From positions 387,899 through 451,898 of the forward strand of contig CBDCVL010000002.1 in assembly GCA_965223015.1 (NCBI GenBank): a stretch of 64,000 nt of DNA, read 5' to 3'. Of the stretch, positions 1 to 64,000 are shown in pieces. The position numbers were made by a program, and so were the translations under genes. Numbering within the stretch: the stretch's first letter is position 1; every line of letters begins with the position of its first letter. Under the pieces are notes generated by a model. That model did not search any database. It had not been told where the DNA came from and saw only the letters and a program-made list of their open reading frames with translations. This stretch comes from Vicinamibacterales bacterium (GTDB taxonomy: Bacteria > Acidobacteriota > Vicinamibacteria > Vicinamibacterales > UBA8438).

Positions 1-584
1 ACGAGGATCTCAGCACCGGCGGCAACGACATCCGGGGCGTTGGACGGCTGAATCCCGCCATCGATCTCCACAGGAGCGCGTGACTGCGCCTGGTCGAGAA
101 TGGCGCGCACGGCCCGCACCTTCGACGTACTTTCGGGAATAAACGTTTGACCCGAGAACCCTGGATTGACCGACATGACGAGGACGAAGTCGAGGAGCCC
201 AGCCACCGGTTCGAGCATCGCGGCTGAGGTTCCGGGGTTCAGCACGGCCCCAGCCTTGACGCCGAGATTCTTGATCGCCTCGAGCGTCCGATGAAGGTGG
301 GGTGCAACCTCGACGTGCACCGACATCATTGAGGCCCCCGCGTCGGCGAACGCCTCGAGGTGCCGGTCTGGCTCGACGACCATCAGATGGACGTCGAGGG
401 GGACCGTCGCGACACGCTTGAGGGCCTGAACGACGGGCACGCCAATAGAAATACTTGGGACGAATCGGCCATCCATCACATCAACGTGGATGAGGTCGGC
501 ACCACCCGCCTCGACTGCGGCGACTTGGTCGGCCAGCCGGCCGAAATCAGCCGAGAGGATGGACGGTGCGATGCGAAGGGTCAT
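1..584 (-). CDS. rpe: ribulose-phosphate 3-epimerase (3' end cut by window edge)
   Basis: Own reverse-strand translation from ATG 584-582: MTLRIAPSILSADFGRLADQVAAVEAGGADLIHVDVMDGRFVP...VMSVNPGFSGQ. Absent from ORF track because there is no stop in the window. ATGA overlap with the upstream ORF stop. Confidence 0.85.
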   Translation of the reverse strand, partial: MTLRIAPSILSADFGRLADQVAAVEAGGADLIHVDVMDGRFVPSISIGVPVVQALKRVATVPLDVHLMVVEPDRHLEAFADAGASMMSVHVEVAPHLHRTLEAIKNLGVKAGAVLNPGTSAAMLEPVAGLLDFVLVMSVNPGFSGQTFIPESTSKVRAVRAILDQAQSRAPVEIDGGIQPSNAPDVVAAGAEIL

Positions 585-1315
585 TGGCTGACCTCGAGGG
601 AAATCGGCTCGCCGGGTGCGATCTGGAATCCGGCCTCGGGGGCTTGCCTCAGGACCACGCCGGGGGGCACGCCCCGGTACGGGTGGTCGCCGACGACGGT
701 AATTCGAAATCCGCGGGTTCGCAGCAGATTGGCGGCCGCCTCCCCATCGGCACCGATCAGGTCGGGCATCACGAAGGTGCGACCCCGTTCACCTCGATTC
801 ACGAGTAGGGAAACGCGTTGCCCGTTGCCGTCTACCGGCTGGTGATGAGCCACGACTGCATCGACTGGGTACCGGTCTGATCGGATCTCGGACAATTCGT
901 CGATCGCAAACGCATTCTCCTCCAGGGTTCGCCGTGCTGCCTGTTCGGAGGCACCGACCAGAGCTGGCAGCGACCCTGGTGTTGGCCCGGAGCTCAGCCA
1001 GATGGTCACGGTACGCTGACTGCGGGTCGTGAGGCCGGACCCGGGATCCTGTTCGGCGATTCGGCCGGCCGAAATCGTTTCGTGGATGCGCCGGACCGGA
1101 TCGATGCGGAGGGTGAGACCATCCTCAGCCAGGACCATCTCAGCTTCCTCGGAAGTCAGACCCCTGAGGCTGGGAACCGCCACCTCCCGGCTCTTGAGCG
1201 CAAGCTGCAGCGAAACGAGGGTAAAGAGGCCGTAGGTTGCCCCAAGTGCACCCAGGAGCACCACAAGCTTCGCCAGTCCTAGGCCCCACTTTTTCAGAGG
1301 CGTCTTCGCCGCCAT
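581..1315 (-). CDS. membrane-anchored PASTA-repeat protein (no kinase domain)
   Basis: 244-aa ORF with an N-terminal TM helix (LVVLLGALGATYGLFTLV) followed by about three PASTA-like ~65-aa repeats. Sits in the fmt-rsmB-rpe neighbourhood. Confidence 0.7.
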   Translation of the reverse strand: MAAKTPLKKWGLGLAKLVVLLGALGATYGLFTLVSLQLALKSREVAVPSLRGLTSEEAEMVLAEDGLTLRIDPVRRIHETISAGRIAEQDPGSGLTTRSQRTVTIWLSSGPTPGSLPALVGASEQAARRTLEENAFAIDELSEIRSDRYPVDAVVAHHQPVDGNGQRVSLLVNRGERGRTFVMPDLIGADGEAAANLLRTRGFRITVVGDHPYRGVPPGVVLRQAPEAGFQIAPGEPISLEVSQ

Positions 1316-1357
1316 CCAGGATCCGATTCTAGCGGAAGTGCTTATTGTTCACAATGT

Positions 1358-2728
1358 TCAGGCCGTCGAGCGGCCGAGTGTGGCCGCGAAGAAGGCCTGA
1401 AGGCCGTCCCGATGGGGCAGAGTCTGGAAGAAGCCCTCGCTGTCGACCAGAGCGGAGAGCCGCGGCTGTGAGGGGGGCTCGAGATGGAAGTTGGGATGGG
1501 TCTCGAGGAAGCGGTTCACCACGAGCTGGTTCTCTTCGGGTTCGCTCGAGCATGTGGCATAGACGAGGTGCCCGCCAACGGTGACGGCCGATGCAGCACC
1601 CTCGAGAAGTGTCAGTTGCATCGCTGCGAGTGACTCCAGGTGGTCCGGCAGGCGTCGCCACCGGATGTCGGGGTCGCGTCGGAGAGTTCCAAGGCCAGAG
1701 CACGGTGCGTCGAGGAGCACCCAATCAAAGACTGGGCCGCACGGCGGACGGCGTGCATCGAAGCGGACGATCTGAGTGCAGTCCGTCCCTACCCCAGTCA
1801 GGATCTCCGTGAGGACAGCGACACGTCTCGGCCGCAGGTCGCCGCAGACCAGCAGTCCAGTGTCATCCAGCGTGCTTGCGATAACCAGCGACTTCCCGCC
1901 CGGGGACGCGCACGTATCGAGGATGCGCTGCCCGGGGTGTGCCATCACCAGCTCGGCGACAAGTTGCGACGCTTCGTCCTGGAGCCAGAAGAGCCCTTGG
2001 ATGGCGAGGGGTGTCGTCGTCGGATTTCCTTGAGTGACGATCAACGCGACTGGTGTCCAGCGACTCCGCACCGTGTCGACCCCGTGCGCGGCCAGCTCGG
2101 AGGCAAGTTGATCCGGCGTGCGGCGTAACGTGTTGACACGGAGGGTTACCGGTGCAGGGGTGTTGTTGAAGCGAAGCCACTGCTCGGTTGCCTTGAACCC
2201 GTATCGACGGTACCACCGCTCGGCCAGCCAGCGTGGATGCGACAACGTCGTGGCCAGGTAATCGAGAAGCGCCACCTGGTCTTCTTCAGCCCCGGTTTGG
2301 CGCACCGAGCTGGGTGGCTGCGGCAAGTCCAGCCTGGCTCTCCGTCTGATGATCGCACGCAGGACGGCATTGACGAAGGGGCCGGCACTGCTTTTTCCCA
2401 GGATGCGCACGAGCCCTACTGCGTCATCGACGACGGCATGGTCTGGCACACGTTCCAGGTGCAGCAACTGGTACGCCGACAGGCGCAGGAGATCCAGGAC
2501 GTCGGGATCGACGCGCCCGAGAGGACGCGACGATGCCTGCTGGATGATGTGGTCGAGTCGTGCCCGCCACCGTAGCGTTCCGGTCACGATCTCTGTCGCG
2601 AGCACGCGGTCGCGCGGGTCTGGGAGGCCCTGGCGGACTCGCGCTTGAGCATGTGCGAGATCCACCTGCTGGCCACCGTGGACATCTCGGAGCACTCGAA
2701 GCGCGGCGCGCCTCGCCGGCGCCGTCAT
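1358..2728 (-). CDS. rsmB: 16S rRNA (cytosine967-C5)-methyltransferase
   Basis: 456-aa ORF with a NusB-like N-terminus plus SAM-MTase motifs DTCASPGGKS and DAPCSGLGTLRRDPD. 4-nt overlap with fmt. Confidence 0.85.
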   Translation of the reverse strand: MTAPARRAALRVLRDVHGGQQVDLAHAQARVRQGLPDPRDRVLATEIVTGTLRWRARLDHIIQQASSRPLGRVDPDVLDLLRLSAYQLLHLERVPDHAVVDDAVGLVRILGKSSAGPFVNAVLRAIIRRRARLDLPQPPSSVRQTGAEEDQVALLDYLATTLSHPRWLAERWYRRYGFKATEQWLRFNNTPAPVTLRVNTLRRTPDQLASELAAHGVDTVRSRWTPVALIVTQGNPTTTPLAIQGLFWLQDEASQLVAELVMAHPGQRILDTCASPGGKSLVIASTLDDTGLLVCGDLRPRRVAVLTEILTGVGTDCTQIVRFDARRPPCGPVFDWVLLDAPCSGLGTLRRDPDIRWRRLPDHLESLAAMQLTLLEGAASAVTVGGHLVYATCSSEPEENQLVVNRFLETHPNFHLEPPSQPRLSALVDSEGFFQTLPHRDGLQAFFAATLGRSTA

Positions 2729-3690
2729 GATGGGATCTGCTGAAACCGAGCACCTGGCGAAAGGCGATGTCCCGCCAGGAACGCCCGTGTCCCAAGAGCG
2801 CGTCGCCCCTCGGGTTGGAGCTCATGGATGGCCAGGCTGGTGTGGTCCCCCGCGGCGACGATCAGGCGGTCACCCTCGGCGGCGAGTATCTCACCGGCCA
2901 CCGGCTCCGAGGGGCTGCCTTCATTCGACGGGTGGACGACGGCCTCCGTCCGAAGAAGAAGAAGGCGCCGTCCACCGACATAGCTAAACGCGTGCGGCCA
3001 GGGGTGCAGCCCGCGCACCGCGCTGTGGATGGCGATGGCCGGAGCTCCCCAGTCGATGAGACCGTCGGCCCTGGTGATCTTTGGGGCAAACGTTGCCTGC
3101 TCATGATCCTGCGCAGATTCAGTTGAACGGCCGGCGGCGATGTCGTCGACAGATGTCAGCAAGAGATCGGCGCCGAGGTGGGCGAGCTTCCGCTCGAGAC
3201 TGACGCTCGTGTCGGTAGGCTCGATCGCCAGCGATTTCGCGCACAGCATCGGCCCAGCATCCATTTCGTGGACAAGCTGGATGATGGTGATTCCGGTCTC
3301 CGTCTCGCCCGCCATGATGGCTCGATGAATGGGCGCGGCACCTCGATACTTCGGCAACAGTGAGGCGTGCACATTGATCATCCCCAAGCGGGGAAGCTCG
3401 AGGAGTCGGTCGGGTAGCAGCCTCCCATATGCCGCCACGACAGCCAGGTCGGGCGAGGCTGCGTCGAGGGCAGCGACGAAATCGGGGTCGCTCATCCGGA
3501 CCGGCTGCAGGACGGGGAGGCCATGCGCTTCGGCCGTCTGTTTGACGGGCGACGCCGATACGCGGCGTCCTCGACCTCTCGGGCGGTCGGGCTGTGTGAC
3601 GACCGCGACGACGCTGTGGACGGACGAGAGCAGACGTTCGAGAGTCGGAACGGCGAATTCCGGTGTTCCGAAGAAGACGGTCTTTACCAC
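2725..3690 (-). CDS. fmt: methionyl-tRNA formyltransferase
   Basis: 321-aa ORF. N-terminus MVKTVFFGTPEFAVPTL, HASLLPKYRGAAPI motif. def-fmt gene order. Confidence 0.9.
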   Translation of the reverse strand: MVKTVFFGTPEFAVPTLERLLSSVHSVVAVVTQPDRPRGRGRRVSASPVKQTAEAHGLPVLQPVRMSDPDFVAALDAASPDLAVVAAYGRLLPDRLLELPRLGMINVHASLLPKYRGAAPIHRAIMAGETETGITIIQLVHEMDAGPMLCAKSLAIEPTDTSVSLERKLAHLGADLLLTSVDDIAAGRSTESAQDHEQATFAPKITRADGLIDWGAPAIAIHSAVRGLHPWPHAFSYVGGRRLLLLRTEAVVHPSNEGSPSEPVAGEILAAEGDRLIVAAGDHTSLAIHELQPEGRRALGTRAFLAGHRLSPGARFQQIPS

Positions 3691-4193
3691 TTTCCCGACC
3701 GCCGGAGCTTTCTGATCTTTCGCAGGATTGCCTCCCGGCTGAATCCTCGAAGGTGGTCGAGGAATAGGGAGCCGTCCAGATGATCCATTTCATGCAGCAA
3801 GGTATGGGCGAGAAGGTCGGTCCCCTCGATCTCGTGCTGGTCACCTTCGCGATCGAGTCCGCGCACGAGGACTCGGGTTGGGCGGGGGATTGCCCCCTCG
3901 AATCCGGGCAGGCTGAGACACCCCTCGGGCTCGGTCTGCACGCCTTCGCGTTCGATGATCTCTGGATTGACCATGATGACCAGGTCTTCGGCGCGATGTC
4001 CCGACGAGGGGTCGGCCACGAAGACCCTGCGTGAGACCCCGATCTGCGGTGCGGCCAGCCCGACGCCCGATACGGCGTACATCGTTTCGATCATGTCATC
4101 GATGAGTGTTTGGATTTCGGGTGTCACGCTCTCAACTGGCTGGGCGGTGCGCCGAAGCACGTCGTCGCCGTACTTCGCGATCGGGCGAATCAT
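3684..4193 (-). CDS. def: peptide deformylase
   Basis: 169-aa ORF with the three PDF motifs GVGLAAPQIG, EGCLSLPG, HEMDHLDG. Confidence 0.9.
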   Translation of the reverse strand: MIRPIAKYGDDVLRRTAQPVESVTPEIQTLIDDMIETMYAVSGVGLAAPQIGVSRRVFVADPSSGHRAEDLVIMVNPEIIEREGVQTEPEGCLSLPGFEGAIPRPTRVLVRGLDREGDQHEIEGTDLLAHTLLHEMDHLDGSLFLDHLRGFSREAILRKIRKLRRSGKW

Positions 4194-4406
4194 GACAAGG
4201 ATCTTAGTGCCATCTGGCTAGGAATCGAAGGGATAGGACTGTTGACCGATTTCGAGATCAATATCGGCAGCACAATCTCCCGGCCGTTCTTCCAGATTCC
4301 TCGTGTCGTTGGTGCGCCGAACTGACCGATTGCGCAGACTGCCGTCCGCTTTCGTGTCCTTTCCGGCACGCATCCTTCTTGCAGGTCGTGCACGTGAAGC
4401 GAAAAA

Positions 4407-4438
4407 CAACGCCGCAACGAAGCAACGACGCAACGACT
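4407..4438 (+). repeat. four tandem 8-nt units CAACGNNN (CAACGCCG CAACGAAG CAACGACG CAACGACT)
   Basis: Read directly. Ends 13 nt before the ATG of the sigma-54 activator gene. Confidence 0.8.
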
Positions 4439-4451
4439 CGGCGACCAAGAG

Positions 4452-6344
4452 ATGCCAGACAGCTCCGACATGTCCAGCGAAGGCGAGCTCCGACGTCCGT
4501 CCAGCGATCGCCGGGCTGAGCGAGCACGTCTACAGGTTGGCACGGCGATGCTCGTGGCGCGGCGTGGTCGTCCCGCCGAGGCCGAACGCAAGCTGAGAGA
4601 CGCGATCGGCGTACTCGAGCGACGCCAGCAATATGCGGGAGCCGCGCGGGCCGCCGCGACGTTGGGGTGTCTGTTGCGGGAGCGGGGTGATATGACGCGT
4701 GCCGAAACGACGTTCGAGCGAGCGCGGGTCCTCTTTGACGCAGCGACGCCGACGGATCGGTCCGTGCCTGTGTCAGTTCCCGGATACTCCCCCCAGTCGT
4801 CGTCGACCCACGCAGTGAAGGAAGTGCATGACGTGAATGAAGTAAACGGCCTGAATGGCGCTGGCCGTTCACACAGGGGGCATGGTGAGCATGAAGACTA
4901 CGCGGAGGCGAAGGCGATGCTATCGGCTGGCGGTGCCCGCGGTGTTCTGTCGTCCGTCGTCCGCGTTGGGCCTGACATTGCGCCTGACGTTGCGCGACAG
5001 CTGACACGTGCGGCGACAGACCTATTCCGAGCACACGCGAGAAACGGCGGCCTGCCGGAACTCTGTGTCACTGTGAGATCACTGGTCGCAGCCGATGCGG
5101 TTGGCGTGTACGCGAGCGGCGAGCAGCCCACATGCTTGGCGTCGGCGGGTCCGATGCCGCGGTCGGTCGCGCAGAGAATCGGCCAGCAGCGACTGACGAA
5201 CCAGCCTGAGTCGGAGGCGCGGCCGACGGCGTCGCCTGTGATCGTCCCGATCGGTGCGGGCAAGACAGAGCACCCAGCAGTCTTTCTTCTGGCGCATTGG
5301 GCACGAGGACGTCCGCCTGGGCTGGGCTTTCCCGCCGAGGCCCTCCTCCGGCTTGCGTCGGTTGTCGGCGCGTCTGATGTGCAAGGGACCCTCGAGCGCC
5401 AGTCACACGTCTCGTCAGAAACGGCCTGCGGCATTGTCGGTCGCAGTCGAGAGATTCGCGATCTTCGCGTGGCCATCATTCAACAGGCCGCATGTCCCTA
5501 TCCGATCCTAATCGAAGGGGAAACGGGCAGCGGCAAGGAGCTGGTCGCACGAGCGCTCCATCATGGCGGCCCTCGCCGTGACCGGGTGTTCTGTGCCGTG
5601 AACTGCGCCGCGCTCAGCGATGAGCTGTTTGAATCCGAGTTCTTCGGGCATGCGCGCGGAGCCTTTACGGGCGCTGTGGCTCAGCGCACCGGATTGTTCG
5701 AGGAAGCCAATGGCGGCACCCTGTTCCTCGACGAAGTTGGAGAGCTGTCGCCACGTGCACAGGCGAAACTGCTGCGTGTTGTGCAGGAGGGGGAGGTGCG
5801 TCGCCTCGGTGAGAATATGACGCGGCGTGTCGACGTGCGGATCATGACTGCGACCAACCGCTCACTGGCGAAGGAGGTGGCCGCCGGCCGCTTTCGGCAG
5901 GACCTGCTGTTCCGGCTCGCGGTCGTTCGGCTGCGGGTGCCTCCCCTTCGCGCGCGTGGGGAGGACATCGCGCTGCTCGCAACGTGGTTCTGGAAGCGGG
6001 CGCTTGCTCGGACGGGTGGGTGTGCGGCTCTGGATCCAGATTGTCTGGCCGCACTCGGGCGCTACGATTGGCCTGGAAACGTACGAGAGCTAGAGAACGT
6101 GATGTTGTCTCTTTCGGTGCGGGCGCCACACCGGGGATGGGTACGGTCTGACATGCTCCCTACCGAAATCGTCGGGGCGGTGTTGGTCGAGGGGGCGCGG
6201 CTGGCCGAAGCACGAATAGCGTTCGATCGACGATTCGTAAGCGCGGCGCTCACGCGCACTGGCGGGCGTCCTGGGCTGGCAGCGACGGAGCTCGGGATCA
6301 GTCGCCAGGGTCTCAACAAGCTAATGAGACGTCTGAGTCTTTAG
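4452..6344 (+). CDS. sigma-54-dependent transcriptional activator (bEBP) with unassigned ~300-aa N-terminal sensor region
   Basis: 630-aa ORF. AAA+ Walker [22 protein letters not shown] loop, [10 protein letters not shown]-terminal Fis-type HTH ([16 protein letters not shown]). Start codon uncertain. Confidence 0.85.
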
Positions 6345-7465
6345 TGATCACTACCCCCCCCAAAGTTCTGCGTCCAGTAGTGGCCGTAGGTGGAGCCTGC
6401 CAGGAAGCCGTAGCCGACCCCGATGTCAGCGTATCCGCCTTTCATGATGTTTGAGCAGTGTCCAGAGCTCGCCATCCAGGCGTTCACGACGGCCTGCGGC
6501 GTCGAGCTGCCCGCAGCGATATTTTCCCCCTGCGGGAATCCGCCAGCATACCCGGCATCTTGAATGCGCTGCGAGAATGTCCGACCATCGAGACTTGTGT
6601 GTGAGAAATAGTCGTTGGTTGCCATGTCGGCGCTGTGTCCGCGTGCCGCTGTGCGAAGACTGCCGTCTTCGGCAAGTGGCCCAACGGGCGGTCGCGCAGA
6701 GCCGCCGCAGGTGGCTCCCGCGGCGCGATGCTGGTTGACGAGTGTGATCACCTGTTGCTCGAACGCTGACGATGTACTGACCGGATCGGGATCGGGTTCA
6801 GGGTCGGGCGCAGGCTCCGGCACAGTCACGGTTGCGCTCTGGGAGTCTGCGCTGCCGTGACTGTTCGACACACGCACCCAGTAGCTGGTCGTGGTCGTGA
6901 GCGACGGCGTTGTGTAGACCCTCGACGTCGCACCGCGAATCGGAGAGGCCGTGGACCCGCTCGTGCCCGCATACCACTGGTACGTGAGTGGATTGCTTCC
7001 GCTCGCCCTAATCTTGAGCGAGGCGGATTGGCCGGAACTGACGGTTCGATCGGTGGGCTGCGTCGTGATGACCGGGGCGGTTCCTGGCTGGTCGGAGGCC
7101 GTGATTGTGACCGTCGCTGTCTCCGAGTCGGTCGCGCCGGTCGCATCTGTGAGACGCACCCAGAAGCTCGTTGTCGTGGTCAGAGGAGGGGTGCTGTACG
7201 ACGCACGTGTCGCGCCGTCGATCGGTTGGGCGGTTGTCCCGCTCTCGCCGACATACCACTGATACGTCATGGAGCCGGTTCCGGTGGCGGCGACTTCCAG
7301 GGTGACACTGCTGCCAGATGTGACGGACCGGTCCTGGGGCTGGGCCGCGATCTCGGGCGCACCGGAGCTCGTCGCATCGGTCGCGCTTGAAGGGGCGGTG
7401 GGCGATGACGTACAGGCGGCCGCCAAGAGGAGAACGCCCGTGAGAAGCCAAGCTGGTCGAAACAC
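6341..7465 (-). CDS. secreted lipoprotein: two Ig-like repeats + C-terminal CAP/SCP (YkwD-like) domain
   Basis: 374-aa ORF. Lipobox LLLAAAC. Two ~90-aa repeats (TYQWY.G.SG.TA.PI.GAT...TTTS.WVR). C-terminal NQHRAAGA..GENIAAG..SSGHCSNIM. Confidence 0.75.
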   Translation of the reverse strand: MFRPAWLLTGVLLLAAACTSSPTAPSSATDATSSGAPEIAAQPQDRSVTSGSSVTLEVAATGTGSMTYQWYVGESGTTAQPIDGATRASYSTPPLTTTTSFWVRLTDATGATDSETATVTITASDQPGTAPVITTQPTDRTVSSGQSASLKIRASGSNPLTYQWYAGTSGSTASPIRGATSRVYTTPSLTTTTSYWVRVSNSHGSADSQSATVTVPEPAPDPEPDPDPVSTSSAFEQQVITLVNQHRAAGATCGGSARPPVGPLAEDGSLRTAARGHSADMATNDYFSHTSLDGRTFSQRIQDAGYAGGFPQGENIAAGSSTPQAVVNAWMASSGHCSNIMKGGYADIGVGYGFLAGSTYGHYWTQNFGGGSDH

Positions 7466-7648
7466 CGATCTGAAGAGTTCAACTCGTGTGCCAGGTGTCC
7501 GGGGTGAAAAAGCCCCGTGAGATGGAACCTAAGGTAGCGAGGCGGTGCCATGCCTCTGACAGGAATGTGCGAACGCCCTCAGTCGTGTCGCTTCTCAGGG
7601 GAGGTCGGACCGGCGCTCGATGCCGTTGGGGCGGATGGCTACGGACTC

Positions 7649-7684
7649 AAAAAAAGACCCCGCTCCGGTAGGGGAGCGGGGTCT
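7649..7684 (-). terminator. rho-independent terminator (minus strand)
   Basis: Minus-strand RNA AGACCCCGCUCC-CCUACC-GGAGCGGGGUCU followed by U7. 12-bp GC-rich stem, read directly. Confidence 0.8.
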
Positions 7685-7762
7685 CATGGTCTTGGTCGAT
7701 GGCGTTGGGTTCTCCCGTATGGGAGGCTCCCAGTCTGCGCCATTGTCTTGCGCCGGAGGTCC

Positions 7763-7807
7763 CTACGAGGACGCCACCTCCACCAGACTCCTACAGTAAT
7801 CGTCCAC
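7763..7807 (-). other. 14-codon mini-ORF (M/V-DDYCRSLVEVASS) behind a perfect Shine-Dalgarno
   Basis: Minus strand GAAGAGGAGGTGATCTA-GTG. AGGAGGTGATC is the exact complement of a canonical 16S 3' tail. No homology assessable. Confidence 0.15.
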
Positions 7808-8024
7808 TAGATCACCTCCTCTTCCGGGCGCACTCGACACGGTGGGGCCCAACCCACCCGGCTCCCTTCGGCCGCCCAAGCCGAAGTCAAACCGCCGCGC
7901 GAACGCGGAACAGATCTAGGTTCATTGTGCCACAGAATGTGCTCGATGGTAGCCCGGGTTGCGACGGATTGGTTCTCGCAGCCGCTCGACGGTCGAAGAC
8001 GATCGCTGGGCTACAAGGACGGCT

Positions 8025-8201
8025 CTACGGAGAGACCGGCGCCTGGCGGTTTTCGAGACGGGAGCGGGCACCGCGAACGATGTCTCCGACGCGGATGGAC
8101 GTGTCCATCACTGTGGAGATGCGCAGGCCGCGGGGAGCGCTGTGCGCGACCTGCGCGGCGACCAGGCGGAGGCTTGCCTGGGCACCGACCTGGAAGGCGA
8201 T
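8025..8201 (-). other. 59-codon open frame with coding-like GC3, in frame with the PQQ dehydrogenase after TGA-3 codons-TAG (remnant or small CDS)
   Basis: Own translation IAFQVGAQASLRLVAAQVAHSAPRGLRISTVMDTSIRVGDIVRGARSRLENRQAPVSP. About 83% G/C at third positions. Only internal GTG 8111 and ATG 8108 are available as starts. Confidence 0.2.
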
Positions 8202-8213
8202 CTATCTCTGAGC

Positions 8214-10295
8214 TCAGTGTTCGTCTGGCAGCGCGAAGGCAGCGAGCGAGCCGGGAAGAGTCCCGCCTGCGCCAACTTGCACCACGATGTACTGCTGACT
8301 GTCATGCATGTACGTCATGAGGCCGTACATCCCTGGCGCCGGAAGCTCAACGTGACCGAGCTTCTCGCCCGTCGTCTTGTCGTGGGCGTTGAGGACCGGT
8401 GGTCCGTTGTTTCCCTCTGTCGCGAACAGAAGGCTCTTGGTGACCATCATCACCGCCCGGCCCAGCCCACTGACGCCGGTGAGGTCGACCTCGCGCAGCG
8501 CCGGATGCCGCTTGATGCGTTCGGGCGGTGACCCGACGGGGACCTCCCAGGCGTGGTCCCCTGTATTCATGTTGATCGCCGTGATCTTGCTATAGGGTGG
8601 CTTGTAGATGGGGAGACCCTGGGGGCCGCTCCAGCCGATGCCGCCGCCCTGAACCCACTCTGAGAGCGTGGTGCCGGTCGTGGTGCACTCACCCGAATCG
8701 GCGGTGCACCCGTGCGTAGACGCGTCGACGTTGGCGCCCGGTTGCACGGTGCGTCCGGCGCAGCCGGGACCGGACGCTTGATACAGATAGCCAGTTTCCG
8801 GATCGAGCACGGCGGGATGGGTGATGTTGACTCCTCCGGAGCAACCGACCCACCCCTTCTCGTTTTCCGTGTGATTGTTCGGCAGGGGTGGGATGTACGG
8901 GCCACCAATCCGATACTGGCTCGCGATCTCGAGAGCTTCTTGTCTGAGCTCCGGCGTGAAATCGATCAGTTCATCTTCGGACAACCCGAGCGAATTCAGT
9001 GGTTGCGGATGCGTCGGAAACGGCTGGGTCGGCGAGAGCCGCTCGCTCGGGACGATCGACGCAGGCACGGGGCGCTCCTCGATCGGCCAGACCGGTTCTC
9101 CAGTCTCCCTATTGAACGCAAACGTGAGGCCCTGCTTCGTGGTCTGGATCACAATCGGTACGTCCTGGCCGTTCAGTGTGACATCCGCCAGGATGGGAAC
9201 GTTCGGGAGATCGTAGTTCCAGATCGGGTGGTGGACCGTCTGAAAATGCCAGGCTCGTCGGCCGGTCTCGACATCTAACGCGATGAGGCTCGTACCAAAG
9301 AGATTGTCTCCCGGCCTGAACCCGCCGTAATAGTCGATGGTGGGCGCGTTGGTCGGGATGAAGACAAGGCCGCGATCGGTATCGGCGGACAGCGGCGCCC
9401 AGGAAGACACGTCGCCGGTCCACTGCCACGCATCGTTTTCCCAGGAGTCAAAGCCGAATTCACTCTCCGACTGCGGAATGATATTGAACTTCCACTTGTG
9501 CTCACCCGTTCGTGCGTCGTACGCGAGGATGTGGCCAGGAACGTTCTCGATCCGCGTCTGGCTGTAGCCCTGTTCATGGGAGTTTCCAACGACGACCGTG
9601 CCGTTGACGACGATTGGCGGGGATGAGCTGGTGATGTAGCCGACATCCATCGGGATGCCCTCGAACGGGTCGTACTCGAACCCGAGGTCGGCGAGCAGGT
9701 CGACGACGCCCGTCCGAGGAAACCCTGGGATGGGGATCTGTCCGCCGAATCCCTCGAGATGCTGCCCCGTCTTGGCGTCGAACGCGTGCAGGAAGAACGC
9801 CGGCGTGATCACGTAGATGACGTCCCGGCCATCGACTTCCGCATAGGCGACGCCTTTGCCGTAGCTCGAGCGCATCGATTCTTCCCAGCGCTTGGTGTTC
9901 GGCTCGCTGTAGGTCCAGATGGTCTCCCCGGTGGCTGGGTTGATTGCGGCGACGGTGCGGCGATAGCCCGCGACCGTGTAGAGAACGCCGTTGATGTAAC
10001 TGGGAGTGGCGCGGGACACGTAACTTGGGTGTGGACCGAAATTGTCACCGCGCCAGACCCACTTCAACTCGAGGTCTTCGAAGTTGTGCCCGTCGATCTG
10101 CTCGAGGTCGGAATACCTGGTGCCCCAGGCATCTCCGCTCTGATAGCGCCACTCGCCGGTCGGACTCCCTCTATCCTGGCCCGCCGCGGGATCCGGAAAT
10201 ACGAGGGTCACCGCGAGGGCGAGGGCCATCGTGAGTGTCGTAACAGAGTCGAGAGCGAAGCCGTGAGGCTGGTGCGTAGGTTGGGTCCCCGCCAT
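8214..10295 (-). CDS. PQQ-dependent dehydrogenase (quinoprotein beta-propeller), secreted
   Basis: Track ORF 8214..10514. I place the start at ATG 10295 (GGAGGG SD, signal-like TLTMALALAVTLVF). Quinoprotein signature GDNLFGTSLIALDVETGRRAWHFQTVHHPIWNYD. Confidence 0.85.
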   Translation of the reverse strand: MAGTQPTHQPHGFALDSVTTLTMALALAVTLVFPDPAAGQDRGSPTGEWRYQSGDAWGTRYSDLEQIDGHNFEDLELKWVWRGDNFGPHPSYVSRATPSYINGVLYTVAGYRRTVAAINPATGETIWTYSEPNTKRWEESMRSSYGKGVAYAEVDGRDVIYVITPAFFLHAFDAKTGQHLEGFGGQIPIPGFPRTGVVDLLADLGFEYDPFEGIPMDVGYITSSSPPIVVNGTVVVGNSHEQGYSQTRIENVPGHILAYDARTGEHKWKFNIIPQSESEFGFDSWENDAWQWTGDVSSWAPLSADTDRGLVFIPTNAPTIDYYGGFRPGDNLFGTSLIALDVETGRRAWHFQTVHHPIWNYDLPNVPILADVTLNGQDVPIVIQTTKQGLTFAFNRETGEPVWPIEERPVPASIVPSERLSPTQPFPTHPQPLNSLGLSEDELIDFTPELRQEALEIASQYRIGGPYIPPLPNNHTENEKGWVGCSGGVNITHPAVLDPETGYLYQASGPGCAGRTVQPGANVDASTHGCTADSGECTTTGTTLSEWVQGGGIGWSGPQGLPIYKPPYSKITAINMNTGDHAWEVPVGSPPERIKRHPALREVDLTGVSGLGRAVMMVTKSLLFATEGNNGPPVLNAHDKTTGEKLGHVELPAPGMYGLMTYMHDSQQYIVVQVGAGGTLPGSLAAFALPDEH

Positions 10296-10396
10296 CTGTG
10301 AGCCCTCCAACTTCAAACGTGTTCCGGAGCCATTATGGGGCCCTGGCGGCGTTTTGGGAATCTCAATCTCGGGAAATCTCGACTCTGGCGTGGGGC

Positions 10397-10420
10397 GAGG
10401 GTGTCTAGGAGGGTGTCTAG
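10397..10420. repeat. perfect 12-bp tandem duplication (GAGGGTGTCTAG)x2
   Basis: Read directly. Lies 100-125 nt upstream of the PQQ dehydrogenase start. Confidence 0.85.
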
Positions 10421-10599
10421 GCGGAGCAGCCGCGAGGTACCAGATCCCGCGCCGTCGTGAGCGGGAATCCCGGCAGCCGCTGCTGCAGTGACATACGGAC
10501 CCACCACTCGACATTCTTGCCCGGCTCGCCTGCGGCGCGAAGCCATCGGGCTTCGGTCAGGATCTCGGCAAGTAGGTCGACCTCTTCGTCACAGACCAT
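10417..10599 (-). CDS. hypothetical 60-aa protein (doubtful)
   Basis: Track ORF MVCDEEVDLLAEILTEARWLRAAGEP... with moderately GC-rich third positions and no SD. The stop lies inside the second 12-bp repeat unit. Confidence 0.2.
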   Translation of the reverse strand: MVCDEEVDLLAEILTEARWLRAAGEPGKNVEWWVRMSLQQRLPGFPLTTARDLVPRGCSA

Positions 10600-10638
10600 T
10601 CGACCGGAGTATCGGCCGAACCCTCAACGGCACGTAGC

Positions 10639-10644
10639 TATAAT
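10639..10644 (+). promoter_or_regulatory. consensus -10 box TATAAT for the downstream small gene
   Basis: TATAAT read directly, 37 nt before ATG 10681. The -35 is weak. Confidence 0.35.
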
Positions 10645-10680
10645 CAGGGTGTAGCCCGATTGATCTTGCGAGGTCGCGAC

Positions 10681-10983
10681 ATGCCAGATGCACCGCCGAA
10701 GAGCGCTATCGAGCTGGCCATGGCCAAGCTCGCACGACAGGATGCAGAATCCGGGGTTGAAGCGCAGACCCTGACGGCTGAACAGAAGGCCGCGCTCGCC
10801 GAGGCTCGCCGGGACTATGAGGCCAAAGCGGCAGAGTGCCGGATCCTGCACAGTTCGCACATGGCGACGGCGCTCGACCCTGAGGCAAGAGCCGAGCTCG
10901 AAGCGAACGTTCGGCGAGACCTTGCCCGGTTTGCGACGGATCGTGACCGGAAGATCCAGCGCATCCTGAAGGGCACCGAGTAG
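10681..10983 (+). CDS. hypothetical 100-aa protein, helical/charged
   Basis: Track ORF 10660..10983. ATG 10681 is preceded by GAGGT at good spacing. No recognisable motif. Confidence 0.5.
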   Translation: MPDAPPKSAIELAMAKLARQDAESGVEAQTLTAEQKAALAEARRDYEAKAAECRILHSSHMATALDPEARAELEANVRRDLARFATDRDRKIQRILKGTE

Positions 10984-11009
10984 CGAGGCGTGGTCTCGGC
11001 CTGCAACGA

Positions 11010-11687
11010 TCAGTTCTGGCGGGCCCCGTCAGCGGGCCGGTGACGCGAGAGGACAAGGCCGTAGTTGCCTCCCCCCCAATCATCGATCTGTTCCCCGAGC
11101 ACGAACCCAGCCGCGGTCAGTTCCGCGACGACGACCGCCGGAGAAATCCCGTGCCCACCCCGGCTCGGGGGTAGATCACCTGCGGGGAATAGGCCGAACC
11201 ACCACGCACCGGGTTCGAAATCGATGATCACGAGACGTCCCCCTGGGCGGACTGCGGCAAAGAGGTCGGACGCGACGCTGGCTGGGTCGGTCAGATGGTG
11301 ATACACGCGTCGCAGGAAAATACCGTCACAGCAGGCAGGGCGAAGGCCGGTGTCGCTGTCTCTTGATTCAAGCGCCGTGACGTTTTGCAATCCTTCCGCA
11401 GCGACCGCCGTCCGGATGCTCGCAAGCGTCCCGAGATCAATCTCGGTGGCGTAGACGTAGCCGTCCGTGAGTAGGGTTCGAGCGAGCTCGAGCGAGTAGC
11501 GCCCCGTGCCTGCACCCACGTCCGCGACTCGACTATTCGGTTGCAGAGCCAGGGCCGAATAGATCGCTCCCGCTTCGACAACGACCTGTCGCGCCTGGTA
11601 TCGCATCACGGCCCAACTTGCGATACCTGTAACGCACAGCGCGAGACCAACAAGGGCAAGTCCATTCGACTGGCGCGAGGACCTCAT
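11010..11687 (-). CDS. class I SAM-dependent methyltransferase with N-terminal TM anchor
   Basis: 225-aa ORF. Motif I VADVGAGTGRYSLELA. Confidence 0.8.
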   Translation of the reverse strand: MRSSRQSNGLALVGLALCVTGIASWAVMRYQARQVVVEAGAIYSALALQPNSRVADVGAGTGRYSLELARTLLTDGYVYATEIDLGTLASIRTAVAAEGLQNVTALESRDSDTGLRPACCDGIFLRRVYHHLTDPASVASDLFAAVRPGGRLVIIDFEPGAWWFGLFPAGDLPPSRGGHGISPAVVVAELTAAGFVLGEQIDDWGGGNYGLVLSRHRPADGARQN

Positions 11688-11764
11688 GCTTGCGAGGAAT
11701 ACTACCAGGCGAATCGACGGAGAGTCGGTGTGCGTGCTGTGGTGCAGACCGCTGGCGGGCGCCG

Positions 11765-12532
11765 ATGTCGGGGGGCGGGGTTTGCCGAATACCAGTCAAC
11801 CTCTGCCGCGAGTTCTATAATCGCGGGGCTTTGGCTGAGCTCGGGAACGGCCTTGTCTACTACGTGGTGTTTCTCTTTTCCACGACGTTGCACGAGGCCG
11901 CGCATGCGTGGGCCGCGATGCGGGGCGGCGATCTGACTGCCTATCACGGTGGGCAAGTGTCCCTTGATCCCCGCCCGCACATTCAGCGTGAGCGGTTCGG
12001 CATGGTGGTCCTGCCCTTGCTTTCGGTAATGCTATCGGGCTGGCCGTTCGGATTCGCGAGTGCGCCGTACGATCCACAGTGGGCGATGCAGTACCCGAAG
12101 CGAGCGGCCTGGATGGCACTCGCGGGGCCAGCTGCGAACCTTGGACTCGTTCTCGTGGCCGCGTGCATCATCCGCTTCGGGGTGGTGGCAGGGGCGTTTG
12201 CAGCACCGGACGCTGTCAGCTTCGAACAGATAGTCACTGCGCACGAGACGGGGCTCTGGACCGGTGTGGCATTCCTCGTAAGCGTCTTCTTCTCGCTCAA
12301 TTTGCTGCTTGCCATATTCAACCTGATTCCGGTCCCTCCCCTCGACGGAAGCGGGGCGGTGCCGCTCTTCCTCGACGAGGATGGCACCAGGCGGTATCAG
12401 CAGTTCGTGTGGGGGCAACCGGCTGTTGCCTGGATCGGAATCCTCGTGGCGTGGCAGTTGGTTCCTATGGTGTTCCAGCCGCTCTGGCTCTTCGTGGTCA
12501 ACTTGGTTCATCCGGGGGTGCACTACGGGTAG
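11765..12532 (+). CDS. site-2 protease family (peptidase M50) membrane metalloprotease
   Basis: Track ORF 11690..12532. HEAAHAW (HExxH) in a TM helix and FNLIPVPPLDGSG (NxxPxxxLDG). Start uncertain (ATG 11765 or TTG 11831). Confidence 0.75.
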   Translation: MSGGGVCRIPVNLCREFYNRGALAELGNGLVYYVVFLFSTTLHEAAHAWAAMRGGDLTAYHGGQVSLDPRPHIQRERFGMVVLPLLSVMLSGWPFGFASAPYDPQWAMQYPKRAAWMALAGPAANLGLVLVAACIIRFGVVAGAFAAPDAVSFEQIVTAHETGLWTGVAFLVSVFFSLNLLLAIFNLIPVPPLDGSGAVPLFLDEDGTRRYQQFVWGQPAVAWIGILVAWQLVPMVFQPLWLFVVNLVHPGVHYG

Positions 12533-12538
12533 GCGCCC

Positions 12539-13852
12539 CTATCCGAACATCAAGTTGACGATGAAAGTCGCCGCAAGAATGCCGGTGATGTCGGCCAGGA
12601 GACATGCAGGAACCGTATGGCGGGTGACCTTGACGCCGATGGCACCGAAGTAGACCGCGAGCGTGTAGAAGGTGGTTTCGGTGCTGCCCTGGTACGTACT
12701 CACCATGTACCCGATGAGCGAATCGGGTCCATGGACGGTCATCGCTTCGCTGGCGACTCCCAGGGCCCCTGAGCCGCTCAAGGGGCGCAGGAGGGCCATC
12801 GGAAGCGCCTCGCCTGGCATCCCGATGAGAGCCGTCAGCGGTGAGATCGCCGCGACGATCAGTTCGAGACCGCCCGAGGCGCGAAACATTCCAATCACAA
12901 CGAGAATCGCGACTAAGAAGGGGATTATGCGGAGGGCAACCTGAAATCCCTGCTTGGCACCCTCGACGAGCGAGTGGTAGACGCGGACGTGGCGAACCCA
13001 TCCATAGAGCACGACGGCGGCAACGAGCGTTGGAAGGGCCCAGTAGGACATCATGTCTCTGACCACCGTTCCCAGACCTTCGGTGCCGACCCGTCCCAGA
13101 ATCTCAAACACCGCAAGGCCGAGAAACGTAAGCCAGAAAAGACGCGCGAGCCACGTGCGCGCGGGTGACCTGCGCGGGGGCTCCGCCGAGTCTGCGTTAC
13201 GGTCGTCTTCAGGCGACGCTTCGAGTGCCGGAGCTTGGTCGTCGGGGGCCGTCGAGAGAGGTTCGGTTGCGCGATATCTGGGTAGACGCGCGAGCAGCAG
13301 CGCAGCTGTGACCCCGACCACCGTGGCGCACATGCTCGCGAACCATGTCGGGAGCCAGATGCCTGCTGCGTCGGACGACCCCAGTGCCGCCCGTACACCG
13401 ATGACGCCCGAGGGGAGCAGCGCGAGTCCGGCCGTGTTGATGGCGAGAAAGACCACCATTGCGTTGGTGGCTGTCCCTTTCCGGGTGTTGTACTTGTCGA
13501 GCTCTTCGATCGCCTTGATCCCGAACGGTGTGGCGGCGTTTCCAAGACCGAGCATGTTTGCCGAGATATTGAGCACCATCGCACTCATCGCTGGACTGCC
13601 GGCAGGGATCGACGGGAAGAGCAGCCGCATGACCGGGCTGACACCACGGGAGATCTGTGCCATGAGCCCCCCGTCCTGCGCGACCTGCATGAGGCCGAGG
13701 AAGAAGGCCATCACCCCAACCAGTCCGATGGCCAGGTCGACGGCGCTTCGTGCCGACGTCAGCATCGCATCGGTGACGGCCTGCATCTGGCCTGTGGAGG
13801 CGCCAAGCAGGACCGAGGCGAGTGCCGCCGTGATGAAGAGACCGTTCAGCAT
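12539..13852 (-). CDS. nucleoside-recognition (Gate) domain membrane protein, fused SpmA/SpmB-like
   Basis: 437-aa polytopic ORF. The N-terminal half resembles SpmA (MLNGLFITAALASV...LMQVAQDGG) and the C-terminal half resembles SpmB. Confidence 0.7.
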   Translation of the reverse strand: MLNGLFITAALASVLLGASTGQMQAVTDAMLTSARSAVDLAIGLVGVMAFFLGLMQVAQDGGLMAQISRGVSPVMRLLFPSIPAGSPAMSAMVLNISANMLGLGNAATPFGIKAIEELDKYNTRKGTATNAMVVFLAINTAGLALLPSGVIGVRAALGSSDAAGIWLPTWFASMCATVVGVTAALLLARLPRYRATEPLSTAPDDQAPALEASPEDDRNADSAEPPRRSPARTWLARLFWLTFLGLAVFEILGRVGTEGLGTVVRDMMSYWALPTLVAAVVLYGWVRHVRVYHSLVEGAKQGFQVALRIIPFLVAILVVIGMFRASGGLELIVAAISPLTALIGMPGEALPMALLRPLSGSGALGVASEAMTVHGPDSLIGYMVSTYQGSTETTFYTLAVYFGAIGVKVTRHTVPACLLADITGILAATFIVNLMFG

Positions 13853-13875
13853 TGAAGATTGGCTACGTGTGATCC

Positions 13876-15027
13876 TCAGCCCGTCGACCGACCCTCGGCT
13901 GCGGCGGGCTGGGTGAGCAATCGATAGCTCTGTCTCAGCCGCCGCGCCTTGCTCCAGTCCCGGTTTCCCTCCTCGAGCCAGGCCAATTGCAGAAATGCCG
14001 CTGGGTCGACCGGGAAGCGCTCGAGTGCCAGGGTAAGCACACGATGGGCGGCGTCCGTGTCGCCATCAAGGAGATACGCGCGGCCAAGGAGTGTCAGCGC
14101 CTCGCTGGATGCAGTCGCCTCCGGCACGGAGAGGAGCGCCTCTGTCGCCTTCTTGAGCGCGACGCGGTCCGCACGAGTCTCGGCGATCTCGAGCCACACC
14201 CGCCCGAGCGCCGCATAGACCTGCGGTTGATCTGGGTGATCCTCAGCGGCGCGGCCGAGAGCGAGGACCGCCATGTCGGTTTGCCCGGATCGCGCGTAGG
14301 CGAGACCTCGTGCGACATGCCGCTCGGGATGTGTTCGGTCCAGGGCCGCCAGCGCATCGAGTTGTCTGAGCTCTTCGCGTCGCTCTCCGCGCGCTCGATG
14401 AACAGCGGCCAGCGCTTCTCGCGCCTCGAGAAGACCCGGGGACAGCTCCACCGCAGTGGCGAGGACGATCTGCGCTTCATCGAGGCGACCCTGTTCGCGG
14501 AGGCACAGCCCCAGAACGTAGTGCGCCTCGACAAACTCCGAGTCGAGAGCAATCGCCTGACGGAGCCGAGGGACGGCACGGTTCACGCGACCGTCGCGCT
14601 CGTACGCAAGCGCGAGCTTGTACAGCACCCTCGGGTTTCGATCGTCCAGCCGGATGTAGTGGACGTAGTGTTCAACCGCCTCGGCGTGCTGCCCGAGAGC
14701 GAACGACACGTCACCCAGTCGTTCGTGGGGACGCGGCGCCGACGGATCGAGGCTGGCCGCGCGCGTGAGGTCCCGGCGGGCGTCACGGAGATCTCCCTGC
14801 CGGTGGTAGGTTTCGCCCCGCTTGAGGTGAGCGACCATAGACCCAGGGTCGAGAGCCAGCGCACCGCTATACGCTTCGATCGCCAGGAAAGACTGGTCGT
14901 CGACGAATGCCTGATCTCCCTCGGCGACGAGCCGCTGGAATTCACGCTCCTTCGCAACGCCGTTGTAGACGAATACGCCAGCCATCCCGACCAGCAACAC
15001 GAGACAGCCGAGCACGAAGCGACGCAT
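13876..15027 (-). CDS. TPR-repeat protein with N-terminal membrane anchor
   Basis: Track ORF 13876..15117. I start at ATG 15027 (MRRFVLGCLVLLVGMAGVFV) because the upstream part is a repeat element. Multiple 34-aa TPR-like repeats. Confidence 0.75.
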   Translation of the reverse strand: MRRFVLGCLVLLVGMAGVFVYNGVAKEREFQRLVAEGDQAFVDDQSFLAIEAYSGALALDPGSMVAHLKRGETYHRQGDLRDARRDLTRAASLDPSAPRPHERLGDVSFALGQHAEAVEHYVHYIRLDDRNPRVLYKLALAYERDGRVNRAVPRLRQAIALDSEFVEAHYVLGLCLREQGRLDEAQIVLATAVELSPGLLEAREALAAVHRARGERREELRQLDALAALDRTHPERHVARGLAYARSGQTDMAVLALGRAAEDHPDQPQVYAALGRVWLEIAETRADRVALKKATEALLSVPEATASSEALTLLGRAYLLDGDTDAAHRVLTLALERFPVDPAAFLQLAWLEEGNRDWSKARRLRQSYRLLTQPAAAEGRSTG

Positions 15028-15094
15028 TCGGCGCAATGGTAGCAGGAATGATCGCAACCTTGCGGTTCTGAGACACCAACTCGGTTTTTCACAT

Positions 15095-15194
15095 GCGTGT
15101 CGCGAGGACGCGCACAACGCGCCCCGCCGGAGCGGCGCGGGGCAGTGGGCCCCCGCGAGCTACGGCGTGGGGTTTTGGGGCGCTAGCCCCATCT
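15095..15194 (-). repeat. GC-rich hairpin repeat, family R2, copy C (reverse orientation; weaker extension to 15072)
   Basis: About 85-90% identical by eye to 32780-32881 and 47718-47815. Starts 10 nt after the TAG stop of the upstream minus-strand gene. Confidence 0.85.
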
Positions 15195-15204
15195 GAGAAG
15201 TCAG

Positions 15205-17466
15205 CTAGCTGCCGGCGGCAGTGACGGTGTTGCCGAGCGCGTCGGTGGCCCGAATCACGAGAATATCGCGGCTGTCGGCTGCAATCGTGAGCTCGAATCG
15301 CTCGGTCCGCGAATCTGAAATCTGGTCGACCGGGTGAACGACCTGCCAGCGTTCCGGATCGAGCGAGTACTCGACGCGATGAATCGGAGAGTGTGTGTCG
15401 CTGACCGTGAAGGTCAGGAATAAATGCTCGCCTCGGAGCTCCGACGACGCCAGGTCGAGCGCCGGCGGAGAATTGTCGATATCGAACGGTGTGCTTTCCC
15501 GCGCGCCGGTCAGCGCCAGACCGGGAGGATTCGACACCGCATCGCTGGCGGTGATTTGGATGACATAGGTGCCGTCAGGTGCCGATGTCGTATCCCAGCT
15601 GAAGATCGGCTGCCGAAGCCCCAAGGTCAGCGGGTGCCATGTCGCCTCGCCCTCGGCACGATAGGACACGTCGTAGAGCAGCTCATCCTGATTCCCATCG
15701 AGTCCGGTCCAGGCGAACGTCTGTAGCCCCTTCCGGTAGATCTGCCGCCCTAGGGTGTTTTGTGGTGGGGCGGCCGCTCCGCTGGGGTTGGCGACTCGAG
15801 CTCCGGCGGCGTCTGCCAGGCCGGCGATCGGCGGGTCGCCACTTGGGAAGGGCTGTTGAAATACGATACCCGGCTCGTGAACAACCACCTCCGTAACCTG
15901 AGGTCGCAGGTTGCTTGGAAGATACGCTGTGGTGACCGAAAACAACTCCGGGCTCTCGCCGGTACCCACCAGTTCTGCCCGCCACTGGATGTAGCGAGCC
16001 TTCGGGCTTTCGACGCGCGTCCCAGTCGGGTCGGTGTACGGCTCGGACCACGGACTCCACGTGTCACTTGGCCTTTCCGTATTGCCGGTCCGTGTTGCCA
16101 GTCGAACCGTCGTGCCAGCGGGGAGTGTCGCCTGCCATCTGATAGTGCCCCAGGTCGAGACGGTCCCTGCATCACGTACGTCGGAGACGTACGTGCCGGT
16201 TGCGACACGATCTGCGGAGAGGCGGTAGACCTTTCCTGGATTGGCCGTGAGATAGTAGAAGCCTCCAGCAGCTGCCGCAACGAAGCGCGTCACCTGCTGC
16301 GCGGGCGCGCGCGTGAGCAGCACCACGCGCTTCGGGTCCTCCATGACCTGAAAAATCTTGCCACTCCCACCAGTCCCAACGAGAAGGGTGACGCTGGTTG
16401 GTTCGCTGTTGCCGCTCAGCTCGTTCCTTGCGACGAGCGCCACGTCGTACGGCGCATCCTCCGAGGACTCCCACACGGCGTCCCACACGCCATCAGGCGT
16501 GATCCGATAGACGGCACCCCCACCGTGTGCAGGTTGGGTCGGGGTTGGGCCGGTGACTCTTCCACGGTCGGCACTTCCGCCAGACGGTGTCGCCACTGCC
16601 GTCACGGTGGTTGATGTCGTAACCGTCACCGTTGCCGACGCGGATACCGCCGCCGGGCTGTTGGTCGGGCTCGCTGGTGTGCGTGGGGCAGACTCGGCAA
16701 CGGCCACCGCGTAGACCGTGCCATCGGGAGCAACCCGCAGCGCTCGGACCTCGCTGAATGGCGCGTCGAGCAGGACGAACCCGCGACCATCAGGCGTGAC
16801 GCGAAAGACTTGACCGGGCGAACTGGTACTCACCAGCAGGGTCTCGTCTGGACCGGCAGCGAGCGCAAGTGCGTGCGTCGTCTTGGTGTCGTAAAAGAGG
16901 GTGGACGTGCCGTCGGGTGACACTCGATAGACGCGGCCGGGACTGCCCGTGGCGACGTAGAGGTCACGCTCGCCGCTTGCGAGGGCGGGGCCGGTGGCGA
17001 GTGCCCATATGTATTCTTCTTCGGGATCAAACACGGTCTGGGCTTCGCCGTCGTCCGTGACACGGTACACCGCGCCGTGTGGTGACGTTCCGACATAGGC
17101 CTCGTCGTCGGTCGCTGCGATCGCATGAACGTTCAGTTCGCCCGCGTCAAACACCTCGCGTCCTGCTCCATCCGCCTCGGCCAGAAACACCTTGCCCGCG
17201 TTCCCGCTCCCAATCCACAGCCTGCCGGCCGCTTCGTCTGCGGTCCAGAGAAACGGCGCGGTTGTCTCATAGAGGACGTCGGTCTCCGGACCGAGGAGGA
17301 CGCGGCCAATCGCGTCGATCGAGACGTCGTAGACATCCCCACGGAGAAAGTCAGCCTGGGTTGACACTCGCCAGAAGACTGGCGACGCGCTCTCGCCAAT
17401 GACGATGAGTACGTTCACGGCGACCGCGGTCAGTCCCCAGCGGAAGCGGCCAGCCGAGTGCATCAT
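15205..17466 (-). CDS. large secreted protein: beta-propeller-like repeats + Ig-like C-terminal region, unknown function
   Basis: Track ORF 15205..17526. Start placed at ATG 17466, overlapping the upstream stop. Recurrent V(Y/F)RV.PDG strands. No catalytic motif recognised. Confidence 0.6.
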   Translation of the reverse strand: MMHSAGRFRWGLTAVAVNVLIVIGESASPVFWRVSTQADFLRGDVYDVSIDAIGRVLLGPETDVLYETTAPFLWTADEAAGRLWIGSGNAGKVFLAEADGAGREVFDAGELNVHAIAATDDEAYVGTSPHGAVYRVTDDGEAQTVFDPEEEYIWALATGPALASGERDLYVATGSPGRVYRVSPDGTSTLFYDTKTTHALALAAGPDETLLVSTSSPGQVFRVTPDGRGFVLLDAPFSEVRALRVAPDGTVYAVAVAESAPRTPASPTNSPAAVSASATVTVTTSTTVTAVATPSGGSADRGRVTGPTPTQPAHGGGAVYRITPDGVWDAVWESSEDAPYDVALVARNELSGNSEPTSVTLLVGTGGSGKIFQVMEDPKRVVLLTRAPAQQVTRFVAAAAGGFYYLTANPGKVYRLSADRVATGTYVSDVRDAGTVSTWGTIRWQATLPAGTTVRLATRTGNTERPSDTWSPWSEPYTDPTGTRVESPKARYIQWRAELVGTGESPELFSVTTAYLPSNLRPQVTEVVVHEPGIVFQQPFPSGDPPIAGLADAAGARVANPSGAAAPPQNTLGRQIYRKGLQTFAWTGLDGNQDELLYDVSYRAEGEATWHPLTLGLRQPIFSWDTTSAPDGTYVIQITASDAVSNPPGLALTGARESTPFDIDNSPPALDLASSELRGEHLFLTFTVSDTHSPIHRVEYSLDPERWQVVHPVDQISDSRTERFELTIAADSRDILVIRATDALGNTVTAAGS

Positions 17467-19304
17467 TCGATTGTGAAGCTCAGGCGGCGCGAACCAGAGA
17501 CCGCATGATCGCTGGGGAGCTCCCACTCGCCGAGAGTCGTCTCGCGCAGTTGACCAAGGCCGCCACTGCTTCGATTACTCTCGAGGACCGCCAACACCGA
17601 GCCCGGCAGGCCCGGCAGTTGCTCTCCGCGGTCAACCGCGCCGGTCTCGGCTCGAAGAAGCTTCACGTACAGACGACTGTTTCGGCGCACGCGGTTGAGG
17701 TTGCGGACCATCTGGTCGACGGTGTCGGCTGCTGCGACGGATCGGCCCTCTTGCCTTTCCTGGAGCGTAAGTGTCGCCGCGTCCGACACCTGGATGGTCA
17801 GCGCGCCCCTGGCATGATCGGGGATGGTGACCTGAAGCGTTTCCAGGAGCTCTGTGCCGCGGTAGGTCCGCGACACGATCTTGACCGGAATGACATCGCC
17901 AGCACGCGGCCGAACGGCATCGATCCACACACGCTCCAGGGTCGCCGTCAGAGGTTCCTCGAGGGCCTCGACCCTGACGTTGATGGCCTCGATCTTCACC
18001 GGCTCAAACTGGTTCGCCATCAGCGCGGCGATGGGGGTCGTCAGCGCCGAGGCCGCCGTGAAGGACGCCGTGTTACCCGTATAGATATCGCCGAACTTCA
18101 CGTCGCCGTAGTCTCGCACGCGGGCACTCCCGTCGACGATGTAGCTGCGGGGACCGAGCTCACGTGTCCAGTTGGTGAAGGTGTTCAGCACGCTCGTGTA
18201 TGCCAGCAGGGGCGTGAAGACCGGGTCGTCGATGATCTCGAAGCTGAACGTCTTCTCGATATCGCGGTCACGTTGCTCGAAGGTGACCCGGACAGGAATA
18301 AGGTCGGGTCCCGGTCCTATCGTTCCATACACTCCGGTAGGGCGATCTTGGTCGATCGTGCCGAGAACTTCGCCAATGGTGGCGATCTTGGACGAAAGAG
18401 CGAGGCTCGGCAGCAGTGTGGTGACGTGGGCCCTTGTCATCGGAAACTGTGACGGACCGAGGTTGTAGAAGGGATGACCAAACGCATAGACCCGGTCGCC
18501 CTCCACCATTGTCACCGTGCCTGTCCCAGCCATCGTGAGATCGCCACTGATTAGACTGACGCCCAAGGGGTCGCCCGGCTGCAGAGGCTGTCCCGCCACC
18601 GCGAGCTGGGCTTCCGCTGCGAGTGGGCCCCCGATGGTCGTTACCACTCCACCGGTGTTGAGCGCGGTAGACCAGAGGGAATACAGCTCTGGGCTGAAGC
18701 CGCCGAGGATGAGCGGCGTCGCGATCGGCCTGAGGAGAGTTCCCAGGCGGCCGCCCTCCAGTAGCGAGAGGCCCAGCGTGTGAACGTCAGCCGGCTCCGC
18801 CGCGAACGCCGTTGCCCCGCCGAACGAACCTCGTACCGTCTCTGCGAGGAATTGCTCCGTGAGGGGAAACTGCCATGGAGGGACCCGCCGCGCAAGGCGG
18901 TTCGCCTCTCGGTCGGTCGCAACCATCTCCTCGATCGGTGTGATTCCGGCGATTGCGTCCTTCGAGAATGAGCCGAGGGAGTACGAGATCGCCCCGACAA
19001 GACGGTCACCAATATAGACGGGACTTCCGCTCATCCCCTGAATGACACCGGTGTGAGCCAAGGGGCCGCCATTCAGTCTCGCGACGATGACGTTTCGCTG
19101 CGGTCCCATGACGTTCGTCAGGACGCCCAGCACCTCGACATTGAATTCTTCACGCTCGGAGCCCTGAAAGACAGTGACGCCGACGCCCGTCATCCCGGCC
19201 CGCACCTCGTCCAGCGGCATTCGGGCTGTTTCCGCCGGGAGCTGGACGAAGCTGAGGGGGGTCAGAAAAGCGAAGACGAGAAGCGCGAAGGCTCTCTTGG
19301 TCAC
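17463..19304 (-). CDS. S55 (SpoIVB-like) serine peptidase family protein, secreted
   Basis: Track ORF 17463..19346 (TTG). The GTG 19304 start gives signal peptide TKRAFALLVFAFLTPLSF. GMSGSPVY serine motif. Confidence 0.7.
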   Translation of the reverse strand: MTKRAFALLVFAFLTPLSFVQLPAETARMPLDEVRAGMTGVGVTVFQGSEREEFNVEVLGVLTNVMGPQRNVIVARLNGGPLAHTGVIQGMSGSPVYIGDRLVGAISYSLGSFSKDAIAGITPIEEMVATDREANRLARRVPPWQFPLTEQFLAETVRGSFGGATAFAAEPADVHTLGLSLLEGGRLGTLLRPIATPLILGGFSPELYSLWSTALNTGGVVTTIGGPLAAEAQLAVAGQPLQPGDPLGVSLISGDLTMAGTGTVTMVEGDRVYAFGHPFYNLGPSQFPMTRAHVTTLLPSLALSSKIATIGEVLGTIDQDRPTGVYGTIGPGPDLIPVRVTFEQRDRDIEKTFSFEIIDDPVFTPLLAYTSVLNTFTNWTRELGPRSYIVDGSARVRDYGDVKFGDIYTGNTASFTAASALTTPIAALMANQFEPVKIEAINVRVEALEEPLTATLERVWIDAVRPRAGDVIPVKIVSRTYRGTELLETLQVTIPDHARGALTIQVSDAATLTLQERQEGRSVAAADTVDQMVRNLNRVRRNSRLYVKLLRAETGAVDRGEQLPGLPGSVLAVLESNRSSGGLGQLRETTLGEWELPSDHAVSGSRRLSFTIE

Positions 19305-19374
19305 GATGGTAGTATCGGTCCCTTCACCGCAAGATATCGGACCCAATGGTTGATGGTCAAGGAGAAGGCCGGGA

Positions 19375-19404
19375 TTGACATCGCCGCGAAACGTTTGGTA
19401 CCGT
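19375..19404 (+). promoter_or_regulatory. candidate sigma-70 promoter of the aromatic-operon leader (TTGACA-18-TACCGT)
   Basis: Consensus -35 read directly. The -10 keeps only the T1, A2 and T6 positions. Confidence 0.3.
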
Positions 19405-19443
19405 ATTGGTCTTACTTATGTGTCTTCAGATCTCCAGCTGATC

Positions 19444-19545
19444 GTGCGCTCGGCGTATTGGCCTACCGTGCCGTACCGGTGGTACCGCCACTGGTTTAGC
19501 AGCAGCGCTGGAGAGGCTGTCATGTGGGCCATGGGGAACGCCTGA
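19444..19545 (+). CDS. candidate attenuation leader peptide, 33 aa, 4 Trp + 3 Tyr + 1 Phe
   Basis: Own translation (M)RSAYWPTVPYRWYRHWFSSSAGEAVMWAMGNA. Too short for the ORF track. Followed by terminator/antiterminator elements. Start codon uncertain and no SD. Confidence 0.5.
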   Translation: MRSAYWPTVPYRWYRHWFSSSAGEAVMWAMGNA

Positions 19546-19599
19546 AGACGTGCGGTAGCCCCACAGAGACATCGACAGAGAACAGTAAGCCTCTTCAGC
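19507..19599 (+). promoter_or_regulatory. candidate antiterminator pairing (19507-19518 with 19588-19599)
   Basis: GCTGGAGAGGCT is complementary to AGCCTCTTCAGC (11 WC + 1 G.U). This pairing is mutually exclusive with the terminator stem. Confidence 0.45.
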
Positions 19600-19630
19600 C
19601 TCGACCGGCTGAGGGGGCTTTTTCTATTTT
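19588..19630 (+). terminator. rho-independent terminator/attenuator 13 nt upstream of aroDE
   Basis: AGCCUCUUCAGCC-UCGACC-GGCUGAGGGGGCU (13 bp including 2 G.U) followed by UUUUUCUAUUUU. Confidence 0.75.
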
Positions 19631-19643
19631 GAGCAGAACCACC

Positions 19644-21134
19644 ATGGACGCAAAGCTGTGCGCGACGGTCACGGGTGCCACGACAGAGGAACTTCGTGCG
19701 AATCGGGATCAGGCGGCGGGCGCCGACGGCGCCGACATGGTGGAGCTCAGAGTCGACTATGCGGATGAGATCGATCTGGACGGAGTCCTTGCCGACCGGC
19801 GCTGCCCGGTCGTGGTGACATGCCGCCCGGTGTGGGAAGGTGGTCGGTTCCACGGGTCAGAGGACGAACGCCACCGTCTTCTCAGACGGGCGCTCGATCT
19901 TGGGGCGGAGTACGTCGACGTTGAGTGGCGGGCCGGTTTCCACGATCTCGTCGCCGGTGACGACCGGAAGCGAGTCGTGCTGTCGGCGCACGACTTCGAC
20001 GGGGTTCCCGGTGACCTCGAGGAGCAAGTACGCGCCATGCGGTCGACAGGCGCCGATGTGATCAAGGTCGCGGTGCGGGTGAGTGCACTGTCTGAACTCA
20101 TACCGTTGCGCGACATGGGCAGGCGAGCCAGGCAACGCGGAGAGATGCAGATCATGATCGGGATGGGCGCCGCCGGTATCCCGTCGAGAGTGCTCCCGGA
20201 CCACTTCGGCTCAAGTTGGACCTATGCCGGACAGGGAGTCGCGCCAGGACAAGTCGAGCTATCTCGGATGCTCGGCGAGTTTCGAGTTCGCTCGGTCGAC
20301 GCCGCGTCGGAGTTGTTCGGCGTCCTTGGCTCTCCGCTGGCCCATTCACTGTCTCCGGCCATGCACAATGCCGGGTTCGCAGAGACCGGCCGTGATGCCG
20401 TCTACGTTCCGCTCGAGGCGGCGGATGTAGACGATTTTGCAAGGTTTGCCGACGCGTTCGGCGTGCAAGGGGTCAGCGTGACCGCGCCGTTCAAGGAGCA
20501 GGTGGTCAACAGAGTGACGGAAGTCGACCCCCTCAGCGCTCGCGTTGGCGCGGTCAATACATTGCGGCTCGACCCGTCCGGATGGCGGGGCGTGAACACT
20601 GACGTGCCAGGATTCCTCGCCCCTCTCGACGGGAGGGTTCCGCTCACGGGATGCCGGGCCACCATCTTGGGCGCCGGTGGCGCGGCCCGCGGCGTTGCAG
20701 TCGCCTTGCGGGATGCGGGTGCGAGCGTCACGATCGCGGCACGGCATTCTGCGCGCGCGCGCTCGGTGGCGGCGTTGGTTGATGGGGAGACCGTCGAGAT
20801 GCCCCCGCAGCCCGGGACGTGGGAGCTGCTCGTGAACACGACACCGATTGGCACCTATCCGGACGTGGAAACGAGCCCCATGGCCGGGGCCGACTTCGGC
20901 GGCACGCTGGTATACGACCTGGTCTACAACCCACGCATGACGCGTCTCCTCGCCGATGCCGCGGCAGCCGGGTGCGACACAATCGGCGGGTTGGAGATGC
21001 TTGTCGCTCAGGCCGAGCGTCAGTTCGTCTGGTGGACAGGTGTGGCGCCAGGCAGTCAGACGTTTCGGCAGGCCGCCGAGCGGCGCCTGAAGGAGATGGA
21101 AGAGATGGGTGCATCGTCGGCCCTGCCACAGTGA
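19644..21134 (+). CDS. aroDE: bifunctional 3-dehydroquinate dehydratase (type I) / shikimate dehydrogenase
   Basis: Track ORF 19524..21134, start moved to ATG 19644. The N-terminal half is AroD-like (MVELRVDY, DVIKVAV). The C-terminal half is AroE-like (SLSPAMHNAGF, ILGAGGAARG). Confidence 0.85.
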   Translation: MDAKLCATVTGATTEELRANRDQAAGADGADMVELRVDYADEIDLDGVLADRRCPVVVTCRPVWEGGRFHGSEDERHRLLRRALDLGAEYVDVEWRAGFHDLVAGDDRKRVVLSAHDFDGVPGDLEEQVRAMRSTGADVIKVAVRVSALSELIPLRDMGRRARQRGEMQIMIGMGAAGIPSRVLPDHFGSSWTYAGQGVAPGQVELSRMLGEFRVRSVDAASELFGVLGSPLAHSLSPAMHNAGFAETGRDAVYVPLEAADVDDFARFADAFGVQGVSVTAPFKEQVVNRVTEVDPLSARVGAVNTLRLDPSGWRGVNTDVPGFLAPLDGRVPLTGCRATILGAGGAARGVAVALRDAGASVTIAARHSARARSVAALVDGETVEMPPQPGTWELLVNTTPIGTYPDVETSPMAGADFGGTLVYDLVYNPRMTRLLADAAAAGCDTIGGLEMLVAQAERQFVWWTGVAPGSQTFRQAAERRLKEMEEMGASSALPQ

Positions 21135-21153
21135 CGTCGTGATGTGAGGACGT

Positions 21154-22662
21154 ATGGATAGCGAGACCACCTTCGAAGAGTTTGCCGCCCTCGCCACGCA
21201 GGGCACCTTCGTGCCGGTGTGCAAAGAGGTCATGGCAGACATGCTCACTCCGGTGTCGGCCTTCCTCAAGGTTGCGGAGCAGGCGGAGCACGCCTTCTTG
21301 TTCGAGAGTGTGGAGGGGGGTGAGCGACTGGCCCGGTATTCGTTTCTCGGAAAGGACCCGTTCATGGTTCTCCGGGCCCGGAACGGGCAATGCATCGTCG
21401 ATCAGGCAGGCCAGCGGCAGGAGCGAGATGACCCGTTTTTCGATGTCTTGCGTGAGGTGATGGGACGGTTCACGTCTCCAGCGGTGGACGGACTGCCGCG
21501 TTTCACCGGTGGCGCGGTTGGGTTTCTCGGATACGAGTCAGCGCTCTGGTTCGAGCCGTCGCTCCAAGGATGCTGGAAGCGTTTCGACAAGACGACGCCT
21601 GACGACACAGACGACGCCGGCTTCATGCTGTTCGATACGGTCCTCGCGTTCGATCATCTGAAACATCGGATCTTGGTTATCGCGAATGCGGAGGTCGGCG
21701 AAGGCGTCGACCTTCGTGCGCAGTACGAGCTGGCGCAGGCCAAGATCAGATTCCTCGAGCGAGAGCTCGGCCGTGGTCTGTCGGACAGTTCCCAGGAGGA
21801 AGGCGGGAGTCTCGAATGGCGGTCGAACACCGCGCGCGCGACCTATGAGGAGTCGGTCGCAAAGGCACAGCGATACATCAAGGCTGGGGACATCTATCAG
21901 GTGGTCTTGTCTCAGCGATTCGAGACGGATGTCTCCGTGGACCCGTTCACGGTGTATCGGGCGCTTCGGTATGTGAACCCGTCGCCCTATATGTATTTCA
22001 TGCGACTAGGCGGGGTGTCGATCGTGGGGTCGTCCCCGGAGATGCTGGTGCGGGTCGAGGGGGACCGGGCCGAGACCCACCCGATCGCCGGAACTCGTCC
22101 CCGCGGGGAGAACGAGGTTCGGGACGAACAGCTGGCTGAGGAGCTCCGGGAGAACGAGAAAGAACGGGCCGAGCATGTCATGCTGGTCGACCTCGGGCGG
22201 AACGACCTCGGAAGGGTCTGCCAATACGGAACGGTGCGGGTGCCGCAGTATATGGGGCTCGAACGGTACTCGCATGTCATGCATCTCGTGTCGCGGGTCG
22301 TGGGGCGACTCGACGCTGAGCATGACCGCCTAGACGCGCTGGCAGCTTGCTTCCCCGCGGGGACCGTCTCGGGTGCGCCGAAGATCCGGGCGATGGAGAT
22401 CATCGCGGAGCTCGAGCCGACGACCCGCGGCATCTATTCCGGTGCGGTTGGGTATCTCGACTTCGCCGGGCATCTTGACTGCTGCATCACCATTCGCACG
22501 ATCGTGATGCGCGACGGCAAGGCGTACGTCCAGGCCGGGGCCGGGATCGTGGCCGACTCCGATCCCGCCGCCGAGTACCAGGAGACGCGCGACAAGGCCT
22601 CGGCGCTGATCCGGGCGCTTGAGATGGCGCAGAGCGGGCGAGGTCCTCGTGGTGTTGTCTAG
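21154..22662 (+). CDS. trpE: anthranilate synthase component I
   Basis: 502-aa ORF. GGAVGFLGYE, GTVSGAPKIRAMEII, GIYSGAVGYLDF. Confidence 0.95.
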   Translation: MDSETTFEEFAALATQGTFVPVCKEVMADMLTPVSAFLKVAEQAEHAFLFESVEGGERLARYSFLGKDPFMVLRARNGQCIVDQAGQRQERDDPFFDVLREVMGRFTSPAVDGLPRFTGGAVGFLGYESALWFEPSLQGCWKRFDKTTPDDTDDAGFMLFDTVLAFDHLKHRILVIANAEVGEGVDLRAQYELAQAKIRFLERELGRGLSDSSQEEGGSLEWRSNTARATYEESVAKAQRYIKAGDIYQVVLSQRFETDVSVDPFTVYRALRYVNPSPYMYFMRLGGVSIVGSSPEMLVRVEGDRAETHPIAGTRPRGENEVRDEQLAEELRENEKERAEHVMLVDLGRNDLGRVCQYGTVRVPQYMGLERYSHVMHLVSRVVGRLDAEHDRLDALAACFPAGTVSGAPKIRAMEIIAELEPTTRGIYSGAVGYLDFAGHLDCCITIRTIVMRDGKAYVQAGAGIVADSDPAAEYQETRDKASALIRALEMAQSGRGPRGVV

Positions 22663-22822
22663 TGTCCCGAGCATGAAACACCTAGCCATTCGGCCGGCGG
22701 TGCATCCGGTCTGGCGGCGTTGCGAATCGCTCGAATATTCCCGATATTCTCGCTCTTCACGCCTGGCCAGCCCGGCGCATCATCGCCCTCGGTGGCAAGG
22801 TGTTTCATACTCGGGACACTAG
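22659..22822 (+). repeat. 164-bp foldback (MITE-like) repeat, family R1, copy 1
   Basis: CTAG...CTAG termini, 25-nt terminal inverted arms (24/25 complementary), and a conserved core GGCGTTGCGAATCGCTCGAATATTCCCGATATTCTCGCTCTTC. The first CTAG contains the trpE TAG stop. Confidence 0.85.
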
Positions 22823-22844
22823 CAGGGGAGATCGACGGCAGACA

Positions 22845-23411
22845 ATGGTACTCGTCATCGACAACTACGATTCGTTCACGTACAACCTCGTCCAGTATCT
22901 GGGTGAGCTTGGGGCCGACGTGCTCGTGAAGCGAAACGATGAGCTTTCGCTCGAGACCGTGGAGGAGATTCAGCCTGACCGGATCGTGATCTCGCCGGGT
23001 CCGGGGCGACCGGAAGCGGCGGGTGTCAGCGTGGGGGTGGTTCGGCGATATGGGTCCTCCATTCCGATACTTGGCGTCTGCCTCGGGCATCAGGCGATCG
23101 GATATGCGTTCGGCGCCACGATCGTGTCGGCGCCGGTCCTGGTGCACGGGAAGTCGTCGGAGATTCAGCACGACGAAAGAGGAGTCTTCAGGGGGATTTC
23201 GAGCCCGTTTAGGGCCGGCCGGTATCACTCGTTGGTCGTCTCGGCAGAGGGGTGGCCGGAGGACCTTGAAGTCTCTGCTCGCACGATCGACGGCAGCACG
23301 ATCATGGGGATTCGCCACCGAGAGTGGCCGGTGCAGGGTGTGCAGTTTCACCCCGAGAGTGTGTTGACCGACGTTGGGAAGACTCTGCTCGGGAACTTTC
23401 TGGAGAGCTGA
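22845..23411 (+). CDS. trpG: anthranilate synthase component II (glutamine amidotransferase)
   Basis: Start at ATG 22845 (MVLVIDNYDSFTYNL). The track start 22800 lies inside the repeat. GVCLGHQAI catalytic Cys, FHPES. Confidence 0.9.
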   Translation: MVLVIDNYDSFTYNLVQYLGELGADVLVKRNDELSLETVEEIQPDRIVISPGPGRPEAAGVSVGVVRRYGSSIPILGVCLGHQAIGYAFGATIVSAPVLVHGKSSEIQHDERGVFRGISSPFRAGRYHSLVVSAEGWPEDLEVSARTIDGSTIMGIRHREWPVQGVQFHPESVLTDVGKTLLGNFLES

Positions 23412-24428
23412 GTGTTTGCTGAACTGATCGAGAAACTGCGTCGACGCCGAGACCTGACGGAGGCCGAGGCGTCCGAAGCGATGGTCGAGATCATGGAAGG
23501 AAGAGCGACCTCGGCGCAGATCGCCGGCATGCTGATTGGCCTGTCGATGAAGGGTGAGAAGCCCGAGGAGATCGTGGGACTTGCGCGAACGATGCGGGCG
23601 CACGCCGCGCCGATGTCACGAAGCTTTGATGATGTGTTCGACACCTGTGGGACCGGCGGCGATCGCCTCCACACGTTCAACGTCTCGTCGCTTGCGGCTC
23701 TGACGATTTCCGCGTGCGGTGTGCGAGTGGCAAAGCACGGGAACCGGTCCGTCTCGAGCAGCTGTGGTAGCGCCGACCTTTTTGAGGCGTTGGGCGTCGA
23801 CCTGTCGGCATCCGTCGGGACGGTTGAACGCTGCTTGGCAGATGTCGGCATCGCCTTCTTCTTTGCGCCAACGTTTCATCCGTCGATGCGCCACGCTGCG
23901 CAGACTCGCCGTGACCTGGGCGTCCGGACAGCGTTCAATCTACTTGGGCCGTTGACGAACCCCGCCGGTGCGCGCCGGCAGATAGTGGGCGTGCCCGGCC
24001 CACAGCATACCGACCTGCTGGCTCGGGCGCTCGGACGTCTCGGGTCCGAGTGCGTGTGGGTTGTGCACGGAGCTGACGGGCTCGACGAGATTTCGATGAG
24101 CGGGTATACGAAGGTCACCGAATGGCGGCGCGGAATGGTACGGACGTTCTACACCCACCCCTCCGACTTCGGTGTCGAGCCAACGTCGCTTGATGTGCTC
24201 CGGGTCTCGGGCCGTGACGAGAGTCTTGCGGTCGCTCGGAGTGTCCTCGCCGGTGAGAGTGGGCCGGCGCGTGAGTTCGTCTTGGTCAACGCCGCGGCCG
24301 GGCTGGTAGTCGAGGGGCGTGCGGCGTCCCTTGTCGAGGGGATGACGCTGGCGTCGGCAGCGCTAGACGAGGGTCGGGTCGCCCAGAAACTCGAAGCACT
24401 GGCTGCCTGTTCTCGGGGGGCGGCATGA
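23412..24428 (+). CDS. trpD: anthranilate phosphoribosyltransferase
   Basis: 338-aa ORF. DTCGTGGD, NLLGPLTNPA. GTG start immediately after the trpG stop. Confidence 0.9.
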   Translation: MFAELIEKLRRRRDLTEAEASEAMVEIMEGRATSAQIAGMLIGLSMKGEKPEEIVGLARTMRAHAAPMSRSFDDVFDTCGTGGDRLHTFNVSSLAALTISACGVRVAKHGNRSVSSSCGSADLFEALGVDLSASVGTVERCLADVGIAFFFAPTFHPSMRHAAQTRRDLGVRTAFNLLGPLTNPAGARRQIVGVPGPQHTDLLARALGRLGSECVWVVHGADGLDEISMSGYTKVTEWRRGMVRTFYTHPSDFGVEPTSLDVLRVSGRDESLAVARSVLAGESGPAREFVLVNAAAGLVVEGRAASLVEGMTLASAALDEGRVAQKLEALAACSRGAA

Positions 24429-25282
24429 TGAGCCGGTCGGCCGCGACAGGGCCGAGCGTGGACGCCGACCGACCCGACCTGCTGGCTGCGATTCTGGCGG
24501 CGACCCAGGAGTCGGTGTCCGTGGCGAAGCGCCGGCGACCTCTGGCAGCGCTCGAGCGGGCGGCGGCCGCTCGGACCCCGCGCGGTGTAGCGTTCCGAGA
24601 CGCGCTGGTCTCGACGACGTGTCTGCCGGTGATCGCAGAGTGCAAGCGGCGCTCACCATCGAGAGGAGTCCTTCGCGCAGACTACCGTCCCGCCGACATC
24701 GCCATGGCGTACGAGCGCGCAGGCGCGGCGGCGGTGTCCGTGCTGACCGAACCGGCCTTCTTTGACGGGGCGCTGTCGGACCTCGAGGCCGTTCGGGACG
24801 CCGTCAGCATTCCGATTCTGAGAAAGGACTTCATCGTCGCGGAGTATCAGCTTGTTGAGGCGCGGGCGGCGGGTGCCGATGCGGTGCTCCTGATCGTCGC
24901 GGCTCTGGACGATGCGGCCCTGGCACACCTCCTACGAGTTGCGACATCGAGTGGGTTGGCTGCACTTGTCGAAGTGCACGACGACGCGGAGTTGGCCCGG
25001 GCGCTCGAAGCCGGCGCGGACCTGGTCGGCGTCAACAACCGCAATCTGCGGACGCTTGACGTCGATCTCGCCGCATCGTTCTCGGTGATCGGTGGGGTGC
25101 CCAAAGGCGGCGTGGCAGTGGCGGAGAGCGGAATCAGGACCGGGGGCGATCTCGAGGCATTGCGTCGCGCAGGATATGACGCATTCCTCGTTGGTGAATC
25201 TTTGATGAGTGAAGCGGACCCGGGCACTGCCCTGGAGGAACTTCTTCGGACCGGAGGGTCGGTCCCGCGGGGCCGTCGATGA
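24425..25282 (+). CDS. trpC: indole-3-glycerol-phosphate synthase
   Basis: 285-aa ORF. VIAECKRRSPSRG, VGVNNRNLRTL. ATGA overlap with trpD. Confidence 0.9.
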   Translation: MMSRSAATGPSVDADRPDLLAAILAATQESVSVAKRRRPLAALERAAAARTPRGVAFRDALVSTTCLPVIAECKRRSPSRGVLRADYRPADIAMAYERAGAAAVSVLTEPAFFDGALSDLEAVRDAVSIPILRKDFIVAEYQLVEARAAGADAVLLIVAALDDAALAHLLRVATSSGLAALVEVHDDAELARALEAGADLVGVNNRNLRTLDVDLAASFSVIGGVPKGGVAVAESGIRTGGDLEALRRAGYDAFLVGESLMSEADPGTALEELLRTGGSVPRGRR

Positions 25283-25944
25283 GCGTGAAGGTCAAGGTGT
25301 GTGGCATCACGCGGGCGGCTGACGCGCTCCTTGCAAGCGACCTCGGCGCGTCGGCGGTCGGATTTGTGTTCTGGGAGAAGAGCCCGAGGTCCATCGACCC
25401 GGAGAGCGCGCGAGCGATCGTGTCTGTGCTTCCGCCCGATGTTGCCGCTGTTGGCGTGTTTGTCGATCCGCCCACACAGTATCTTGCCGACGTCGTCTCG
25501 CACGTTGGCCTTGCCGCGGTCCAGCTGCATGGCGACGAGACGCCGGAGTTCTGCCGCGACCTGCCGTATCGTGTGATGAAGTCGGTGTCCGTGAGAGATG
25601 CCGCCGAGGACGAGCGGCTGACGCGTTGGCCCGAGTCGATCATGGTATTGCTTGACGCAGCAGACCCGGTTCGAAAGGGTGGTACTGGTCAGACGATCGA
25701 CTGGGGGATCGCCGCACGTGTGTCGGCGCGACGCCGAGTGTTTCTCGCGGGAGGACTGACGGCGAGCAACGTCGGCGAAGCGGTGAAGGGGGTGCGCCCC
25801 TACGCGGTCGACGTCTCGTCGGGACTGGAGGCCAGTCCTGGGGTCAAGGCGCCGGACCTGATGCAGGCCTTCTTCGAGGCGGTCTCGGCGACAGGCGGGG
25901 CGGCAGAAGAGAGAAGACGATGGGCAATGGAGAACCACCCGTGA
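25279..25944 (+). CDS. trpF: phosphoribosylanthranilate isomerase
   Basis: 221-aa ORF. VKVCGIT, VQLHGDE. ATGA overlap with trpC. Confidence 0.9.
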
Positions 25945-27164
25945 CGGGACCGACCTTCGGTCAGCGTGACCCGGACGCCCGCGGGTACTTCGGACCGTAC
26001 GGGGGGAGGTTCGTTCCGGAGACGTTGGTCGAGCCGATTGAGGCGCTCGAGGAGGCCTACCGGCAGGCACGGAAGGATCCGGCCTTCACGGCCGAGCTCA
26101 CAACCCTACTGACGCACTACGTAGGTCGGCCAACCCCGATCTACGAAGCGCAGCGTCTCACCAACGCGGTGGGAGGGGCGCGCCTGTTCCTGAAACGAGA
26201 AGATCTCGCTCACACCGGCGCGCACAAGATCAACAATGCGCTCGGCCAAGGGCTCCTCGCGGTACGGATGGGAAAGCGTCGCGTCGTGGCTGAGACCGGC
26301 GCGGGGCAGCATGGGGTTGCCACGGCCACCGTGTGTGCGCTCCTGGGTCTGCAGTGTGAGGTGTACATGGGCACGGAGGACATGCGCCGGCAGGCGCCGA
26401 ATGTCTTCCGCATGAGACTTCTGGGCGCGAAGGTGACCGGTGTTGACTCGGGCAGTCGGACACTCAAGGACGCCATTAACGAGGCGATGCGCGACTGGGT
26501 GACGAACGTGTCCGACACATACTATCTGTTGGGCTCGGTTCTCGGGCCTCATCCGTATCCGCTGATGGTGCGTGAGTTCCAGTCGGTCATCGGACGTGAG
26601 GCCCGAAATCAAATACTGGCGTTGATCGGTGAGCTTCCAGCGGCCGTTGTCGCGTGTGTCGGCGGTGGAAGCAATGCACTCGGCATCTTCGACGGATTCG
26701 TGGACGACGAAGGTGTCAAACTCGTCGGCGTCGAGGCTGGTGGAGAGGCGCTGACGGCTGGCAAGCATGCGGCACGGTTTGCGACGGGTGTTGCCGGTGT
26801 TCTCCAGGGCACGCGCAGCTACATTCTGCAGGATGCGGACGGGAACATCGAGCTCACGCATTCGATCTCTGCTGGGTTGGACTACGCCGCGGTGGGGCCC
26901 GAGCATGCGTGGCTGCGCGACATGGGTCGTGCGGAGTATACGAGCGTGTCCGATCGCCAGGCTTTGGAGGCGTTTCAGACGTTGTGTCGTCTCGAAGGCA
27001 TTCTGCCCGCCCTCGAATCAGCCCATGCTGTGGCCCATGCGCAGGTTCTCTCGAAGGAAATCGGCCCGCAGGGTGCCATCCTCGTCAACTTGTCCGGGCG
27101 TGGCGACAAGGATGTTCCAGCGGTTCAGGGCGTCCTGCTCGACGAGTCGGACCGGGAGTCGTGA
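25920..27164 (+). CDS. trpB: tryptophan synthase beta chain
   Basis: 414-aa ORF. PLP-lysine motif [17 protein letters not shown]. Confidence 0.95.
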
Positions 27165-27169
27165 CCAAG

Positions 27170-27967
27170 ATGTCCCGTATCGACGACACGTTCGCGCGGC
27201 TCCGCTCTTCGGGGCAGACCGGACTCGTGACATACGTCACCGCTGGGGATCCTGACGCGGAGCGGTCGGCCGCGGTTCTCCGGACACTCGACAAGTCTGG
27301 GGCCGACATCCTGGAGGTTGGTATTCCGTTTTCGGACCCGCTGGCCGATGGACCGGCGATCCAACGCGCCTCTGAGCGAGCCCTGGCTGCAGGGACGACC
27401 CTCCGTTCGAGTCTCGAGCTCATCGGGGCGATTCGAACGAGCGTGTCGGCTCCCGTCGTAGTATTCAGCTACGCGAACCCAGTCTTGGCGATGGGCTTGG
27501 ACAGCTTCATGGGCCGGGCGTCAGATGTCGGTGTCGATGGTGTTCTGGTGCTGGACCTGCCGATCGAGGAGGCAGAAGATTTGCGCAATGCCGCGGTAGC
27601 GGTCGGTATTGACCCGATCTTTCTGTTGAGCCCCACGACGACCGAGGCGAGGATTCGGAGAGCGGCGGAGTTGGGTCGGGGGTTCCTGTACGCCATATCG
27701 CGGTTGGGTGTGACGGGCGAGCGCGATACGATTGCAGAAGGTGCCCGCGAAATGGTCGACCGGATTCGCAGCGTGACCGACCGTCCAGTCGCGCTTGGCT
27801 TTGGCATCTCACGACCCGAGCAGGTAGCCGAAGTCGGACAATGGGCTGACGCAGCGGTCGTGGGCAGTGGGCTGGTCAATCGGATTGCGGCCTCGGCGGC
27901 CGGCGACAGTCTTGAGGATGACGTGCGCAACTACGTTCGGTGGCTGCGGAGCGGGCTAGTGCAATGA
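27170..27967 (+). CDS. trpA: tryptophan synthase alpha chain
   Basis: Track ORF 26654..27967 is an out-of-context 5' extension. The real start is ATG 27170 (MSRIDDTFARL..YVTAGDPD, LEVGIPFSDPLADGP). Confidence 0.9.
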   Translation: MSRIDDTFARLRSSGQTGLVTYVTAGDPDAERSAAVLRTLDKSGADILEVGIPFSDPLADGPAIQRASERALAAGTTLRSSLELIGAIRTSVSAPVVVFSYANPVLAMGLDSFMGRASDVGVDGVLVLDLPIEEAEDLRNAAVAVGIDPIFLLSPTTTEARIRRAAELGRGFLYAISRLGVTGERDTIAEGAREMVDRIRSVTDRPVALGFGISRPEQVAEVGQWADAAVVGSGLVNRIAASAAGDSLEDDVRNYVRWLRSGLVQ

Positions 27968-27979
27968 ACTGATGAACCA

Positions 27980-28312
27980 ATGAGCGATCAGTCGACAAAC
28001 AGACCGGGTGCGGGGCAGGTCGGGCCAAGCGGATTGACCGAGGACATGAAATCGCTGCGCGAGCAGATCGACCGCCTGGACGAGCAGATCGTGAGGCTGT
28101 TGAACGAACGGGCCGAACACGCGTTACAGCTTGGCGCGCTGAAGAGTGATGCCCGGATGGACACCTATCAGCCCGATCGTGAAATCGCAGTGCTTGAGCA
28201 CGCTCGTGAGGTGAACGCCGGCCCGCTCGAGGGGGACGCTATCACACGCCTGTTCGAACGAATCATCGATGAGAACCGCCGTCTGGAGCGTTTATCCGAA
28301 GGGGACGACTGA
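27980..28312 (+). CDS. chorismate mutase (monofunctional AroQ type)
   Basis: 110-aa ORF. LREQIDRLDEQIVRLLNERAEHALQLGALK helical CM_2 pattern. Confidence 0.8.
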   Translation: MSDQSTNRPGAGQVGPSGLTEDMKSLREQIDRLDEQIVRLLNERAEHALQLGALKSDARMDTYQPDREIAVLEHAREVNAGPLEGDAITRLFERIIDENRRLERLSEGDD

Positions 28313-28357
28313 TACACCGGAGCGCGACGGTCCGGTTGAGGGTATGGAGGCAGAAGC

Positions 28358-29407
28358 ATGGTTGTGGTCATGGAAGAGCGCGCATCAGAAGATCAGATTC
28401 AGCATGTCATCGCGACGCTGGTCGAGAAGGAGTTCGATGTGCACCGGTCCACAGGGGCATTGAGGACCGTCCTGGGCGCCGTCGGCGGCCATCGAGGCTT
28501 CGACACCCGACTCATTGAGGTGATGGGCGGTGTGCACGAAGTGCTGCGGATTACAGAGCCGTATAAGCTCGCCAGTCGAACCTTCAAGCCGGAACGGACG
28601 ATCGTTTCGGTGGGAGACCTGCGGATCGGAGGTGACGAAGTCATCGTGATGGCCGGTCCCTGCTCGGCGGAGAACGAGGCGCAGGTAGAGGCCGCGGCCG
28701 CGGCGGTGAGTAAGGCCGGCGCAAAGGTGTTCCGGGGCGGCGCCTTCAAACCGCGCAGCTCGCCTTACAGCTTCCAGGGGCTTGGCGAAGAAGGGCTACG
28801 CCTGTTACGTGACGCCGCCGATCATCACAATCTCAAGCTCGTGTCAGAGGTCATGGACGTGAGTCAGATAGGCCTGCTGACGAAGTACGCCGACATCCTG
28901 CAGGTCGGTGCACGGAATATGCAGAACTATACGCTGCTCCGTGAGCTCGGGAAGATCAGGGTGCCCGTTCTCCTCAAGCGTGGTATCTCTGCCACGATCG
29001 AGGAGTGGCTGCTGTCTGCCGAGTATGTGCTGTCGGGCGGCAACTCCGATGTCGTCTTGTGCGAACGCGGAATCCGAACGTTCGAGACCTACACTCGAAA
29101 TACGTTGGACATCTCCGCCATCCCGGTCATTCACAAGCTCAGTCATCTGCCGATCGTGGCCGATCCGAGCCATGGCATCGGTATCCGGGACAAAGTCGCT
29201 CCGATGGCCCGTGCGGCCGTGGCGGCGGGTGCCGACGGTTTGATCATCGAGGTTCACCCCGACCCAGACCACGCGCTGAGTGACGGGGCTCAGTCGCTCT
29301 TCCCTGAGCAGTTTGACCGTCTGATGGCGGAGGTACGGATCATTGCACCGGCGATCGGCCGAAGCGTGTGTGTCGAGCCAGTGCCCCGACGAGGGTGGGG
29401 GACGTAG
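28358..29407 (+). CDS. 3-deoxy-7-phosphoheptulonate (DAHP) synthase, class I-beta with N-terminal ACT/ferredoxin-like regulatory domain
   Basis: 349-aa ORF. ~70-aa N-terminal domain, then [24 protein letters not shown]. Confidence 0.85.
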
Positions 29408-29440
29408 AGGTCCTCAGAGAACCCCCGGTGTCATCACGCG

Positions 29441-30358
29441 ATGTCAGATAACCGCCAGCTTCCGGTCATTCAACCAGGATCCACGCAAGGTGCGCCTCCG
29501 GTCTTCGAGAAGGTCGCGATTGTCGGTCTTGGTCTGATCGGGGGGTCGATCGCGCTGGCTGCGCGAGAGGTATGGCCCAGCGGTCTGGTCATCGGTGTCG
29601 ACAATGCCGATGTGCTCGAGCGGGCGATGGTCCATCACGCCATCGACGTTGCGGCTGACGACCCCGTCGTGATGTCTGAGGCCGACCTCGTCATCTTGGC
29701 TGCCCCGGTTGCACAGAACATCGAGTTGCTGGATGACCTCGCGGAGCACGTGCCTGGTTCGGCGATTGTGACCGATGTGGGTAGTACGAAGCGGGAAGTC
29801 GTCGAACAGGCGCGACGATTGCCCTCCCGGTTGACATTCATCGGTGGTCATCCGCTGGGCGGAGCGCCTCAGGGCGGAATTGATTATGCCAGAGCGGACC
29901 TGTTCAAGGGGAGACCGTGGCTGTTCACCCCGACCGACGATAGCCAGGCAGCGCCACTTGAACGGCTCCGGGCGTTTGCGACGGCGCTCGGTGCCGAACC
30001 GCACGTGATGACGGCGACAGAGCACGACCGGCTGTTGGCGTATGTATCGCACCTCCCTCAGCTCGCAGCTTCTGCGTTGATGCGAGTGGTTGGAGATGAA
30101 GCAGGGCAGGCCGGGTTGGCGCTCACGGGGAGAGGCCTGGCCGACACGACCCGTCTCGCCGCGAGCCCGGCAACCATCTGGCGTGACATCTGCTCGACAA
30201 ACACCGACCAAATCCGACGGGCGCTAGATGGTCTGATTGCCGAACTCGAAGGGCTCAGAGATGGTCTTGACGAAGCTGAGGCGATCGACGAGGTCTTCGC
30301 CGCCGCGGCGGCCTGGCGTGCCGCGCTTCCAGGCAGACGTAGGGACCCTCAGGGGTAG
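29441..30358 (+). CDS. tyrA: prephenate dehydrogenase
   Basis: 305-aa ORF. Rossmann VAIVGLGLIGGS, GGHPLGG. Confidence 0.85.
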   Translation: MSDNRQLPVIQPGSTQGAPPVFEKVAIVGLGLIGGSIALAAREVWPSGLVIGVDNADVLERAMVHHAIDVAADDPVVMSEADLVILAAPVAQNIELLDDLAEHVPGSAIVTDVGSTKREVVEQARRLPSRLTFIGGHPLGGAPQGGIDYARADLFKGRPWLFTPTDDSQAAPLERLRAFATALGAEPHVMTATEHDRLLAYVSHLPQLAASALMRVVGDEAGQAGLALTGRGLADTTRLAASPATIWRDICSTNTDQIRRALDGLIAELEGLRDGLDEAEAIDEVFAAAAAWRAALPGRRRDPQG

Positions 30359-30377
30359 GCATGCGTTATCGGCCGCC

Positions 30378-30405
30378 CGGCGGTGGTTGTACGGCGGTGG
30401 TTGCA
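30378..30405. repeat. 14-bp tandem duplication CGGCGGTGGTTGTA / CGGCGGTGGTTGCA
   Basis: Read directly in the convergent intergenic region after tyrA. Confidence 0.7.
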
Positions 30406-30425
30406 CGGCCTGCTGACGTCAGACC

Positions 30426-30887
30426 TTAATCGAAAGGCCTGCCGCCGCGGACTTCAATCGTCGTGCGTTCTGATGCGACGACGTCGTCACGTTGCTTCAG
30501 GTTGAGGCGAACCTCGTACGATCCCCCAACACTGAAGCGGTGGCGCATCGAATAACGACGCCGGATCTCGCTGACACCGGGTTCGTATGGGTCGCAGTCC
30601 GGAGTCGACTCGGATCGCGTGCCATCATCCCACTCCCATTCGACGCTGGCGCAGTACAGGGGCTCGTAGTCATCGGGTCCACCCCGGAGCTCGGCCAGGA
30701 CGAGTATCTCTGCGGGGGCAAACGCCACACGCGGTGACGCCCGGAGCCTGAGCTCGGGCTCGCCATCTTCCTCTTCCTGGCCCAAAAGGCTTCCATGACC
30801 CGCCAGGAGCAGACACGCTGCGCCGAGGAGGGACACAACGCCCCACCGATAGCGGGACGAGCGATGTTGAACCATCTGAATCCACAT
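30426..30887 (-). CDS. hypothetical secreted protein
   Basis: 153-aa ORF with signal-like VVSLLGAACLLLAG. No motif recognised. Confidence 0.5.
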   Translation of the reverse strand: MWIQMVQHRSSRYRWGVVSLLGAACLLLAGHGSLLGQEEEDGEPELRLRASPRVAFAPAEILVLAELRGGPDDYEPLYCASVEWEWDDGTRSESTPDCDPYEPGVSEIRRRYSMRHRFSVGGSYEVRLNLKQRDDVVASERTTIEVRGGRPFD

Positions 30888-30926
30888 GTCAGTACCGTAT
30901 CTTCATTCTAGACGGCTCTGCCGCAG

Positions 30927-30954
30927 TCGACCAAGTCGTCGCGTTACGTATAAT
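30927..30954 (+). promoter_or_regulatory. sigma-70-like promoter TCGACC-16-TATAAT placing the TSS at or next to the pepA ATG (leaderless candidate)
   Basis: The consensus TATAAT (30949-30954) ends 6 nt before ATG 30961. No SD is possible. Confidence 0.45.
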
Positions 30955-30960
30955 CCGCGG

Positions 30961-32481
30961 ATGACTGACAACCGTTCCGAGCCTGTGCTGCGCGTCAGCT
31001 CTGCTGCGCCGACCGATGTGGCCACCGATCTTCTCGTCGTACCCATCTTTGAGCAGGACACCCTGTCTGACCCAGCCTTGGACGGCCTGGACCTTGCGAC
31101 CGGTGGCGAGATCGCGCGAGCCCGGGAGAGCGGTGAATTCCGCCCGAAACCGAACGAGCTGTTCGTGACGCCACTGGGTGCGGAGAAATGGGCAGCACGC
31201 CGGCTCGCGCTGGTTGGTGTTGGCGAGAATGGGGAAGGCGGACTCGAGCGATTACGTACAGCTGCTGCCACGGTTGCGAAGGATGCCCGTCGCCGTCGGA
31301 TTCGGCGGTTGGCCGTTGTGCTGAGAGACGGATTCCCGAGTGGCGATGCTGCACAGGCGGTCGCGGAAGGGCTTCTCCTGGGTGGTTTTGAAGACCACCG
31401 CTACCGAACTGCCGATGACTCTGGAGTGTTGCCGACGCTGGACAGTTGCGAGATCGTGGCGACGAGTGGGGAAGGTGACGCCCTTGAGGAGACTCTGCGC
31501 AAGGGCGTGGTCCTTGCGACCGCGTCGAACCTCGCTCGAGAGCTTTCCAACGAGCCGGCCAATTTTCTTACACCGGCGATCTTCGCAGACCGCGCCCAGG
31601 CGCACGTCGCCGACCAGGGCATCACCGTCGACGTCCTCGAGGAGGAGGCGATTCGGAAGCTTGGAATGGGCCTGCTCTTGGGCGTCGCGCGTGGAAGCAG
31701 CGAGCCTCCGAGGCTGGTTGTGATGCGACATATGCCTGCAGGTGCACCCGATCAACCGGTACTCGGGTTGGTTGGAAAGGGCGTCACGTTCGACAGTGGC
31801 GGCATCTCCATCAAGCCGGCCGATGGGATGGATCTCATGAAGCGAGACATGGCGGGTGGCGCCGCGGTGGTCGGTGCGATGCGCGCCATCGGGGAGCTAA
31901 AGCTCGGGGTACGCGTGATCGGCATCGTCCCCATGGTAGAGAACATGCCCGGAGGTCGGGCGGCGAAGCCAGGAGATGTGTTGACGAGCGCGAGTGGGAA
32001 GACCGTGGAGGTCCTCAACACAGACGCTGAGGGGCGCCTGATCTTGGGCGATGCTCTCTGGTACGCCCAACACCTTGGTGCAACACACTTGGTCGACGTG
32101 GCGACGCTGACCGGTGCGTGTGTCGTTGCGCTTGGAAAGGTCGCGAGCGGACTATTCGGGAACCCCACGTCATGGGTGGAGACGGTCCAGAAGGCGGCAG
32201 CGCGTTCGGGCGAACGCGTGTGGCCTCTACCACTGTATGAGGACTACCGGGAACAGCTCCGATCGGAAATCGCCGACCTCGTGAACACAGGTGGCCGCGC
32301 TGGAGGTGCCTGTACGGCTGCCGCGTTCCTGCAAGCGTTTGCCGAGGAAACGCCGTGGGCGCACGTTGACATTGCAGGAACGGCCTGGTTGGAGGAAGCC
32401 CGATCAGATTCGACGAAGGGGGCAACAGGTGTCATGGTCCGAACGCTCGTGGAGTTGGCAGCGCGGAGCTCGAGCTGGTAG
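30961..32481 (+). CDS. pepA: leucyl aminopeptidase (M17)
   Basis: Track ORF 30886..32481, start moved to ATG 30961. VGKGVTFDSGGISIKP, NTDAEGRL. Confidence 0.9.
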   Translation: MTDNRSEPVLRVSSAAPTDVATDLLVVPIFEQDTLSDPALDGLDLATGGEIARARESGEFRPKPNELFVTPLGAEKWAARRLALVGVGENGEGGLERLRTAAATVAKDARRRRIRRLAVVLRDGFPSGDAAQAVAEGLLLGGFEDHRYRTADDSGVLPTLDSCEIVATSGEGDALEETLRKGVVLATASNLARELSNEPANFLTPAIFADRAQAHVADQGITVDVLEEEAIRKLGMGLLLGVARGSSEPPRLVVMRHMPAGAPDQPVLGLVGKGVTFDSGGISIKPADGMDLMKRDMAGGAAVVGAMRAIGELKLGVRVIGIVPMVENMPGGRAAKPGDVLTSASGKTVEVLNTDAEGRLILGDALWYAQHLGATHLVDVATLTGACVVALGKVASGLFGNPTSWVETVQKAAARSGERVWPLPLYEDYREQLRSEIADLVNTGGRAGGACTAAAFLQAFAEETPWAHVDIAGTAWLEEARSDSTKGATGVMVRTLVELAARSSSW

Positions 32482-32502
32482 CCTCTCGTCCGGGATCGAT
32501 TC

Positions 32503-32781
32503 ATGATGATGCAGCCGCAGCCCGCCACGGTCTATGAGACAGTGCAGCCGTCGACGGCGGAGACAACGATTGCCGACGTTCTCCTTGGAGCCGTCTCGAT
32601 GGTGCTGGGTCTGGCCGCGTTGGCGCTTGTTCTGGGGATTGGTTGTGCCGCCGTCATGATTGCCTTCCGTCGGTTCCGCGGTGACGGTCGAACCACGGCG
32701 GGTGGCGCTGGCGCAACTCGACTCGGACTGGACGCGTCGACGACCTCAGGAAGTCCAACGCCCCCGAAGAGCATTCCTTAG
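32503..32781 (+). CDS. small membrane protein, hypothetical
   Basis: 92-aa ORF with one strong TM helix (LLGAVSMVLGLAALALVLGIGCAAVMIAF). Confidence 0.45.
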   Translation: MMMQPQPATVYETVQPSTAETTIADVLLGAVSMVLGLAALALVLGIGCAAVMIAFRRFRGDGRTTAGGAGATRLGLDASTTSGSPTPPKSIP

Positions 32782-32881
32782 ATGGGGCTGGTGCCCCAAA
32801 CCCCTCGCCGTCGCTCGCGGGGGGGGCCACTGCCCCCCGCCGCTCCGGCGGGGGCGCGCCGTGCACGCCCTGGCGACACGC
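32780..32881 (+). repeat. GC-rich hairpin repeat, family R2, copy A (weaker extension to 32903)
   Basis: Begins inside the TAG stop of the upstream gene. Shares hairpins GGGGC-loop-GCCCC, CGCGGGG..CCCCGCG and CCGC-UCCG-GCGG with copies B and C. Confidence 0.85.
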
Positions 32882-32939
32882 CTGCGAAAGACGAGTTGGT
32901 GTCCTGACAGGACACGAGGGCACGGTTGCGGCGTCTGGC

Positions 32940-34676
32940 CTAGTGGGTGTTCGCGAGTGCGACGACCGGTTCGGTACCCAGCGAGTACTGGTAGCGCAGG
33001 AGACCATCGAAGAGAGCATCGACCAACCGGTCGCGGTAGGCATCGGTGGCAAGCAGTGTCGCGTCCTGGTCGTTGGTCAGGAATGAGATCTCAGACAGAA
33101 TGCTCGGCATGCGTGCCCCGATCAGCACGACGAAGGGTGCCTGCTTGACGCCAAGGTCTGGAATGGTCGGATCGAGTGGCCGGAGCTTCCGGATCATCGC
33201 GTCCTGGACGACCTGCGCGAAGTCGCGAGATTCATCGAGCTTACTGTTGGCGGCGATGGCCTGCAGGAGACCATCAAGATGCTTCATGGTTGCGAGGCCG
33301 CCGACGTTCTCACGAACGGCAAGGGTCTCGGCCTCGGTGTCGGCAGCAAAGTCGAGAAAATACGTTTCGATGCCTCGAGCCGTCGGGTCATCGCTGGCGT
33401 TGGCGTGAAGCGATAAGAAGAGGTCGGCCTCGACGCTGTTCGCCAGGGTTGTTCGAGCCTCGAGAGGAAGATACTCGTCGCCGCGGCGGGTGAGGACCAC
33501 TTCCAAATCGGGCTGTGTCGATTCAATCCGTGCCTCGAGCCGGAGCGCGAGGTCAAGAACAAGGTCGGCTTCGCTAATACCGGGGCCTCTGGCGCCAGGG
33601 TCATGTCCGCCGTGACCAGGATCGATCACGATTCTCGAAACACCAAGGCCCAGCTGTCTGGCGACCGAGTACAGACCATCGGAGTTGAGCGACGGCGGTG
33701 CGGCAGGTGACGGGATTGGGTCGAGACGTCGCTCCGTCACGACCTCATCCTCCTCCAATCGCGGGGCCACGAATGCCTCAGCGCCGGGGCGAAAGGCCGC
33801 CCACGCGGGTGGTGGCAGCGGTTCGACAGGCGTTCCAATAAATGAAAGCGGGACAAGGGGTGGAGGTACCAGCTCGATTGGGTTCGATCCGGTCGCATGG
33901 GCAACCGTCGCGGGGGGCAGCGCGCGGCGGCAATCAACCACGAGACGGAATGGATCGTAGAGCGTGAAGGCATGACAGCCGTCGCTCGCTTCGGCGTCGA
34001 GCACGACGCGCGTGACGTCATTCGAATGACGTCCTAGTCTTATCGACCGAACGATGTCATCGTCTTCGGGAAAGTCTAGCGTGGCATTGCGAAGTTCCGT
34101 TGGCGCCTGTGTGCCCCGTAGGTCAAAGAAGATCCTGGCGGGGCTGGGCAGCTCTTCGGAGTAGAAGGTCACTTCCCGGTCGAACGTCATGGTGACTCGC
34201 ACCACCTCTGGGAGACTCTCGCGGCTGATCCCGTTGAGCCAGGCGATTTCTGTTAGAGCCTGAAGGCGCCGGAGACGTTCTGGGACCCGGCCAGCGAACG
34301 AGCTCGCTGGATGGTTGTGTGCCAGGAGGCGAAGGAGTCGCACACCGGTTTCGAGATCCTGTGGCTGGCGATACCGGTCGTAGGCTTCGAGGGCGAGCCC
34401 CGCGCCTTGCCACAGCGAGTGGTCGTCGAAGGCACTCAGGGGAAAGCGGCGGACAATCGCCTCGTATCGAGAAATCGCCGCGCGCAAGTCGTTCAGGCTC
34501 GGATGCAGGCCCGGCTGCCGTAAACCTCTCTCGTCCGCCAGGGCGGCCGTGTAGAGCGTCTCCGGCTCGGCTTCGGCGCGGAGCGTGACCGCCAGCGTGC
34601 TGGCCGTCAGGGACAGGACGGCCATGAGGGGCCACACCTGCCGAAGGAACGGGACAACATACAGTCGTTTCATCAT
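32940..34676 (-). CDS. N-acetylmuramoyl-L-alanine amidase (Amidase_3) with TPR-like and AMIN-like N-terminal regions
   Basis: Track ORF 32940..34721, start at ATG 34676. IVIDPGHGGHDPGA, LFLSLHANA. Confidence 0.8.
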   Translation of the reverse strand: MMKRLYVVPFLRQVWPLMAVLSLTASTLAVTLRAEAEPETLYTAALADERGLRQPGLHPSLNDLRAAISRYEAIVRRFPLSAFDDHSLWQGAGLALEAYDRYRQPQDLETGVRLLRLLAHNHPASSFAGRVPERLRRLQALTEIAWLNGISRESLPEVVRVTMTFDREVTFYSEELPSPARIFFDLRGTQAPTELRNATLDFPEDDDIVRSIRLGRHSNDVTRVVLDAEASDGCHAFTLYDPFRLVVDCRRALPPATVAHATGSNPIELVPPPLVPLSFIGTPVEPLPPPAWAAFRPGAEAFVAPRLEEDEVVTERRLDPIPSPAAPPSLNSDGLYSVARQLGLGVSRIVIDPGHGGHDPGARGPGISEADLVLDLALRLEARIESTQPDLEVVLTRRGDEYLPLEARTTLANSVEADLFLSLHANASDDPTARGIETYFLDFAADTEAETLAVRENVGGLATMKHLDGLLQAIAANSKLDESRDFAQVVQDAMIRKLRPLDPTIPDLGVKQAPFVVLIGARMPSILSEISFLTNDQDATLLATDAYRDRLVDALFDGLLRYQYSLGTEPVVALANTH

Positions 34677-34733
34677 GATGCACCTCGGAGATAGCGCACT
34701 CGCCTCTCCTATCGGGCGCATGGACCGAAAACC

Positions 34734-37052
34734 TTACCGAGGTTGTAGGTCCACTTCTTCAAAATAGTCAGGTTTGACAAGGACCTCTCGGGGTTTACCG
34801 GTGGTTCCCGACGATACCAGGCCGTCCGCCTCCATCATGTCGACCAGCCGCGCGGCGCGGCTGAAGCCAATCCGCAGACGCCGCTGCAGGTACGAGATCG
34901 ACGCTTGACCGCTTGAGACGACGATTCTTGCCGCTTGGTCGTACAGATCGTCCTTGGCGAACTCGACGACATCGGGTGCCTTCTCGTCGGCCGTGATGCC
35001 CTCGTCGTACCCCGGTTTACCCTGCTTGCGGAGAAAGCTCGCGAGCCGCGCCGTCTCCTGTTCCGAAATATACGGACCGTGCAGTCTGACGCAGCGCGAC
35101 GACGCTGGCGGAAGATAGAGCATGTCGCCCTTGCCCAGGAGCTGCTCTGCGCCGTTCGCATCCAAGATTGTTCGTGAGTCGACCTTCGAGGAGACTCGAA
35201 ACGCGATCCGCGCGGGGAGATTCGCCTTGATGAGCCCCGTAATAACGTCGACTGACGGCCGCTGGGTCGCGAGGATGAGGTGAATCCCAACGGCCCGCGC
35301 CATTTGCGCGAGTCGGGCGATCGATTCCTCGACATCGCTACTTGCAACCATCATGAGGTCAGCCAGCTCATCGATGGCAAGCACAACGTAGGGAAGTGGT
35401 CGCGGTTCTGCCTCCTCTGCACCGCCTCCACTTGCCTCTGCGGAGCGCGGGTTCTCCTTCGCTTGCTGGGCTACGTTTCGGTTGTACTGATCGATGTTCC
35501 GGACGCCCGCGGTCGCGAGTTGCTTGTAGCGTTCCTCCATTTCGCGTACCGCCCATCGCAACGCGTTGGCTGCCTTCTTGGGGTCAACCACGACCGGCGT
35601 GAGCAGGTGTGGAATATCCTCGTACATCCCAAGCTCGAGCCGCTTCGGGTCGATCAGAATAAGGCGGACGTCGTCGGGGGTCGCGCGATAGAGGATGCTG
35701 GTGAGCATCGCGTTCATCCCGACTGATTTTCCGGTGCCAGTCGATCCTGCGATCAGCAGGTGCGGCATCTTGGCGAGATCGGCGACGATCGGTTCCCCGT
35801 GAATACTCTTGCCAAGGGCCAGAGTCAGTTTCGACGCGGACCGGCGGTAGAGCTCCGACTCCAAGAGCTGTCGGAGCGAAATTTCGTCACGAACCTGATT
35901 GGGAATCTGGATCCCGACGGTCGATTTGCCAGGAATTCTCTCGATCAGAACCGACTCGGCCTGCATCGCAAGGCATAGGTCATCGGCGAGGCCTGTGACC
36001 TTGCTGTACTTGACGCCGGCGTCGGGCTTGAACTCGAACGTGGTGACGACTGGACCCGGGTGGATTTGGACAACCGATCCTTCAACAGAGAACTCTCGGC
36101 ACTTCTCTTCGAGAAGCTTGGCGTTCTCCATGAGGATGCGCTCGTCGAACTTCTGGACGGCCTTGGGAGAGTCGAGCAACGCAGCTGGCGGAAGGGTAAA
36201 CACGCCCTTGCGACGTTCTACCGGTGGTCGAGCCGACAGCTCAGGCAAAGGTAGCTGAGGCGGTACGGGAGGCACATCGACGGCCCCGGCCGCGACCGTG
36301 GGCCGCTTCTTCTTACTCTTGCCGCCACGCGCTGACCGCGAAAGGCCCTCTTGAGTCTGAGCGCGGCTCCGTGCCAGGACCTCGGCGCGCGCGCTCGATG
36401 AGTCAGATCGTTCCAGATGCTTCTTGATGACACCCTGGCGCTGCTTTTCGCGCTGACGGTGTGCCCACCATTGACGGACCGTAGAGGTGCCAACGCCGCT
36501 CCACCGCCGGACATGTCCACCGGTGCTGGCGAGCAATCGACCGAACGAGAACTGCGTTGAAAGGATGACGGACAGGAATAAGAGGGTCAGGATGACGATG
36601 CTCGAGCCGGTACGGTTTAGGTAGGCTGCCAGCGTGCCGGCCAGCCACTCCCCAAGGTAGCCGCCAGTGCGGAACGGCTTTCCCGACGACTCCACCGTTC
36701 CGAAGGCCAGGCTGAGGAACGATGCCGAGCACGCGAACATGACAGCCAGGCCCACCAGCTTGGTGTACGCGGCCTCAATCGCGCGACACCAGAAGTAGTG
36801 CCAGCCCAGCACGACCAAGAGAATCGGGACCAGGTACGATGCGAATCCGAATGTCTGAAACGACATTTCGGCAAGAAACGCACCGACTCGTCCAACGAAG
36901 TTCGCCGGAGGCACTTGCCCTCCGGTATTGAAGAACCAGACGGCGTCCGTCGCGTCATAGGTGGCGAGGGCGATCAACCACACGAGAGCGAGCGCGAAAA
37001 GCGCGACTCCGACGAATTCACTCACTCGGCGTGATAGAGCGGTTGACGACAC
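34734..37052 (-). CDS. ftsK: DNA translocase FtsK
   Basis: 772-aa ORF. 4-5 N-terminal TM helices, Walker A GSTGTGKS, C-terminal gamma winged-helix (SISYLQRRLRIGFSRAARL). Confidence 0.9.
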   Translation of the reverse strand: MSSTALSRRVSEFVGVALFALALVWLIALATYDATDAVWFFNTGGQVPPANFVGRVGAFLAEMSFQTFGFASYLVPILLVVLGWHYFWCRAIEAAYTKLVGLAVMFACSASFLSLAFGTVESSGKPFRTGGYLGEWLAGTLAAYLNRTGSSIVILTLLFLSVILSTQFSFGRLLASTGGHVRRWSGVGTSTVRQWWAHRQREKQRQGVIKKHLERSDSSSARAEVLARSRAQTQEGLSRSARGGKSKKKRPTVAAGAVDVPPVPPQLPLPELSARPPVERRKGVFTLPPAALLDSPKAVQKFDERILMENAKLLEEKCREFSVEGSVVQIHPGPVVTTFEFKPDAGVKYSKVTGLADDLCLAMQAESVLIERIPGKSTVGIQIPNQVRDEISLRQLLESELYRRSASKLTLALGKSIHGEPIVADLAKMPHLLIAGSTGTGKSVGMNAMLTSILYRATPDDVRLILIDPKRLELGMYEDIPHLLTPVVVDPKKAANALRWAVREMEERYKQLATAGVRNIDQYNRNVAQQAKENPRSAEASGGGAEEAEPRPLPYVVLAIDELADLMMVASSDVEESIARLAQMARAVGIHLILATQRPSVDVITGLIKANLPARIAFRVSSKVDSRTILDANGAEQLLGKGDMLYLPPASSRCVRLHGPYISEQETARLASFLRKQGKPGYDEGITADEKAPDVVEFAKDDLYDQAARIVVSSGQASISYLQRRLRIGFSRAARLVDMMEADGLVSSGTTGKPREVLVKPDYFEEVDLQPR

Positions 37053-37054
37053 GA

Positions 37055-38731
37055 CTAGATCTCCATGAGAACTGGCAGCACGAGCGGGCGCCGCCCTGAT
37101 CGCCTGCGGAGGAAGCGCTGAAGCTCGATCCGGACGCGCTCTTCAAGGGCCTCGAGATCCGTGTGCTCTTCTGAGCTGGCGGAACCCACGGCGTCCTCTA
37201 CGAGAGCCAGAATCTCGCGACGAAGCGTCTCTTCCGAGGGGTTGGTCGCGAAGCCTCGAGTCGCAAGGGCCGGCTCGCCAATGAGCCCACCAGCCTGCCG
37301 GTCCAGTGCGGCAACAAGGACGACGACTCCGTTGCCCGCAAGATGACGCCGGTCGCGGAGTACGTCATCTGCGATTTCACCAGCGCGTGTGCGATCGATG
37401 AGGACGCGGCCAGTCGGAAACGGGCGGCCTTTCCAGGCGCCTTCCGGATCAAAGCAGAGCCGGTCACCGTTCTCCATCAGGAAGACCTCCGTGTGTCCCG
37501 CCGCTACCGACCGCACGAGGCCGGCATGCCTGGCGAGGTAGCGGTACTCTCCATGTATCGGCACGAAATGGCGCGGCCTGACGACCGACAGCATGAGCTT
37601 GAGATCTTCGGTGCTGGCGTGGCCGGACACATGGATGGGTCGGTCGCCTTCATGGATGATCTCGGCTCCGCGTCGGGCCACATGGTCCATGAGCCGACCG
37701 ATCGCTCGCAGATTGCCCGGAATCGCTCGTGCCGAGAAGACGACAACATCATCAGGTTCGAGCGTGATGTGCCGGTGATGGCCAGCGGCAATACGTGAAA
37801 GCGCTGCGAACGGTTCCCCCTGGGAGCCGGTGACGAGGCAGACGATGTCGCGTGCATCGTGATTGCCGACGGTGTTTTCATCAACGCGAGTGCCATCTGG
37901 GATCCGGAGGTGCCCAAGCCGTTCGGCAATAGCGGCGTTCTCTTGCAGTCCCCGACCGACGAGTGCAACCCTTCGGTTGAAACGTACCGCCAGGTCGATC
38001 AGGAGCTGGACACGGTGAAGACTCGACGCAAAAGTCGCGACAATGACCTTGCCGGCCGCACGAGCCAGGATCTCCTCGAAGGCCGGGACGACGTCTTGCT
38101 CGGAACCAGTGAAGCCCGGTCGCTCGGCGTTCGTCGAATCTGCGAAGAGTGCCAACACGCCGGACTGACCGAGCTCCGTCAGGCGCTGAGTGTCGACCTG
38201 TCGACCATCAAGGGGGGTTCGGTCGAACTTGAAGTCCCCGGTGTGGACGATGGTTCCAACGGGACTATGGACAGCCAAGGCGACGCAGTCGGGCATGCTG
38301 TGGGTGACGTGTAGAAACTCGATGTCGAGTGGGCCAACGGCGACCGACTGGCCGGCGGTCACGGGTACGAGCTGGTTGCCCGGGACGATCCCATGCTCCT
38401 CAAGCTTTGGTTCGAGGAGACCGAGCGTGAGCGCGGTTCCATACACCGGACCGTCGAGCAGGTCCCATACGTATGGGACTCCCCCGATATGGTCCTCGTG
38501 CCCATGTGTGAGGACCATGCCCGCCAAGCGTTGCTCCGACGCACGAAAATGCGAGAGATCGGGAATCATCAGGTCGACACCAAGACTAGACGGGCCTGGA
38601 AACATGACGCCCGCATCGAGAAGAATCGTCGTGTCGCCGCTCGAGACGGCCATGGTGTTCATGCCAAACTCGCCGAGACCGCCAAGCGGTATGACTTCCA
38701 AGGATGACTGGCGGTCGGACAAAGGACACAC
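37055..38731 (-). CDS. rnj: ribonuclease J
   Basis: 558-aa ORF. Metallo-beta-lactamase HGHEDHIGG plus beta-CASP. GTG start. Confidence 0.9.
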   Translation of the reverse strand: MCPLSDRQSSLEVIPLGGLGEFGMNTMAVSSGDTTILLDAGVMFPGPSSLGVDLMIPDLSHFRASEQRLAGMVLTHGHEDHIGGVPYVWDLLDGPVYGTALTLGLLEPKLEEHGIVPGNQLVPVTAGQSVAVGPLDIEFLHVTHSMPDCVALAVHSPVGTIVHTGDFKFDRTPLDGRQVDTQRLTELGQSGVLALFADSTNAERPGFTGSEQDVVPAFEEILARAAGKVIVATFASSLHRVQLLIDLAVRFNRRVALVGRGLQENAAIAERLGHLRIPDGTRVDENTVGNHDARDIVCLVTGSQGEPFAALSRIAAGHHRHITLEPDDVVVFSARAIPGNLRAIGRLMDHVARRGAEIIHEGDRPIHVSGHASTEDLKLMLSVVRPRHFVPIHGEYRYLARHAGLVRSVAAGHTEVFLMENGDRLCFDPEGAWKGRPFPTGRVLIDRTRAGEIADDVLRDRRHLAGNGVVVLVAALDRQAGGLIGEPALATRGFATNPSEETLRREILALVEDAVGSASSEEHTDLEALEERVRIELQRFLRRRSGRRPLVLPVLMEI

Positions 38732-38929
38732 ACTGAAAATGGTCGATAGTCGTGTTCGCCGGGCCGCGAAGCGGTCACGCTCAGCTCTCCGACGTGTTCT
38801 CTTGAGTGCGCGGCCACGGCGCCCTGGCAGGCGTGTGTCACGCGCGACCCGGAGGGGATATCCGAATCACGTCAGCAGGCAGCTGGGTGTGCCTACATGG
38901 GTATGAAAAACGGGGCAGTATAGCACAGG

Positions 38930-39763
38930 TCAATCCCGGTTGGCGGCCAGAACATCTGACAACTCAGCAAGTTCCGCCAATTCGAGCTCCGCCGGTCGAT
39001 GTCTCGGATCGACCCCCGCCTGTCGAAAGACCTCCTCCGCTGACAGTCGACTCAGTTGCGAGACGAGCGGTCGTAGAGCATTGACGGCCGTCTTCCGTCG
39101 CTGGGTAAAAATTCCCCGAACGATGCGATTGAGGAGGGCCGAGTCACGCACTGACACCGGAGGAGGCCGGAAGCGAAGCGTGACCACCGCTGACCGCACG
39201 CGTGGTATCGGGCGAAACGCTCCAGGCGGCAGGGACAACGCGCGGGCCGGTTCGGCGTGCAGTCGCGTGGCGATGGCCAGGGGCCCCCAGTCTCGGCTGT
39301 TTGGGGATGCCGTGACCCGATCCGCGACTTCCCGTTGGAGCATCACCACGGCGTCCTTCAGTCGCGTGCCGTGGCCGCTCCACTGGAGAAGAGCGAGCAG
39401 GATTGGCGACCCCACGCTGTAGGGAAGGTTTCCCACGACGCGAATCGGTTCGTCGGGCAGGTCAGGGATGTGCGCGAGATCGAGTGCCAGGACGTCACGT
39501 TCGATGATCGTGACGTTCGAGGGAACTGAGGGTCTCAGCGATGCAACGAGGTCGCGGTCGATCTCGACTGCGATGATACGGGCGCGCGATCTGGCCAGGG
39601 CGAGTGTCAAGGCACCGCGACCTGCCCCGATCTCAATGAAGGTGTCGGTCGGCTGCGGCTGAATAATGTCTACGACTCGGTCAACCCAGACGGACTGCAG
39701 GAAGTGCTGAGCGAAGCGTCGCTTGGCTCTTGATGGCACGGTCGTCCTGAGTCTCGGCGTCAC
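38930..39763 (-). CDS. rsmA: 16S rRNA (adenine1518/1519-N6)-dimethyltransferase
   Basis: 277-aa ORF. FIEIGAGRGALT, VVGNLPY. Confidence 0.9.
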   Translation of the reverse strand: MTPRLRTTVPSRAKRRFAQHFLQSVWVDRVVDIIQPQPTDTFIEIGAGRGALTLALARSRARIIAVEIDRDLVASLRPSVPSNVTIIERDVLALDLAHIPDLPDEPIRVVGNLPYSVGSPILLALLQWSGHGTRLKDAVVMLQREVADRVTASPNSRDWGPLAIATRLHAEPARALSLPPGAFRPIPRVRSAVVTLRFRPPPVSVRDSALLNRIVRGIFTQRRKTAVNALRPLVSQLSRLSAEEVFRQAGVDPRHRPAELELAELAELSDVLAANRD

Positions 39764-39782
39764 CGGTGCGGGCTGGGGCGCA

Positions 39783-40418
39783 TCATTGAGCTGGCGGAGC
39801 TGGCGGCGTCGCGATGCGCGACGGGCAATCGGCCTGCACGTGGCAGCGGTGGCACAACGGTTTCGGTTTGCAAATACGGCGACCGTGGAGAATCAGGGTA
39901 TCGGATGCGATCGTCCACTGGTCTGGCGGCAGTACGGCGCATAGTTGCTGCTCGGCAATCTTCGGGTCGTCACTGTGTGCGATCCCGAGGCGATTGGAAA
40001 CGCGAAGTACGTGCCGGTCGACCGGGAATCCGGGCACGCCAAGTGCGTGACCGAGCACAACGTTGGCGGTCTTCCTACCGACACCCGGCAACTTGACGAG
40101 CTCCGCCATGGTTGACGGCACCGCGCCTGCGTGGTGCTCGACAAGGGCGGCCGCCATGCCAGTGATGGATCTCGCTTTCGCTCGAAAGAATCCGGTCGAG
40201 ACGATGTGAGGTTCCACCTCCTCTGGGGTTGCCCGTGACAGTGCCTCAGGATCGGGATAACGGGCGAAGAGGTGAGGAGTGACGAGGTTGACCCGCGCGT
40301 CAGTGCACTGCGCGGAAAGGATCGTAGCGACGAGCAGCTCGAACGCGTTGTGGAAGTCGAGCTCCGTGAATGCGGCCGGATGCTGGTCCTGGAGGCCCGA
40401 CACGATCCGCTGGACCAC
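39783..40418 (-). CDS. nth: endonuclease III
   Basis: 211-aa ORF. HhH LPGVGRKTANVVL, Fe-S cluster CKPKPLCHRCHVQADC. Confidence 0.9.
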   Translation of the reverse strand: MVQRIVSGLQDQHPAAFTELDFHNAFELLVATILSAQCTDARVNLVTPHLFARYPDPEALSRATPEEVEPHIVSTGFFRAKARSITGMAAALVEHHAGAVPSTMAELVKLPGVGRKTANVVLGHALGVPGFPVDRHVLRVSNRLGIAHSDDPKIAEQQLCAVLPPDQWTIASDTLILHGRRICKPKPLCHRCHVQADCPSRIATPPAPPAQ

Positions 40419-40465
40419 AGCGGCCGGTTTGGGAGAGGCGACGTTTGCTACACGACGCGCGGCGC

Positions 40466-40804
40466 TCAGTGGATCGGATCCTTCTTCGGTTCAGGAGATG
40501 TGATCCCCTTTATCCCGACCTGCGGCGAGCCCTCGCTGAACGAGCGAAGATGCTCCTGGAGGGCTGCAATGAGATTGGGTACGAACTGGATAGGGACGAC
40601 GATCTTCGCCCGAACCGGCGCGCGCAGTACCCGGTCGCTGGCTGCGTCGCGAACTTCCTTGTCCGATGGTGGAAGCACTTCACAGAACGTCAGGGTGAAG
40701 TCGAACGGCGTGTGTGAGATAGCGCAGAAGTTTGCGTAGGTGCGACTGGCGTCTCCCGACTCATCGGGGACGATGGTGAAGTTGATCTGCTTGCGATCGC
40801 TCAT
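40466..40804 (-). CDS. DUF3467-like small protein
   Basis: 112-aa ORF. INFTIVPDE..YANF..ISHTPFDFTLTF pattern recalled for DUF3467. SD AAGGAGA. Confidence 0.6.
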   Translation of the reverse strand: MSDRKQINFTIVPDESGDASRTYANFCAISHTPFDFTLTFCEVLPPSDKEVRDAASDRVLRAPVRAKIVVPIQFVPNLIAALQEHLRSFSEGSPQVGIKGITSPEPKKDPIH

Positions 40805-40878
40805 GAGTCTCCTTCAGAGTCGAAAACCGGTTTCGTCGCGCCAAGGCAGTCTTTGCCGCGCGTTCGGGATCACGGTGA

Positions 40879-40889
40879 CGGGACACTAG
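40879..40889 (-). repeat. solo 11-nt match to the R1 repeat terminus (CTAGTGTCCCG) at the lexA stop codon
   Basis: The minus strand reads TAC-TAG-TGTCCCG, identical to the first 11 nt of copy 1. No partner arm is present. Confidence 0.25.
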
Positions 40890-41506
40890 TATCTTCGCAT
40901 GACTCCGACGACAACGCCCTGAATCCGAACCTGGCTCGCGTCGACGACCAGGGGGCGGAGCTTCTCGTTAGCAGGCTGCAGGCGAATCCGACCATTGTCC
41001 CGATAGAATTTCTTCAACGTCACGTCAGCACCCTGCAGCAGCGCGATCACCATTTCACCGTTCTCGGCGGTCTTCCGATCCTCCACGATCACGATGTCAC
41101 CGTCTCGAATCTGCTCGTCGATCATCGACTCGCCGCGAACCCGAAGGGCGTAGGTGTCCCGCTTCCCAACAAGGTCGTCGGGGACGGCCACGGTCTCGTC
41201 GCTCACGACCGCTTCAATCGGTACGCCGGCGGCAACGTGACCGAGCAGTGGCAAGTCGATCGCCCGCGTGCCCACACGAGTCGGTACAAGTTCGACGGAG
41301 CGACTCCGGTTCCAGGCGCGTTTGATGAAACCCTTCTCCTGAAGGTTTGTTAGGTGCTTGTGAACCGTGGCAAGTGAGGAGAGGCCGAACCGACGGCCGA
41401 TTTCCTCCAGGCTGGGGGCATACCCGCGCTGATCGATGAACTCATTCAGATAGTCAAGGATCTCACGCTGACGCTTGGTTAGTGGCTGCACTGACTCCTC
41501 CTGCAT
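40886..41506 (-). CDS. lexA: LexA repressor
   Basis: Track ORF 40886..41575 (GTG). ATG 41506 gives MQEESVQPLTKRQREILDYL (wHTH). Catalytic GESM Ser and downstream Lys (VTLKKF). Confidence 0.9.
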   Translation of the reverse strand: MQEESVQPLTKRQREILDYLNEFIDQRGYAPSLEEIGRRFGLSSLATVHKHLTNLQEKGFIKRAWNRSRSVELVPTRVGTRAIDLPLLGHVAAGVPIEAVVSDETVAVPDDLVGKRDTYALRVRGESMIDEQIRDGDIVIVEDRKTAENGEMVIALLQGADVTLKKFYRDNGRIRLQPANEKLRPLVVDASQVRIQGVVVGVMRRY

Positions 41507-41528
41507 CGAGTGTCGGGAGATGGGACGC

Positions 41529-41557
41529 ACTATATGCAAACAAAAAGCGAAAATCAA
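41529..41557 (-). promoter_or_regulatory. candidate lexA promoter TTGATT-17-TATAGT
   Basis: Read on the minus strand. The -10 ends ~22 nt before ATG 41506. Confidence 0.5.
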
Positions 41558-41570
41558 CCGACTGCGTGCA

Positions 41571-41585
41571 GGCACGCGGCGTGCC
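41571..41585. promoter_or_regulatory. perfect 15-bp palindrome GGCACGC-G-GCGTGCC in the lexA/pfkB divergent region
   Basis: Read directly, ~14 nt upstream of the lexA -35. Function unknown. Confidence 0.3.
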
Positions 41586-41637
41586 TGGGGTCGTGTCTGG
41601 CGCCGACCGGGCTCTGGGCGGCGATAGCATAGAGGTT

Positions 41638-42579
41638 GTGAGAATACCTCTGGACCTACCGGCGGCGGGGACGAGTCGGTTCGACGCCGTCGGCTTCGGA
41701 CTCAATACGATGGACATCTTGGCGGTCGTAGATAGCTACCCAGAGCCGGGAAGCAAGGGACCGATTCGGCAACTGGACGCGTTGCCGGGCGGACAGGCAG
41801 CGACCGCCATGACGGCATGCAGCCGACTCGGTTGGCGGGCGCGATATGTCGGTCATTTTGGAGATGATCCGTACGGGATGAGCGGTCTGGAGAGCCTGCG
41901 CGCTGCTGGAGTCGATGTTACGGAGTGCAAGACGATTCGGGGTGCAACGAACGCGCTGTCGCTGATTTTGGTCGATCGGAGGTCGGGTCAGCGCACAGTG
42001 CTCTGGTCGCGCCACCCCTCGTTGAAGATGAACGCGGGCGATGTCTCGGCGGAGGCGGTTTGCTCGGGTCGGGTCCTACTGGTCGATTGCCACGAAACCG
42101 AGGCAGCCACCGAGGCGGCCCAATACGCCCGGGGCTCGGGAATCCCGACCGTTGTCGACGTCGAGAAGGTGCGCCCGGGAATCGAAGCCCTTTTGGATCA
42201 GGTTGACGTCATCATTACAGCGCAGGACTTTCCGACTCAGCTGACCGGCGTTGATGGTCTTGGGGCCGCACTTCGCGCGATACGCCGTGCCTTCCGTCCA
42301 GCGCTCGTGTGCACGACGTTGGGAGAGGCCGGGAGCCTGACGTTGACGGCCGAAGGCGAAATCAGGATCCCGGGGTTTCGGGTCGACACGGTTGACACAA
42401 CCGGAGCTGGCGACGTGTTCAGGGGAGGGTTTATTGCGGGTTGGCTCCTTGGTGGCGCGGAGGCGCGGGTCGAAGATGTATTGCGATACGCAAACGCGAC
42501 AGCGGCGCTGAAGTGTCGCGCACTGGGCGGACGATCGGGCATTCCCACCCGGGAGGAGGTTGCGGCTCTCATGATGTAA
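41638..42579 (+). CDS. PfkB-family sugar/nucleoside kinase
   Basis: Track ORF 41482..42579 overlaps lexA, so the start is provisionally GTG 41638. DTTGAGDVFRGGF anion-hole motif. Confidence 0.75.
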   Translation: MRIPLDLPAAGTSRFDAVGFGLNTMDILAVVDSYPEPGSKGPIRQLDALPGGQAATAMTACSRLGWRARYVGHFGDDPYGMSGLESLRAAGVDVTECKTIRGATNALSLILVDRRSGQRTVLWSRHPSLKMNAGDVSAEAVCSGRVLLVDCHETEAATEAAQYARGSGIPTVVDVEKVRPGIEALLDQVDVIITAQDFPTQLTGVDGLGAALRAIRRAFRPALVCTTLGEAGSLTLTAEGEIRIPGFRVDTVDTTGAGDVFRGGFIAGWLLGGAEARVEDVLRYANATAALKCRALGGRSGIPTREEVAALMM

Positions 42580-42648
42580 CGGATGGTCGCTGCCGTACAT
42601 CTTGCGGCAGCGCGGCCCCGCTACTACACTCGCTTCAGAGTGCCTTCA

Positions 42649-43257
42649 ATGCGGCAGCGAGTTCTTGCGGGCGTGTCGTTCGTCATTATTGCCGCAACCG
42701 CGCTCGACGGCCGTGAGCGCTTCCAATCGGAGAACCCCTTGACGATGGAAGACGGGCAGCGCCTGGAGCAGAAGGTCGAACAGCTCTCTCGGCCTGCGTC
42801 GGACGCGCGGCGACACGCACCGGTCGTACTCTACCAGCGCGAAGTGAACGCCTATCTTCGCTTTCAGGCAGCGCCGGAATTCCCGACGGGCGTGACGGAG
42901 CCGTTTGTCGCGCTCGGGGATGGGGGCGGAGTGACGGTCTCGGCCACTGTGGACCTCTCTGGGTTACGGGACGTTCGTCCTCGTAGCCTATTCGACCCGT
43001 TGCGCTACTTGGGTGGAAACCTCCCGGTCTCTGCCCGCGGTGTACTGCGAACAGAGCGAGGCATCGGCCGTGTTGACGTTGTGGCGGTCACGGTTGGTGG
43101 AGTGCCGGTGCCGGCTACTGTTCTCTCTGAGCTGGTGCGCTACTACTCCCGCAACGAACAGCGACCGGATGGGGTCGACCTCGCCGAACCGTTCGAGTTG
43201 CCGTACGGTGTGACGGAGGTACGAGTGGAGCACGAGCAGGCGGTCGTGGTGCGGTAG
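42649..43257 (+). CDS. hypothetical membrane-anchored/secreted protein
   Basis: Track ORF 42583..43257. ATG 42649 gives MRQRVLAGVSFVIIAATAL. No motif recognised. Confidence 0.5.
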   Translation: MRQRVLAGVSFVIIAATALDGRERFQSENPLTMEDGQRLEQKVEQLSRPASDARRHAPVVLYQREVNAYLRFQAAPEFPTGVTEPFVALGDGGGVTVSATVDLSGLRDVRPRSLFDPLRYLGGNLPVSARGVLRTERGIGRVDVVAVTVGGVPVPATVLSELVRYYSRNEQRPDGVDLAEPFELPYGVTEVRVEHEQAVVVR

Positions 43258-43260
43258 CCA

Positions 43261-45369
43261 GTGGTCCTGGGAAAGAGCGACATTCTCGATACCCCGCTGC
43301 AGTTCCTCAAGGGTGTGGGGCCACGCCGCGCGGCCGATTTGGCGTCCGGAGGCATTCACCGTCTGGAAGATCTGCTCCTTCGACTTCCGATCCGCTATGA
43401 GGACCGCGCCCGTTTTCAACCGATTGCGGGAGTGCAGCCTGGCGAAACGGTTTCGGTAGCCGGGGAAGTGCTCAGCCAGGGAGTCCGGCGAACGCGGCGA
43501 CGGGGGTTCAGTGTGCTCGAGGTACTTCTCGGTGACACGACTGGCCAGATTCGAATCGTCTTTTTCAACCAACCGTTTCTCAAGGACACGTTTACCGTCC
43601 ACCAGCACGCGATCATCCACGGGACGGTCGAGCGCAGATCGCCCGGCGGGTTGCAGTTCAGCAATCCACAGTATGAGCTGGTTGACGACGACGTGACGGA
43701 AGGGGAATTAGTGCACACGGGGCGCATCGTGCCGATCTACGAACGGGTCGGCGCCGTGACGCCCAAGATGTTGAGACGCATTGTGCATGCCGCCCTGGCG
43801 CGGCTTCCCGATGACGTTGAGGATCCGCTCCCTGCCGGGCTGTGTCGAGATCTCGATCTACCGGGTCGGGGGGACGCGATGAGAGACGCCCATTTTCCCG
43901 ATCGCCACGAGTCGCTTGAAACACTCAATCGATTCCGGACGGCGGCGCAACGACGTCTGATCTTCGAGGAGTTCTTTGTCTTTCAGTTGGGTCTCGCTCT
44001 CAATCGTCAGGAGACCGATGCGATAGAAAAGCCTCGGACAATCACGGTTGACGACCGCCTGCGGCGTGCCGCGCTCGACGTTCTCCCGTTCAGGCTCACG
44101 AATGACCAAAAGGGGGCGCTCAGAGAAATCGTGACGGATCTGCAACGCCCGCAGGCGATGAATCGTCTTCTTCAGGGCGATGTTGGTTCTGGAAAGACGA
44201 TTGTTGCGCTGCTCGCCGCGCTGGTCGCCATGGAGAACGGACTCCAGGTTGCCTTCATGGCACCCACCGAGCTTCTGGCGGAGCAGCACTTCTTTAACCT
44301 GGCGCGTCTACTTGCGCCATCACGATTCGCGCTGCTAAAGCTGACCGGCGCGATGAGCGTCAAGGAACGACGGGCTGCGTGGAAGGCGCTGTCGGCCGGG
44401 GAGGCGCAGCTCGTCGTGGGTACCCACGCGCTCGTTCAGGAGGCGGTGCGGTTTCAGGCGCTCGGTCTGGTCATCATTGATGAGCAGCATCGCTTCGGGG
44501 TCGTGCAGCGGGCCACACTGCGGGACAAGGGACTCCAGCCTGACGTCTTGGTGATGACAGCCACGCCAATTCCACGGACACTGGCTCTTACCGCCTATGG
44601 CGATCTCGACCTGTCGACCATTCGTGAGTTGCCACCGGGGCGCCAACCGATCACGACAAGTGTCCGCTCGACCTCCAGGCGAAGCGATGTGTATCGGTTC
44701 ATCGACGCGCAGCTGGAGACCGGTCGTCAGGCGTATGTCGTCTATCCCCTGGTGGAAGAGTCGTCGAAGCTGGACTTACGGGCCGCGACGGAGATGGCCG
44801 ACCGCTTGCGGACGGAAGTCTTCACGACACGGCGTGTGGCTCTACTGCATGGCCGGATGAAGGCCGGCGACCGCGAGCAGATCATGCGAGCCTTCGTCGA
44901 TCACGAAGTCGACCTCTTGGTTGCGACCACTGTCATCGAGGTGGGCATCGACGTTCCCAATGCGTCGCTCATGCTTGTCGAGCATGCGGAACGCTTCGGT
45001 CTGGCGCAGCTGCATCAGTTGCGTGGCCGAGTGGGACGGGGGACGGATCGCTCGCACTGCATCTTGCTGTATCAGGAACCACTCTCCGAAGCTGCGCGTG
45101 CACGACTGGACGCTGTCGCAGGGACGGCCGATGGGTTCGAGCTTGCGGAGCGGGATCTCGAGCTTCGAGGGCCGGGGGATTTCTTTGGCACTCGCCAACA
45201 TGGCATCCCGACCTTGCGCGTTGGGGATCTTCTGCGCGACCATCACATCATGCAGGATGCTCGCCGCGCGGCGCTGCAATGGTTGCCAAGTGGTTACGCA
45301 TCGACGGAGTACCTGGATGTTGTCCGCCGGAGTTGGTCCGAACGCTTCGGACTGGTCGGGGTGGGGTAG
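43261..45369 (+). CDS. recG: ATP-dependent DNA helicase RecG
   Basis: 702-aa ORF. Wedge domain, GDVGSGKT, IIDEQHRFG, QLRGRVGRG. Confidence 0.9.
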   Translation: MVLGKSDILDTPLQFLKGVGPRRAADLASGGIHRLEDLLLRLPIRYEDRARFQPIAGVQPGETVSVAGEVLSQGVRRTRRRGFSVLEVLLGDTTGQIRIVFFNQPFLKDTFTVHQHAIIHGTVERRSPGGLQFSNPQYELVDDDVTEGELVHTGRIVPIYERVGAVTPKMLRRIVHAALARLPDDVEDPLPAGLCRDLDLPGRGDAMRDAHFPDRHESLETLNRFRTAAQRRLIFEEFFVFQLGLALNRQETDAIEKPRTITVDDRLRRAALDVLPFRLTNDQKGALREIVTDLQRPQAMNRLLQGDVGSGKTIVALLAALVAMENGLQVAFMAPTELLAEQHFFNLARLLAPSRFALLKLTGAMSVKERRAAWKALSAGEAQLVVGTHALVQEAVRFQALGLVIIDEQHRFGVVQRATLRDKGLQPDVLVMTATPIPRTLALTAYGDLDLSTIRELPPGRQPITTSVRSTSRRSDVYRFIDAQLETGRQAYVVYPLVEESSKLDLRAATEMADRLRTEVFTTRRVALLHGRMKAGDREQIMRAFVDHEVDLLVATTVIEVGIDVPNASLMLVEHAERFGLAQLHQLRGRVGRGTDRSHCILLYQEPLSEAARARLDAVAGTADGFELAERDLELRGPGDFFGTRQHGIPTLRVGDLLRDHHIMQDARRAALQWLPSGYASTEYLDVVRRSWSERFGLVGVG

Positions 45370-45375
45370 GCTGCG

Positions 45376-45939
45376 GTGCGCGTGATCGCCGGGAGCCTCA
45401 AGGGGCGTCAGCTGCAGTCGCCCCGTGGAGCGCAGCTTCGTCCGACGTCCGGTCGACTGAGGGAGACCCTCTTCAACATTCTCGGACATCGGGTCGAGTC
45501 CGCCGAGGTGCTGGACGCGTGCGCTGGCAGCGGTGCGCTCGGACTCGAGGCGCTCAGCCGCGGCGCGCTCCGCGCGGTCTTTGTCGATCGCGACCGACAG
45601 GCCTGCGAACTTGTCACGGCGAACGTGGCCCGGTGTGGCGTCGAAGACCGGTCGCGCGTGATCCTCGGCTCTTTGCCGGCAGCGATGGCGGCGCCTGACT
45701 TCCCGGAGCTGTTCGACCTGATTCTGATTGACCCACCCTATGACGACCCGCAGATTGGTGCCATACTGTCAGCGCTTGGCGGGGCGCTCGGGTCCGGAGG
45801 CACGCTCGTCGTCGAGCGGTCGAAGCGAACGGCAGCGCAGCAAGCAACGGGCCTAGCGCTCGTTCGCACGGTCAGAGCAGGGGACAGCGCGTTGGATTTC
45901 TACCAGCAGATGGGAGGGTCGCCGTCGGCGACGACGTGA
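45376..45939 (+). CDS. rsmD: 16S rRNA (guanine966-N2)-methyltransferase
   Basis: 187-aa ORF. RPTSGRLRETLFN, DPPY. Confidence 0.85.
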   Translation: MRVIAGSLKGRQLQSPRGAQLRPTSGRLRETLFNILGHRVESAEVLDACAGSGALGLEALSRGALRAVFVDRDRQACELVTANVARCGVEDRSRVILGSLPAAMAAPDFPELFDLILIDPPYDDPQIGAILSALGGALGSGGTLVVERSKRTAAQQATGLALVRTVRAGDSALDFYQQMGGSPSATT

Positions 45940-45940
45940 C

Positions 45941-46468
45941 ATGGCGGCAGAAGCGACTGTTCGACTGGCGGTCTACCCTGGGTCGTTTGATCCGCTCACG
46001 AATGGCCATGTCGACATCATTCAGCGAGGCGCGAAGCTGTTTGACCGGATCGTTGTCGCGATCCTGGTGAACGTCGAGAAGGACCCGCTCTTTACAGATG
46101 CGGAACGAGTCGCGACTGCCCGGGAGGTGTTTCGACACCATCCCTCAGTCGAGGTTGATACCTTTCGGGGTTTGCTCGTGGATTACGTACGACGTCGACA
46201 GGCCAACGTCATTGTCAGGGGACTGCGGGCGATCTCCGACTTCGAGTACGAGCTTCAGATGGCTCTGATGAATCGGCGTCTCGACTCGGACATCGAGACA
46301 GTGCTCATGATGCCCGCCGAGCCGTACACGTATGTCAGCTCGAGGCTCGTCAAAGAGATCTCTGCTCTCGGTGGGTCTGTTGACGGATTGGTGCCGACAC
46401 CGGTTGTCACGCAACTTCGGGCAAAACACGCAGTCGCGCAGCCGGTATCCGGCGAGCCCACCGGGTGA
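45941..46468 (+). CDS. coaD: pantetheine-phosphate adenylyltransferase
   Basis: 175-aa ORF. VYPGSFDPLTNGHVDII, SSRLVKEI. Confidence 0.9.
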   Translation: MAAEATVRLAVYPGSFDPLTNGHVDIIQRGAKLFDRIVVAILVNVEKDPLFTDAERVATAREVFRHHPSVEVDTFRGLLVDYVRRRQANVIVRGLRAISDFEYELQMALMNRRLDSDIETVLMMPAEPYTYVSSRLVKEISALGGSVDGLVPTPVVTQLRAKHAVAQPVSGEPTG

Positions 46469-46498
46469 TCCGAAGCACGTCTGACGCCTGCCTGATCG

Positions 46499-47707
46499 AT
46501 GAATCGACGAGGATTTTCCGAGAGTACGCAGCGGGTGACACCGTCACCCACCCAGCAGGTCGCCCAGGAAGCGGACGCGATGCGACGTCAGGGGGTCGAC
46601 ATCGTCGATCTCGGCCCTGGCGAACCTGACTTCCCGACACCACCCCACATCAAAGACGCCGGAGTCGCGGCGATCGCGGACAACTTCACACGGTACACTC
46701 CCAATGCCGGGATCTCCGAGCTACGAGACGCGATCTGCGCGCGCTATGCTAGTGATTGCTCGGTCCATCTCGGGCCGGCGAACGTGATCGTATCGGCAGG
46801 CGGGAAACAGGCGCTCTTTAATGTCGCGACGGCCCTTCTCGACCCGGGCGACGAGGTCATCACGCATGCGCCCGGGTGGCCGACGATCGTCGACCAGGTC
46901 TCGTTGGTAGGAGCACGTCCCGTTGTGGTTCGAACCGATCCGGACGATCGGTTTCAGGTGCGTGCCGACGCCGTGCTGGAGGCGGTGACACCAAGTACGC
47001 GGCTGATTGTGATCAATTCTCCTGGGAACCCAACTGGTGGGCTCATCTCGGAGGATGATCTGAGACGAGTGGCGCGTGCTGCGGCGGCCGACGGTATCTG
47101 GATTGCGCTTGATTTGTGCTATGACCAATTGGTCTACGACACTGCCCCGCACAACCTGGCGAAGGTACTGAACGAGACCTGGCCGGAACGGTCTGTGTTG
47201 ATTGGGAGTCTCTCGAAAACGTATGCCATGACCGGATGGCGATGCGGATGGGCGGTTGGCCCGGAACCGTTGATCGCGGCGTGTAGCAACATCCAAAGCC
47301 ATTGCACGTCGAACGCGTCATCGATTAGTCAGCGCGCGGCAGTGGCGGCGCTCACCGAGTCGCAGGAGTGCGTGACACTGATGCGAACGGAGTACCGTCA
47401 GCGACGTGACACCTTGCTCGAGTGGCTCGGCGAAGAGCCGCGGATTCGATGCGTCCGACCAGCCGGTGCGTTTTACGTGTTTCCCGACATCTCCGGCTTG
47501 CTCTCACCGGATACTGTGCGCACCTCACTCGCGTTTACGACCTCGCTGCTGCGCCGTGTCCACGTCGCCGTCACGGCCGGCGAAGCGTTCGATGCGCCAG
47601 GATTCCTTCGCCTGTCCTACGCGGCATCACTGGAGCAGCTACGGGAAGGCGTCGACAGACTCGCGGTGTTCATAGCCGATCTTGACCGCGGCGACGTGCG
47701 CGCCTAG
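46499..47707 (+). CDS. class I PLP-dependent (aspartate/aromatic) aminotransferase
   Basis: 402-aa ORF. NSPGNPTG, PLP-lysine SLSKTYAMTGWR. Confidence 0.85.
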   Translation: MNRRGFSESTQRVTPSPTQQVAQEADAMRRQGVDIVDLGPGEPDFPTPPHIKDAGVAAIADNFTRYTPNAGISELRDAICARYASDCSVHLGPANVIVSAGGKQALFNVATALLDPGDEVITHAPGWPTIVDQVSLVGARPVVVRTDPDDRFQVRADAVLEAVTPSTRLIVINSPGNPTGGLISEDDLRRVARAAAADGIWIALDLCYDQLVYDTAPHNLAKVLNETWPERSVLIGSLSKTYAMTGWRCGWAVGPEPLIAACSNIQSHCTSNASSISQRAAVAALTESQECVTLMRTEYRQRRDTLLEWLGEEPRIRCVRPAGAFYVFPDISGLLSPDTVRTSLAFTTSLLRRVHVAVTAGEAFDAPGFLRLSYAASLEQLREGVDRLAVFIADLDRGDVRA

Positions 47708-47717
47708 TGCATGTTTC

Positions 47718-47815
47718 AGATGGGGCAGCGCCCCAAACCCCTCGCCGTCGCTCGCGGGGGCCCGTTGCCCCGCGCCGCTCCGGCGGGGCGCGCTGTGCGC
47801 GCCCTCGCGACACGC
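47718..47815 (+). repeat. GC-rich hairpin repeat, family R2, copy B
   Basis: Starts 10 nt after the aminotransferase TAG stop. Aligns with copies A and C over ~98 nt. Confidence 0.85.
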
Positions 47816-47846
47816 AAGTGAATAACGCGCCAGTGTGCCGAGTTTG

Positions 47847-49256
47847 TCATTTCTGATCGCCATCGGTCGGAAAGATCTTTCCAGGGTTGAGGATCCCGTT
47901 CGGATCGAATGCTTGTTTGACACGGCGCATCAACTCAATCGTGTCTTGGGAGAGCTCGAGTCCTAGGAATGGCGCCTTCGAGAACCCGATGCCGTGCTCA
48001 CCGCTGATCGACCCCTCCAGGGCAACGACTCCTTCGAAGAGCTCGCGCTCAGCCTGCCGAGCCCGCTCCATCGCGTAGCCGTCCTCCGGATCGACCAGAA
48101 TGTTGACATGTATGTTGCCGTCTCCCACGTGTCCAAAACTTGGCATCGGTAGTTGGTGGGCGTCCCTGAGCCGTGCGATGAGATCGAACAGCTGGGGAAT
48201 TCGTCCTTTGGGAACAACGACATCGTGGTTGATCTTGCGCGGCGCAAGGGCACGGAGCGCGAGCGAAAGGTCACGGCGATCCTTCCAGAGGCGGTCACGC
48301 TCGTCTTCGGTCCGCGCCTCGTTGACGACGGAAGCCATGTTGGAGCAGACACGGTCGACGCGATGTGCCTCTGCAGCCACCGCTTCCGGCATACCATCCA
48401 GCTCGATGAGAAGCAGCGCCCCGGCACCCTCCGAAGGCGGAGGGTCTCCGCGATACTGGGCAATGGCGGCCAGGCAGTCGGCATCGATGAGCTCGAGCGC
48501 GGCGGGCACGACTCCGTCGGCGATCACCGCTTCGACCGCGTGGGCTGCGTGGTCCAGCGTTTCGAACATCGCACGGAGGGAGGTGCGGGCGGTGGGTCGC
48601 GGGATGAGTCGGAGAATGATCTCTGTCACGATCGCCAGCGTGCCCTCCGAACCGACCAGAAGCTGTGTGACGTCATAGCCCACGACGTTCTTAACCGACT
48701 TGCCGCCGGTTCGGACGATCTGACCGGTCGGCAGGACTGCCTCGAGGCCCAAGACGTACCGCTTCGTTGTCCCGTACTTGAACGCCCGCGGTCCACCCGC
48801 ACACTCGGCCACATTGCCCCCGATGACTGACTCGTGGAGGCTTGCCGGATCAGGGGGGTAGAAGAGTCCGACGTTCTCCACCGCCTGCTGAAGGGTCGCC
48901 GTGACGACGTTGGGCTCCACGACTGCCAGCAGGTTCGACTCGTCAATCTCGAGAATGCGATTCAGCCGTTCCAGGGACATCACGACTCCTCCAGCAGTCG
49001 GGACGGCACCGCCGCTGTACCCAGTGCCGGCGCCGCGCGGCGTCAGCGGGACGCCAGCGCGGTCGCAAGTTCTGGCGACTGCCGCAACCTCTGCGGTCGA
49101 GCCGGGGACGACGACGAGGTCAGCTGGGTGGCCACGCTGAAGCGCGTCGACGCCGTACGCGGTCCGCGATGCCAGGTCCGTACGGACCCACGCAGAGCCC
49201 ACGAGGGTCCTCATCTCGTCGGCGAATCGGTCTGGCAGGCTGAGGCTAGAGGCCAT
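47847..49256 (-). CDS. FAD-linked oxidase (GlcD-like)
   Basis: Track ORF 47847..49397, start moved to ATG 49256. PCMH FAD-binding N-terminal domain (VVPGSTAEVAAVARTC..PRGAGTGYSGG). Confidence 0.8.
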   Translation of the reverse strand: MASSLSLPDRFADEMRTLVGSAWVRTDLASRTAYGVDALQRGHPADLVVVPGSTAEVAAVARTCDRAGVPLTPRGAGTGYSGGAVPTAGGVVMSLERLNRILEIDESNLLAVVEPNVVTATLQQAVENVGLFYPPDPASLHESVIGGNVAECAGGPRAFKYGTTKRYVLGLEAVLPTGQIVRTGGKSVKNVVGYDVTQLLVGSEGTLAIVTEIILRLIPRPTARTSLRAMFETLDHAAHAVEAVIADGVVPAALELIDADCLAAIAQYRGDPPPSEGAGALLLIELDGMPEAVAAEAHRVDRVCSNMASVVNEARTEDERDRLWKDRRDLSLALRALAPRKINHDVVVPKGRIPQLFDLIARLRDAHQLPMPSFGHVGDGNIHVNILVDPEDGYAMERARQAERELFEGVVALEGSISGEHGIGFSKAPFLGLELSQDTIELMRRVKQAFDPNGILNPGKIFPTDGDQK

Positions 49257-50361
49257 CGAGCTCGGTAGCGGCGCCAGGCTGCTGACTGGCGTCTCGCTGT
49301 TGCGAATCCATCGGGTCCCAGCGACCCGGAACTTTAGCCCCACACGACCCACAGTGGCCAGCCGCGGTGAGACGGTAGGCGCCAATGTCGTATCCACGCC
49401 GCTCGATCACCGGCACCTCGCACGTGGGGCAATGCGTGTGCTCGAGCTGACCGACGTCGCCGGGCAGATTGCCGGCATAGACGAACCGGAGTCCCTGTGC
49501 GCGCCCGATCTGCGCGGCCCGAGTCAACATGTTCGCTGTGGTGTCATGGCGGTCCGTCATCCGGTACGTCGCGTAGAACGCGGTCACGTGCCATGGGATA
49601 TCCGGAGACACGCTCGCAATGAACGACGTCATCAGTCGCAGCTCGTCATCGGAATCGTTGAAGCCTGGGATGAGAAGTGTGACGATCTCGACCCAGAGAC
49701 CAAGCATGTATGCACGTCGGATGGTGTCAAGCACTGGCTCGAGCCGCCCGCCGAGTTGGCGATAGTGTCGGTCGTCAAAGCTCTTCAGGTCCACCTTGTA
49801 CAGGTCGGTCCACGGTCGGAGGTACTCGAGCACCCGAGGCGTCGCATTTCCGTTGGACACGAAGCCAGTCGCAAGCCCGACCCGACGCGCCTCCTTGAAG
49901 ATCGCCACCGCCCACTCGGTCGTGATCAGCGGTTCGTTGTACGTGCTCACGACGGTACGCGCGCCCGAGCGCAGGGCGTCCTTCACCATACGGTTTGGGG
50001 TCGTCTGCTGAGGAACGGCTCCGGCCGCCGGGTCGCGAAGAGTCTGGGAGGTGACCCAGTTCTGGCAGTAACTGCAATGGAGATCACAGCCAAGCATTCC
50101 AAAGCTGTAGGCTAGCGAACCCGGATAGGCGTGGAAGAAGGGTTTCTTCTCGATCGGGTCACACTGGACACTCCCGACGTACCCCCACGGGACCTGCAGG
50201 TGCCCGTTCCGGTTGAACCGAACATGGCACACACCTTTCGCGCCAACCGGAATCCGGCACAGGTGTCCACAGGCATAGCATTGGATCCGGCCGCCACCGA
50301 TCGGCTCCCAAAGCTCGCCTTCCCGGGTCCGTGTTTCGAGCGTGGCACGCAAACTCGACAT
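49246..50361 (-). CDS. AmmeMemoRadiSam-system-type radical SAM enzyme
   Basis: Track ORF 49246..50736 runs through a repeat. The real start is ATG 50361 (SD GGCGAGGA). N-terminal Cys-rich CYACGHLC..GVCHVR, CDLHCSYCQNW (CxxxCxxC). Confidence 0.8.
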   Translation of the reverse strand: MSSLRATLETRTREGELWEPIGGGRIQCYACGHLCRIPVGAKGVCHVRFNRNGHLQVPWGYVGSVQCDPIEKKPFFHAYPGSLAYSFGMLGCDLHCSYCQNWVTSQTLRDPAAGAVPQQTTPNRMVKDALRSGARTVVSTYNEPLITTEWAVAIFKEARRVGLATGFVSNGNATPRVLEYLRPWTDLYKVDLKSFDDRHYRQLGGRLEPVLDTIRRAYMLGLWVEIVTLLIPGFNDSDDELRLMTSFIASVSPDIPWHVTAFYATYRMTDRHDTTANMLTRAAQIGRAQGLRFVYAGNLPGDVGQLEHTHCPTCEVPVIERRGYDIGAYRLTAAGHCGSCGAKVPGRWDPMDSQQRDASQQPGAATELDGL

Positions 50362-50375
50362 ATCCTCGCCTGTTT

Positions 50376-50539
50376 CTAGTGTAGTGAGTGCAACAGATCT
50401 GCACACCGAGGCTGGCGCTGCGCCCGGATGGCAAGGCGCGAAGAGCGAGAATATTGGGCATATTCGAGCGATGAGCAACGCCACCAGGCGGGATACAGCG
50501 CCGGCCGAATGTATGGATCTGTTGCACTCACCACACCAG
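50376..50539 (-). repeat. 164-bp foldback (MITE-like) repeat, family R1, copy 3 (reverse orientation, divergent arms)
   Basis: Exactly 164 bp. The core is ~80% identical to copies 1 and 2. The arms differ from copy 1 at 12/25 positions yet are 22/24 self-complementary. Confidence 0.8.
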
Positions 50540-50592
50540 TGTGAAACCGTGCAGGAGAGAAGGCAAGGGCCCCAGGCGCTATACTTGCTGCT

Positions 50593-50961
50593 GTGAAACG
50601 CGTAGCCGTCGTCGGGGCGTCGTCGAATCCCCAAAAGTTCGGCAATCAGGCCGTGCGCGCCCTCAATCGCCGAGGCTACGAAGTCATCCCGGTTAACCGA
50701 CACGAGACACAGATCGAGGGCCTCACGACCTATCATTCGGTCCTCGATATCCCTGGTGAGGTCGATATGGTCACGATTTACGTGCCACCTGCCGAGGCGC
50801 TCGACGTGATCTGTCAGATTGCGGAAAAGAAGATCCCCGAAGTCTGGCTCAATCCCGGGGCCGACGCACCTGAAGTCATCGACCGGGCCCGGGAGCTGGG
50901 CCTAGAACCAATCGTCGCCTGCAGCCTCATGGCAATAGGCGCCGCGGCTCAGGGCGGTTGA
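50593..50961 (+). CDS. CoA-binding domain protein (YccU-like)
   Basis: 122-aa ORF. VAVVGASSNPQKFGN. GTG start. Confidence 0.75.
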   Translation: MKRVAVVGASSNPQKFGNQAVRALNRRGYEVIPVNRHETQIEGLTTYHSVLDIPGEVDMVTIYVPPAEALDVICQIAEKKIPEVWLNPGADAPEVIDRARELGLEPIVACSLMAIGAAAQGG

Positions 50962-50986
50962 CACGTCGATTCATCGGTCCTATACT
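50958..50986 (+). promoter_or_regulatory. near-consensus sigma-70 promoter of rho (TTGACA-17-TATACT)
   Basis: Read directly. The -35 overlaps the stop of the upstream gene and leaves a ~135-nt leader. Confidence 0.65.
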
Positions 50987-51125
50987 GAAAAAGAACTGCT
51001 TCGAAGAAGGGTTTCCCCAACCGACACGTTCGCGCTCAGCCAGATTTAAATCTGCGGGTCAAGCCCGCGCATACCTTAGCCGCTAGGCTAATACCCACTA
51101 TCTAACCTTTAGACAACCTAACGCT

Positions 51126-52541
51126 ATGCCAACAAACCAGAAACGTACCTCACGGTCGTCAGAATCTCAGCCCGAGTCAGCGGAGGTGGCGACGGCCACG
51201 CCCACGGCGCCGACGGAAGATGCGCCGGCGGTGGCCACCAAGGCCCCGCCGTCCGGGCGGTCCTCCTCAAAGCGTGGCGGCAACACGCTCAACATCGGCG
51301 AGCTCAAAGACATGAGCATCGCGAAGCTCACTCAGGTCGCCAAGGACCTTACCGTGGCTGGCGCGACCGGGATGCGGAAGCAGGAGCTGATCTTCCAGAT
51401 TCTGAAGGCTCAGACTGAGCAGAGCGGATTCATCTTTTCCGAGGGCGTGCTCGAAGTACTGCCGGATGGCTTCGGATTCCTACGGGCTCCCGACTACAAC
51501 TATTTGCCAGGGCCCGACGACATCTACGTGTCCCCGTCCCAGATTCGGAAGTTCGATCTGCAAACCGGCGACACAGTGTCGGGACAGATTCGGCCGCCGA
51601 AGGAGGGGGAGCGCTATTTCGCGCTGATCAAGGTCGAGGCGGTCAACTTTGAGGCTCCCGAGCAGGCGCGGGACAAGATCTTCTTCGAGAACCTGACGCC
51701 GCTGTACCCGCAGGATCGGATCACGCTCGAGGGAGAGGGACCCAACCTCTCGTCTCGCGTCATGGATCTGATGACGCCCATCGGCAAGGGCCAGCGGGGC
51801 CTGATCGTGGCGGCGCCTCGAACCGGAAAGACGATGCTGCTGCAGAACATCGCACAGTCAATCGTTCGCAACCACCCCGAGGTCTACCTGATCGTCCTGT
51901 TGATTGACGAGCGGCCGGAGGAAGTCACCGACATGGAACGGTCCGTCGACGGTGAGGTGATCTCCTCGACGTTTGACGAGCCGGCGCAGCGTCACGTCCA
52001 GGTGGCGGAGATGGTGATCGAAAAGGCCAAGCGACTGGTGGAGCACCGGAAAGACGTCGTCATTCTCCTTGACTCGGTCACGCGCCTTGCCCGTGCATAC
52101 AACACCGTCATTCCGCCATCGGGCAAGGTGTTGTCGGGTGGTCTCGACTCCAACGCGCTGCAGAAGCCAAAGCGCTTCTTCGGTGCAGCCCGCAACATCG
52201 AAGAAGGTGGGTCGCTCACGATCATGGCGACGGCACTCGTCGACACCGGCTCGCGGATGGACGATGTCATCTTCGAGGAGTTCAAGGGCACGGGTAACAT
52301 GGAGATTCACCTCGAGAGAAAACTTGTCGACAAGCGGGTTTTCCCGGCGATCGATATCCAGAAGAGTGGTACCAGAAAAGAGGAGCTCTTGTTGGATTCG
52401 GAGGATCTGAACCGCGTGTGGGTTCTGCGCAAGGTGCTCAATCCGTTGTCGCCGGTCGAGGCGATGGAACTGCTGTTGGACAAGATGGGTAAGACCAAGT
52501 CAAACGCGGACTTCCTCGCATCGATGCAAAAGATGGGGTGA
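51126..52541 (+). CDS. rho: transcription termination factor Rho with ~55-aa low-complexity N-terminal extension
   Basis: 471-aa ORF. GFGFLR RNA-binding, Walker [18 protein letters not shown]. Confidence 0.95.
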
Positions 52542-52627
52542 TGCTGGCGCAGATCGGCGTACGAGCTGACGGTCTGTTTCTCGCTAGCGTGCGTGCGCCC
52601 AGGGTCGCGCCAGCGAGGTAATGCCAG

Positions 52628-55243
52628 TCACGCAACGGCCGCCGCGTCCTTGCGGAACGTAAGTTCTCCTGCCGTGACATCGACGAGCACCTGGTCGCCC
52701 TCCCCAAATTCCCCCTGCAGAATGCGCATCGCCAGCGAATCGAGCACGCGCCGCTGAATGGCCCGCTTCAATGGCCGCGCGCCGTACGTTGGGTCGAACC
52801 CCTCATCGACGAGCAGGGTCTTGGCAGCCTCCGTCAGCACGAGGCCGACCTTTCGTTCTTCCAAGCGCCGTGTCAGCAGCGACAGCTGAATGTCGATGAT
52901 CGCAACCAGATCGGCACGTCCCAACGCATGGAAGAAGATGATTTCGTCGACGCGGTTCAGAAACTCCGGACGGAAATGACCCCGCAGAGCTTCGGTGACC
53001 TGGCGGCGAACCTCTTCGTCGAGGTCGCCCGTTGTCTTCGTCGCCGCATGTTCCGCAATGTACTGGCTGCCTAGGTTGGACGTCATGATGACGACGGTGT
53101 TCTTGAAGTCGACTGTGCGGCCTTTGCTGTCTGTGAGTCGGCCATCGTCGACGAGCTGCAGCAGGACGTTCAATACCTCCGGATGGGCTTTTTCGATCTC
53201 GTCGAAGAGCACCACCGAGTAGGGGTGCCGCCGAACGGCCTCGGTCAATTGTCCTGCCTCGTCGTACCCGATGTATCCGGGAGGGGCGCCGATCATCCGA
53301 GAAACCGTATGTTTCTCCTGATACTCCGACATGTCGATTCGAATCATCGTCTGTTCATCGTCGAACAGGAACTCGGCGAGTGCTCGGCTCAGTTCCGTCT
53401 TTCCGACCCCTGTTGGCCCAAGGAAAATAAAACTTCCGAGCGGACGCTTGGGATCTTGCAACCCAGCCCGCGCCCGACGAACGGCGTTGGCAACGGAGAC
53501 CACTGCGTCGTCCTGGCCCACCACGCGCTCGCGAAGGCGTTCTTCCATATGGACGAGCTTCTCAATTTCTCCTTCCAGCAACTTGCTGACCGGAACATGC
53601 GTCCACTTGCTTACGACGTCCGCTATGTCGTCCTCGTCGACTTCCTCTTTGAGCATCCGAGCGCCCTGATCATCCGCGTGGAGTCTCACTTCCTCTCCTG
53701 CTAGCTGCTGTTCCAACTCAGGCAGACGTCCGTACTGCAACTCGGACGCCTTCGCGTAGTCGCCCATACGCTGCGCCTGTTCGATCTCATGGCGAAGCGC
53801 ATCGAGCTCTCCCTTGATGTCACGGGATTCCTGAATGGCTTCCTTCTCGTGATCCCACTGCGTCTGCAAACGGCGTTGCTCCTCTTTTCGGTCAGCCACT
53901 TCCTTTTCGAGTTTTGCGAGTCGCTCCCTGGAAGCCTGGTCCTTCTCCTTGCGCAACGCTTCACGTTCGATCTCGAGCTGCATGATCCGCCGCTGTACCT
54001 CATCGAGCTCGGCTGGTAGTGAATCGATCTCCGTGCGGAGTTTCGACGCTGCCTCATCGATCAAGTCGATGGCCTTGTCGGGAAGAAAGCGATCGCTGAT
54101 ATACCGATCTGACAACACGGCCGCTGCGACGAGGGCTGCGTCCTTGAACGTCACGCCGTGATGAATCTCGTACCGCTCACGCAATCCCCGTAGCACGCTG
54201 ATCGTGTCCTCGACGGTCGGTTCGGCCACGAGGGCCGGCTGAAACCGACGCTCCAGTGCGGCATCCTTTTCGATGTGCTTCCGATATTCATCGAGCGTCG
54301 TTGCGCCGATCATGTGGAGCTCGCCGCGCGCAAGCATGGGCTTCAGCATGTTCGACGCGTCGATCGCGCCTTCTGCCGCACCTGCGCCGACCACCGTATG
54401 CAGCTCGTCGAGGAAGAGAACAACGAGCCCCCCGGAGTCGGTGATCTCCTTGAGCACTGCCTTGATTCGTTCCTCGAATTCGCCTCGATACTTGGCGCCG
54501 GCCACGAGGGCGCCCATGTCGAGCGCGACGATCCGCTTTTCTTTGAGCCCTTCGGGAACATCACCGCGGACGATCCGCTGCGCCAGACCTTCGACGATTG
54601 CAGTCTTGCCCACGCCCGGTTCACCGATGAGGACAGGGTTATTCTTGGTTCGTCGTGACAGAACCTGAATGACCCGACGGATCTCTTCATCACGACCGAT
54701 CACCGGGTCGAGCTTGCCTTGCCGGGCGAGCGCCGTGAGATCCCGGCCGTATCGTTCGAGGGCTTCGTACTTGCCCTCTGGATTCTGATCGGTCACTCGC
54801 TGGGAGCCTCTGATCGAGGTCAGGACTTCGTAGATCCGATCGCGCGTGATCTGATGCTCGGAGAGGATTCGAGCTGCCGCGGCCCGGCCGTCCTCAGATG
54901 CGATCGCCACGAGGAAGTGCTCGGCGCTGATGTATTCGTCCTTGAGGTGTTCTGCTTCTGTCTTCGCGACGGAGGTGAGGTTGCTGAGACGGGGAGACAA
55001 CGCCGGCTGTGAACCCCCGCTCGTACGAGGGAGGCGGTCGAGCTCAGCCTTCACCGCCTCGAGGATGATGCTGGGTTCAACGGAGAGTTTCCGGAGCACG
55101 GAGGGCACGACACCGTCTTTTTGACGGACGAGGCCCAGGAGCAGATGCTCCGGTTCGATCTGGGGATGGCCCGCCTCGCTCGCAAGCTCCTGTGCCGAAA
55201 GCAGTGCCTCCTGAGCCTTCTCTGTCATCCGGTTCATATTCAT
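52628..55243 (-). CDS. clpB: ATP-dependent chaperone ClpB
   Basis: 871-aa [11 protein letters not shown] and GPTGVGKT Walker A motifs, with a long coiled-coil M-domain between the NBDs. Confidence 0.95.
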
Positions 55244-55264
55244 GTCTTACCCTCACAACACTGT

Positions 55265-56302
55265 TCACGCGACCGGCTTCTTCGTCTTGGACTTGGCGCG
55301 GGTCTTTGGCCCCGTTGCTTGCGAGTCGAGCTCCGCTAGGGCCTCGTAGTGCGTTCTGGCCTTCGGGCTTAGATGATCAGGAAGCTTGACCTGGACAGTC
55401 GCGTAGAGGTTGCCACGTGCCTTGCGGCGGCCATGTCCGGGCATACCCTTGCCCTTGAGACGCATCACCTGTCCCGGTTGGGTCGAGGGAGGGATCTTGA
55501 GTCGGACAGAAGTGCCGTCCACTGTCGGAACATCCACTTCGCCGCCGATCACTGCTGTGCTGACCGGTATCGCCGTCTTGACATACAAGTCCTGTCCCTT
55601 CCGCTCAAAAACGGGATGGGAGTCAAGGTGGACTCTCAGATAGAGATCTCCGCGCACACCCTTAGGACCAGGCTCTCCCTCACCGGCGACCCGAACGCGC
55701 GAGCCCTCCGTGACGCCAGCTGGAATCCTGACGTCTACGGTGCGGGGCGACCCTCCCTGCGCTGGGCGGATGGACAGCCGCTGCGCAACTCCTCCGAACG
55801 CCTGTTCCAACGAAAGCGAAATCGGGTACTCGATGTCCCTGGCGCGCCCAGTCGGCCTGTCTGGCCCGCTGCCTGCGAAGAATGTCTGAAAGAAGTCCGA
55901 GAAGGGGGTTTCCCCGAACATCTCGCGGAACTCGTCTTCGGACACCTGTTGCGCTCCCGGAGCGCCGCCGGCGTTCCACCGGACGCCACCGCCTGGCGCC
56001 CCACCGAAGCCGGCGAACGGGCCTCCGGATCCAGGACGCCGGCCTCCGCCGGCGGGCACGTTTTCGTACTGCTTCCAGTTGGCGCCAAGCTCGTCATACT
56101 TACGCCGGGTGTCCGGGTCCCCGAGAACCTCGTGTGCCTCGTTGAACTCCTTGAACTTCGTTTCTGCGCTGGCATCACCCGGGTTGACGTCGGGGTGATA
56201 CTTGCGCGCGAGTTTCCGGTAGGCTGTCTTGATCTCGCTTACGCTCGCCGTCTTGGTGATCCCAAGCAGCTGGTAATAGTCTTTGAACTGCATCCTGTCC
56301 AT
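55265..56302 (-). CDS. cbpA: J-domain co-chaperone lacking the zinc-finger region (CbpA/DnaJ class II-like)
   Basis: 345-aa ORF. KDYYQLLGI, KYHPDVN (HPD), G/F-rich linker, no CxxCxGxG repeats. Confidence 0.8.
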   Translation of the reverse strand: MDRMQFKDYYQLLGITKTASVSEIKTAYRKLARKYHPDVNPGDASAETKFKEFNEAHEVLGDPDTRRKYDELGANWKQYENVPAGGGRRPGSGGPFAGFGGAPGGGVRWNAGGAPGAQQVSEDEFREMFGETPFSDFFQTFFAGSGPDRPTGRARDIEYPISLSLEQAFGGVAQRLSIRPAQGGSPRTVDVRIPAGVTEGSRVRVAGEGEPGPKGVRGDLYLRVHLDSHPVFERKGQDLYVKTAIPVSTAVIGGEVDVPTVDGTSVRLKIPPSTQPGQVMRLKGKGMPGHGRRKARGNLYATVQVKLPDHLSPKARTHYEALAELDSQATGPKTRAKSKTKKPVA

Positions 56303-56312
56303 CCGCGTGCGG

Positions 56313-56476
56313 CTAGTGTCCCGAGTACGAAGTACCTAGCCATTCGGCCGGCGCTGCATCCCGCCTGTCGGCGTTGCGAATCGCTCGAATATTCCCGATA
56401 TTCTCGCTCTTCGAGCCTGGCCAGTCGGGCGCATCGCCATCCTCGATGACAAGGTATTTCATACTCGGAACACTAG
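56313..56476 (+). repeat. 164-bp foldback (MITE-like) repeat, family R1, copy 2
   Basis: Same length and CTAG termini as copy 1. Arms 22/25 complementary (3 transitions). The last CTAG contains the hspR TAG stop (minus strand). Confidence 0.85.
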
Positions 56477-56811
56477 AACCCGAGAAGCCTACTCAATCGA
56501 TCGACCTCGCGACGTAGGGCGCGTTTCTTCCTCGTTGAGGCGGCCCCACCCTCGTCGACGAGTGGGCGAATCCGCTCGACGACATCGGCGATCGTTAGTA
56601 GCTGCTGCACGCCGGCGAGGTTGATACCGAGCTCGTCGACCAGGCGCTTGATTGACCTGAGACGGCGCATTTCGTCGCGCGAGTACAGCCGCATGCTCCC
56701 GATGGTTCGCGTTGGCTGAACAAGTCCCAGACGCTCGTATTTGCGCAGCGTTTGGGGGTGCATCCCCAACTCACGCGCCGCCATGCTGATAAAGAAGACC
56801 TCTGGTTCCAT
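56473..56811 (-). CDS. hspR: MerR-family heat-shock repressor HspR
   Basis: 112-aa ORF. ISMAARELGMHPQTLRKYERLGLVQPTRT..RLYS..GINLAG matches the HspR pattern. Upstream of cbpA-clpB. Confidence 0.85.
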   Translation of the reverse strand: MEPEVFFISMAARELGMHPQTLRKYERLGLVQPTRTIGSMRLYSRDEMRRLRSIKRLVDELGINLAGVQQLLTIADVVERIRPLVDEGGAASTRKKRALRREVDRLSRLLGF

Positions 56812-56831
56812 CGTTCAACCCTGCGTCAGTA

Positions 56832-56862
56832 CAAGTCTAGCACTTGATACGGATCATATCAA
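56832..56862 (-). promoter_or_regulatory. candidate hspR promoter TTGATA-17-TAGACT with overlapping inverted repeat CAAGT-N5-ACTTG
   Basis: Read on the minus strand. The IR (56832-56846) covers the -10 and is HAIR-like but not identical to CTTGAGT-N7-ACTCAAG. Confidence 0.5.
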
Positions 56863-56881
56863 CATTGGGCCTGTTCCCATG

Positions 56882-56915
56882 CTGGTGTCCGCGGTCCAGG
56901 CCTGGGCTACACTAG
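56882..56915. repeat. 34-bp palindromic mini-element carrying only R1-like termini (CTGGTGT...CTACACTAG)
   Basis: The termini match the copy-3 subfamily ends (7/7 and 9/9 nt). The interior is CCGCGGTCCAGGCCTGGG. Confidence 0.25.
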
Positions 56916-56993
56916 TGGTCCATTACGGCGTCGATCGGTTCGGTATCGTTCGCCACTGATGTACCCGACGGAAGTCACTCGCCGTCCCTTCGC

Positions 56994-58460
56994 GTGATTT
57001 GCACGGTGCCAAGACCGGAGACGTTTTCTTCTCGCTGGGCCGTCATCATCGCCGGTCTCGGTATGGCCGTCGGTACAGGGAATCTCTGGCGGTTTCCCAG
57101 GATCGCGGCCCAGAACGGCGGTGCGGCGTTTCTGATTCCCTGGATGTTGTTCCTGGTGTTGTGGTCTCTTCCCTTGCTGATCGCCGAGTTCGGACTCGGA
57201 CGCGGGGCCCGGCGCGGCCCGATCGGAACGTTCAGGACGCTGCTTGGTCCCAAGTACGCCTGGATGGGCGGCTTTGTTGCTCTGACCACGATCATGATCA
57301 TGTTCTATTACTCGGTGGTCACCGGGTGGACGCTCAAGTACTTCGTGATGAGCATTACCGGTGGTGTGCCTCGCGACTCCAGCGCGTTCTGGACGGCGTA
57401 CAGCGCCTCCGTTTGTCAACCGATCCTGTTCCACCTCGTCTCGATATCTATCGGCGTTTTGATTGTCTCGCGAGGCGTCACTGGTGGAATCGAACGGGCG
57501 ACCAAGCTCCTGATCCCCTCGCTCTTCGTACTCCTGATCTGCGCCGTTGTGCGTGCGGTCACGTTGGACGGTGCCGGGAGTGGTCTCACGTTTCTCTTTC
57601 AGCCCGATCTGACGGCGTTGGCGAACTACCGCACATGGCTCGAGGCCCTGACGCAATCGGCGTGGTCGACGGGAGCAGGGTGGGGTCTGATTCTGACGTA
57701 CGGTGTCTATGTGAAAGAGAAGGAGGACGTCGTCGTCAGCTCGGCGGCGATCGGCCTCGGGAACAACGTTGCATCACTCCTGGCGGGGATGGCCATACTT
57801 CCGGTCGCGTTCGCAGTTCTTTCCACGTCTGAGGCGCTTGAGGCGTTCGCGTCGGGAAACACCGGTCTAACTTTCATCTGGATACCCCAGCTTTTTGCCA
57901 GGGCACCGGGCGGAAGCGTGCTGCTCCCCGTCTTCTTTCTCGCGCTCTTCTGTGCGGCGCTCTCGTCTTTGATCGCGATGATCGAGCTCGCAGCGCGTGT
58001 GCTGATCGACGGAGGGATGAGGCGCGCCGCGGCGGTACGCGCGGTCGCGGTTGCCGCGGCCTTCGGAGGACTGCCTTCTGCTGTCAGCCTCTCGATGTTC
58101 GAAAACCAAGACTGGGTGTGGGGACTCGCTCTGATGATCAGCGGATTGTTCATCGCGATCGCGGTAACAAAGTACGGTTCTGATCGGTTCCGGAGCGAGT
58201 TTCTCAATTCCGGCGAGGGCACGGTGCACGTCGGCCCGATCTTCGGGTGGATGCTCACCTACCTGATCCCAGTGCAGTTCGCCGTCATGTTCGGATGGTG
58301 GATGTATCAGGCCGTGGCGGTGTACGACCCCGAGGGCTGGTGGAACCCAGTCCGTACCTATAGTTTGGGAACCTGTTTGCTCCAATGGGGCATTGCGCTG
58401 CTGCTGTTGCGGATGTTCAATGAGCGCCTGGCACGGGCGAGCGTCAGCGAGCCATCATGA
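56994..58460 (+). CDS. sodium-dependent transporter, neurotransmitter:sodium symporter (SNF) family
   Basis: 488-aa polytopic ORF. GLGMAVGTGNLWRFP signature. GTG start. Confidence 0.85.
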   Translation: MICTVPRPETFSSRWAVIIAGLGMAVGTGNLWRFPRIAAQNGGAAFLIPWMLFLVLWSLPLLIAEFGLGRGARRGPIGTFRTLLGPKYAWMGGFVALTTIMIMFYYSVVTGWTLKYFVMSITGGVPRDSSAFWTAYSASVCQPILFHLVSISIGVLIVSRGVTGGIERATKLLIPSLFVLLICAVVRAVTLDGAGSGLTFLFQPDLTALANYRTWLEALTQSAWSTGAGWGLILTYGVYVKEKEDVVVSSAAIGLGNNVASLLAGMAILPVAFAVLSTSEALEAFASGNTGLTFIWIPQLFARAPGGSVLLPVFFLALFCAALSSLIAMIELAARVLIDGGMRRAAAVRAVAVAAAFGGLPSAVSLSMFENQDWVWGLALMISGLFIAIAVTKYGSDRFRSEFLNSGEGTVHVGPIFGWMLTYLIPVQFAVMFGWWMYQAVAVYDPEGWWNPVRTYSLGTCLLQWGIALLLLRMFNERLARASVSEPS

Positions 58461-58509
58461 GGCGGAGAACGCTGTGTTACGCTAGTAAGCTGAAGCGAAA
58501 GGAGAGGCA

Positions 58510-58938
58510 GTGTATCCAGAGTTCTTTATTGCGCCGATGCGCGACGAGCTGACCCGTCTTGGAGCCGTTGAGCTCCGTACGTCCCAACAGGTCGACGACA
58601 CCCTGTCGAAGGACGGAACGGTCATGGTCGTTGTTAACTCAGTCTGTGGTTGCGCAGCCGGAAAGGCCCGCCCCGGAGTAGCGTTGGCACTTCAGCACGA
58701 CGTCAAGCCCGACGTCGTGGCTACCGTGTTTGCCGGTGCCGATGTCGAGGCAACGGACCGAGCGCGAGGGTATTTCACCGGCTATCCTCCATCTTCTCCC
58801 GCGGTGGCGTTGCTCCGAGACGGCAAACTCATCTACATCATGGAGCGCCACCAGATCGAGAACCAGGAGGCGACCAGCATCGCCCGCGAGCTGACGGACG
58901 CGTTCGATAAGCACTGCGCCCAGGCGGCCGCCGGCTAG
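58510..58938 (+). CDS. bacilliredoxin (BrxA/BrxB, DUF1094) family thiol-disulfide protein
   Basis: 142-aa ORF. MYPEFFIAPMRDELT, VVVNSVCGCAAG (CGC motif). SD AAGGAGAGG. Confidence 0.8.
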   Translation: MYPEFFIAPMRDELTRLGAVELRTSQQVDDTLSKDGTVMVVVNSVCGCAAGKARPGVALALQHDVKPDVVATVFAGADVEATDRARGYFTGYPPSSPAVALLRDGKLIYIMERHQIENQEATSIARELTDAFDKHCAQAAAG

Positions 58939-58965
58939 GACTGCCCGAAACGAGACACGACATGG

Positions 58966-59976
58966 CTACCGTGCCGGTGGAGGTGGCTCCATCTTCGGCG
59001 GAGGCGTGCCGGGGACGATCGGCAGTGGTGTCCCCGTCGCGTAGCGCTGGCACTCCGCACCCACAACATCAGCCAGTGCGTCTAGGAACGACGGGTCGTC
59101 GTTGACGGCCTCCGCTCGACTCATCGCGACGCCAGCTTCGTCGCAGACTTCAGCCGCTTCGGTATCAAGATCGTAAAGAATCTCAATGTGGTCGGCGACG
59201 AAGCCGATCGGGCTGAGGACGACCGCGTCTAGTCCGGCAGCCCCTTCCGCACGCAGATAGTCGCAGACGTCAGGCTCGAGCCAGGGATCTTGCGGGCGGC
59301 CGCTCCGACTCTGATAGACCAGTGTCCAGTCCTTCCATTGCAACCGTTGGGCAATCAGGGCAGCAGACTCGCCTAGCTCCGTTTCGTACCGCGACCCAGA
59401 GGCCATTGTCAGCGGGATACTGTGGGCCGTGAAGACGAGCCGCGCCCGCTGTCGGAGGTCGGCCGGTAGCCGATCCAGAGCATCCCGGATGTGACGGGCG
59501 TTTGCGTCGATGAATCCTTCGTGCGTGTGCCACCCTGCGACGTACGTGACCTCGACATCCCGCACTCCTTCCGCACCGATGGTCTTACGGGCTTGAACGA
59601 CGTTCTGTTTGTACTGACCGCAACTGGAATAGCTGTGATGGGCTGCGAGCATTACGCCGAGTGCGCGGCGCACGCCGTCGGCCGACATCTGCTTGAGTGT
59701 ATCTTCGAGAAACGGGTGCCAGTTTCGCATCCCAACGTACACGGGGACGTTGCTGGCGAGTCGCTGGCGGAGACCTTCCGCTTGGCGCAGCGTGATCTCT
59801 GTAATTGGCGAGACGCCATCGAAGAGCTCGTAGTGACCCACGACATGCTCCAGACGTTCGGCGGGGATACTCCTGCCCCGAAGGACGTTCGCGAGAAAGG
59901 GGCGGATTTCTTTCGGTTCGCGCGGACCACCAAAACTGATGAGAACGACGGCGTCAAATGGGCGTGAAGGCGGCAC
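58966..59976 (-). CDS. hemH: ferrochelatase
   Basis: 336-aa ORF. VVLISFGGP, LVFTAHSIP. GTG start. Confidence 0.9.
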   Translation of the reverse strand: MPPSRPFDAVVLISFGGPREPKEIRPFLANVLRGRSIPAERLEHVVGHYELFDGVSPITEITLRQAEGLRQRLASNVPVYVGMRNWHPFLEDTLKQMSADGVRRALGVMLAAHHSYSSCGQYKQNVVQARKTIGAEGVRDVEVTYVAGWHTHEGFIDANARHIRDALDRLPADLRQRARLVFTAHSIPLTMASGSRYETELGESAALIAQRLQWKDWTLVYQSRSGRPQDPWLEPDVCDYLRAEGAAGLDAVVLSPIGFVADHIEILYDLDTEAAEVCDEAGVAMSRAEAVNDDPSFLDALADVVGAECQRYATGTPLPIVPGTPPPKMEPPPPAR

Positions 59977-60114
59977 AACGTTTCTATCATCTCATACGTG
60001 AAATCCGCGGTGACCTTCGCGATCTCTTTGCCAGCCTGCGCTGTGAGGGATGGGTTGGCTGCGAGTACCGTCCGCGCGCGGGATCGCTGGCTGCCGACAG
60101 GGTTGGAAGTCTGG

Positions 60115-60366
60115 CTAGCGCCGAATTGGACGGCGGTCAGTCCGGTGGTTGCCTGATGCGAGGCGCTGCTCCAGCTGTTCGCGGATGTCTGTTTCCAGGG
60201 TTTCGACGGGGGCGTCCGGTGGGAGCCTGAGCTTCAGGGAAAAATAGCTGTCGTGGGGTCAGTCCCACATGACGATCTCGCAGGAGCCGTTCTCGCCGCT
60301 AGAGACGAGGGTCACCGTATAGTCGAGGTTGAGGTCGCTGAGCACACACTGAGTCAGTTCTTTCAT
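60115..60366 (-). pseudogene. 83-codon coding-like frame interrupted by one in-frame TGA (60259-60261); alternatively a 35-aa CDS 60259..60366
   Basis: Own translation MKELTQCVLSDLNLDYTVTLVSSGENGSCEIVMWD*PHDSYFSLKLRLPPDAPVETLETDIREQLEQRLASGNHRTDRRPIRR*. SD GAGGCGAGG. GC3 is high on both sides of the TGA. Confidence 0.3.
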
Positions 60367-60526
60367 TTACCTCGCCTCTCGACCCCAAGGAAGCTGTAGC
60401 AAAGGGCGGGCCAGCAACTGCACGAATGACCGAGGCCGTCGAGACGGCGGGGGTCTGGATCGGCCGCTGTTGCTGCCGTGCGCTTTGGCGACCGACCTGC
60501 GCGGTGGGATAGAATAGACGTTTGGT

Positions 60527-60603
<77 letters not shown>

Positions 60604-60912
60604 GTTTCTTGCCTTCTCCACTTGCAACGGCGGTGTAACCGAAGGCCTCTGGGTGGGCATCCAGGCAATCCAGGCCACGTAGTCGTGTCTCCGGGGTTCA
60701 CTTGCCGCTGAAGCTCCGGGCGCTGCGTTGCTCGAAGTACCCTTAGGGGTAACCGAAAGCCGATGCTCAAGCTGACTTCCTGACTTCGAGCGGCCACTGA
60801 TCTGTCGAAATACCCGCAATTCCTACTGCTTGCCTAGGACCAGATATTGCACGTCTTTGCCCAGGTTTTCCAATCTCAGTCAGGCGCGAACGCGTTGATC
60901 CCTCTACGACTC

Positions 60913-61077
60913 ATGGCCCGCAGCGTGGTGCACCGGACACAAGAGATGTTGCTCGCCTACGATCGCAAGTCGCGCACACTGGACCTGAAGCCCTGCAGTT
61001 ACTGTCATTGCTGGGTGCCGACCGAGGCGCGGGTGTGCCGCTACTGTAAGGCGATCCTGACACTCGGGAGTCATTGA
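60913..61077 (+). CDS. small zinc-ribbon protein (CxxC...CxxC), hypothetical
   Basis: Track ORF 60847..61077. ATG 60913 gives MARSVVHRTQ...PCSYCHCWVPTEARVCRYCKAIL. Confidence 0.45.
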   Translation: MARSVVHRTQEMLLAYDRKSRTLDLKPCSYCHCWVPTEARVCRYCKAILTLGSH

Positions 61078-61184
61078 CGTACGGCGAGGCCCACGGCCGG
61101 TCCGGACACTGAGCTGGTCTGGTCGTCGGTGCGTATGCCCGTCAGAGCACTCGGCTATAATCAGCGCGCTCGAGAGAGCACACG

Positions 61185-61457
61185 ATGATCGTGGCGCGGC
61201 GATACCTCGCGAGTGGTCAGGTTCAGGGGGTCGGGTTTCGATTCTTTACCGAAGAAGCGGCGCGGCGAGAGGGGCTCACCGGGTTTGTACGAAACCTCGA
61301 CGATGCGCGCGTAGAGATCCTTGCGGAGGGAGACACCGAAGCGATGGCTCGATTCGAGCGCGCGATCTGGCTCGGGCCTCCGCTGGCTCGGGTGGTGAAC
61401 GTGATTGCGGAAGAACGAGTGCCGACGGGCACCATTGGGTTCCAGATTCGTGCATGA
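61185..61457 (+). CDS. acyP: acylphosphatase
   Basis: 90-aa ORF. SGQVQGVGFRFF, GFVRNL. Confidence 0.85.
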   Translation: MIVARRYLASGQVQGVGFRFFTEEAARREGLTGFVRNLDDARVEILAEGDTEAMARFERAIWLGPPLARVVNVIAEERVPTGTIGFQIRA

Positions 61458-61466
61458 CAAGACCTC

Positions 61467-61982
61467 ATGGAAACACTCAAGAGACTCATTCGACACGTCC
61501 CCGACTATCCGAAGCCCGGCATCTTGTTCTACGACATTACGACGCTGCTCAAGGATGGCGACGGATTCAGGCGTGCAGTCGACGCAGTGGTCGAGCCGTA
61601 TCGCGAGCGACCTATCGACGCGATCGTAGGCATCGAAAGTCGCGGCTTTATCCTTGGAGCCGCGGTTGCGGACCGATTGGGCGTTGGCTTCATCCCGGTT
61701 CGAAAGCCGGGCAAGCTGCCATCGCAGACCGTCAGCGCGAGCTATGAGCTCGAATATGGCGTCGACTCGCTCGAGATACACGACGACGCGGTCGCCTCCG
61801 GCGAGCGGATCCTCATCGTCGATGACCTGCTAGCAACTGGTGGCACCGCTCGAGCGACCGTCGGGCTCGTCAAACAAAGTGGTGCGCGGGTGGTTGGGTT
61901 GTCGTTCCTGATTGAGTTGACGGATCTCGACGGCCGTTCGAAACTGGACGGGGAAGAGGTCACGTCTGTCCTGTGTTACTGA
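61467..61982 (+). CDS. apt: adenine phosphoribosyltransferase
   Basis: 171-aa [21 protein letters not shown] motif [13 protein letters not shown]. Confidence 0.9.
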
Positions 61983-62012
61983 CGCAGACGTCTTCCGGTC
62001 GCTGATACGCAT

Positions 62013-62513
62013 ATGGACCTTCCATTGGTGGCGGTGGGCGGTCTCCTGGCGCTTGGGCTTGCGATGCTGGTGCGCGAGATTCGACGCCACCGGCGGGCGC
62101 AGCTATTGACCGCTCTCCTTGCGATGTTCGGGCCCGTTGCGGCCCGAGCGCAGACCGAGCCGCGACAGCTCGTTGCATGGGGTGATATCGCCGCGACGGC
62201 GCGCGCACTGTTCCCTGATCTCTTTCGGGATCTGGATGCTGCCAGTGGAGGACGGTTTCCGTTTTCGGCCGAGCTTATCAAGCGGTCGCATGATCGCTGG
62301 ACGGCTGAGTGGTTGGCCTGGGAGCGGGAACACGATCTCGAGTACAAGATCCGAGCGGACCGGGTCGAGGCCGAGTTGGCCCGGGCAGAAGCCGACGAGG
62401 TGTCGAATCTTCGAGCTCAGCTGTCGGCGATCGAACAGGAGAAGCTTCAACGGTATCAGGAGCGCTACGAGGACTATGTACTCCTGGGAAAAGCAATCGC
62501 TGAACTTGAGTAG
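62013..62513 (+). CDS. hypothetical membrane-anchored coiled-coil protein
   Basis: 166-aa ORF. N-terminal TM (LPLVAVGGLLALGLAMLV), C-terminal heptad-like region. Confidence 0.5.
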   Translation: MDLPLVAVGGLLALGLAMLVREIRRHRRAQLLTALLAMFGPVAARAQTEPRQLVAWGDIAATARALFPDLFRDLDAASGGRFPFSAELIKRSHDRWTAEWLAWEREHDLEYKIRADRVEAELARAEADEVSNLRAQLSAIEQEKLQRYQERYEDYVLLGKAIAELE

Positions 62514-62647
62514 TGCCTCGCGTCACACGAGGGTCACCTGTAAGGGTGGCTCCAGCCAGACTCTTTCCTCAGCCCAGTAGATCGGCCGGCCGCTCCAAAG
62601 CGGTCCCACTGTTGCAAAGCAGCACAGGGAAGCGAGGAGGGAAAGCC

Positions 62648-62941
62648 ATGCTGATGACTCGACGCAGGCTTGCACGTCGGCGCCCGATCGGTTGCGCTTG
62701 GTCCCTGATCGGCCTGGCGGCGTTGTCCGGACTGATTCTGTCCGGCCCGCTGGTCACTCGATGGCGACGCCATCTCTCCGGCGAGGACCCGTGGCTGGAT
62801 GACTCCGAGCGCGGGCGTCCTGCCCAGCGCCCGCTCTGGGGCCCACTGCAGCATCTGGCCAAGATCCGCCGTCAGGGCAGGCTGAGTTTGGCTCGACTCG
62901 TCCGGCGCCCGCGACATAGCTGGAGCGGTGAGGATTCCTGA
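62648..62941 (+). CDS. hypothetical Arg-rich membrane-anchored protein
   Basis: Track ORF 62513..62941. ATG 62648 is preceded by GGAGGGAAAGCC. One TM (CAWSLIGLAALSGLILSGPLV). Confidence 0.35.
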   Translation: MLMTRRRLARRRPIGCAWSLIGLAALSGLILSGPLVTRWRRHLSGEDPWLDDSERGRPAQRPLWGPLQHLAKIRRQGRLSLARLVRRPRHSWSGEDS

Positions 62942-63307
62942 GCCGTGTCGAACAGTCCTGTCGCCTCGCACCTTCCGCTCGGCGGTCGCACTGCAGTGTC
63001 GTAGCGACCCGCCCCAGGGCACCCGTTTATACCCTGGACCGCCACCGTGTGCGGTGGTTTCCGCGTGTGGGATCCGGAACGTCCCCGCGCCATCCCGAAC
63101 TGCGTAGGGCGAGTCGCCACGTCAATCGGCCGACCTGCCTCATCTTCGCTTTCTGGGTAAAGATCGACAACCCTCTGGCGCCGCGCGATTACGCTGCCCG
63201 GCCACCAGCCGGTTCGGTTGCAGCTCTTGGGTGGCGAGCTACGCCTGCATTGCAACAGCGATGAGAGGACGGGAGAAGTCACTGATAGACTAGCACTGCA
63301 AATACGA

Positions 63308-63384
63308 GCGCGTGTAGCTCAGTTGGATAGAGCGACGGCCTCCTAAGCCGTAGGCCGCAGGTTCGAATCCTGCCACGCGCACCA
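63308..63384 (+). tRNA. tRNA-Arg (anticodon CCT), CCA encoded
   Basis: Acceptor GCGCGTG/CACGCGC, D-arm GCTC-AGTTGGATA-GAGC, anticodon arm ACGGC-CTCCTAA-GCCGT, T-arm GCAGG-TTCGAAT-CCTGC. Confidence 0.95.
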
Positions 63385-63423
63385 CCTTTAGGTGGGGTCC
63401 ATGCCGGTCACATGGGTAGCAGA

Positions 63424-63705
63424 CTATTCCGAGGACATAGGCAACGCCTTCGGCTCACCGGCCGGCGTCGGTGATTTGACCCATACCTCGTCGGGACGCA
63501 GTAGATGTCTGATCCAGAGACCTTCAACAGGTCGCAGTCTGTTCACGGCGAACTGCAGATCGAGGTCCACACAGACTTGATCACGAGCGAAGGCGTAGGC
63601 TCGACAATGGGCGTTCTTGGTAAACAGCCTACAATACGCCTGGTCTTCCAAGGGCCGGTTTAGACGTGCGGTGGAAGGTCGCCTGGATGGGCGAGGGTTC
63701 GCCAT
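63424..63705 (-). CDS. hypothetical protein (doubtful)
   Basis: 93-aa track ORF next to tRNA-Arg. Third-position GC is only about background level. No motif. Confidence 0.2.
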   Translation of the reverse strand: MANPRPSRRPSTARLNRPLEDQAYCRLFTKNAHCRAYAFARDQVCVDLDLQFAVNRLRPVEGLWIRHLLRPDEVWVKSPTPAGEPKALPMSSE

Positions 63706-63735
63706 CGCCCTGGTGCTAATATTATTGGTTCAGAT

Positions 63736-64000
63736 ATGCGGAGAGAAGAGCGACATCACCTGAAACAGAATCCGCTCGCGGTCGTCCTCTCGGGGCTGCG
63801 AGGCCGGATGTCCGGGCAGGGCCGGAACGTCGTGGCAGGCGGGTCAATCGTCCTTGTTGCGCTCATAGCCGCGGGCGGCTATTACGCCTGGTCGCAGGTG
63901 CAGAAGCAGCGTGCCGGGGAACTGCTGGCCGGCGCGATGACGGTGCTCTCAGCGCCGGTGGTCGTGCCGCCCGAGGTTCCTGATGCCGTCAGCCCCGCAA
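63736..64000 (+). CDS. membrane-anchored protein, N-terminal part only (runs off window)
   Basis: Own translation MRREERHHLKQNPLAVVLSGL...SIVLVALIAAGGYYAWSQ. The N-terminus resembles YfgM/TPR-type anchored proteins. No stop in the window. Confidence 0.45.
   Translation, partial: MRREERHHLKQNPLAVVLSGLRGRMSGQGRNVVAGGSIVLVALIAAGGYYAWSQVQKQRAGELLAGAMTVLSAPVVVPPEVPDAVSPA

Follow-up and report, generated by a model that had tools for sequence, protein, structure and literature searches.

Trp and Tyr codons in a predicted ribosome-sensing transcription attenuator upstream of an aromatic supraoperon in Vicinamibacterales

In the window (the whole 64-kb stretch of DNA analysed), an intrinsic terminator stands directly in front of an operon for aromatic amino acid biosynthesis, and the question raised by this locus is what decides between termination and read-through. 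The initial annotation had proposed ribosome-mediated attenuation, with a short reading frame rich in aromatic codons as the sensor. Comparative evidence supports that proposal: of 79 related loci, 75 have an ORF with a run of Trp codons, and both of the competing helices co-vary. The recurrence of this design in about 75 related Vicinamibacterales genomes makes it very probable that the element is a classical ribosome-sensing (leader-peptide) transcription attenuator of the aromatic supraoperon. Its parts are as follows.

19375–19380, + strand: −35 hexamer TTGACA of the predicted leader and operon promoter; ATTGACA is invariant in alignments A2 and A4
19396–19404, + strand: extended −10 element TGgTACCGT (TG at 19396–19397, hexamer at 19399–19404, 18-nt spacer)
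19420–19545, + strand: predicted leader ORF, 41 codons and TGA, (V/M)SSDLQLIVRSAYWPTVPYRWYRHWFSSSAGEAVMWAMGNA, from translation and comparison with the L086 locus and other relatives
19456–19497, + strand: putative sensing codons YWPTVPYRWYRHWF; the in-frame Trp run is kept in 75 of 79 loci
19507–19518, + strand: antiterminator 5′ arm (segment 2) GCTGGAGAGGCT, encoding A-G-E-A, from RNAduplex, covariation and RNAalifold
19532–19563, + strand: spacer hairpin UGGGG...CCCCA, enclosed by the antiterminator and holding the stop codon TGA 19543, from minimum-free-energy folds
19587–19600, + strand: shared arm (segment 3) AAGCCTCTTCAGCC, with segment 2 or segment 4 as its partner
19607–19630, + strand: terminator 3′ arm GGCTGAGGGGGCTT (19607–19620) and T-tract TTTTCTATTTT to 19630
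19644–30358, + strand: aroDE, trpE, trpG, trpD, trpC, trpF, trpB, trpA, chorismate mutase, DAHP synthase and tyrA, from Pfam

Pfam matches confirmed the gene content that had been described for the operon, namely DAHP synthase, chorismate mutase, the trp pathway and tyrA. There are 11 co-directional genes, the first of which is an aroD-aroE fusion. No strong internal terminator was found in 19644–30358, and from the shared direction and the short gaps we infer that aroDE to tyrA form a single transcription unit. In most loci aroDE follows the terminator at a distance of 13–60 nt, a gap in which no promoter was found.

The leader peptide had been read from GTG 19444 to the TGA at 19543–19545, which gives VRSAYWPTVPYRWYRHWFSSSAGEAVMWAMGNA. 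The short aromatic-rich ORF ending at this TGA was confirmed. Its start was misplaced: the frame is open from 19354 and includes a GTG at 19420, and the homologous start lies at 19418–19420, adjoining the predicted transcription start. Four Trp and three Tyr codons are found among the 41 codons of the ORF. Within the sensing stretch, TGG codons begin at 19459, 19480 and 19492, TAT or TAC codons at 19456, 19474 and 19483, and a TTT codon at 19495. Only one stretch with at least seven W, Y or F residues per 14 was present in the six-frame translation of the window, and this was the leader's own; the same criterion applied to ten block-wise dinucleotide shuffles gave 0, 0, 0, 1, 0, 0, 0, 0, 0 and 0 stretches. 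The Trp count alone is unexceptional, with 33 chance stretches elsewhere in the window containing at least three Trp per eight residues and a leader run of two. These two Trp codons of the run are non-adjacent, compared with the usual three in relatives. The last sensing TGG (19492) precedes the start of the antiterminator arm by 15 nt, a distance that agrees with the reach of a stalled ribosome's leading edge.

AroDE homologues are abundant, and relatives of the locus were collected by scanning species-representative genomes. The scan yielded 80 loci, nearly all labelled Vicinamibacterales, Vicinamibacteria or Acidobacteriota. Leader DNA of the window was detected upstream of aroDE by nhmmer in about 30 of the 80 loci, down to E = 4e-17. 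Short ORFs were then counted in the 79 loci with sufficient upstream sequence. An ORF with at least two Trp in seven residues was present in 75 loci, and one with at least three Trp in 56. The corresponding frequencies were 27.5% and 1.4% in dinucleotide shuffles, and 15/79 and 1/79 on the reverse strand. In the 75 loci the ORF has a conserved promoter on its 5′ side and an intrinsic terminator on its 3′ side, ahead of aroDE. Its in-frame runs include YRWWYHWF, RWWWFHRF, YWWYYAF, GWWWRYVF, WRWYW, WWYW, WWWY and YWYWYY, and each leader has two to four UGG, with the Trp run 8–30 nt from the arm. Conserved alignment blocks comprise the invariant ATTGACA, an extended −10 element TGnTAnnGT, TGGTGG(TGG)TAY, GCTGGAGGGGCTGTCAnnTAG, and the terminator GCCTCTTCAGCC...GGTTGAAGAGGCTTTTTT. 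The peptide is conserved at its C-terminus (xGEA / EEA / GGAV) and not in its N-terminal two-thirds. The ORF extends across the antiterminator arm in most relatives, and its stop codon follows the arm by 6 or 12 nt in 54 of 74 loci.

Of 75 loci, 68 have a promoter of the form TTGAC-N17/18-TAnnnT, and the −10 element was of the extended type TGnTAnnnT in 65 of these 68. The geometry of this promoter predicts a transcription start at about 19410–19412 in the window. In promoter-bearing loci the first in-frame start codon lies a median of 11 nt past the −10 element, at 9–16 nt in most; across loci it is ATG in 44, GTG in 16 and TTG in 8. In 41 of 43 loci the first ATG at 4–25 nt past the −10 element has the same frame as the Trp run (p = 1e-17). 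Transcription usually starts about 7 nt past the −10 element, so these spacings correspond to a 5′ untranslated region of zero to a few nucleotides, and the leader mRNA is predicted to be leaderless, probably, or nearly so. The absence of a Shine-Dalgarno (SD) sequence before the ORF, which had been listed among the weak points of the attenuator reading, was borne out and would be explained in this way. A promoter-adjacent start in frame, a stop close to the arm and the use of both TAT and TAC for Tyr all favour translation over an RNA motif, and we infer that the leader ORF is translated.

The amino acids likely to be sensed were assessed from codon composition in ten codons around the run of 74 leaders, with the proteins of the operon as background. 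Trp made up 28% of these codons compared with 0.9% of the background, an enrichment that is partly built into the selection of the ORFs. Tyr made up 14% compared with 1.8%, and at least one Tyr codon was present in 70 of 74 leaders; Tyr and Phe entered the selection as a tie-break alone, so that any resulting bias in the Tyr value should be slight. The Tyr codons comprised 64 TAT and 49 TAC, and the use of both is as expected for selection on codon meaning. The operon contains tyrA and no prephenate dehydratase. This gene content, taken with the codon bias, makes the family look like a sensor of Trp plus Tyr. Of the mixed Trp, Tyr and Phe sensing codons claimed in the initial annotation, those for the first two amino acids were borne out across the family. 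Phe was rejected as a sensed amino acid: it accounts for 4.5% of the codons compared with 2.9% of the background, and is absent from 45 of 74 leaders. The Phe codon of the window leader is probably incidental.

The terminator of the window has 14 pairs and a loop at 19601–19606, with a free energy of −24.8 kcal/mol, and ends 13 nt 5′ of ATG 19644; with its T-tract, it stands as it had been described. Within the leader ORF, GCTGGAGAGGCT (19507–19518) is complementary to AGCCTCTTCAGC (19588–19599) through 11 Watson-Crick pairs and one G.U pair, again as claimed. The duplex of segments 2 and 3 has a predicted free energy of −23.4 kcal/mol in the window (RNAduplex; z = −5.2 relative to shuffles). 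Across loci, the best duplex between the 3′ part of the ORF and the 5′ arm of the terminator has a mean of −17.3 kcal/mol, compared with −11.2 kcal/mol for shuffles and −9.3 kcal/mol for an upstream segment of equal length (Wilcoxon p = 6e-13).

Pair counts were taken from alignment A3, made from 74 sequences with MAFFT. The antiterminator was paired at 82.9%, with 35 double-change cells, compared with 40–54% pairing in slid controls, and the terminator at 93%, with 61 double-change cells. The arms change together between lineages, CAGCC/GCTGG becoming CAACC/GTTGG and CTCCAG/CTGGAG becoming CTCCGG/CCGGAG; GCCCCTTCGGC likewise pairs with GCCGAAGGGGC. RNAalifold, in a test not fitted to any proposed structure, returned the terminator alone from the full alignment, and the core of the segment 2:3 helix alone once the 3′ arm of the terminator had been removed. 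Across relatives, then, the aromatic-codon ORF, the terminator and the 12-nt complement are all kept, and both helices show compensatory changes.

Other pairings fared less well. CTGAAGA, reported as a second complement of the terminator arm, does exist, at 19542–19548 rather than 19541–19547. It was found only in the two closest relatives, L086 and L081, and was therefore treated as incidental. No convincing anti-antiterminator had been recognised in the window, in agreement with the family, which has no conserved one: RNAduplex searches for an upstream partner of the arm (a 1:2 hairpin) gave a mean z of −0.44 and a median of −0.11 relative to shuffles, at scattered positions. The window pairing of TCTCCAGC (19433–19440) with GCTGGAGA (19507–19514) was considered as an anti-antiterminator and rejected, as it is not conserved even in the subclade. 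Between the stop codon and segment 3, relatives show a weak but systematic tendency to form a hairpin (mean z = −0.76, p = 1e-10); given the weakness of this bias, we make no claim of a pause hairpin.

The effect of a ribosome on this choice was modelled by folding. At equilibrium the complete leader of the window always gave the terminator, whatever ribosome mask was applied. In the constrained folding that had been suggested as a check, the switch did not appear in the full leader, and the antiterminator did form in nascent RNA ending at segment 3. Constant termination at equilibrium is expected of a kinetic switch and lends it no positive support. For the nascent RNA, the folded sequence ended with segment 3, the positions under a ribosome were masked, and the antiterminator was scored as at least 8 bp. 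A footprint placed at the first Trp codon left the antiterminator free to form in 72 of 74 loci, the window among them. One placed at the stop blocked it in 61 of 74 loci, though not in the window according to this static model. The antiterminator formed in 49 of 74 loci when no ribosome was present, so the default without translation would be read-through. These folding results, together with the lack of a conserved partner to sequester the arm, point to a three-segment design in which the translating ribosome would itself act as anti-antiterminator.

The proposed mechanism begins at the sigma-70-type promoter (TTGACA, 18 nt, TGgTACCGT), from which transcription would start at about 19411. 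The leader ORF would begin a few nucleotides downstream, without an SD sequence. When charged tRNA-Trp, and probably also tRNA-Tyr, is scarce, the first ribosome would stall on the Trp/Tyr codons at 19456–19497 and leave the arm at 19507–19518 exposed. Once transcribed, 19587–19600 would pair with the exposed arm to form the antiterminator; no terminator would form, and aroDE to tyrA would be transcribed. Under ample amino acid supply it would instead pass through the arm, stopping 6 or 12 nt past it in most relatives. The ribosome would then still cover the arm during synthesis of segments 3 and 4, and the terminator at 19587–19620 and the T-tract would release a transcript of about 215 nt. 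The ribosome is assigned the part of anti-antiterminator because there is no conserved 1:2 hairpin. A response of read-through to Trp and Tyr supply is what this scheme predicts.

T-box leaders, too, combine a terminator with an upstream segment that competes for pairing, and the terminator might be controlled by such an element, or by another ligand- or tRNA-binding riboswitch, with the Trp codons incidental. A resemblance is visible in the sequence, between GGTGGTACCGC at 19478–19488 and the T-box motif GGUGGUACCGCG. However, this segment lies about 100 nt upstream of the terminator, outside the antiterminator, and it varies as whole codons in relatives (WWYW, WRWYW, WWWY, YWYWYY), the frame being kept with the promoter-adjacent start. 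Neither Stem I nor any conserved structure resembling a specifier was seen further upstream, and Rfam searches of the window at gathering score, and of 19250–19700 at E up to 10, gave no leader match, including T-box (RF00230), any riboswitch and Trp_leader (RF00513). The lack of a covariance-model match and the codon-wise variation largely refute T-box identity, and control of this kind is hardly conceivable here. Protein binding deserves mention because in Bacillus subtilis the trp genes form part of a larger aromatic operon that also holds aro genes and tyrA, and that supraoperon is under the control of TRAP, which binds 11 (G/U)AG repeats. By analogy, the repeated UGG triplets of our leader could form an array for a TRAP-like or other Trp-activated protein, the ORF being untranslated, as its missing SD sequence would allow. 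A TRAP-regulated leader is expected to carry nine to eleven (G/U)AG triplets at 2–3 nt spacing; eight scattered triplets were found, with a longest chain of 1 at that spacing, and identity as such a leader was rejected for lack of the array. There are only two to four UGG per leader, and the run lies at ribosome-footprint distance (8–30 nt) from the arm. An untranslated protein site would moreover need neither an in-frame start next to the promoter (41/43) nor a stop 6 or 12 nt past the arm, and we regard protein sensing as highly improbable. The third possibility is that the ORF encodes a genuine small protein, or that the terminated RNA or the peptide acts in trans, aroDE being expressed by read-through or from a promoter of its own. 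Both kinds of trans action are documented for rnTrpL and peTrpL of Sinorhizobium meliloti (PMC6614838, PMC7298713), and the conserved C-terminus of the peptide might suggest a protein. This conservation is nevertheless explained by the nucleotide constraint on the arm, which co-varies with the terminator arm, whereas the N-terminal two-thirds of the peptide are not conserved; the short gap before aroDE in most loci, with no promoter found in it, also speaks against this reading, which is very unlikely. A role in trans could exist besides attenuation.

A different doubt concerns the window's own genome, in which the attenuator might be a decayed relic, with constitutive read-through or constitutive termination possible. 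All six of the closest relatives, including L086 (99% AroDE identity), have an in-frame ATG at the position homologous to the start. The leader of L086 has in-frame ATGGTGGCT where the window reads ATGTGTCT; compared with L086 and every other close relative, the window carries a 1-nt deletion, which takes ATG 19418 out of the reading frame. From this ATG (19418–19420) the window would encode MCLQISS followed by a stop; GTG 19420 alone stays in frame, and gives the 41 codons. Leader translation in the window may be weak, as its only in-frame start is this GTG, two bases beyond the lost ATG. The other peculiarity is shared by the window's subclade, in which TGG replaces the usual TAG 3′ of the arm, so that the ORF ends 24–36 nt beyond the arm. 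The window's own stop lies 24 nt beyond it, within the hairpin at 19532–19563. In the static footprint model a ribosome at the displaced stop left the antiterminator unblocked in four of six subclade members, including the window, and the "off" state is therefore less clear in this subclade. Both the deletion and the displaced stop are what a relic might show. Against decay, an in-frame GTG remains 2 nt from the lost ATG, and no difference from L086 is seen in the Trp/Tyr codons, in either arm or in the terminator, all of which are intact. The displaced stop is common to the whole subclade, at 77–99% AroDE identity, a distribution that speaks for its being tolerated or functional. The deletion itself is either genuine or an error in base calling, and loss of a single base from a homopolymer is a common assembly error. 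On balance, decay seems unlikely. If attenuation does operate in the window, the "off" state would have to rest on kinetic coupling or steric hindrance, both of them candidates. One steric candidate is a ribosome inside the loop that the antiterminator encloses.

The leader resembles trpL of Escherichia coli in having a short ORF with Trp codons, a terminator that immediately precedes the first biosynthetic gene, and an antiterminator with one arm in common with this terminator; on the proposed reading the position of the ribosome would likewise decide between the two. There is no sequence or covariance-model similarity to E. coli trpL (RF00513), and several features differ. The ORF has 41 codons here and 14 there, and is probably leaderless here, whereas that of E. 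coli is led by an SD sequence. The conserved 1:2 pause and anti-antiterminator hairpin is missing, and the ORF crosses the antiterminator arm, whereas in E. coli it stops before the arm. Tyr codons stand beside the Trp codons, and the operon adds aroDE, DAHP synthase, chorismate mutase and tyrA. The untranslated default also differs from that of the E. coli trp operon, being read-through in most relatives according to the folding (49/74). With the supraoperon of B. subtilis the locus shares trp genes within an aromatic operon and a choice between terminator and antiterminator in the leader. It lacks the TRAP repeats; the predicted sensor is a translated ORF, which heads the whole supraoperon. 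Enterobacterial ilvGMEDA, thr and ilvB leaders mix codons for several end products of a branched pathway, and the leader described here likewise mixes codons for more than one end product. Mycobacteria have leaderless regulatory upstream ORFs rich in Cys, which the present element resembles as a short regulatory ORF on a leaderless transcript, the leaderless status here being predicted. We know of no described leader with mixed Trp and Tyr codons, and a literature search for one found none.

Trp attenuators of the classical kind, predicted or verified, are described from actinobacteria including Corynebacterium and Streptomyces (Seliverstov et al. 2005, PMC1262725). They share with our family the GC-rich genomes, double or triple UGG, GC-rich terminators with poly-U, and complementary triples common to both helices. 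They belong to another phylum and are unrelated in sequence, with GGCC-rGCy-GGCC in place of the arm motif GCCTCTTCAGCC / GCTGGAGGGGC; mixed Trp/Tyr codons and control of a supraoperon are found in our family. The trpL leader of S. meliloti (PMC6614838, PMC7298713) is likewise a ribosome-dependent Trp attenuator from a soil bacterium with a short terminated leader RNA. It differs in that trans functions of RNA and peptide are documented, and in that trpE(G) alone is controlled, compared with 11 genes here. No such attenuator from Acidobacteria or Vicinamibacteria turned up in a literature search, the survey by Lopatovskaya et al. (Mol Biol, 2010) lying outside its coverage. According to a 2010 survey, attenuators of this phylum were essentially unannotated, and leader peptides had by then been recorded only from Proteobacteria and Actinobacteria.

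In sequence the element lies outside every curated leader family. Its proposed mechanism is textbook trp-type attenuation, so the gain is one of breadth and design variation and involves no new principle. What differs in design is the probably leaderless start, the lack of a 1:2 hairpin, the Trp/Tyr codons and the control of a whole supraoperon. Tentatively, this may be the first described family of leader-peptide attenuators in Acidobacteriota, with a leaderless ORF on which 70S initiation at the 5′ end would couple ribosome and polymerase, the ribosome as sole anti-antiterminator and integration of Trp and Tyr. If so, one switch would respond to two end products at once and gate tyrA and the trp branch along with the common pathway. 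The element also suggests joint control, by the supply of Trp and Tyr, over entry into the shikimate pathway of these abundant soil bacteria. Regulation in Acidobacteriota is almost unstudied, and the element offers a well-supported example across an order. Its compact, three-segment and probably leaderless design would test how much of the E. coli paradigm (SD sequence, pause hairpin, anti-antiterminator) attenuation needs. The signature of promoter, Trp/Tyr run and GCTGGAGGGGC / GCCTCTTCAGCC / GGTTGAAGAGGC can be used in the annotation of metagenome-assembled genomes and in the correction of gene calls.

The leader start codon differs between the window and its closest relatives. At 19418-19423 the window carries a one-base deletion relative to both L086, a locus whose AroDE is 99% identical, and every other close relative, and the deletion shifts the leader ATG into another reading frame. 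An assembly error in a homopolymer is a possible cause. The stop codon has also changed in the subclade formed by the window and relatives L081-L086. Here positions 19525-19527 read TGG (Trp) in place of the usual TAG stop of the leader, and the stop lies at a variable position 24 to 36 nt further downstream, owing to additional single-base indels.

In four related loci (L002, L027, L043 and L072) there is no stretch of at least two Trp codons; L002, for instance, reads QWRYCDPF. The terminator is retained in at least three of the four, and these loci may represent decayed or re-purposed leaders.

On reading the window sequence, no obvious Shine-Dalgarno motif was seen upstream of aroDE in 19631-19643 (GAGCAGAACCACCATG). 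Initiation independent of such a motif may be common in this Vicinamibacterales bacterium.

Upstream of the leader, a divergent promoter-like site was found within a sequence block conserved in relatives:

19331-19360, minus strand: promoter-like site (TTGACC, 18-nt spacer, TATCTT) of the S55-peptidase-like gene that lies upstream

This site falls inside the mechanically called 627-aa ORF of that gene (17463-19346), and the true start therefore probably lies further in. In relatives, the called length of the gene product is 585 aa.

Within the operon, the trpE-trpG spacer contains a MITE-like element with 30-nt inverted-repeat arms, 93% complementary and separated by 104 nt. Another copy, whose arms are related and identically spaced, lies 34 kb away; zero matches are expected by chance:

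22659-22822: MITE-like element, copy 1, in the trpE-trpG spacer
about 56316-56473: MITE-like element, copy 2

The trpG start is probably ATG 22846, in which case the element occupies most of the approximately 183-nt gap between trpE and trpG.

Follow-up and report, generated by a model that had tools for sequence, protein, structure and literature searches.

Correia elements (CREE/NEMIS) of Neisseria have 26-bp terminal repeats and an IHF site, carry promoter elements and are RNase III substrates, being cleaved by that enzyme. They are foldback MITEs of 100–160 bp at TA, often within operons and co-transcribed, and the repeat between trpE and trpG described here resembles them, by architecture only; its family differs in a CTAG and stop-codon habit and in a core found across phyla. 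MITEs of the IS630 family form another relevant group (MITEEc1 is placed under IS630 in ISfinder, as cited in PMC11602168). Like these and the eukaryotic Stowaway/Tc1-mariner MITEs, the trpE element is non-coding, ~160 bp long and bounded by IS630-type terminal repeats, and it shares with them the potential for a long hairpin and, probably, a TA duplication preferring CTAG and movement in trans. Unlike IS630-family MITEs, both of its arms appear to come from one (left) end of the insertion sequence, and its interior, which derives from none of the insertion-sequence interiors sampled, is a conserved hairpin module found with the ends of other transposon families as well. MITEPsy1 of Pseudomonas syringae, related to ISPsy2 of the IS5 family, targets CTAG or YTAA (PMC3189936), and MITEPye1/ISPye18 of Paracoccus yeei belongs to the IS1182 family (PMC11578231). 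Both are small, make 4-bp duplications and have 18-nt terminal repeats like those of an insertion sequence resident in the genome, and V-type relatives of our element behave alike, whereas the trpE copy has IS630-type ends, is longer and is fully palindromic. Finally, REPs are 20–40 bp long, carry a GTAG or CGTC tag, make no target duplication and need a Y1 transposase (PMC3733652). The present family is like the REP/BIME/REPIN systems with their RAYTs (PMC3733652) in forming multi-copy intergenic palindromes behind genes, with covarying stems, but the trpE element is 158 bp long with TA/CTAG flanks, in a genome without PF01797.

The window analysed is a 64-kb stretch of this Vicinamibacterales genome. 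Within it, 22659–22822 is a CTAG-bounded foldback with the trpE stop codon inside its left CTAG. The genes and the parts of the element are as follows.

21154–22662, + strand: trpE, anthranilate synthase component I (TIGR00564, 550.5 bits, above cut-off)
22660–22661, no strand: left TA of the probable duplication, within CTAG 22659–22662, placed by comparing empty with filled sites
22662–22819, + strand: body of the putative A-type hairpin MITE, 158 bp, GTG...CAC, a single long hairpin
22662–22686, + strand: left terminal inverted repeat (arm), GTGTCCCGAGCATGAAACACCTAGC
22687–22794, + strand: conserved hairpin core, delimited by core-only BLAST matches at element positions 29–136, by alignment and by covarying interior stems
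22717–22763, + strand: apex module GCGTTGC..TCG.TC..ATA..CCC..TAT.CTC.CTC.TC.CGCC, the most conserved part, with the apical loop CCC at 22740–22742
22795–22819, − strand: right terminal inverted repeat, complementary to the left arm except for 1 mismatch in the terminal 25 nt
22820–22821, no strand: right TA of the probable duplication, followed by G22822, which stems from the original TAG stop
22824–22830, + strand: AGGGGAG, likely ribosome-binding site of trpG as read from the sequence, outside the hairpin and 14 nt before the ATG
22845–23411, + strand: trpG, glutamine amidotransferase of anthranilate synthase (TIGR00566, 247.8 bits), with orthologues in all 10 congeners

The full 164 nt fold into one hairpin, at −94.7 kcal/mol as RNA (z = −9.8) and −52.2 kcal/mol as DNA (z = −8.1), with an apex reading GAATATT-CCC-GATATTC. 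The 24 of 25 pairs given for the terminal arms in a preliminary description of this DNA are borne out, and the inverted arms extend to 30 nt (22659–22688 and 22793–22822; 93% complementary). With up to 3 mismatches allowed, the arm sequence occurs three times in the window as against none in 100 shuffles. The same description held that the element encodes no ORF; no conserved one was found, but chance ORFs do overlap it. The element displays the generic traits of MITEs: it is small and non-coding, with 25–30-nt arms at 93–96% complementarity, it has TA flanks (in CTAG) with empty sites, and it is dispersed in many copies whose number varies among relatives.

Comparison with congeners suggests that the trpE copy is a recent insertion. 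The trpE–trpG spacer is empty in all nine same-genus genomes compared, where it measures 8–35 nt and the stop codon is already in place. When the element and one TA are removed, the locus reads GTTGTC-TAG-CAGGGGAGATCGACGGCAGACA-ATG, collinear with GTTGGG-TAG-GTGAGCTGGACGGCGGTACAC-ATG in G007, which has GTTGGG-TAG-GTGAGC at the corresponding place. Another congener, G002, retains a B-type arm remnant at the same trpE stop (GGCTA[GTCTGTTGCACTCACCACAC]TAAGTCA, against the empty site GGCTAAGTCA). The nine empty sites, the ~44 loci of the family in this genome and its patchy copy number among relatives uphold the earlier proposal of an inserted mobile repeat over an ancestral spacer. It had been left undecided whether the element targeted a stop-bearing CTAG or supplies the stop, and both turn out to apply: the CTAG already held the TAG, and the first G of the element completes a rebuilt one, so that the stop of the trpE ORF (TAG, 22660–22662) consists of the left TA copy and the first element base. 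The element starts with a G that, joined to TA, recreates the codon, which explains why the stop survived and TrpE is unchanged; its C terminus, ...GRGPRGVV*, aligns with ...GRGPRGVG* of congeners. Downstream of the insertion, trpG would keep its own ribosome-binding site. The copy is most likely a tolerated passenger, predicted to form a very stable hairpin within the trp operon transcript without acting as a terminator.

The three copies reported in the preliminary description were a large undercount, as ~44 loci, spread over at least eight arm types, occur in the genome, and 13 of the loci keep intact CTAGTG...CACTAG ends. Further loci of the family in the window are the following.

56313–56476, + strand: second A-type copy, between an HspR-like MerR gene and a DnaJ/CbpA-like gene
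50376–50539, − strand: B-type copy, with the same core and different arms (GTGTGGTGAGTGCAACAGATC)
40869–40889, − strand: solo F-type arm, all that is left of a decayed copy

The first of these had been recognized correctly and is 86–88% identical; the stop codon of the HspR-like gene falls in its right CTAG, and the DnaJ/CbpA-like gene starts 10 nt from its left end. The copy at 50376–50539, previously listed as a further full-length one, is likewise real but lies in the opposite orientation with B-type arms, and its right end has degenerated to CCAG. Copies in this genome are fossil-like (78–92% identity). Single copies of the family have decayed by 6–13% in all regions, and total length stays constant at 158–166 bp across arm types. 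Among 41 related genomes, which have from 0 to more than 20 copies each, 26 carry the family, and the presence or absence of single copies can serve as a marker separating genomes within the genus. The element found no match in plasmid, phage and IMG/VR collections, and the family is undescribed in the full-text literature searched. All carriers seen to date are uncultured bacteria of soil and water.

The flanks follow the consensus C-TA...TA-G, with C at −1 (16 of 18 copies) and G at +1 (17 of 18). At a palindromic CTAG, 2-bp and 4-bp duplications look identical, and the assignment to TA comes from a few non-canonical copies and the G002 remnant: copies such as L095, L050 and L065 have T-TA on the left but CAC-TA-G on the right, and these unequal flanks favour a 2-bp over a 4-bp duplication, as does the remnant. 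CTAG is four-fold depleted in this genome (3277 observed against 13702 expected), and 401 of its CTAGs serve as stop codons. Because CTAG is so scarce and many of the tolerable sites are TAG stops preceded by C, the family piles up on stops and fills operon spacers. Indeed, a neighbouring gene's TAG stop lies within the terminal CTAG at 11–12 of the 44 loci, and at least eight copies other than that at trpE fill complete spacers between co-directional genes. Vicinamibacterales are very common soil bacteria, and here a CTAG-seeking family of mini-transposons reshapes their gene ends: it sits on stops, can convert a TAA stop to TAG and places hairpins of almost −95 kcal/mol within operons such as trp. 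For annotators, gene ends and intergenic 'regulatory hairpins' in these genomes may well be mobile DNA.

The ends of the element point to an IS630-family partner. A 1149-bp insertion sequence in the congener G003, present in at least 17 copies and flanked C-TA...TA-G, encodes a transposase scoring 274.5 bits on NF033545 (IS630; cut-off 100). Against its left end, GTGTCCTGAGTACGAAATAGCT, the left arm of the trpE copy is identical at 17 of 22 positions and the right arm at 18 of 22; A-type arms overall reach 17–20 of 22 (77–91%, short of identity). For B-type arms it is the right end of this IS630 lineage that matches, at 15–17 of 22, and other IS630 lineages of the same bacterial family have F- and H/I-like ends. 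Of the transposase types suggested earlier (IS5, IS630 or PIF), IS630 is the one with matching ends. We consider it probable, from sequence comparison, that the trpE element belongs among the non-autonomous foldback MITEs of the IS630/Tc1-mariner type and was moved in trans into a stop-bearing CTAG. Both arms correspond to the left terminal repeat found in an IS630-family lineage, whose DDE transposase, supplied in trans, would have moved the element and duplicated the TA. The mobilizing transposase is probably no longer encoded in this genome and persists in a congener: no transposase with matching ends was found in this assembly (93.7% complete), where the proteins closest to the G003 enzyme are 31% identical to it and fall where a resident 55-copy IS630 lies. 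That resident IS630 was rejected as a partner since its ends (AAGCGCTTTTCA) are unrelated to the arms, as was a resident IS5 on contig C12, which duplicates CTAA but has unrelated ends (GAACGCTCTGAACAAGG). A transposase of the IS427/IS1031 or Harbinger type was also set aside, as PF13340 is absent from the genome and the only, sub-threshold, match to PF13359 is the same IS5. A search of this genome for a larger element with A-type ends returned only decayed solo arms.

The genome does contain another insertion sequence with a CTAG habit, and the element might instead be a MITE of the IS1182/IS5 superfamily, moved by this resident 1466-bp IS1182-like sequence with duplication of all 4 bp of CTAG. 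Its nine full copies (NF033551 IS1182, E = 6.5e-45; DUF772 and DDE_Tnp_1) are all flanked CTAG|CAGCCCGTGG...CTG|CTAG, and MITEs derived from IS1182 and IS5 are known to make 4-bp duplications, some at CTAG (PMC11578231, PMC3189936). The V type, which joins the same core to exactly those IS1182-like ends, is common in other genomes and at non-CTAG sites has 4-bp direct repeats (ATAC, CTTG, TCAA and TTGA); one insertion sequence shows GTAG. These are the ends and duplications of an IS1182/IS5-type MITE, but they belong to the V-type relatives; the A-type trpE copy has ends that differ from CAGCCCGTGG. Its termini, GTGTCCCGAG, share only CCCG..GAAA with CAGCCCGTGGTGAAAG, and the CAGCCCGTGG end is kept by all IS1182-like paralogues of the genus, even at 67% amino-acid identity. 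The IS630 left end is a far better match to A-type arms, and the TG-type copies, whose flanks read T-TA-G (left) and C-TA-G (right), speak against a 4-bp duplication. We regard an IS1182/IS5 origin for the trpE copy as unlikely. Movement of the family as a folded single strand, by an HUH/RAYT-like or other enzyme that recognizes the apex and not by a terminal-repeat transposase, would account for covariation along the whole stem beyond the arms, for the conserved pyrimidine-rich internal loops, for an apex better conserved than the termini and for the uniform length across arm types. We nevertheless think it most improbable, given the target duplications, arms that match the ends of real insertion sequences and a genome lacking a Y1 transposase gene (PF01797). 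Moreover, apex-less elements of 69 and 128 bp with the same arms are multi-copy in the genome G042, so the apex is not needed for spread; the same variants led us to reject an enzyme that reads the apex as a 'molecular ruler'.

A role in the operon itself was also weighed. The hairpin could be a selected part of the trp operon, acquired or co-opted, serving as an RNase III site, an mRNA stabilizer or an internal promoter making trpGDC expression independent of trpE (the identity of trpD is supported by NCBIfam TIGR01245). Its RNA fold is very stable, the insertion is tolerated in an essential biosynthetic operon, other copies also fill whole co-directional spacers, and a weak −35/−10-like pair faces trpG. 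That pair, noted earlier, does exist (TTGCGA 22720–22725, 17-nt spacer, GATATT 22743–22748) but matches the consensus at 8 of 12 positions, below the scan threshold, and the promoter and terminator scan called nothing inside the element. No U-tract for an intrinsic terminator follows the stem, which is succeeded by CAGGGGAG instead. Orientation relative to neighbouring transcription is unbiased in other genomes (12 same, 13 opposite); a hand count of the locus table for this genome gave ~19 against 10, taken as not significant. Rfam 15 returned nothing at gathering score, the sole hit up to E = 10 being noise (11.8 bits, where the gathering score is 44). Since, in addition, all nine congeners lack the element, its ~44 dispersed copies include convergent gene ends among their contexts, and individual copies decay, we give a selected operon function very little credence.

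Under the IS630-type reading, the element is an ordinary kind of mini-transposon with an oddly conserved core. Every arm type in this genome has the core, which shows covariation in its stems and conservation of its unpaired, CU-rich internal loops; arm types differ from one another by 30% at the apex and by 70% in the arms. It shows no homology to any IS630 or IS1182-like interior sampled, so a simple internal deletion does not explain the element. The ~105-nt hairpin is found joined to IS1182-like ends and to a TTA-duplicating end type as well, and a scan for the apex pattern returned more than 117 loci in MAGs of several phyla. By label, the lineages are Acidobacteriota, Nitrospirales, Gamma- and Deltaproteobacteria, Bacteroidota and Planctomycetota, and at least six phylum-level lineages share the module. 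We suggest tentatively, as a possibility well short of even, that the core, above all its 47-nt apex, is a functional module carried by mini-transposons with unrelated ends and kept by selection on those elements that spread. Its role might be that of a cis-acting site for a factor, of the host or the transposon, that raises transposition or element survival; alternatively, the hairpin may have been picked up time and again as filler in gap repair. On standard MITE models the interior is junk left by the parent insertion sequence, and one hairpin module with unrelated transposon ends across phyla would not be predicted. A nested insertion of the core into the central CTAG of a short palindrome is unsupported: the B type has CTAG at both arm/core junctions, but the V type has none. 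This modular cross-phylum core was absent from the preliminary description.

The spacer between trpE and trpG is occupied by a CTAG-bounded foldback repeat, as the preliminary description had it, whose 30-nt inverted arms are 93% complementary. Within the window, three matches to the arm sequence were found (0 in 100 shuffles), and the two further copies named in that description are both present. The whole element folds into a single long imperfect hairpin (RNA, −94.7 kcal/mol, z = −9.8; DNA, −52.2 kcal/mol, z = −8.1). The trpE stop is indeed the TAG of the left CTAG, at 22660–22662. The features discussed here are:

21154–22662, trpE open reading frame (TIGR00564, 550 bits)
22659–22822, CTAG-bounded hairpin element, CTAG-TGTCCCGAGCATGAAACACC...GGTGTTTCATACTCGGGACA-CTAG
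22845–23411, trpG, downstream of trpE and followed by trpD
40869–40889, solo F-type arm CTAGTGTCCCGTCACCGTGAT without core, remnant of a decayed copy
56313–56476, A-type copy between an HspR-like MerR regulator gene and a DnaJ/CbpA-like gene

The insertion at trpE is real and recent. The junction was compared across all nine other genomes of the genus and none carries the element, which supports an inserted repeat as opposed to an ancestral spacer shared by relatives. Congener spacers are 8–35 nt long (n=9), and their TrpE C termini read ...GRGP(R/K)(G/I)(V/I)G before a TAG, TAA or TGA stop. With the element and a single TA taken out, the window sequence reads GTTGTC-TAG-CAGGGGAGATCGACGGCAGACA-ATG, collinear with GTTGGG-TAG-GTGAGCTGGACGGCGGTACAC-ATG in the congener G007; hence, the TAG stop predates the insertion. 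The element would have entered the TA of this existing stop codon, which was rebuilt because the element's first base is G, and the G of the original stop would be the present-day G22822. Both halves of the earlier suggestion that the stop was either targeted or supplied by the element thus hold: a pre-existing TAG was targeted and the element's G restores it. In the congener G002 (locus L168), 20 nt left over from a B-type right arm lie at the same stop codon; the junction there reads GGCTA[GTCTGTTGCACTCACCACAC]TAAGTCA and the same place in the congener G004 reads GGCTAAGTCA. This is a second, independent insertion at the trpE stop by a different subfamily. The G002 stop is now TAG, compared with TAA in its closest relatives, a change attributed to the B-type insertion.

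The family extends well beyond the three copies counted in the window. Searched iteratively with nhmmer, the 4.0-Mb assembly yielded 44 loci, ~30 of them full length (158–166 bp), with eight or more arm types (A to I) around a common core of ~105 nt. The termini of all full-length copies are CTAGTG...CACTAG or a decayed version of it; the left TA is preceded by C in 16 of 18 copies and the right TA followed by G in 17 of 18, with no conservation further out. Decay accounts for the solo arms and for copies with internal deletions. At C3:147206–147594, elsewhere in this genome, three partial cores lie in tandem at ~113 bp spacing with no recognisable arms. By crude gene calls, 11–12 of the 44 loci have the TAG stop of an adjoining gene within a terminal CTAG, and at least eight occupy the entire spacer between co-directional genes. 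The copy at 56313–56476 fills the whole spacer of a likely heat-shock operon, the HspR-like MerR gene stopping in the right CTAG and the DnaJ/CbpA-like gene starting 10 nt from the left end. CTAG is four-fold depleted in this genome (3277 observed, 13702 expected), and stop codons make up ~12% of all CTAGs and roughly one fifth of those outside gene bodies. Family copies lie on stop codons because of CTAG targeting and purifying selection; a special homing mechanism is not needed. TAG accounts for 39% of stops (1129 of 2920, crude gene calls; 405 of the 1129 preceded by C), which is high at 62.6% G+C and may partly be a trace of CTAG-seeking elements.

As a feature of the trp operon, the element is ordinary. 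TrpE itself should be unaltered by the insertion, and the hairpin does not include AGGGGAG at 22824–22830, which is the likely ribosome-binding site of trpG. The stem lacks a trailing U-tract, and a sequence scan called neither terminator nor promoter within the element, ruling out a terminator and going against a promoter role for the promoter-like motif facing trpG noted previously. Since genes for tryptophan synthesis follow downstream and many other copies sit within tight co-directional gene pairs, read-through by transcription is the economical assumption. As in Correia elements, the hairpin may plausibly be cleaved by a double-strand-specific RNase.

Both abundant insertion sequences of this genome target CTAG, but neither has A-type ends (TA-GTGTCCCGAG in the trpE copy), which makes them unlikely partners of that copy. 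One is an IS630-family element of ~1.02 kb with ends TA-AAGCGCTTTTCA, present in ~55 near-identical copies (for example, C8:240752–241777), each in a (C/T)TA(G/A) site and with a frameshifted transposase. Three copies have inserted at the terminal TA of hairpin elements (C8:241776, C9:165243 and C8:104065). The other, a 1466-bp IS1182-like element (NF033551, E = 6.5e-45; domains DUF772 and DDE_Tnp_1), has nine full copies (for example, C7:240851–242316) that always read CTAG-CAGCCCGTGGTGAAAGTCC...CTG-CTAG, the left end also being written CTAG-CAGCCCGTGG. Five of the nine retain an intact 460-aa frame, and the congeners G007 and G004 hold 60–75 copies. Its ends, which every paralogue in the genus retains down to 67% amino-acid identity, are the exact arms of the V-type hairpin elements, and these carry this core in numerous other genomes. 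V-type copies in unusual sites are flanked by 4-bp direct repeats (ATAC, CTTG, TCAA and TTGA), in agreement with IS1182- and IS5-derived MITEs (PMC11578231, PMC3189936). At C12:~1100–2000, on a 21-kb contig, there is one IS5-group insertion sequence, which has ends GAACGCTCTGAACAAGG and duplicates 4 bp (CTAA).

In other members of the same bacterial family, IS630-family insertion sequences carry ends similar in style to the A type, and the search for a transposase with matching termini, proposed in the preliminary description, gave an IS630-type match in the congener G003. That genome has a 1149-bp element, flanked by C-TA...TA-G, in at least 17 copies (transposase NF033545, 274.5 bits; cut-off 100). 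Its left end, GTGTCCTGAGTACGAAATAGCT, is identical to A-type arms at 17–20 of 22 positions (17 and 18 for the trpE copy) and its right end to B-type arms at 15–17 of 22. TG-type copies have T-TA-G on the left and C-TA-G on the right, which fits duplication of TA and not of 4 bp. No close homologue of the G003 transposase was found in the window's own genome (best 31%), where the A-type copies, 78–92% alike, look like stranded fossils. The trpE element has the tested defining features of a MITE, and fits an IS630-type MITE on its terminal repeats and, less securely, on TA duplication; a partner in the same genome is the sole feature of that class it lacks. A REP/RAYT element is ruled out by the absence of a Y1 transposase from the genome, and a described RNA by the absence of matches to known RNA families. 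Nothing similar was found in plasmid, phage or IMG/VR collections, nor a description of the family in the literature searched. The family is new and belongs to a well-known kind of element.

What gives the family moderate interest is that a single conserved hairpin module recurs in several phyla, joined to ends that belong to unrelated transposon families. A 42-nt apex pattern with 25 fixed bases, for which an estimated ~0.001 chance matches are expected in the collection searched, matched more than 117 loci. Among the matches listed, record labels include Vicinamibacterales and other Acidobacteriota, Nitrospirales, Gammaproteobacteria, Deltaproteobacteria, Saprospirales/Phaeodactylibacter, Brocadiaceae and Thermoanaerobaculia. 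These are ~160-bp hairpins bounded by TA/CTAG with several arm classes, one of them GGGCCCGTCAGGG with direct TTA on its flanks. RNAalifold analysis of 73 non-redundant copies revealed compensatory changes in the arms and interior stems, with covarying pairs 35–129 (GC 27, AU 21, CG 12), 72–94 (GC 35, CG 22), 76–90 (CG 28, AU 25) and 80–86 (UA 42, CG 21), and two pyrimidine-rich internal loops that are conserved and unpaired. Invariant positions are partly built into this pattern-selected sample; nhmmer-collected copies of the window's own genome give the same picture.

A and D types differ at 70% of arm, 41% of basal core and 30% of apex positions. Single copies have decayed by 6–13% within their type in every region, only slightly less in the apex (65/893 positions, against 235/2178), and element orientation bears no relation to the direction in which neighbouring genes are transcribed (12 same, 13 opposite). 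In G042, a gammaproteobacterial (Pseudomonadales) MAG, V arms enclose interiors of 69–227 bp, and forms of 69 and 128 bp without the apex are multi-copy; the apex is not strictly needed for movement. Taken together, these observations indicate that the constraint on the core seems to act on spreading lineages and not on what single copies do for the host. Among the insertion-sequence interiors sampled, none is homologous to the core. The G042 interiors with IS1182-type arms (OY760226.1, for example L176–L190; 69, 83, 128, 141, 164, 172, 181, 187, 211 and 227 bp) are assembled from a few recurring modules, a mosaic organization that recalls BIME and BOX elements.

Follow-up and report, generated by a model that had tools for sequence, protein, structure and literature searches.

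A CTAG-targeting family of foldback elements with a conserved core and divergent, self-complementary arms

Results

Position and anatomy of the third foldback copy

The locus described here lies in a window (the whole stretch of 64,000 nucleotides that was analysed) whose encoded proteins have their nearest named homologues in Acidobacteria and Vicinamibacterales, at 68-71% identity. The gene of a radical-SAM protein of 371 aa (49246-50361, minus strand) has its true start at ATG 50361, in agreement with 371-aa orthologues, and has upstream of it, after 14 nt, a 164-bp stretch (50376-50539) and then the divergent gene of a CoA-binding protein (50593-50961, plus strand). The 164-bp stretch is made up of a 156-bp foldback element of arm type B, copy 3 (50380-50535, minus strand; covariance-model match 124.7 bits), and a 4-bp flank on each side. 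The length, the reverse orientation and the position next to the radical-SAM start that had been given in the preliminary description of this DNA were all recovered. The 496-aa ORF called at 49246-50736 had there been suspected of artificial extension and is indeed an artefact of reading through copy 3, because the orthologues are 371 aa long with a matching start at 50361. By its predicted fold, copy 3 puts a hairpin of about −87 to −95 kcal/mol 14 nt before the start codon of the radical-SAM gene, in its 5′ leader. The GTG start of the CoA-binding gene is located 8 nt after a TATACT hexamer (50570-50595), so this gene may be leaderless. In relatives the entire divergent spacer between the two genes measures only 32-76 nt.

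The strand with GGCGTTGC in its left half is the minus strand of the window and defines the orientation of copy 3. The left outer arm (TGTGGTGAGTGCAACAGATCCA; 50514-50535, minus strand) pairs with the right outer arm (reverse complement TGTAGTGAGTGCAACAGATCTG; 50380-50401, minus strand), and the two arms enclose a conserved inner part (50402-50513, minus strand) that is itself an imperfect palindrome. GGCGTTGC begins at element position 54, and the apex GAATAT-N5-ATATTC is found within 50443-50471. By an end-anchored count, the outer 22 positions contained 19 Watson-Crick pairs, one G·T and two A·C oppositions; the figure of 22 paired positions out of 24 that had been given before is obtained if G·T is counted. 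The inner part was 80-84% identical to arm types A and C, with 80% to copy 1 and 84% to copy 2, close to the 80% estimated earlier. The outer 22-nt arms were only 50-55% identical to those of the same two copies, and the left arm differed from that of copy 1 at 12 of 24 positions, about half, as first noted. When the arms of copies 1 and 3 were compared, both sides had changed with pairing kept at 8 of 22 positions (9 of 24), so that the roughly ten paired double changes first reported were about right; one side had changed at 4 of the 22 and 10 were unchanged. At window position 50495 (element position 41) copy 3 carries a T (TGTATCC), a private substitution in a conserved internal loop; the C (TGCATCC) is present at the copy 3 locus of four other assemblies (L025, L026, L027 and L044) and in all other family members.

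Other copies and repeats in the window

Searches with a core pattern and with profiles detected three foldback copies in total in the window. Copy 1 (22663-22818, plus strand) is located between trpE and trpG, and copy 2 (56317-56472, plus strand) between dnaJ (start 56302, minus strand) and an hspR-like gene. Both are of arm type A, their full 164-bp stretches (22659-22822 and 56313-56476) are in the opposite orientation to copy 3, and both lie inside operons (trpE-trpG and hspR-dnaJ-clpB). Copy 2 was also found in relatives L028 and L044. Besides the HspR-DnaJ-ClpB operon, the window encodes RNase J, and its DNA is probably not gammaproteobacterial. Each of the three copies was predicted to fold into one long hairpin, at −94.7, −75.8 and −95.2 kcal/mol, with z scores of −9.8, −7.5 and −10.2 relative to dinucleotide shuffles, none of which (0 of 200) was as stable.

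No transposase domain was found when 20 window ORFs were scanned against Pfam, the remainder of the window being covered by called genes of syntenic relatives. The element, with no more than three copies in the window, is accordingly non-autonomous. There were no further matches to the arms in the window, and about 420 kb of sampled DNA contained no longer element bounded by these ends. An IS630-type (DDE_3) transposase in L040 (L040:19673-20360), considered as a partner, was rejected: its end is unlike the arms, and the region is without a foldback copy. The gene is inserted near a ferrochelatase gene in a relative at 74% CoA-binding protein identity.

At gathering score, Rfam 15 found two tRNAs only in the window, and nothing relevant around copy 3 at E values up to 10. 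A scan for sigma-70 promoters and intrinsic terminators around copy 3 likewise gave nothing, and a promoter read by eye as TTGCGA-17-GATATT was discarded, its −10-like hexamer being lost in arm types D and E. A second intergenic repeat family was present at 15084-15179 (plus strand) and 47731-47826 (minus strand), two units of approximately 100 nt in inverted orientation that are 91% identical, GC-rich and furnished with internal hairpins (GCGCCCCGCCGGAGCGGCGCGGGGC; GGGGCGCTAGCCCC). It had no Rfam match at gathering score.

Insertion, target-site duplication and loss

Orthologous regions of relatives were retrieved by way of homologues of the CoA-binding protein, TrpG and ClpB. In L029 and L034, and also in L035 (87-92% nucleotide identity), one tetranucleotide only was present at each of the three window sites. 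For copy 3, the empty site of L029 reads ...CCTGTTT CTAG TGTGAAACC with a single CTAG, in place of the CTAG at 50376-50379 and its second copy at 50536-50539, decayed to CCAG, that flank the element in the window. For copy 1, flanked by CTAG at 22659-22662 and 22819-22822, the empty sites of L034 and L035 read GTTGC CTAG CGGGGA. For copy 2, flanked by CTAG at 56313-56316 and 56473-56476, the empty sites carry TTAG (L029) or CTAC (L031), the former, in an 87-92% relative, within GTCG-TTAG-AGCCCGAG. Each of the three window copies has therefore inserted with a duplication of 4 bp.

Elsewhere in the family, flanks other than CTAG occurred as direct repeats, namely TTAG/TTAG (L006), ATAG/ATAG (L005 and L015) and CTGG/CTGG (L007); copies with CTAG/CTAG flanks alone are also compatible with a right-hand CTAG borne by the element. 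A 2-bp TA duplication, as in MITEs derived from IS630/Tc1-mariner elements, was ruled out by the TTAG/TTAG and ATAG/ATAG flanks.

CTAG is the rarest of the 24 tetramers that are permutations of ACGT in the window, with 54 observed against 217 expected, and 7 of these 54 belong to foldback elements. The duplicated CTAG holds the TAG stop codon of trpE (22659-22662), of the hspR-like gene on the minus strand (56473-56476) and of lexA in L029 (L029:502-505), and insertion therefore regenerates the stop codon.

Loss of copy 3 was traced in L028, which is 98% identical. At the site orthologous to window 50370-50545 it carries the footprint CTA-CA-CCAG (L028:9936-9948), five bases longer than the empty CTAG of L029. 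The decayed CCAG is shared with the window, so copy 3 was once present there and was then imprecisely lost. Such a footprint is rare direct evidence for the imprecise loss of a bacterial MITE. It could equally have originated from removal of the long palindrome by the host, followed by end joining. The strain L044 (99.87% identical) carries copies 2 and 3, the latter differing by one base.

An elevated mutation rate inside the element was rejected on two comparisons: copy 2 and its L028 counterpart differ at 6 of 156 nt against a background of 2.3%, and copy 3 and its L044 counterpart at one position against a background of 0.13%.

Relatives carry foldback copies at further sites, and among those of the 87-92% relative were two long variants and a right-half remnant. 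The longer type-A variant (225-228 nt; L034:18064-18291 and L029:18127-18352) has an insertion of about 70 nt after GGCGGCG, and its presence at two loci of one genome implies that the enlarged form also moved. The right-half remnant is located beside lexA (L029:1133-1190). In another decayed copy (L019:5846-5990), the right half had been swapped for unrelated sequence with a terminator-like hairpin and a CTAG at its end. In L016 (L016:1899-2098), a full type-D element is directly adjoined by a 30-bp hairpin that consists of arms only (CAGCCTGTGGCGCAAGTCCCCCACAGGCTG) and has CTAG on either side, the middle CTAG being common to both; this arrangement looks like a tandem insertion into the duplication site or a deletion derivative.

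Distribution and arm types of the family

Beyond the window, about 20 distinct copies were found in relatives, in two Gammaproteobacteria MAGs and in metagenomes of sediment and soil. The core pattern matched the two MAGs, Ca. Rariloculus and a Pseudomonadales bacterium, and approximately 14 sediment and soil metagenome contigs, after 6 of the 20 metagenome matches had been discarded as chance matches to the short apex pattern. Profile searches of all retrieved DNA added diverged family members. Viral contigs scanned with the core pattern gave 0 matches, blastn of the copies gave none among plasmids, and neither the core sequence nor similar elements turned up in the full-text literature searched.

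The foldback unit is 156-159 bp long and gene-free. At least five arm types were distinguished by the beginning of the left arm: type A (TGTCCCGAG) in copies 1 and 2 and in relatives L028, L029 and L034; type B (TGTGGTGAG) at the copy 3 locus only, in the window and in L025, L026, L027 and L044; type C (CAGCCCGTGG) in the Gammaproteobacteria MAGs and sediments; type D (TCCCCTGGA) in L016; and type E (TGTCCTGTCCC) in L029. Arm identity between the types was 14-55%, close to random, whereas the inner 112 nt or so were 63-84% identical, a conservation that extends across distant bacteria. A single genome can carry two or more arm types on the same core, as do the window (A and B) and L029 (A and E). 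The possibility had been raised that the arms would fall into two clonal subfamilies; at least five arm types were found instead, with copy 3 as a distinct one. The inner part of copy 3 was 82-85% identical to type-C copies from sediment and 80-84% to the type-A copies of its own genome, the nearest being a type-C copy at 85%. With a core as close to type C as to type A, copy 3 represents a separate lineage, type B, and its approximately nine double changes relative to copy 1 are thus a lineage difference and not substitutions in place.

The distances within the unit were constant. GGCGTTGC starts at position 54-55 in all five arm types, and a block TCGCGCCTTGCC ends 50-52 nt before the 3′ end in every one. 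The subterminal blocks of the family are CATTCGrCCGGCG ... CCGGTCTCGGTG. The tips read TGT...ACA in types A, B and E and CAG...CTG in type C, with TCC..GGA also among the termini. They are not wholly free, since arm positions 4-7 keep a weak CCYG-like motif. Position 7 was a G in all but one of 19 copies. A CTAG stands at element positions 20-23 in arm types A and D (window 22682-22685 and 56336-56339; L016). It lies where the variable arm meets the conserved core and has a CAAG or CCAG as its counterpart on the other arm. This internal CTAG may be what remains of a duplication made by a nested insertion.

Pairing and covariation of the arms

The arms pair in nearly every copy in spite of their divergence. 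Between 16 and 21 of the outer 22 positions were paired in every copy but one, a long copy of L029 with 14 of 22, in which the left boundary is imperfectly set. Resting copies had 1-6 arm mismatches. A covariance model was built from type C with a single-hairpin structure, and 19 top-strand copies of types A-D were aligned to it under a strict threshold, as a palindromic element otherwise mixes both strands. This alignment and end-anchored counting were used instead of RNAalifold on a MAFFT alignment, which missed the outer stem because MAFFT put a 2-nt gap near the 3′ end.

In the model alignment, 89.1% of the cells were paired, compared to 75.9% in column shuffles and 33-48% in controls whose partners were slid by 1-3 columns. 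Of the 63 pairs, 37 had changed on both sides, against 21.4±2.5 in shuffles (0 of 500 reached the observed value) and 11-13 in the slid controls, and the covariation score was 0.351 against 0.05-0.075 for slid partners. All 18 pairs of the outer helix had changed on both sides, with 93% of cells paired. These pair figures lean in favour of the structure, because the alignment was fitted to it and the sequences are related. A sister-pair test was also made on eight pairs, picked greedily by similarity of the inner part and only roughly independent, and gave 34 same-position changes on both arms against 23.7±2.0 expected (0 of 20000 simulations). A lack of excess covariation, which the preliminary description had named as a refuting result, was not observed: covariation was far above both the shuffled and the slid controls. 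The strongest covariation signal comes from the deep splits between subfamilies.

Independent compensatory pairs, the other expectation of a selected stem, were found as single-position paired changes inside type C, at position 4 in L016a, at position 13 between L012 and L016a, at positions 2-3 in L002 and at position 20 in L001a. Further inside the element, the apex stem GAATAT/ATATTC was rewritten to CATAC/GTATG in type D and to CAGAT/ATCTG in type E. In the closest sister pairs (L007/L012 and Wc2/L034) the arm changes were one-sided only, and compensation is therefore slow and not instantaneous.

In 16 of 17 copies the more stable fold was that of the strand opposite to the one that defines the orientation here, by a mean of 7.6 kcal/mol with RNA parameters and 4.7 kcal/mol with DNA parameters; this bias was not relied on, because it mostly reflects the shared core. 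Arm mismatches on the top strand comprised about 7 G·T and about 20 A·C.

Discussion

On balance we lean towards reading copy 3 as a member of a previously undescribed family of MITEs, in which the conserved core is recognised and the arms form a stem of fixed length that needs only to pair. The element is filed as a MITE because it has the defining features, a known partner apart. In a MITE it is normally the ends that are conserved and defining while the interior is free, and the family is new among MITEs because this pattern of conservation is inverted. Its members insert at CTAG, duplicate 4 bp, can be lost and are mobilised in trans, and the whole-length hairpin has been kept at a fixed size in the long term. 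End-to-end pairing and stem length have survived at least five complete replacements of the arms, which suggests that the shape of the ends and not their sequence matters for the spread of the element.

The family may also be explained by ordinary co-evolution of terminal inverted repeats, where every arm type would be bound by a transposase of its own, the two ends would have to match one protein and so change together, and the hairpin would be a mere by-product. This is why any insertion sequence has inverted repeats at its ends, the tips are shared between types (TGT...ACA in A, B and E) or within one (CAG...CTG in C), the G at position 7 is nearly invariant (18 of 19 copies), and the 4-bp duplication and the footprint fit a DDE enzyme. 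We nevertheless hold this account to be unlikely. Conservation is lowest in the arms and highest in the interior, in reverse of known MITEs, so that plain conservation of terminal repeats fails to predict the pattern, as had been argued from the three window copies. A shared protein does not demand the single-position paired changes inside one arm type, pairing and covariation run on through the inner part to the apex, at least two arm types coexist with the same core in one genome, and no transposase with such ends was present in the approximately 420 kb of DNA sampled.

Copying from arm to arm would keep the stem paired without selection for pairing: in the element folded during transposition or repair, stem mismatches would be corrected from one arm, by hairpin-templated repair or intramolecular gene conversion. 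Stem selection, such repair and distinct subfamilies had all been proposed for copy 3; the subfamilies are found, and the data fit selection and arm-to-arm repair alike. Many of the double changes are clean and include transversions from G-C to C-G without a wobble intermediate, L012 and L016a differ by 2 double and 0 single changes, and the arms of types B and C possibly show, by eye, a mirrored indel relation. A blanket correction, however, would erase the mismatches, bulges and G·U-type pairs that the inner part keeps in all types (e.g. 60/162 and 63/159), and it would have removed the one-sided changes that stand uncorrected in the closest pairs as well as the 1-6 arm mismatches of resting copies. 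On these grounds we doubt that arm-to-arm copying accounts for the family.

Quite improbable is a composite origin, by which a conserved, CTAG-targeting core (about 110 nt) landed in the CTAG at the centre of various short palindromes, whose ends then became the arms. Three observations would agree with it: the mirrored CTAG at positions 20-23 of types A and D in spite of a four-fold depletion of CTAG, the 30-bp arms-only hairpin between CTAGs in L016 (L016:1903-1932), and arms that are unrelated between types. But types B, C and E are without the internal CTAG, and in all five types the conserved blocks stand equally far from the ends to within 1-2 nt, a regularity not expected of random capture. 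The DNA searched contained no core-only copy, the 30-bp element of L016 is asymmetric (20+10 nt) like a deletion derivative, and the single-position paired changes are left unexplained. That the element is foremost a structured RNA with a host function (an mRNA stabiliser, a processing site or a small RNA), its mobility being secondary and its covariation a mark of RNA folding, is very improbable. Copies 1 and 2 lie within operons and would be transcribed, the folding is very stable and one strand is better in 16 of 17 copies. Yet the orientation to genes is inconsistent (copy 1 sense, copy 2 antisense in element terms, copy 3 with a divergent gene on each side), Rfam gave no match even at E=10, neither a promoter nor a terminator consensus was detected, the top-strand arm mismatches are without an excess of G·U, and the host can do without any of the copies, as close relatives have empty sites.

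If the reading of a recognised core between freely drifting, paired arms is followed, the evolution of the element may be depicted as follows. A trans-acting enzyme would read the conserved inner part by its sequence and would need the element folded back, either as a single-stranded DNA hairpin or as an extruded cruciform. The arms would then form the fixed-length stem that places the points of cleavage at the flanking CTAG. They would drift fast, because only their pairing and length would matter, and copies that had regained arm complementarity would keep spreading, which would give rise to the compensatory pattern. The structure-dependent step is purely what we infer from these patterns. 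A 4-bp duplication with an imprecise footprint is typical of DDE cut-and-paste enzymes acting on double-stranded ends and counts against a folded strand as substrate, and single-strand hairpin transposases (IS200/IS605 and RAYT) are not known to make a duplication. Rather speculatively, a single kind of enzyme common to distant bacterial groups might read the core together with the geometry of the folded stem, ignore the sequence of the ends, measure about 24 bp of paired stem, whatever its sequence, in order to cut at the flanking CTAG, and duplicate the target, the arms being at liberty to be rewritten.

If the proposed role of the arms holds, the ends would be recognised by shape, a new way for a transposase or a structure-specific nuclease to define ends, and possibly a route to a programmable insertion tool. 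The family has consequences for its hosts as well. Insertion on CTAG, often overlapping TAG stop codons, lands exactly at gene ends (trpE, the hspR-like gene and lexA), and it puts very stable hairpins into operons and 5′ leaders. The element misleads ORF callers, of which the 496-aa radical-SAM ORF is an example. Strains that are 98-99% identical differ by its gain, its loss and the footprints left behind, which makes it a useful strain marker.

Relation to known systems

A 4-bp target duplication of the YTAR/CTAG type, the hallmark of the IS5 group (bacterial relatives of PIF/Harbinger-Tourist), is present in the foldback family. IS5-family ends start with G, GA or GG. The foldback ends TGT, CAG and TCC do not match these, and no IS5-type transposase was seen.

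The ERIC/IRU and Correia elements of enterobacteria and Neisseria are 100-160 bp long, reside between genes or within operons, form hairpins as RNA or DNA and have a short duplication containing TA. The foldback family resembles both in being palindromic over its whole length and in its comparable size and positions. It differs from Correia elements, which have conserved 26-bp terminal repeats and a TA duplication, by its 4-bp duplication and hypervariable termini. As to ERIC, blastn of the copies gave no match in 5,426 E. coli genomes.

The PATEs of the IS200/IS605 family and the attC sites of integrons are mobile DNA read in folded, single-stranded form; in them structure is conserved over sequence and one strand is the substrate, a mechanism of the kind proposed above. 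Neither, however, is known to make a target duplication. The PATEs insert 3′ of a fixed tetranucleotide and have small subterminal hairpins, whereas the foldback elements have variant but matching flanks and a hairpin of whole length. The attC sites carry R''/R' core sites (RYYYAAC/GTTRRRY) and flank gene cassettes. The foldback family has neither, and its copies sit between housekeeping genes and not at cassette ends.

The closest analogue in behaviour is the REPIN. Both are short, non-coding and intergenic and form a long hairpin. In REPINs there is a region whose sides stay paired through compensatory changes, and excision is asymmetric and leaves few bases (PMC3116915); the L028 site likewise retains a few bases. 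REPINs, which are paired REP sequences, are without a target duplication and have a RAYT (TnpA-REP) partner that mobilises them; the Pfam scan of the window ORFs revealed no RAYT/Y1 transposase. In REPINs it is the ends that are conserved, as REP 16-mers with a GTAG-type motif, and the middle that varies, whereas the foldback family, with its 4-bp duplication of CTAG, has the reverse arrangement.
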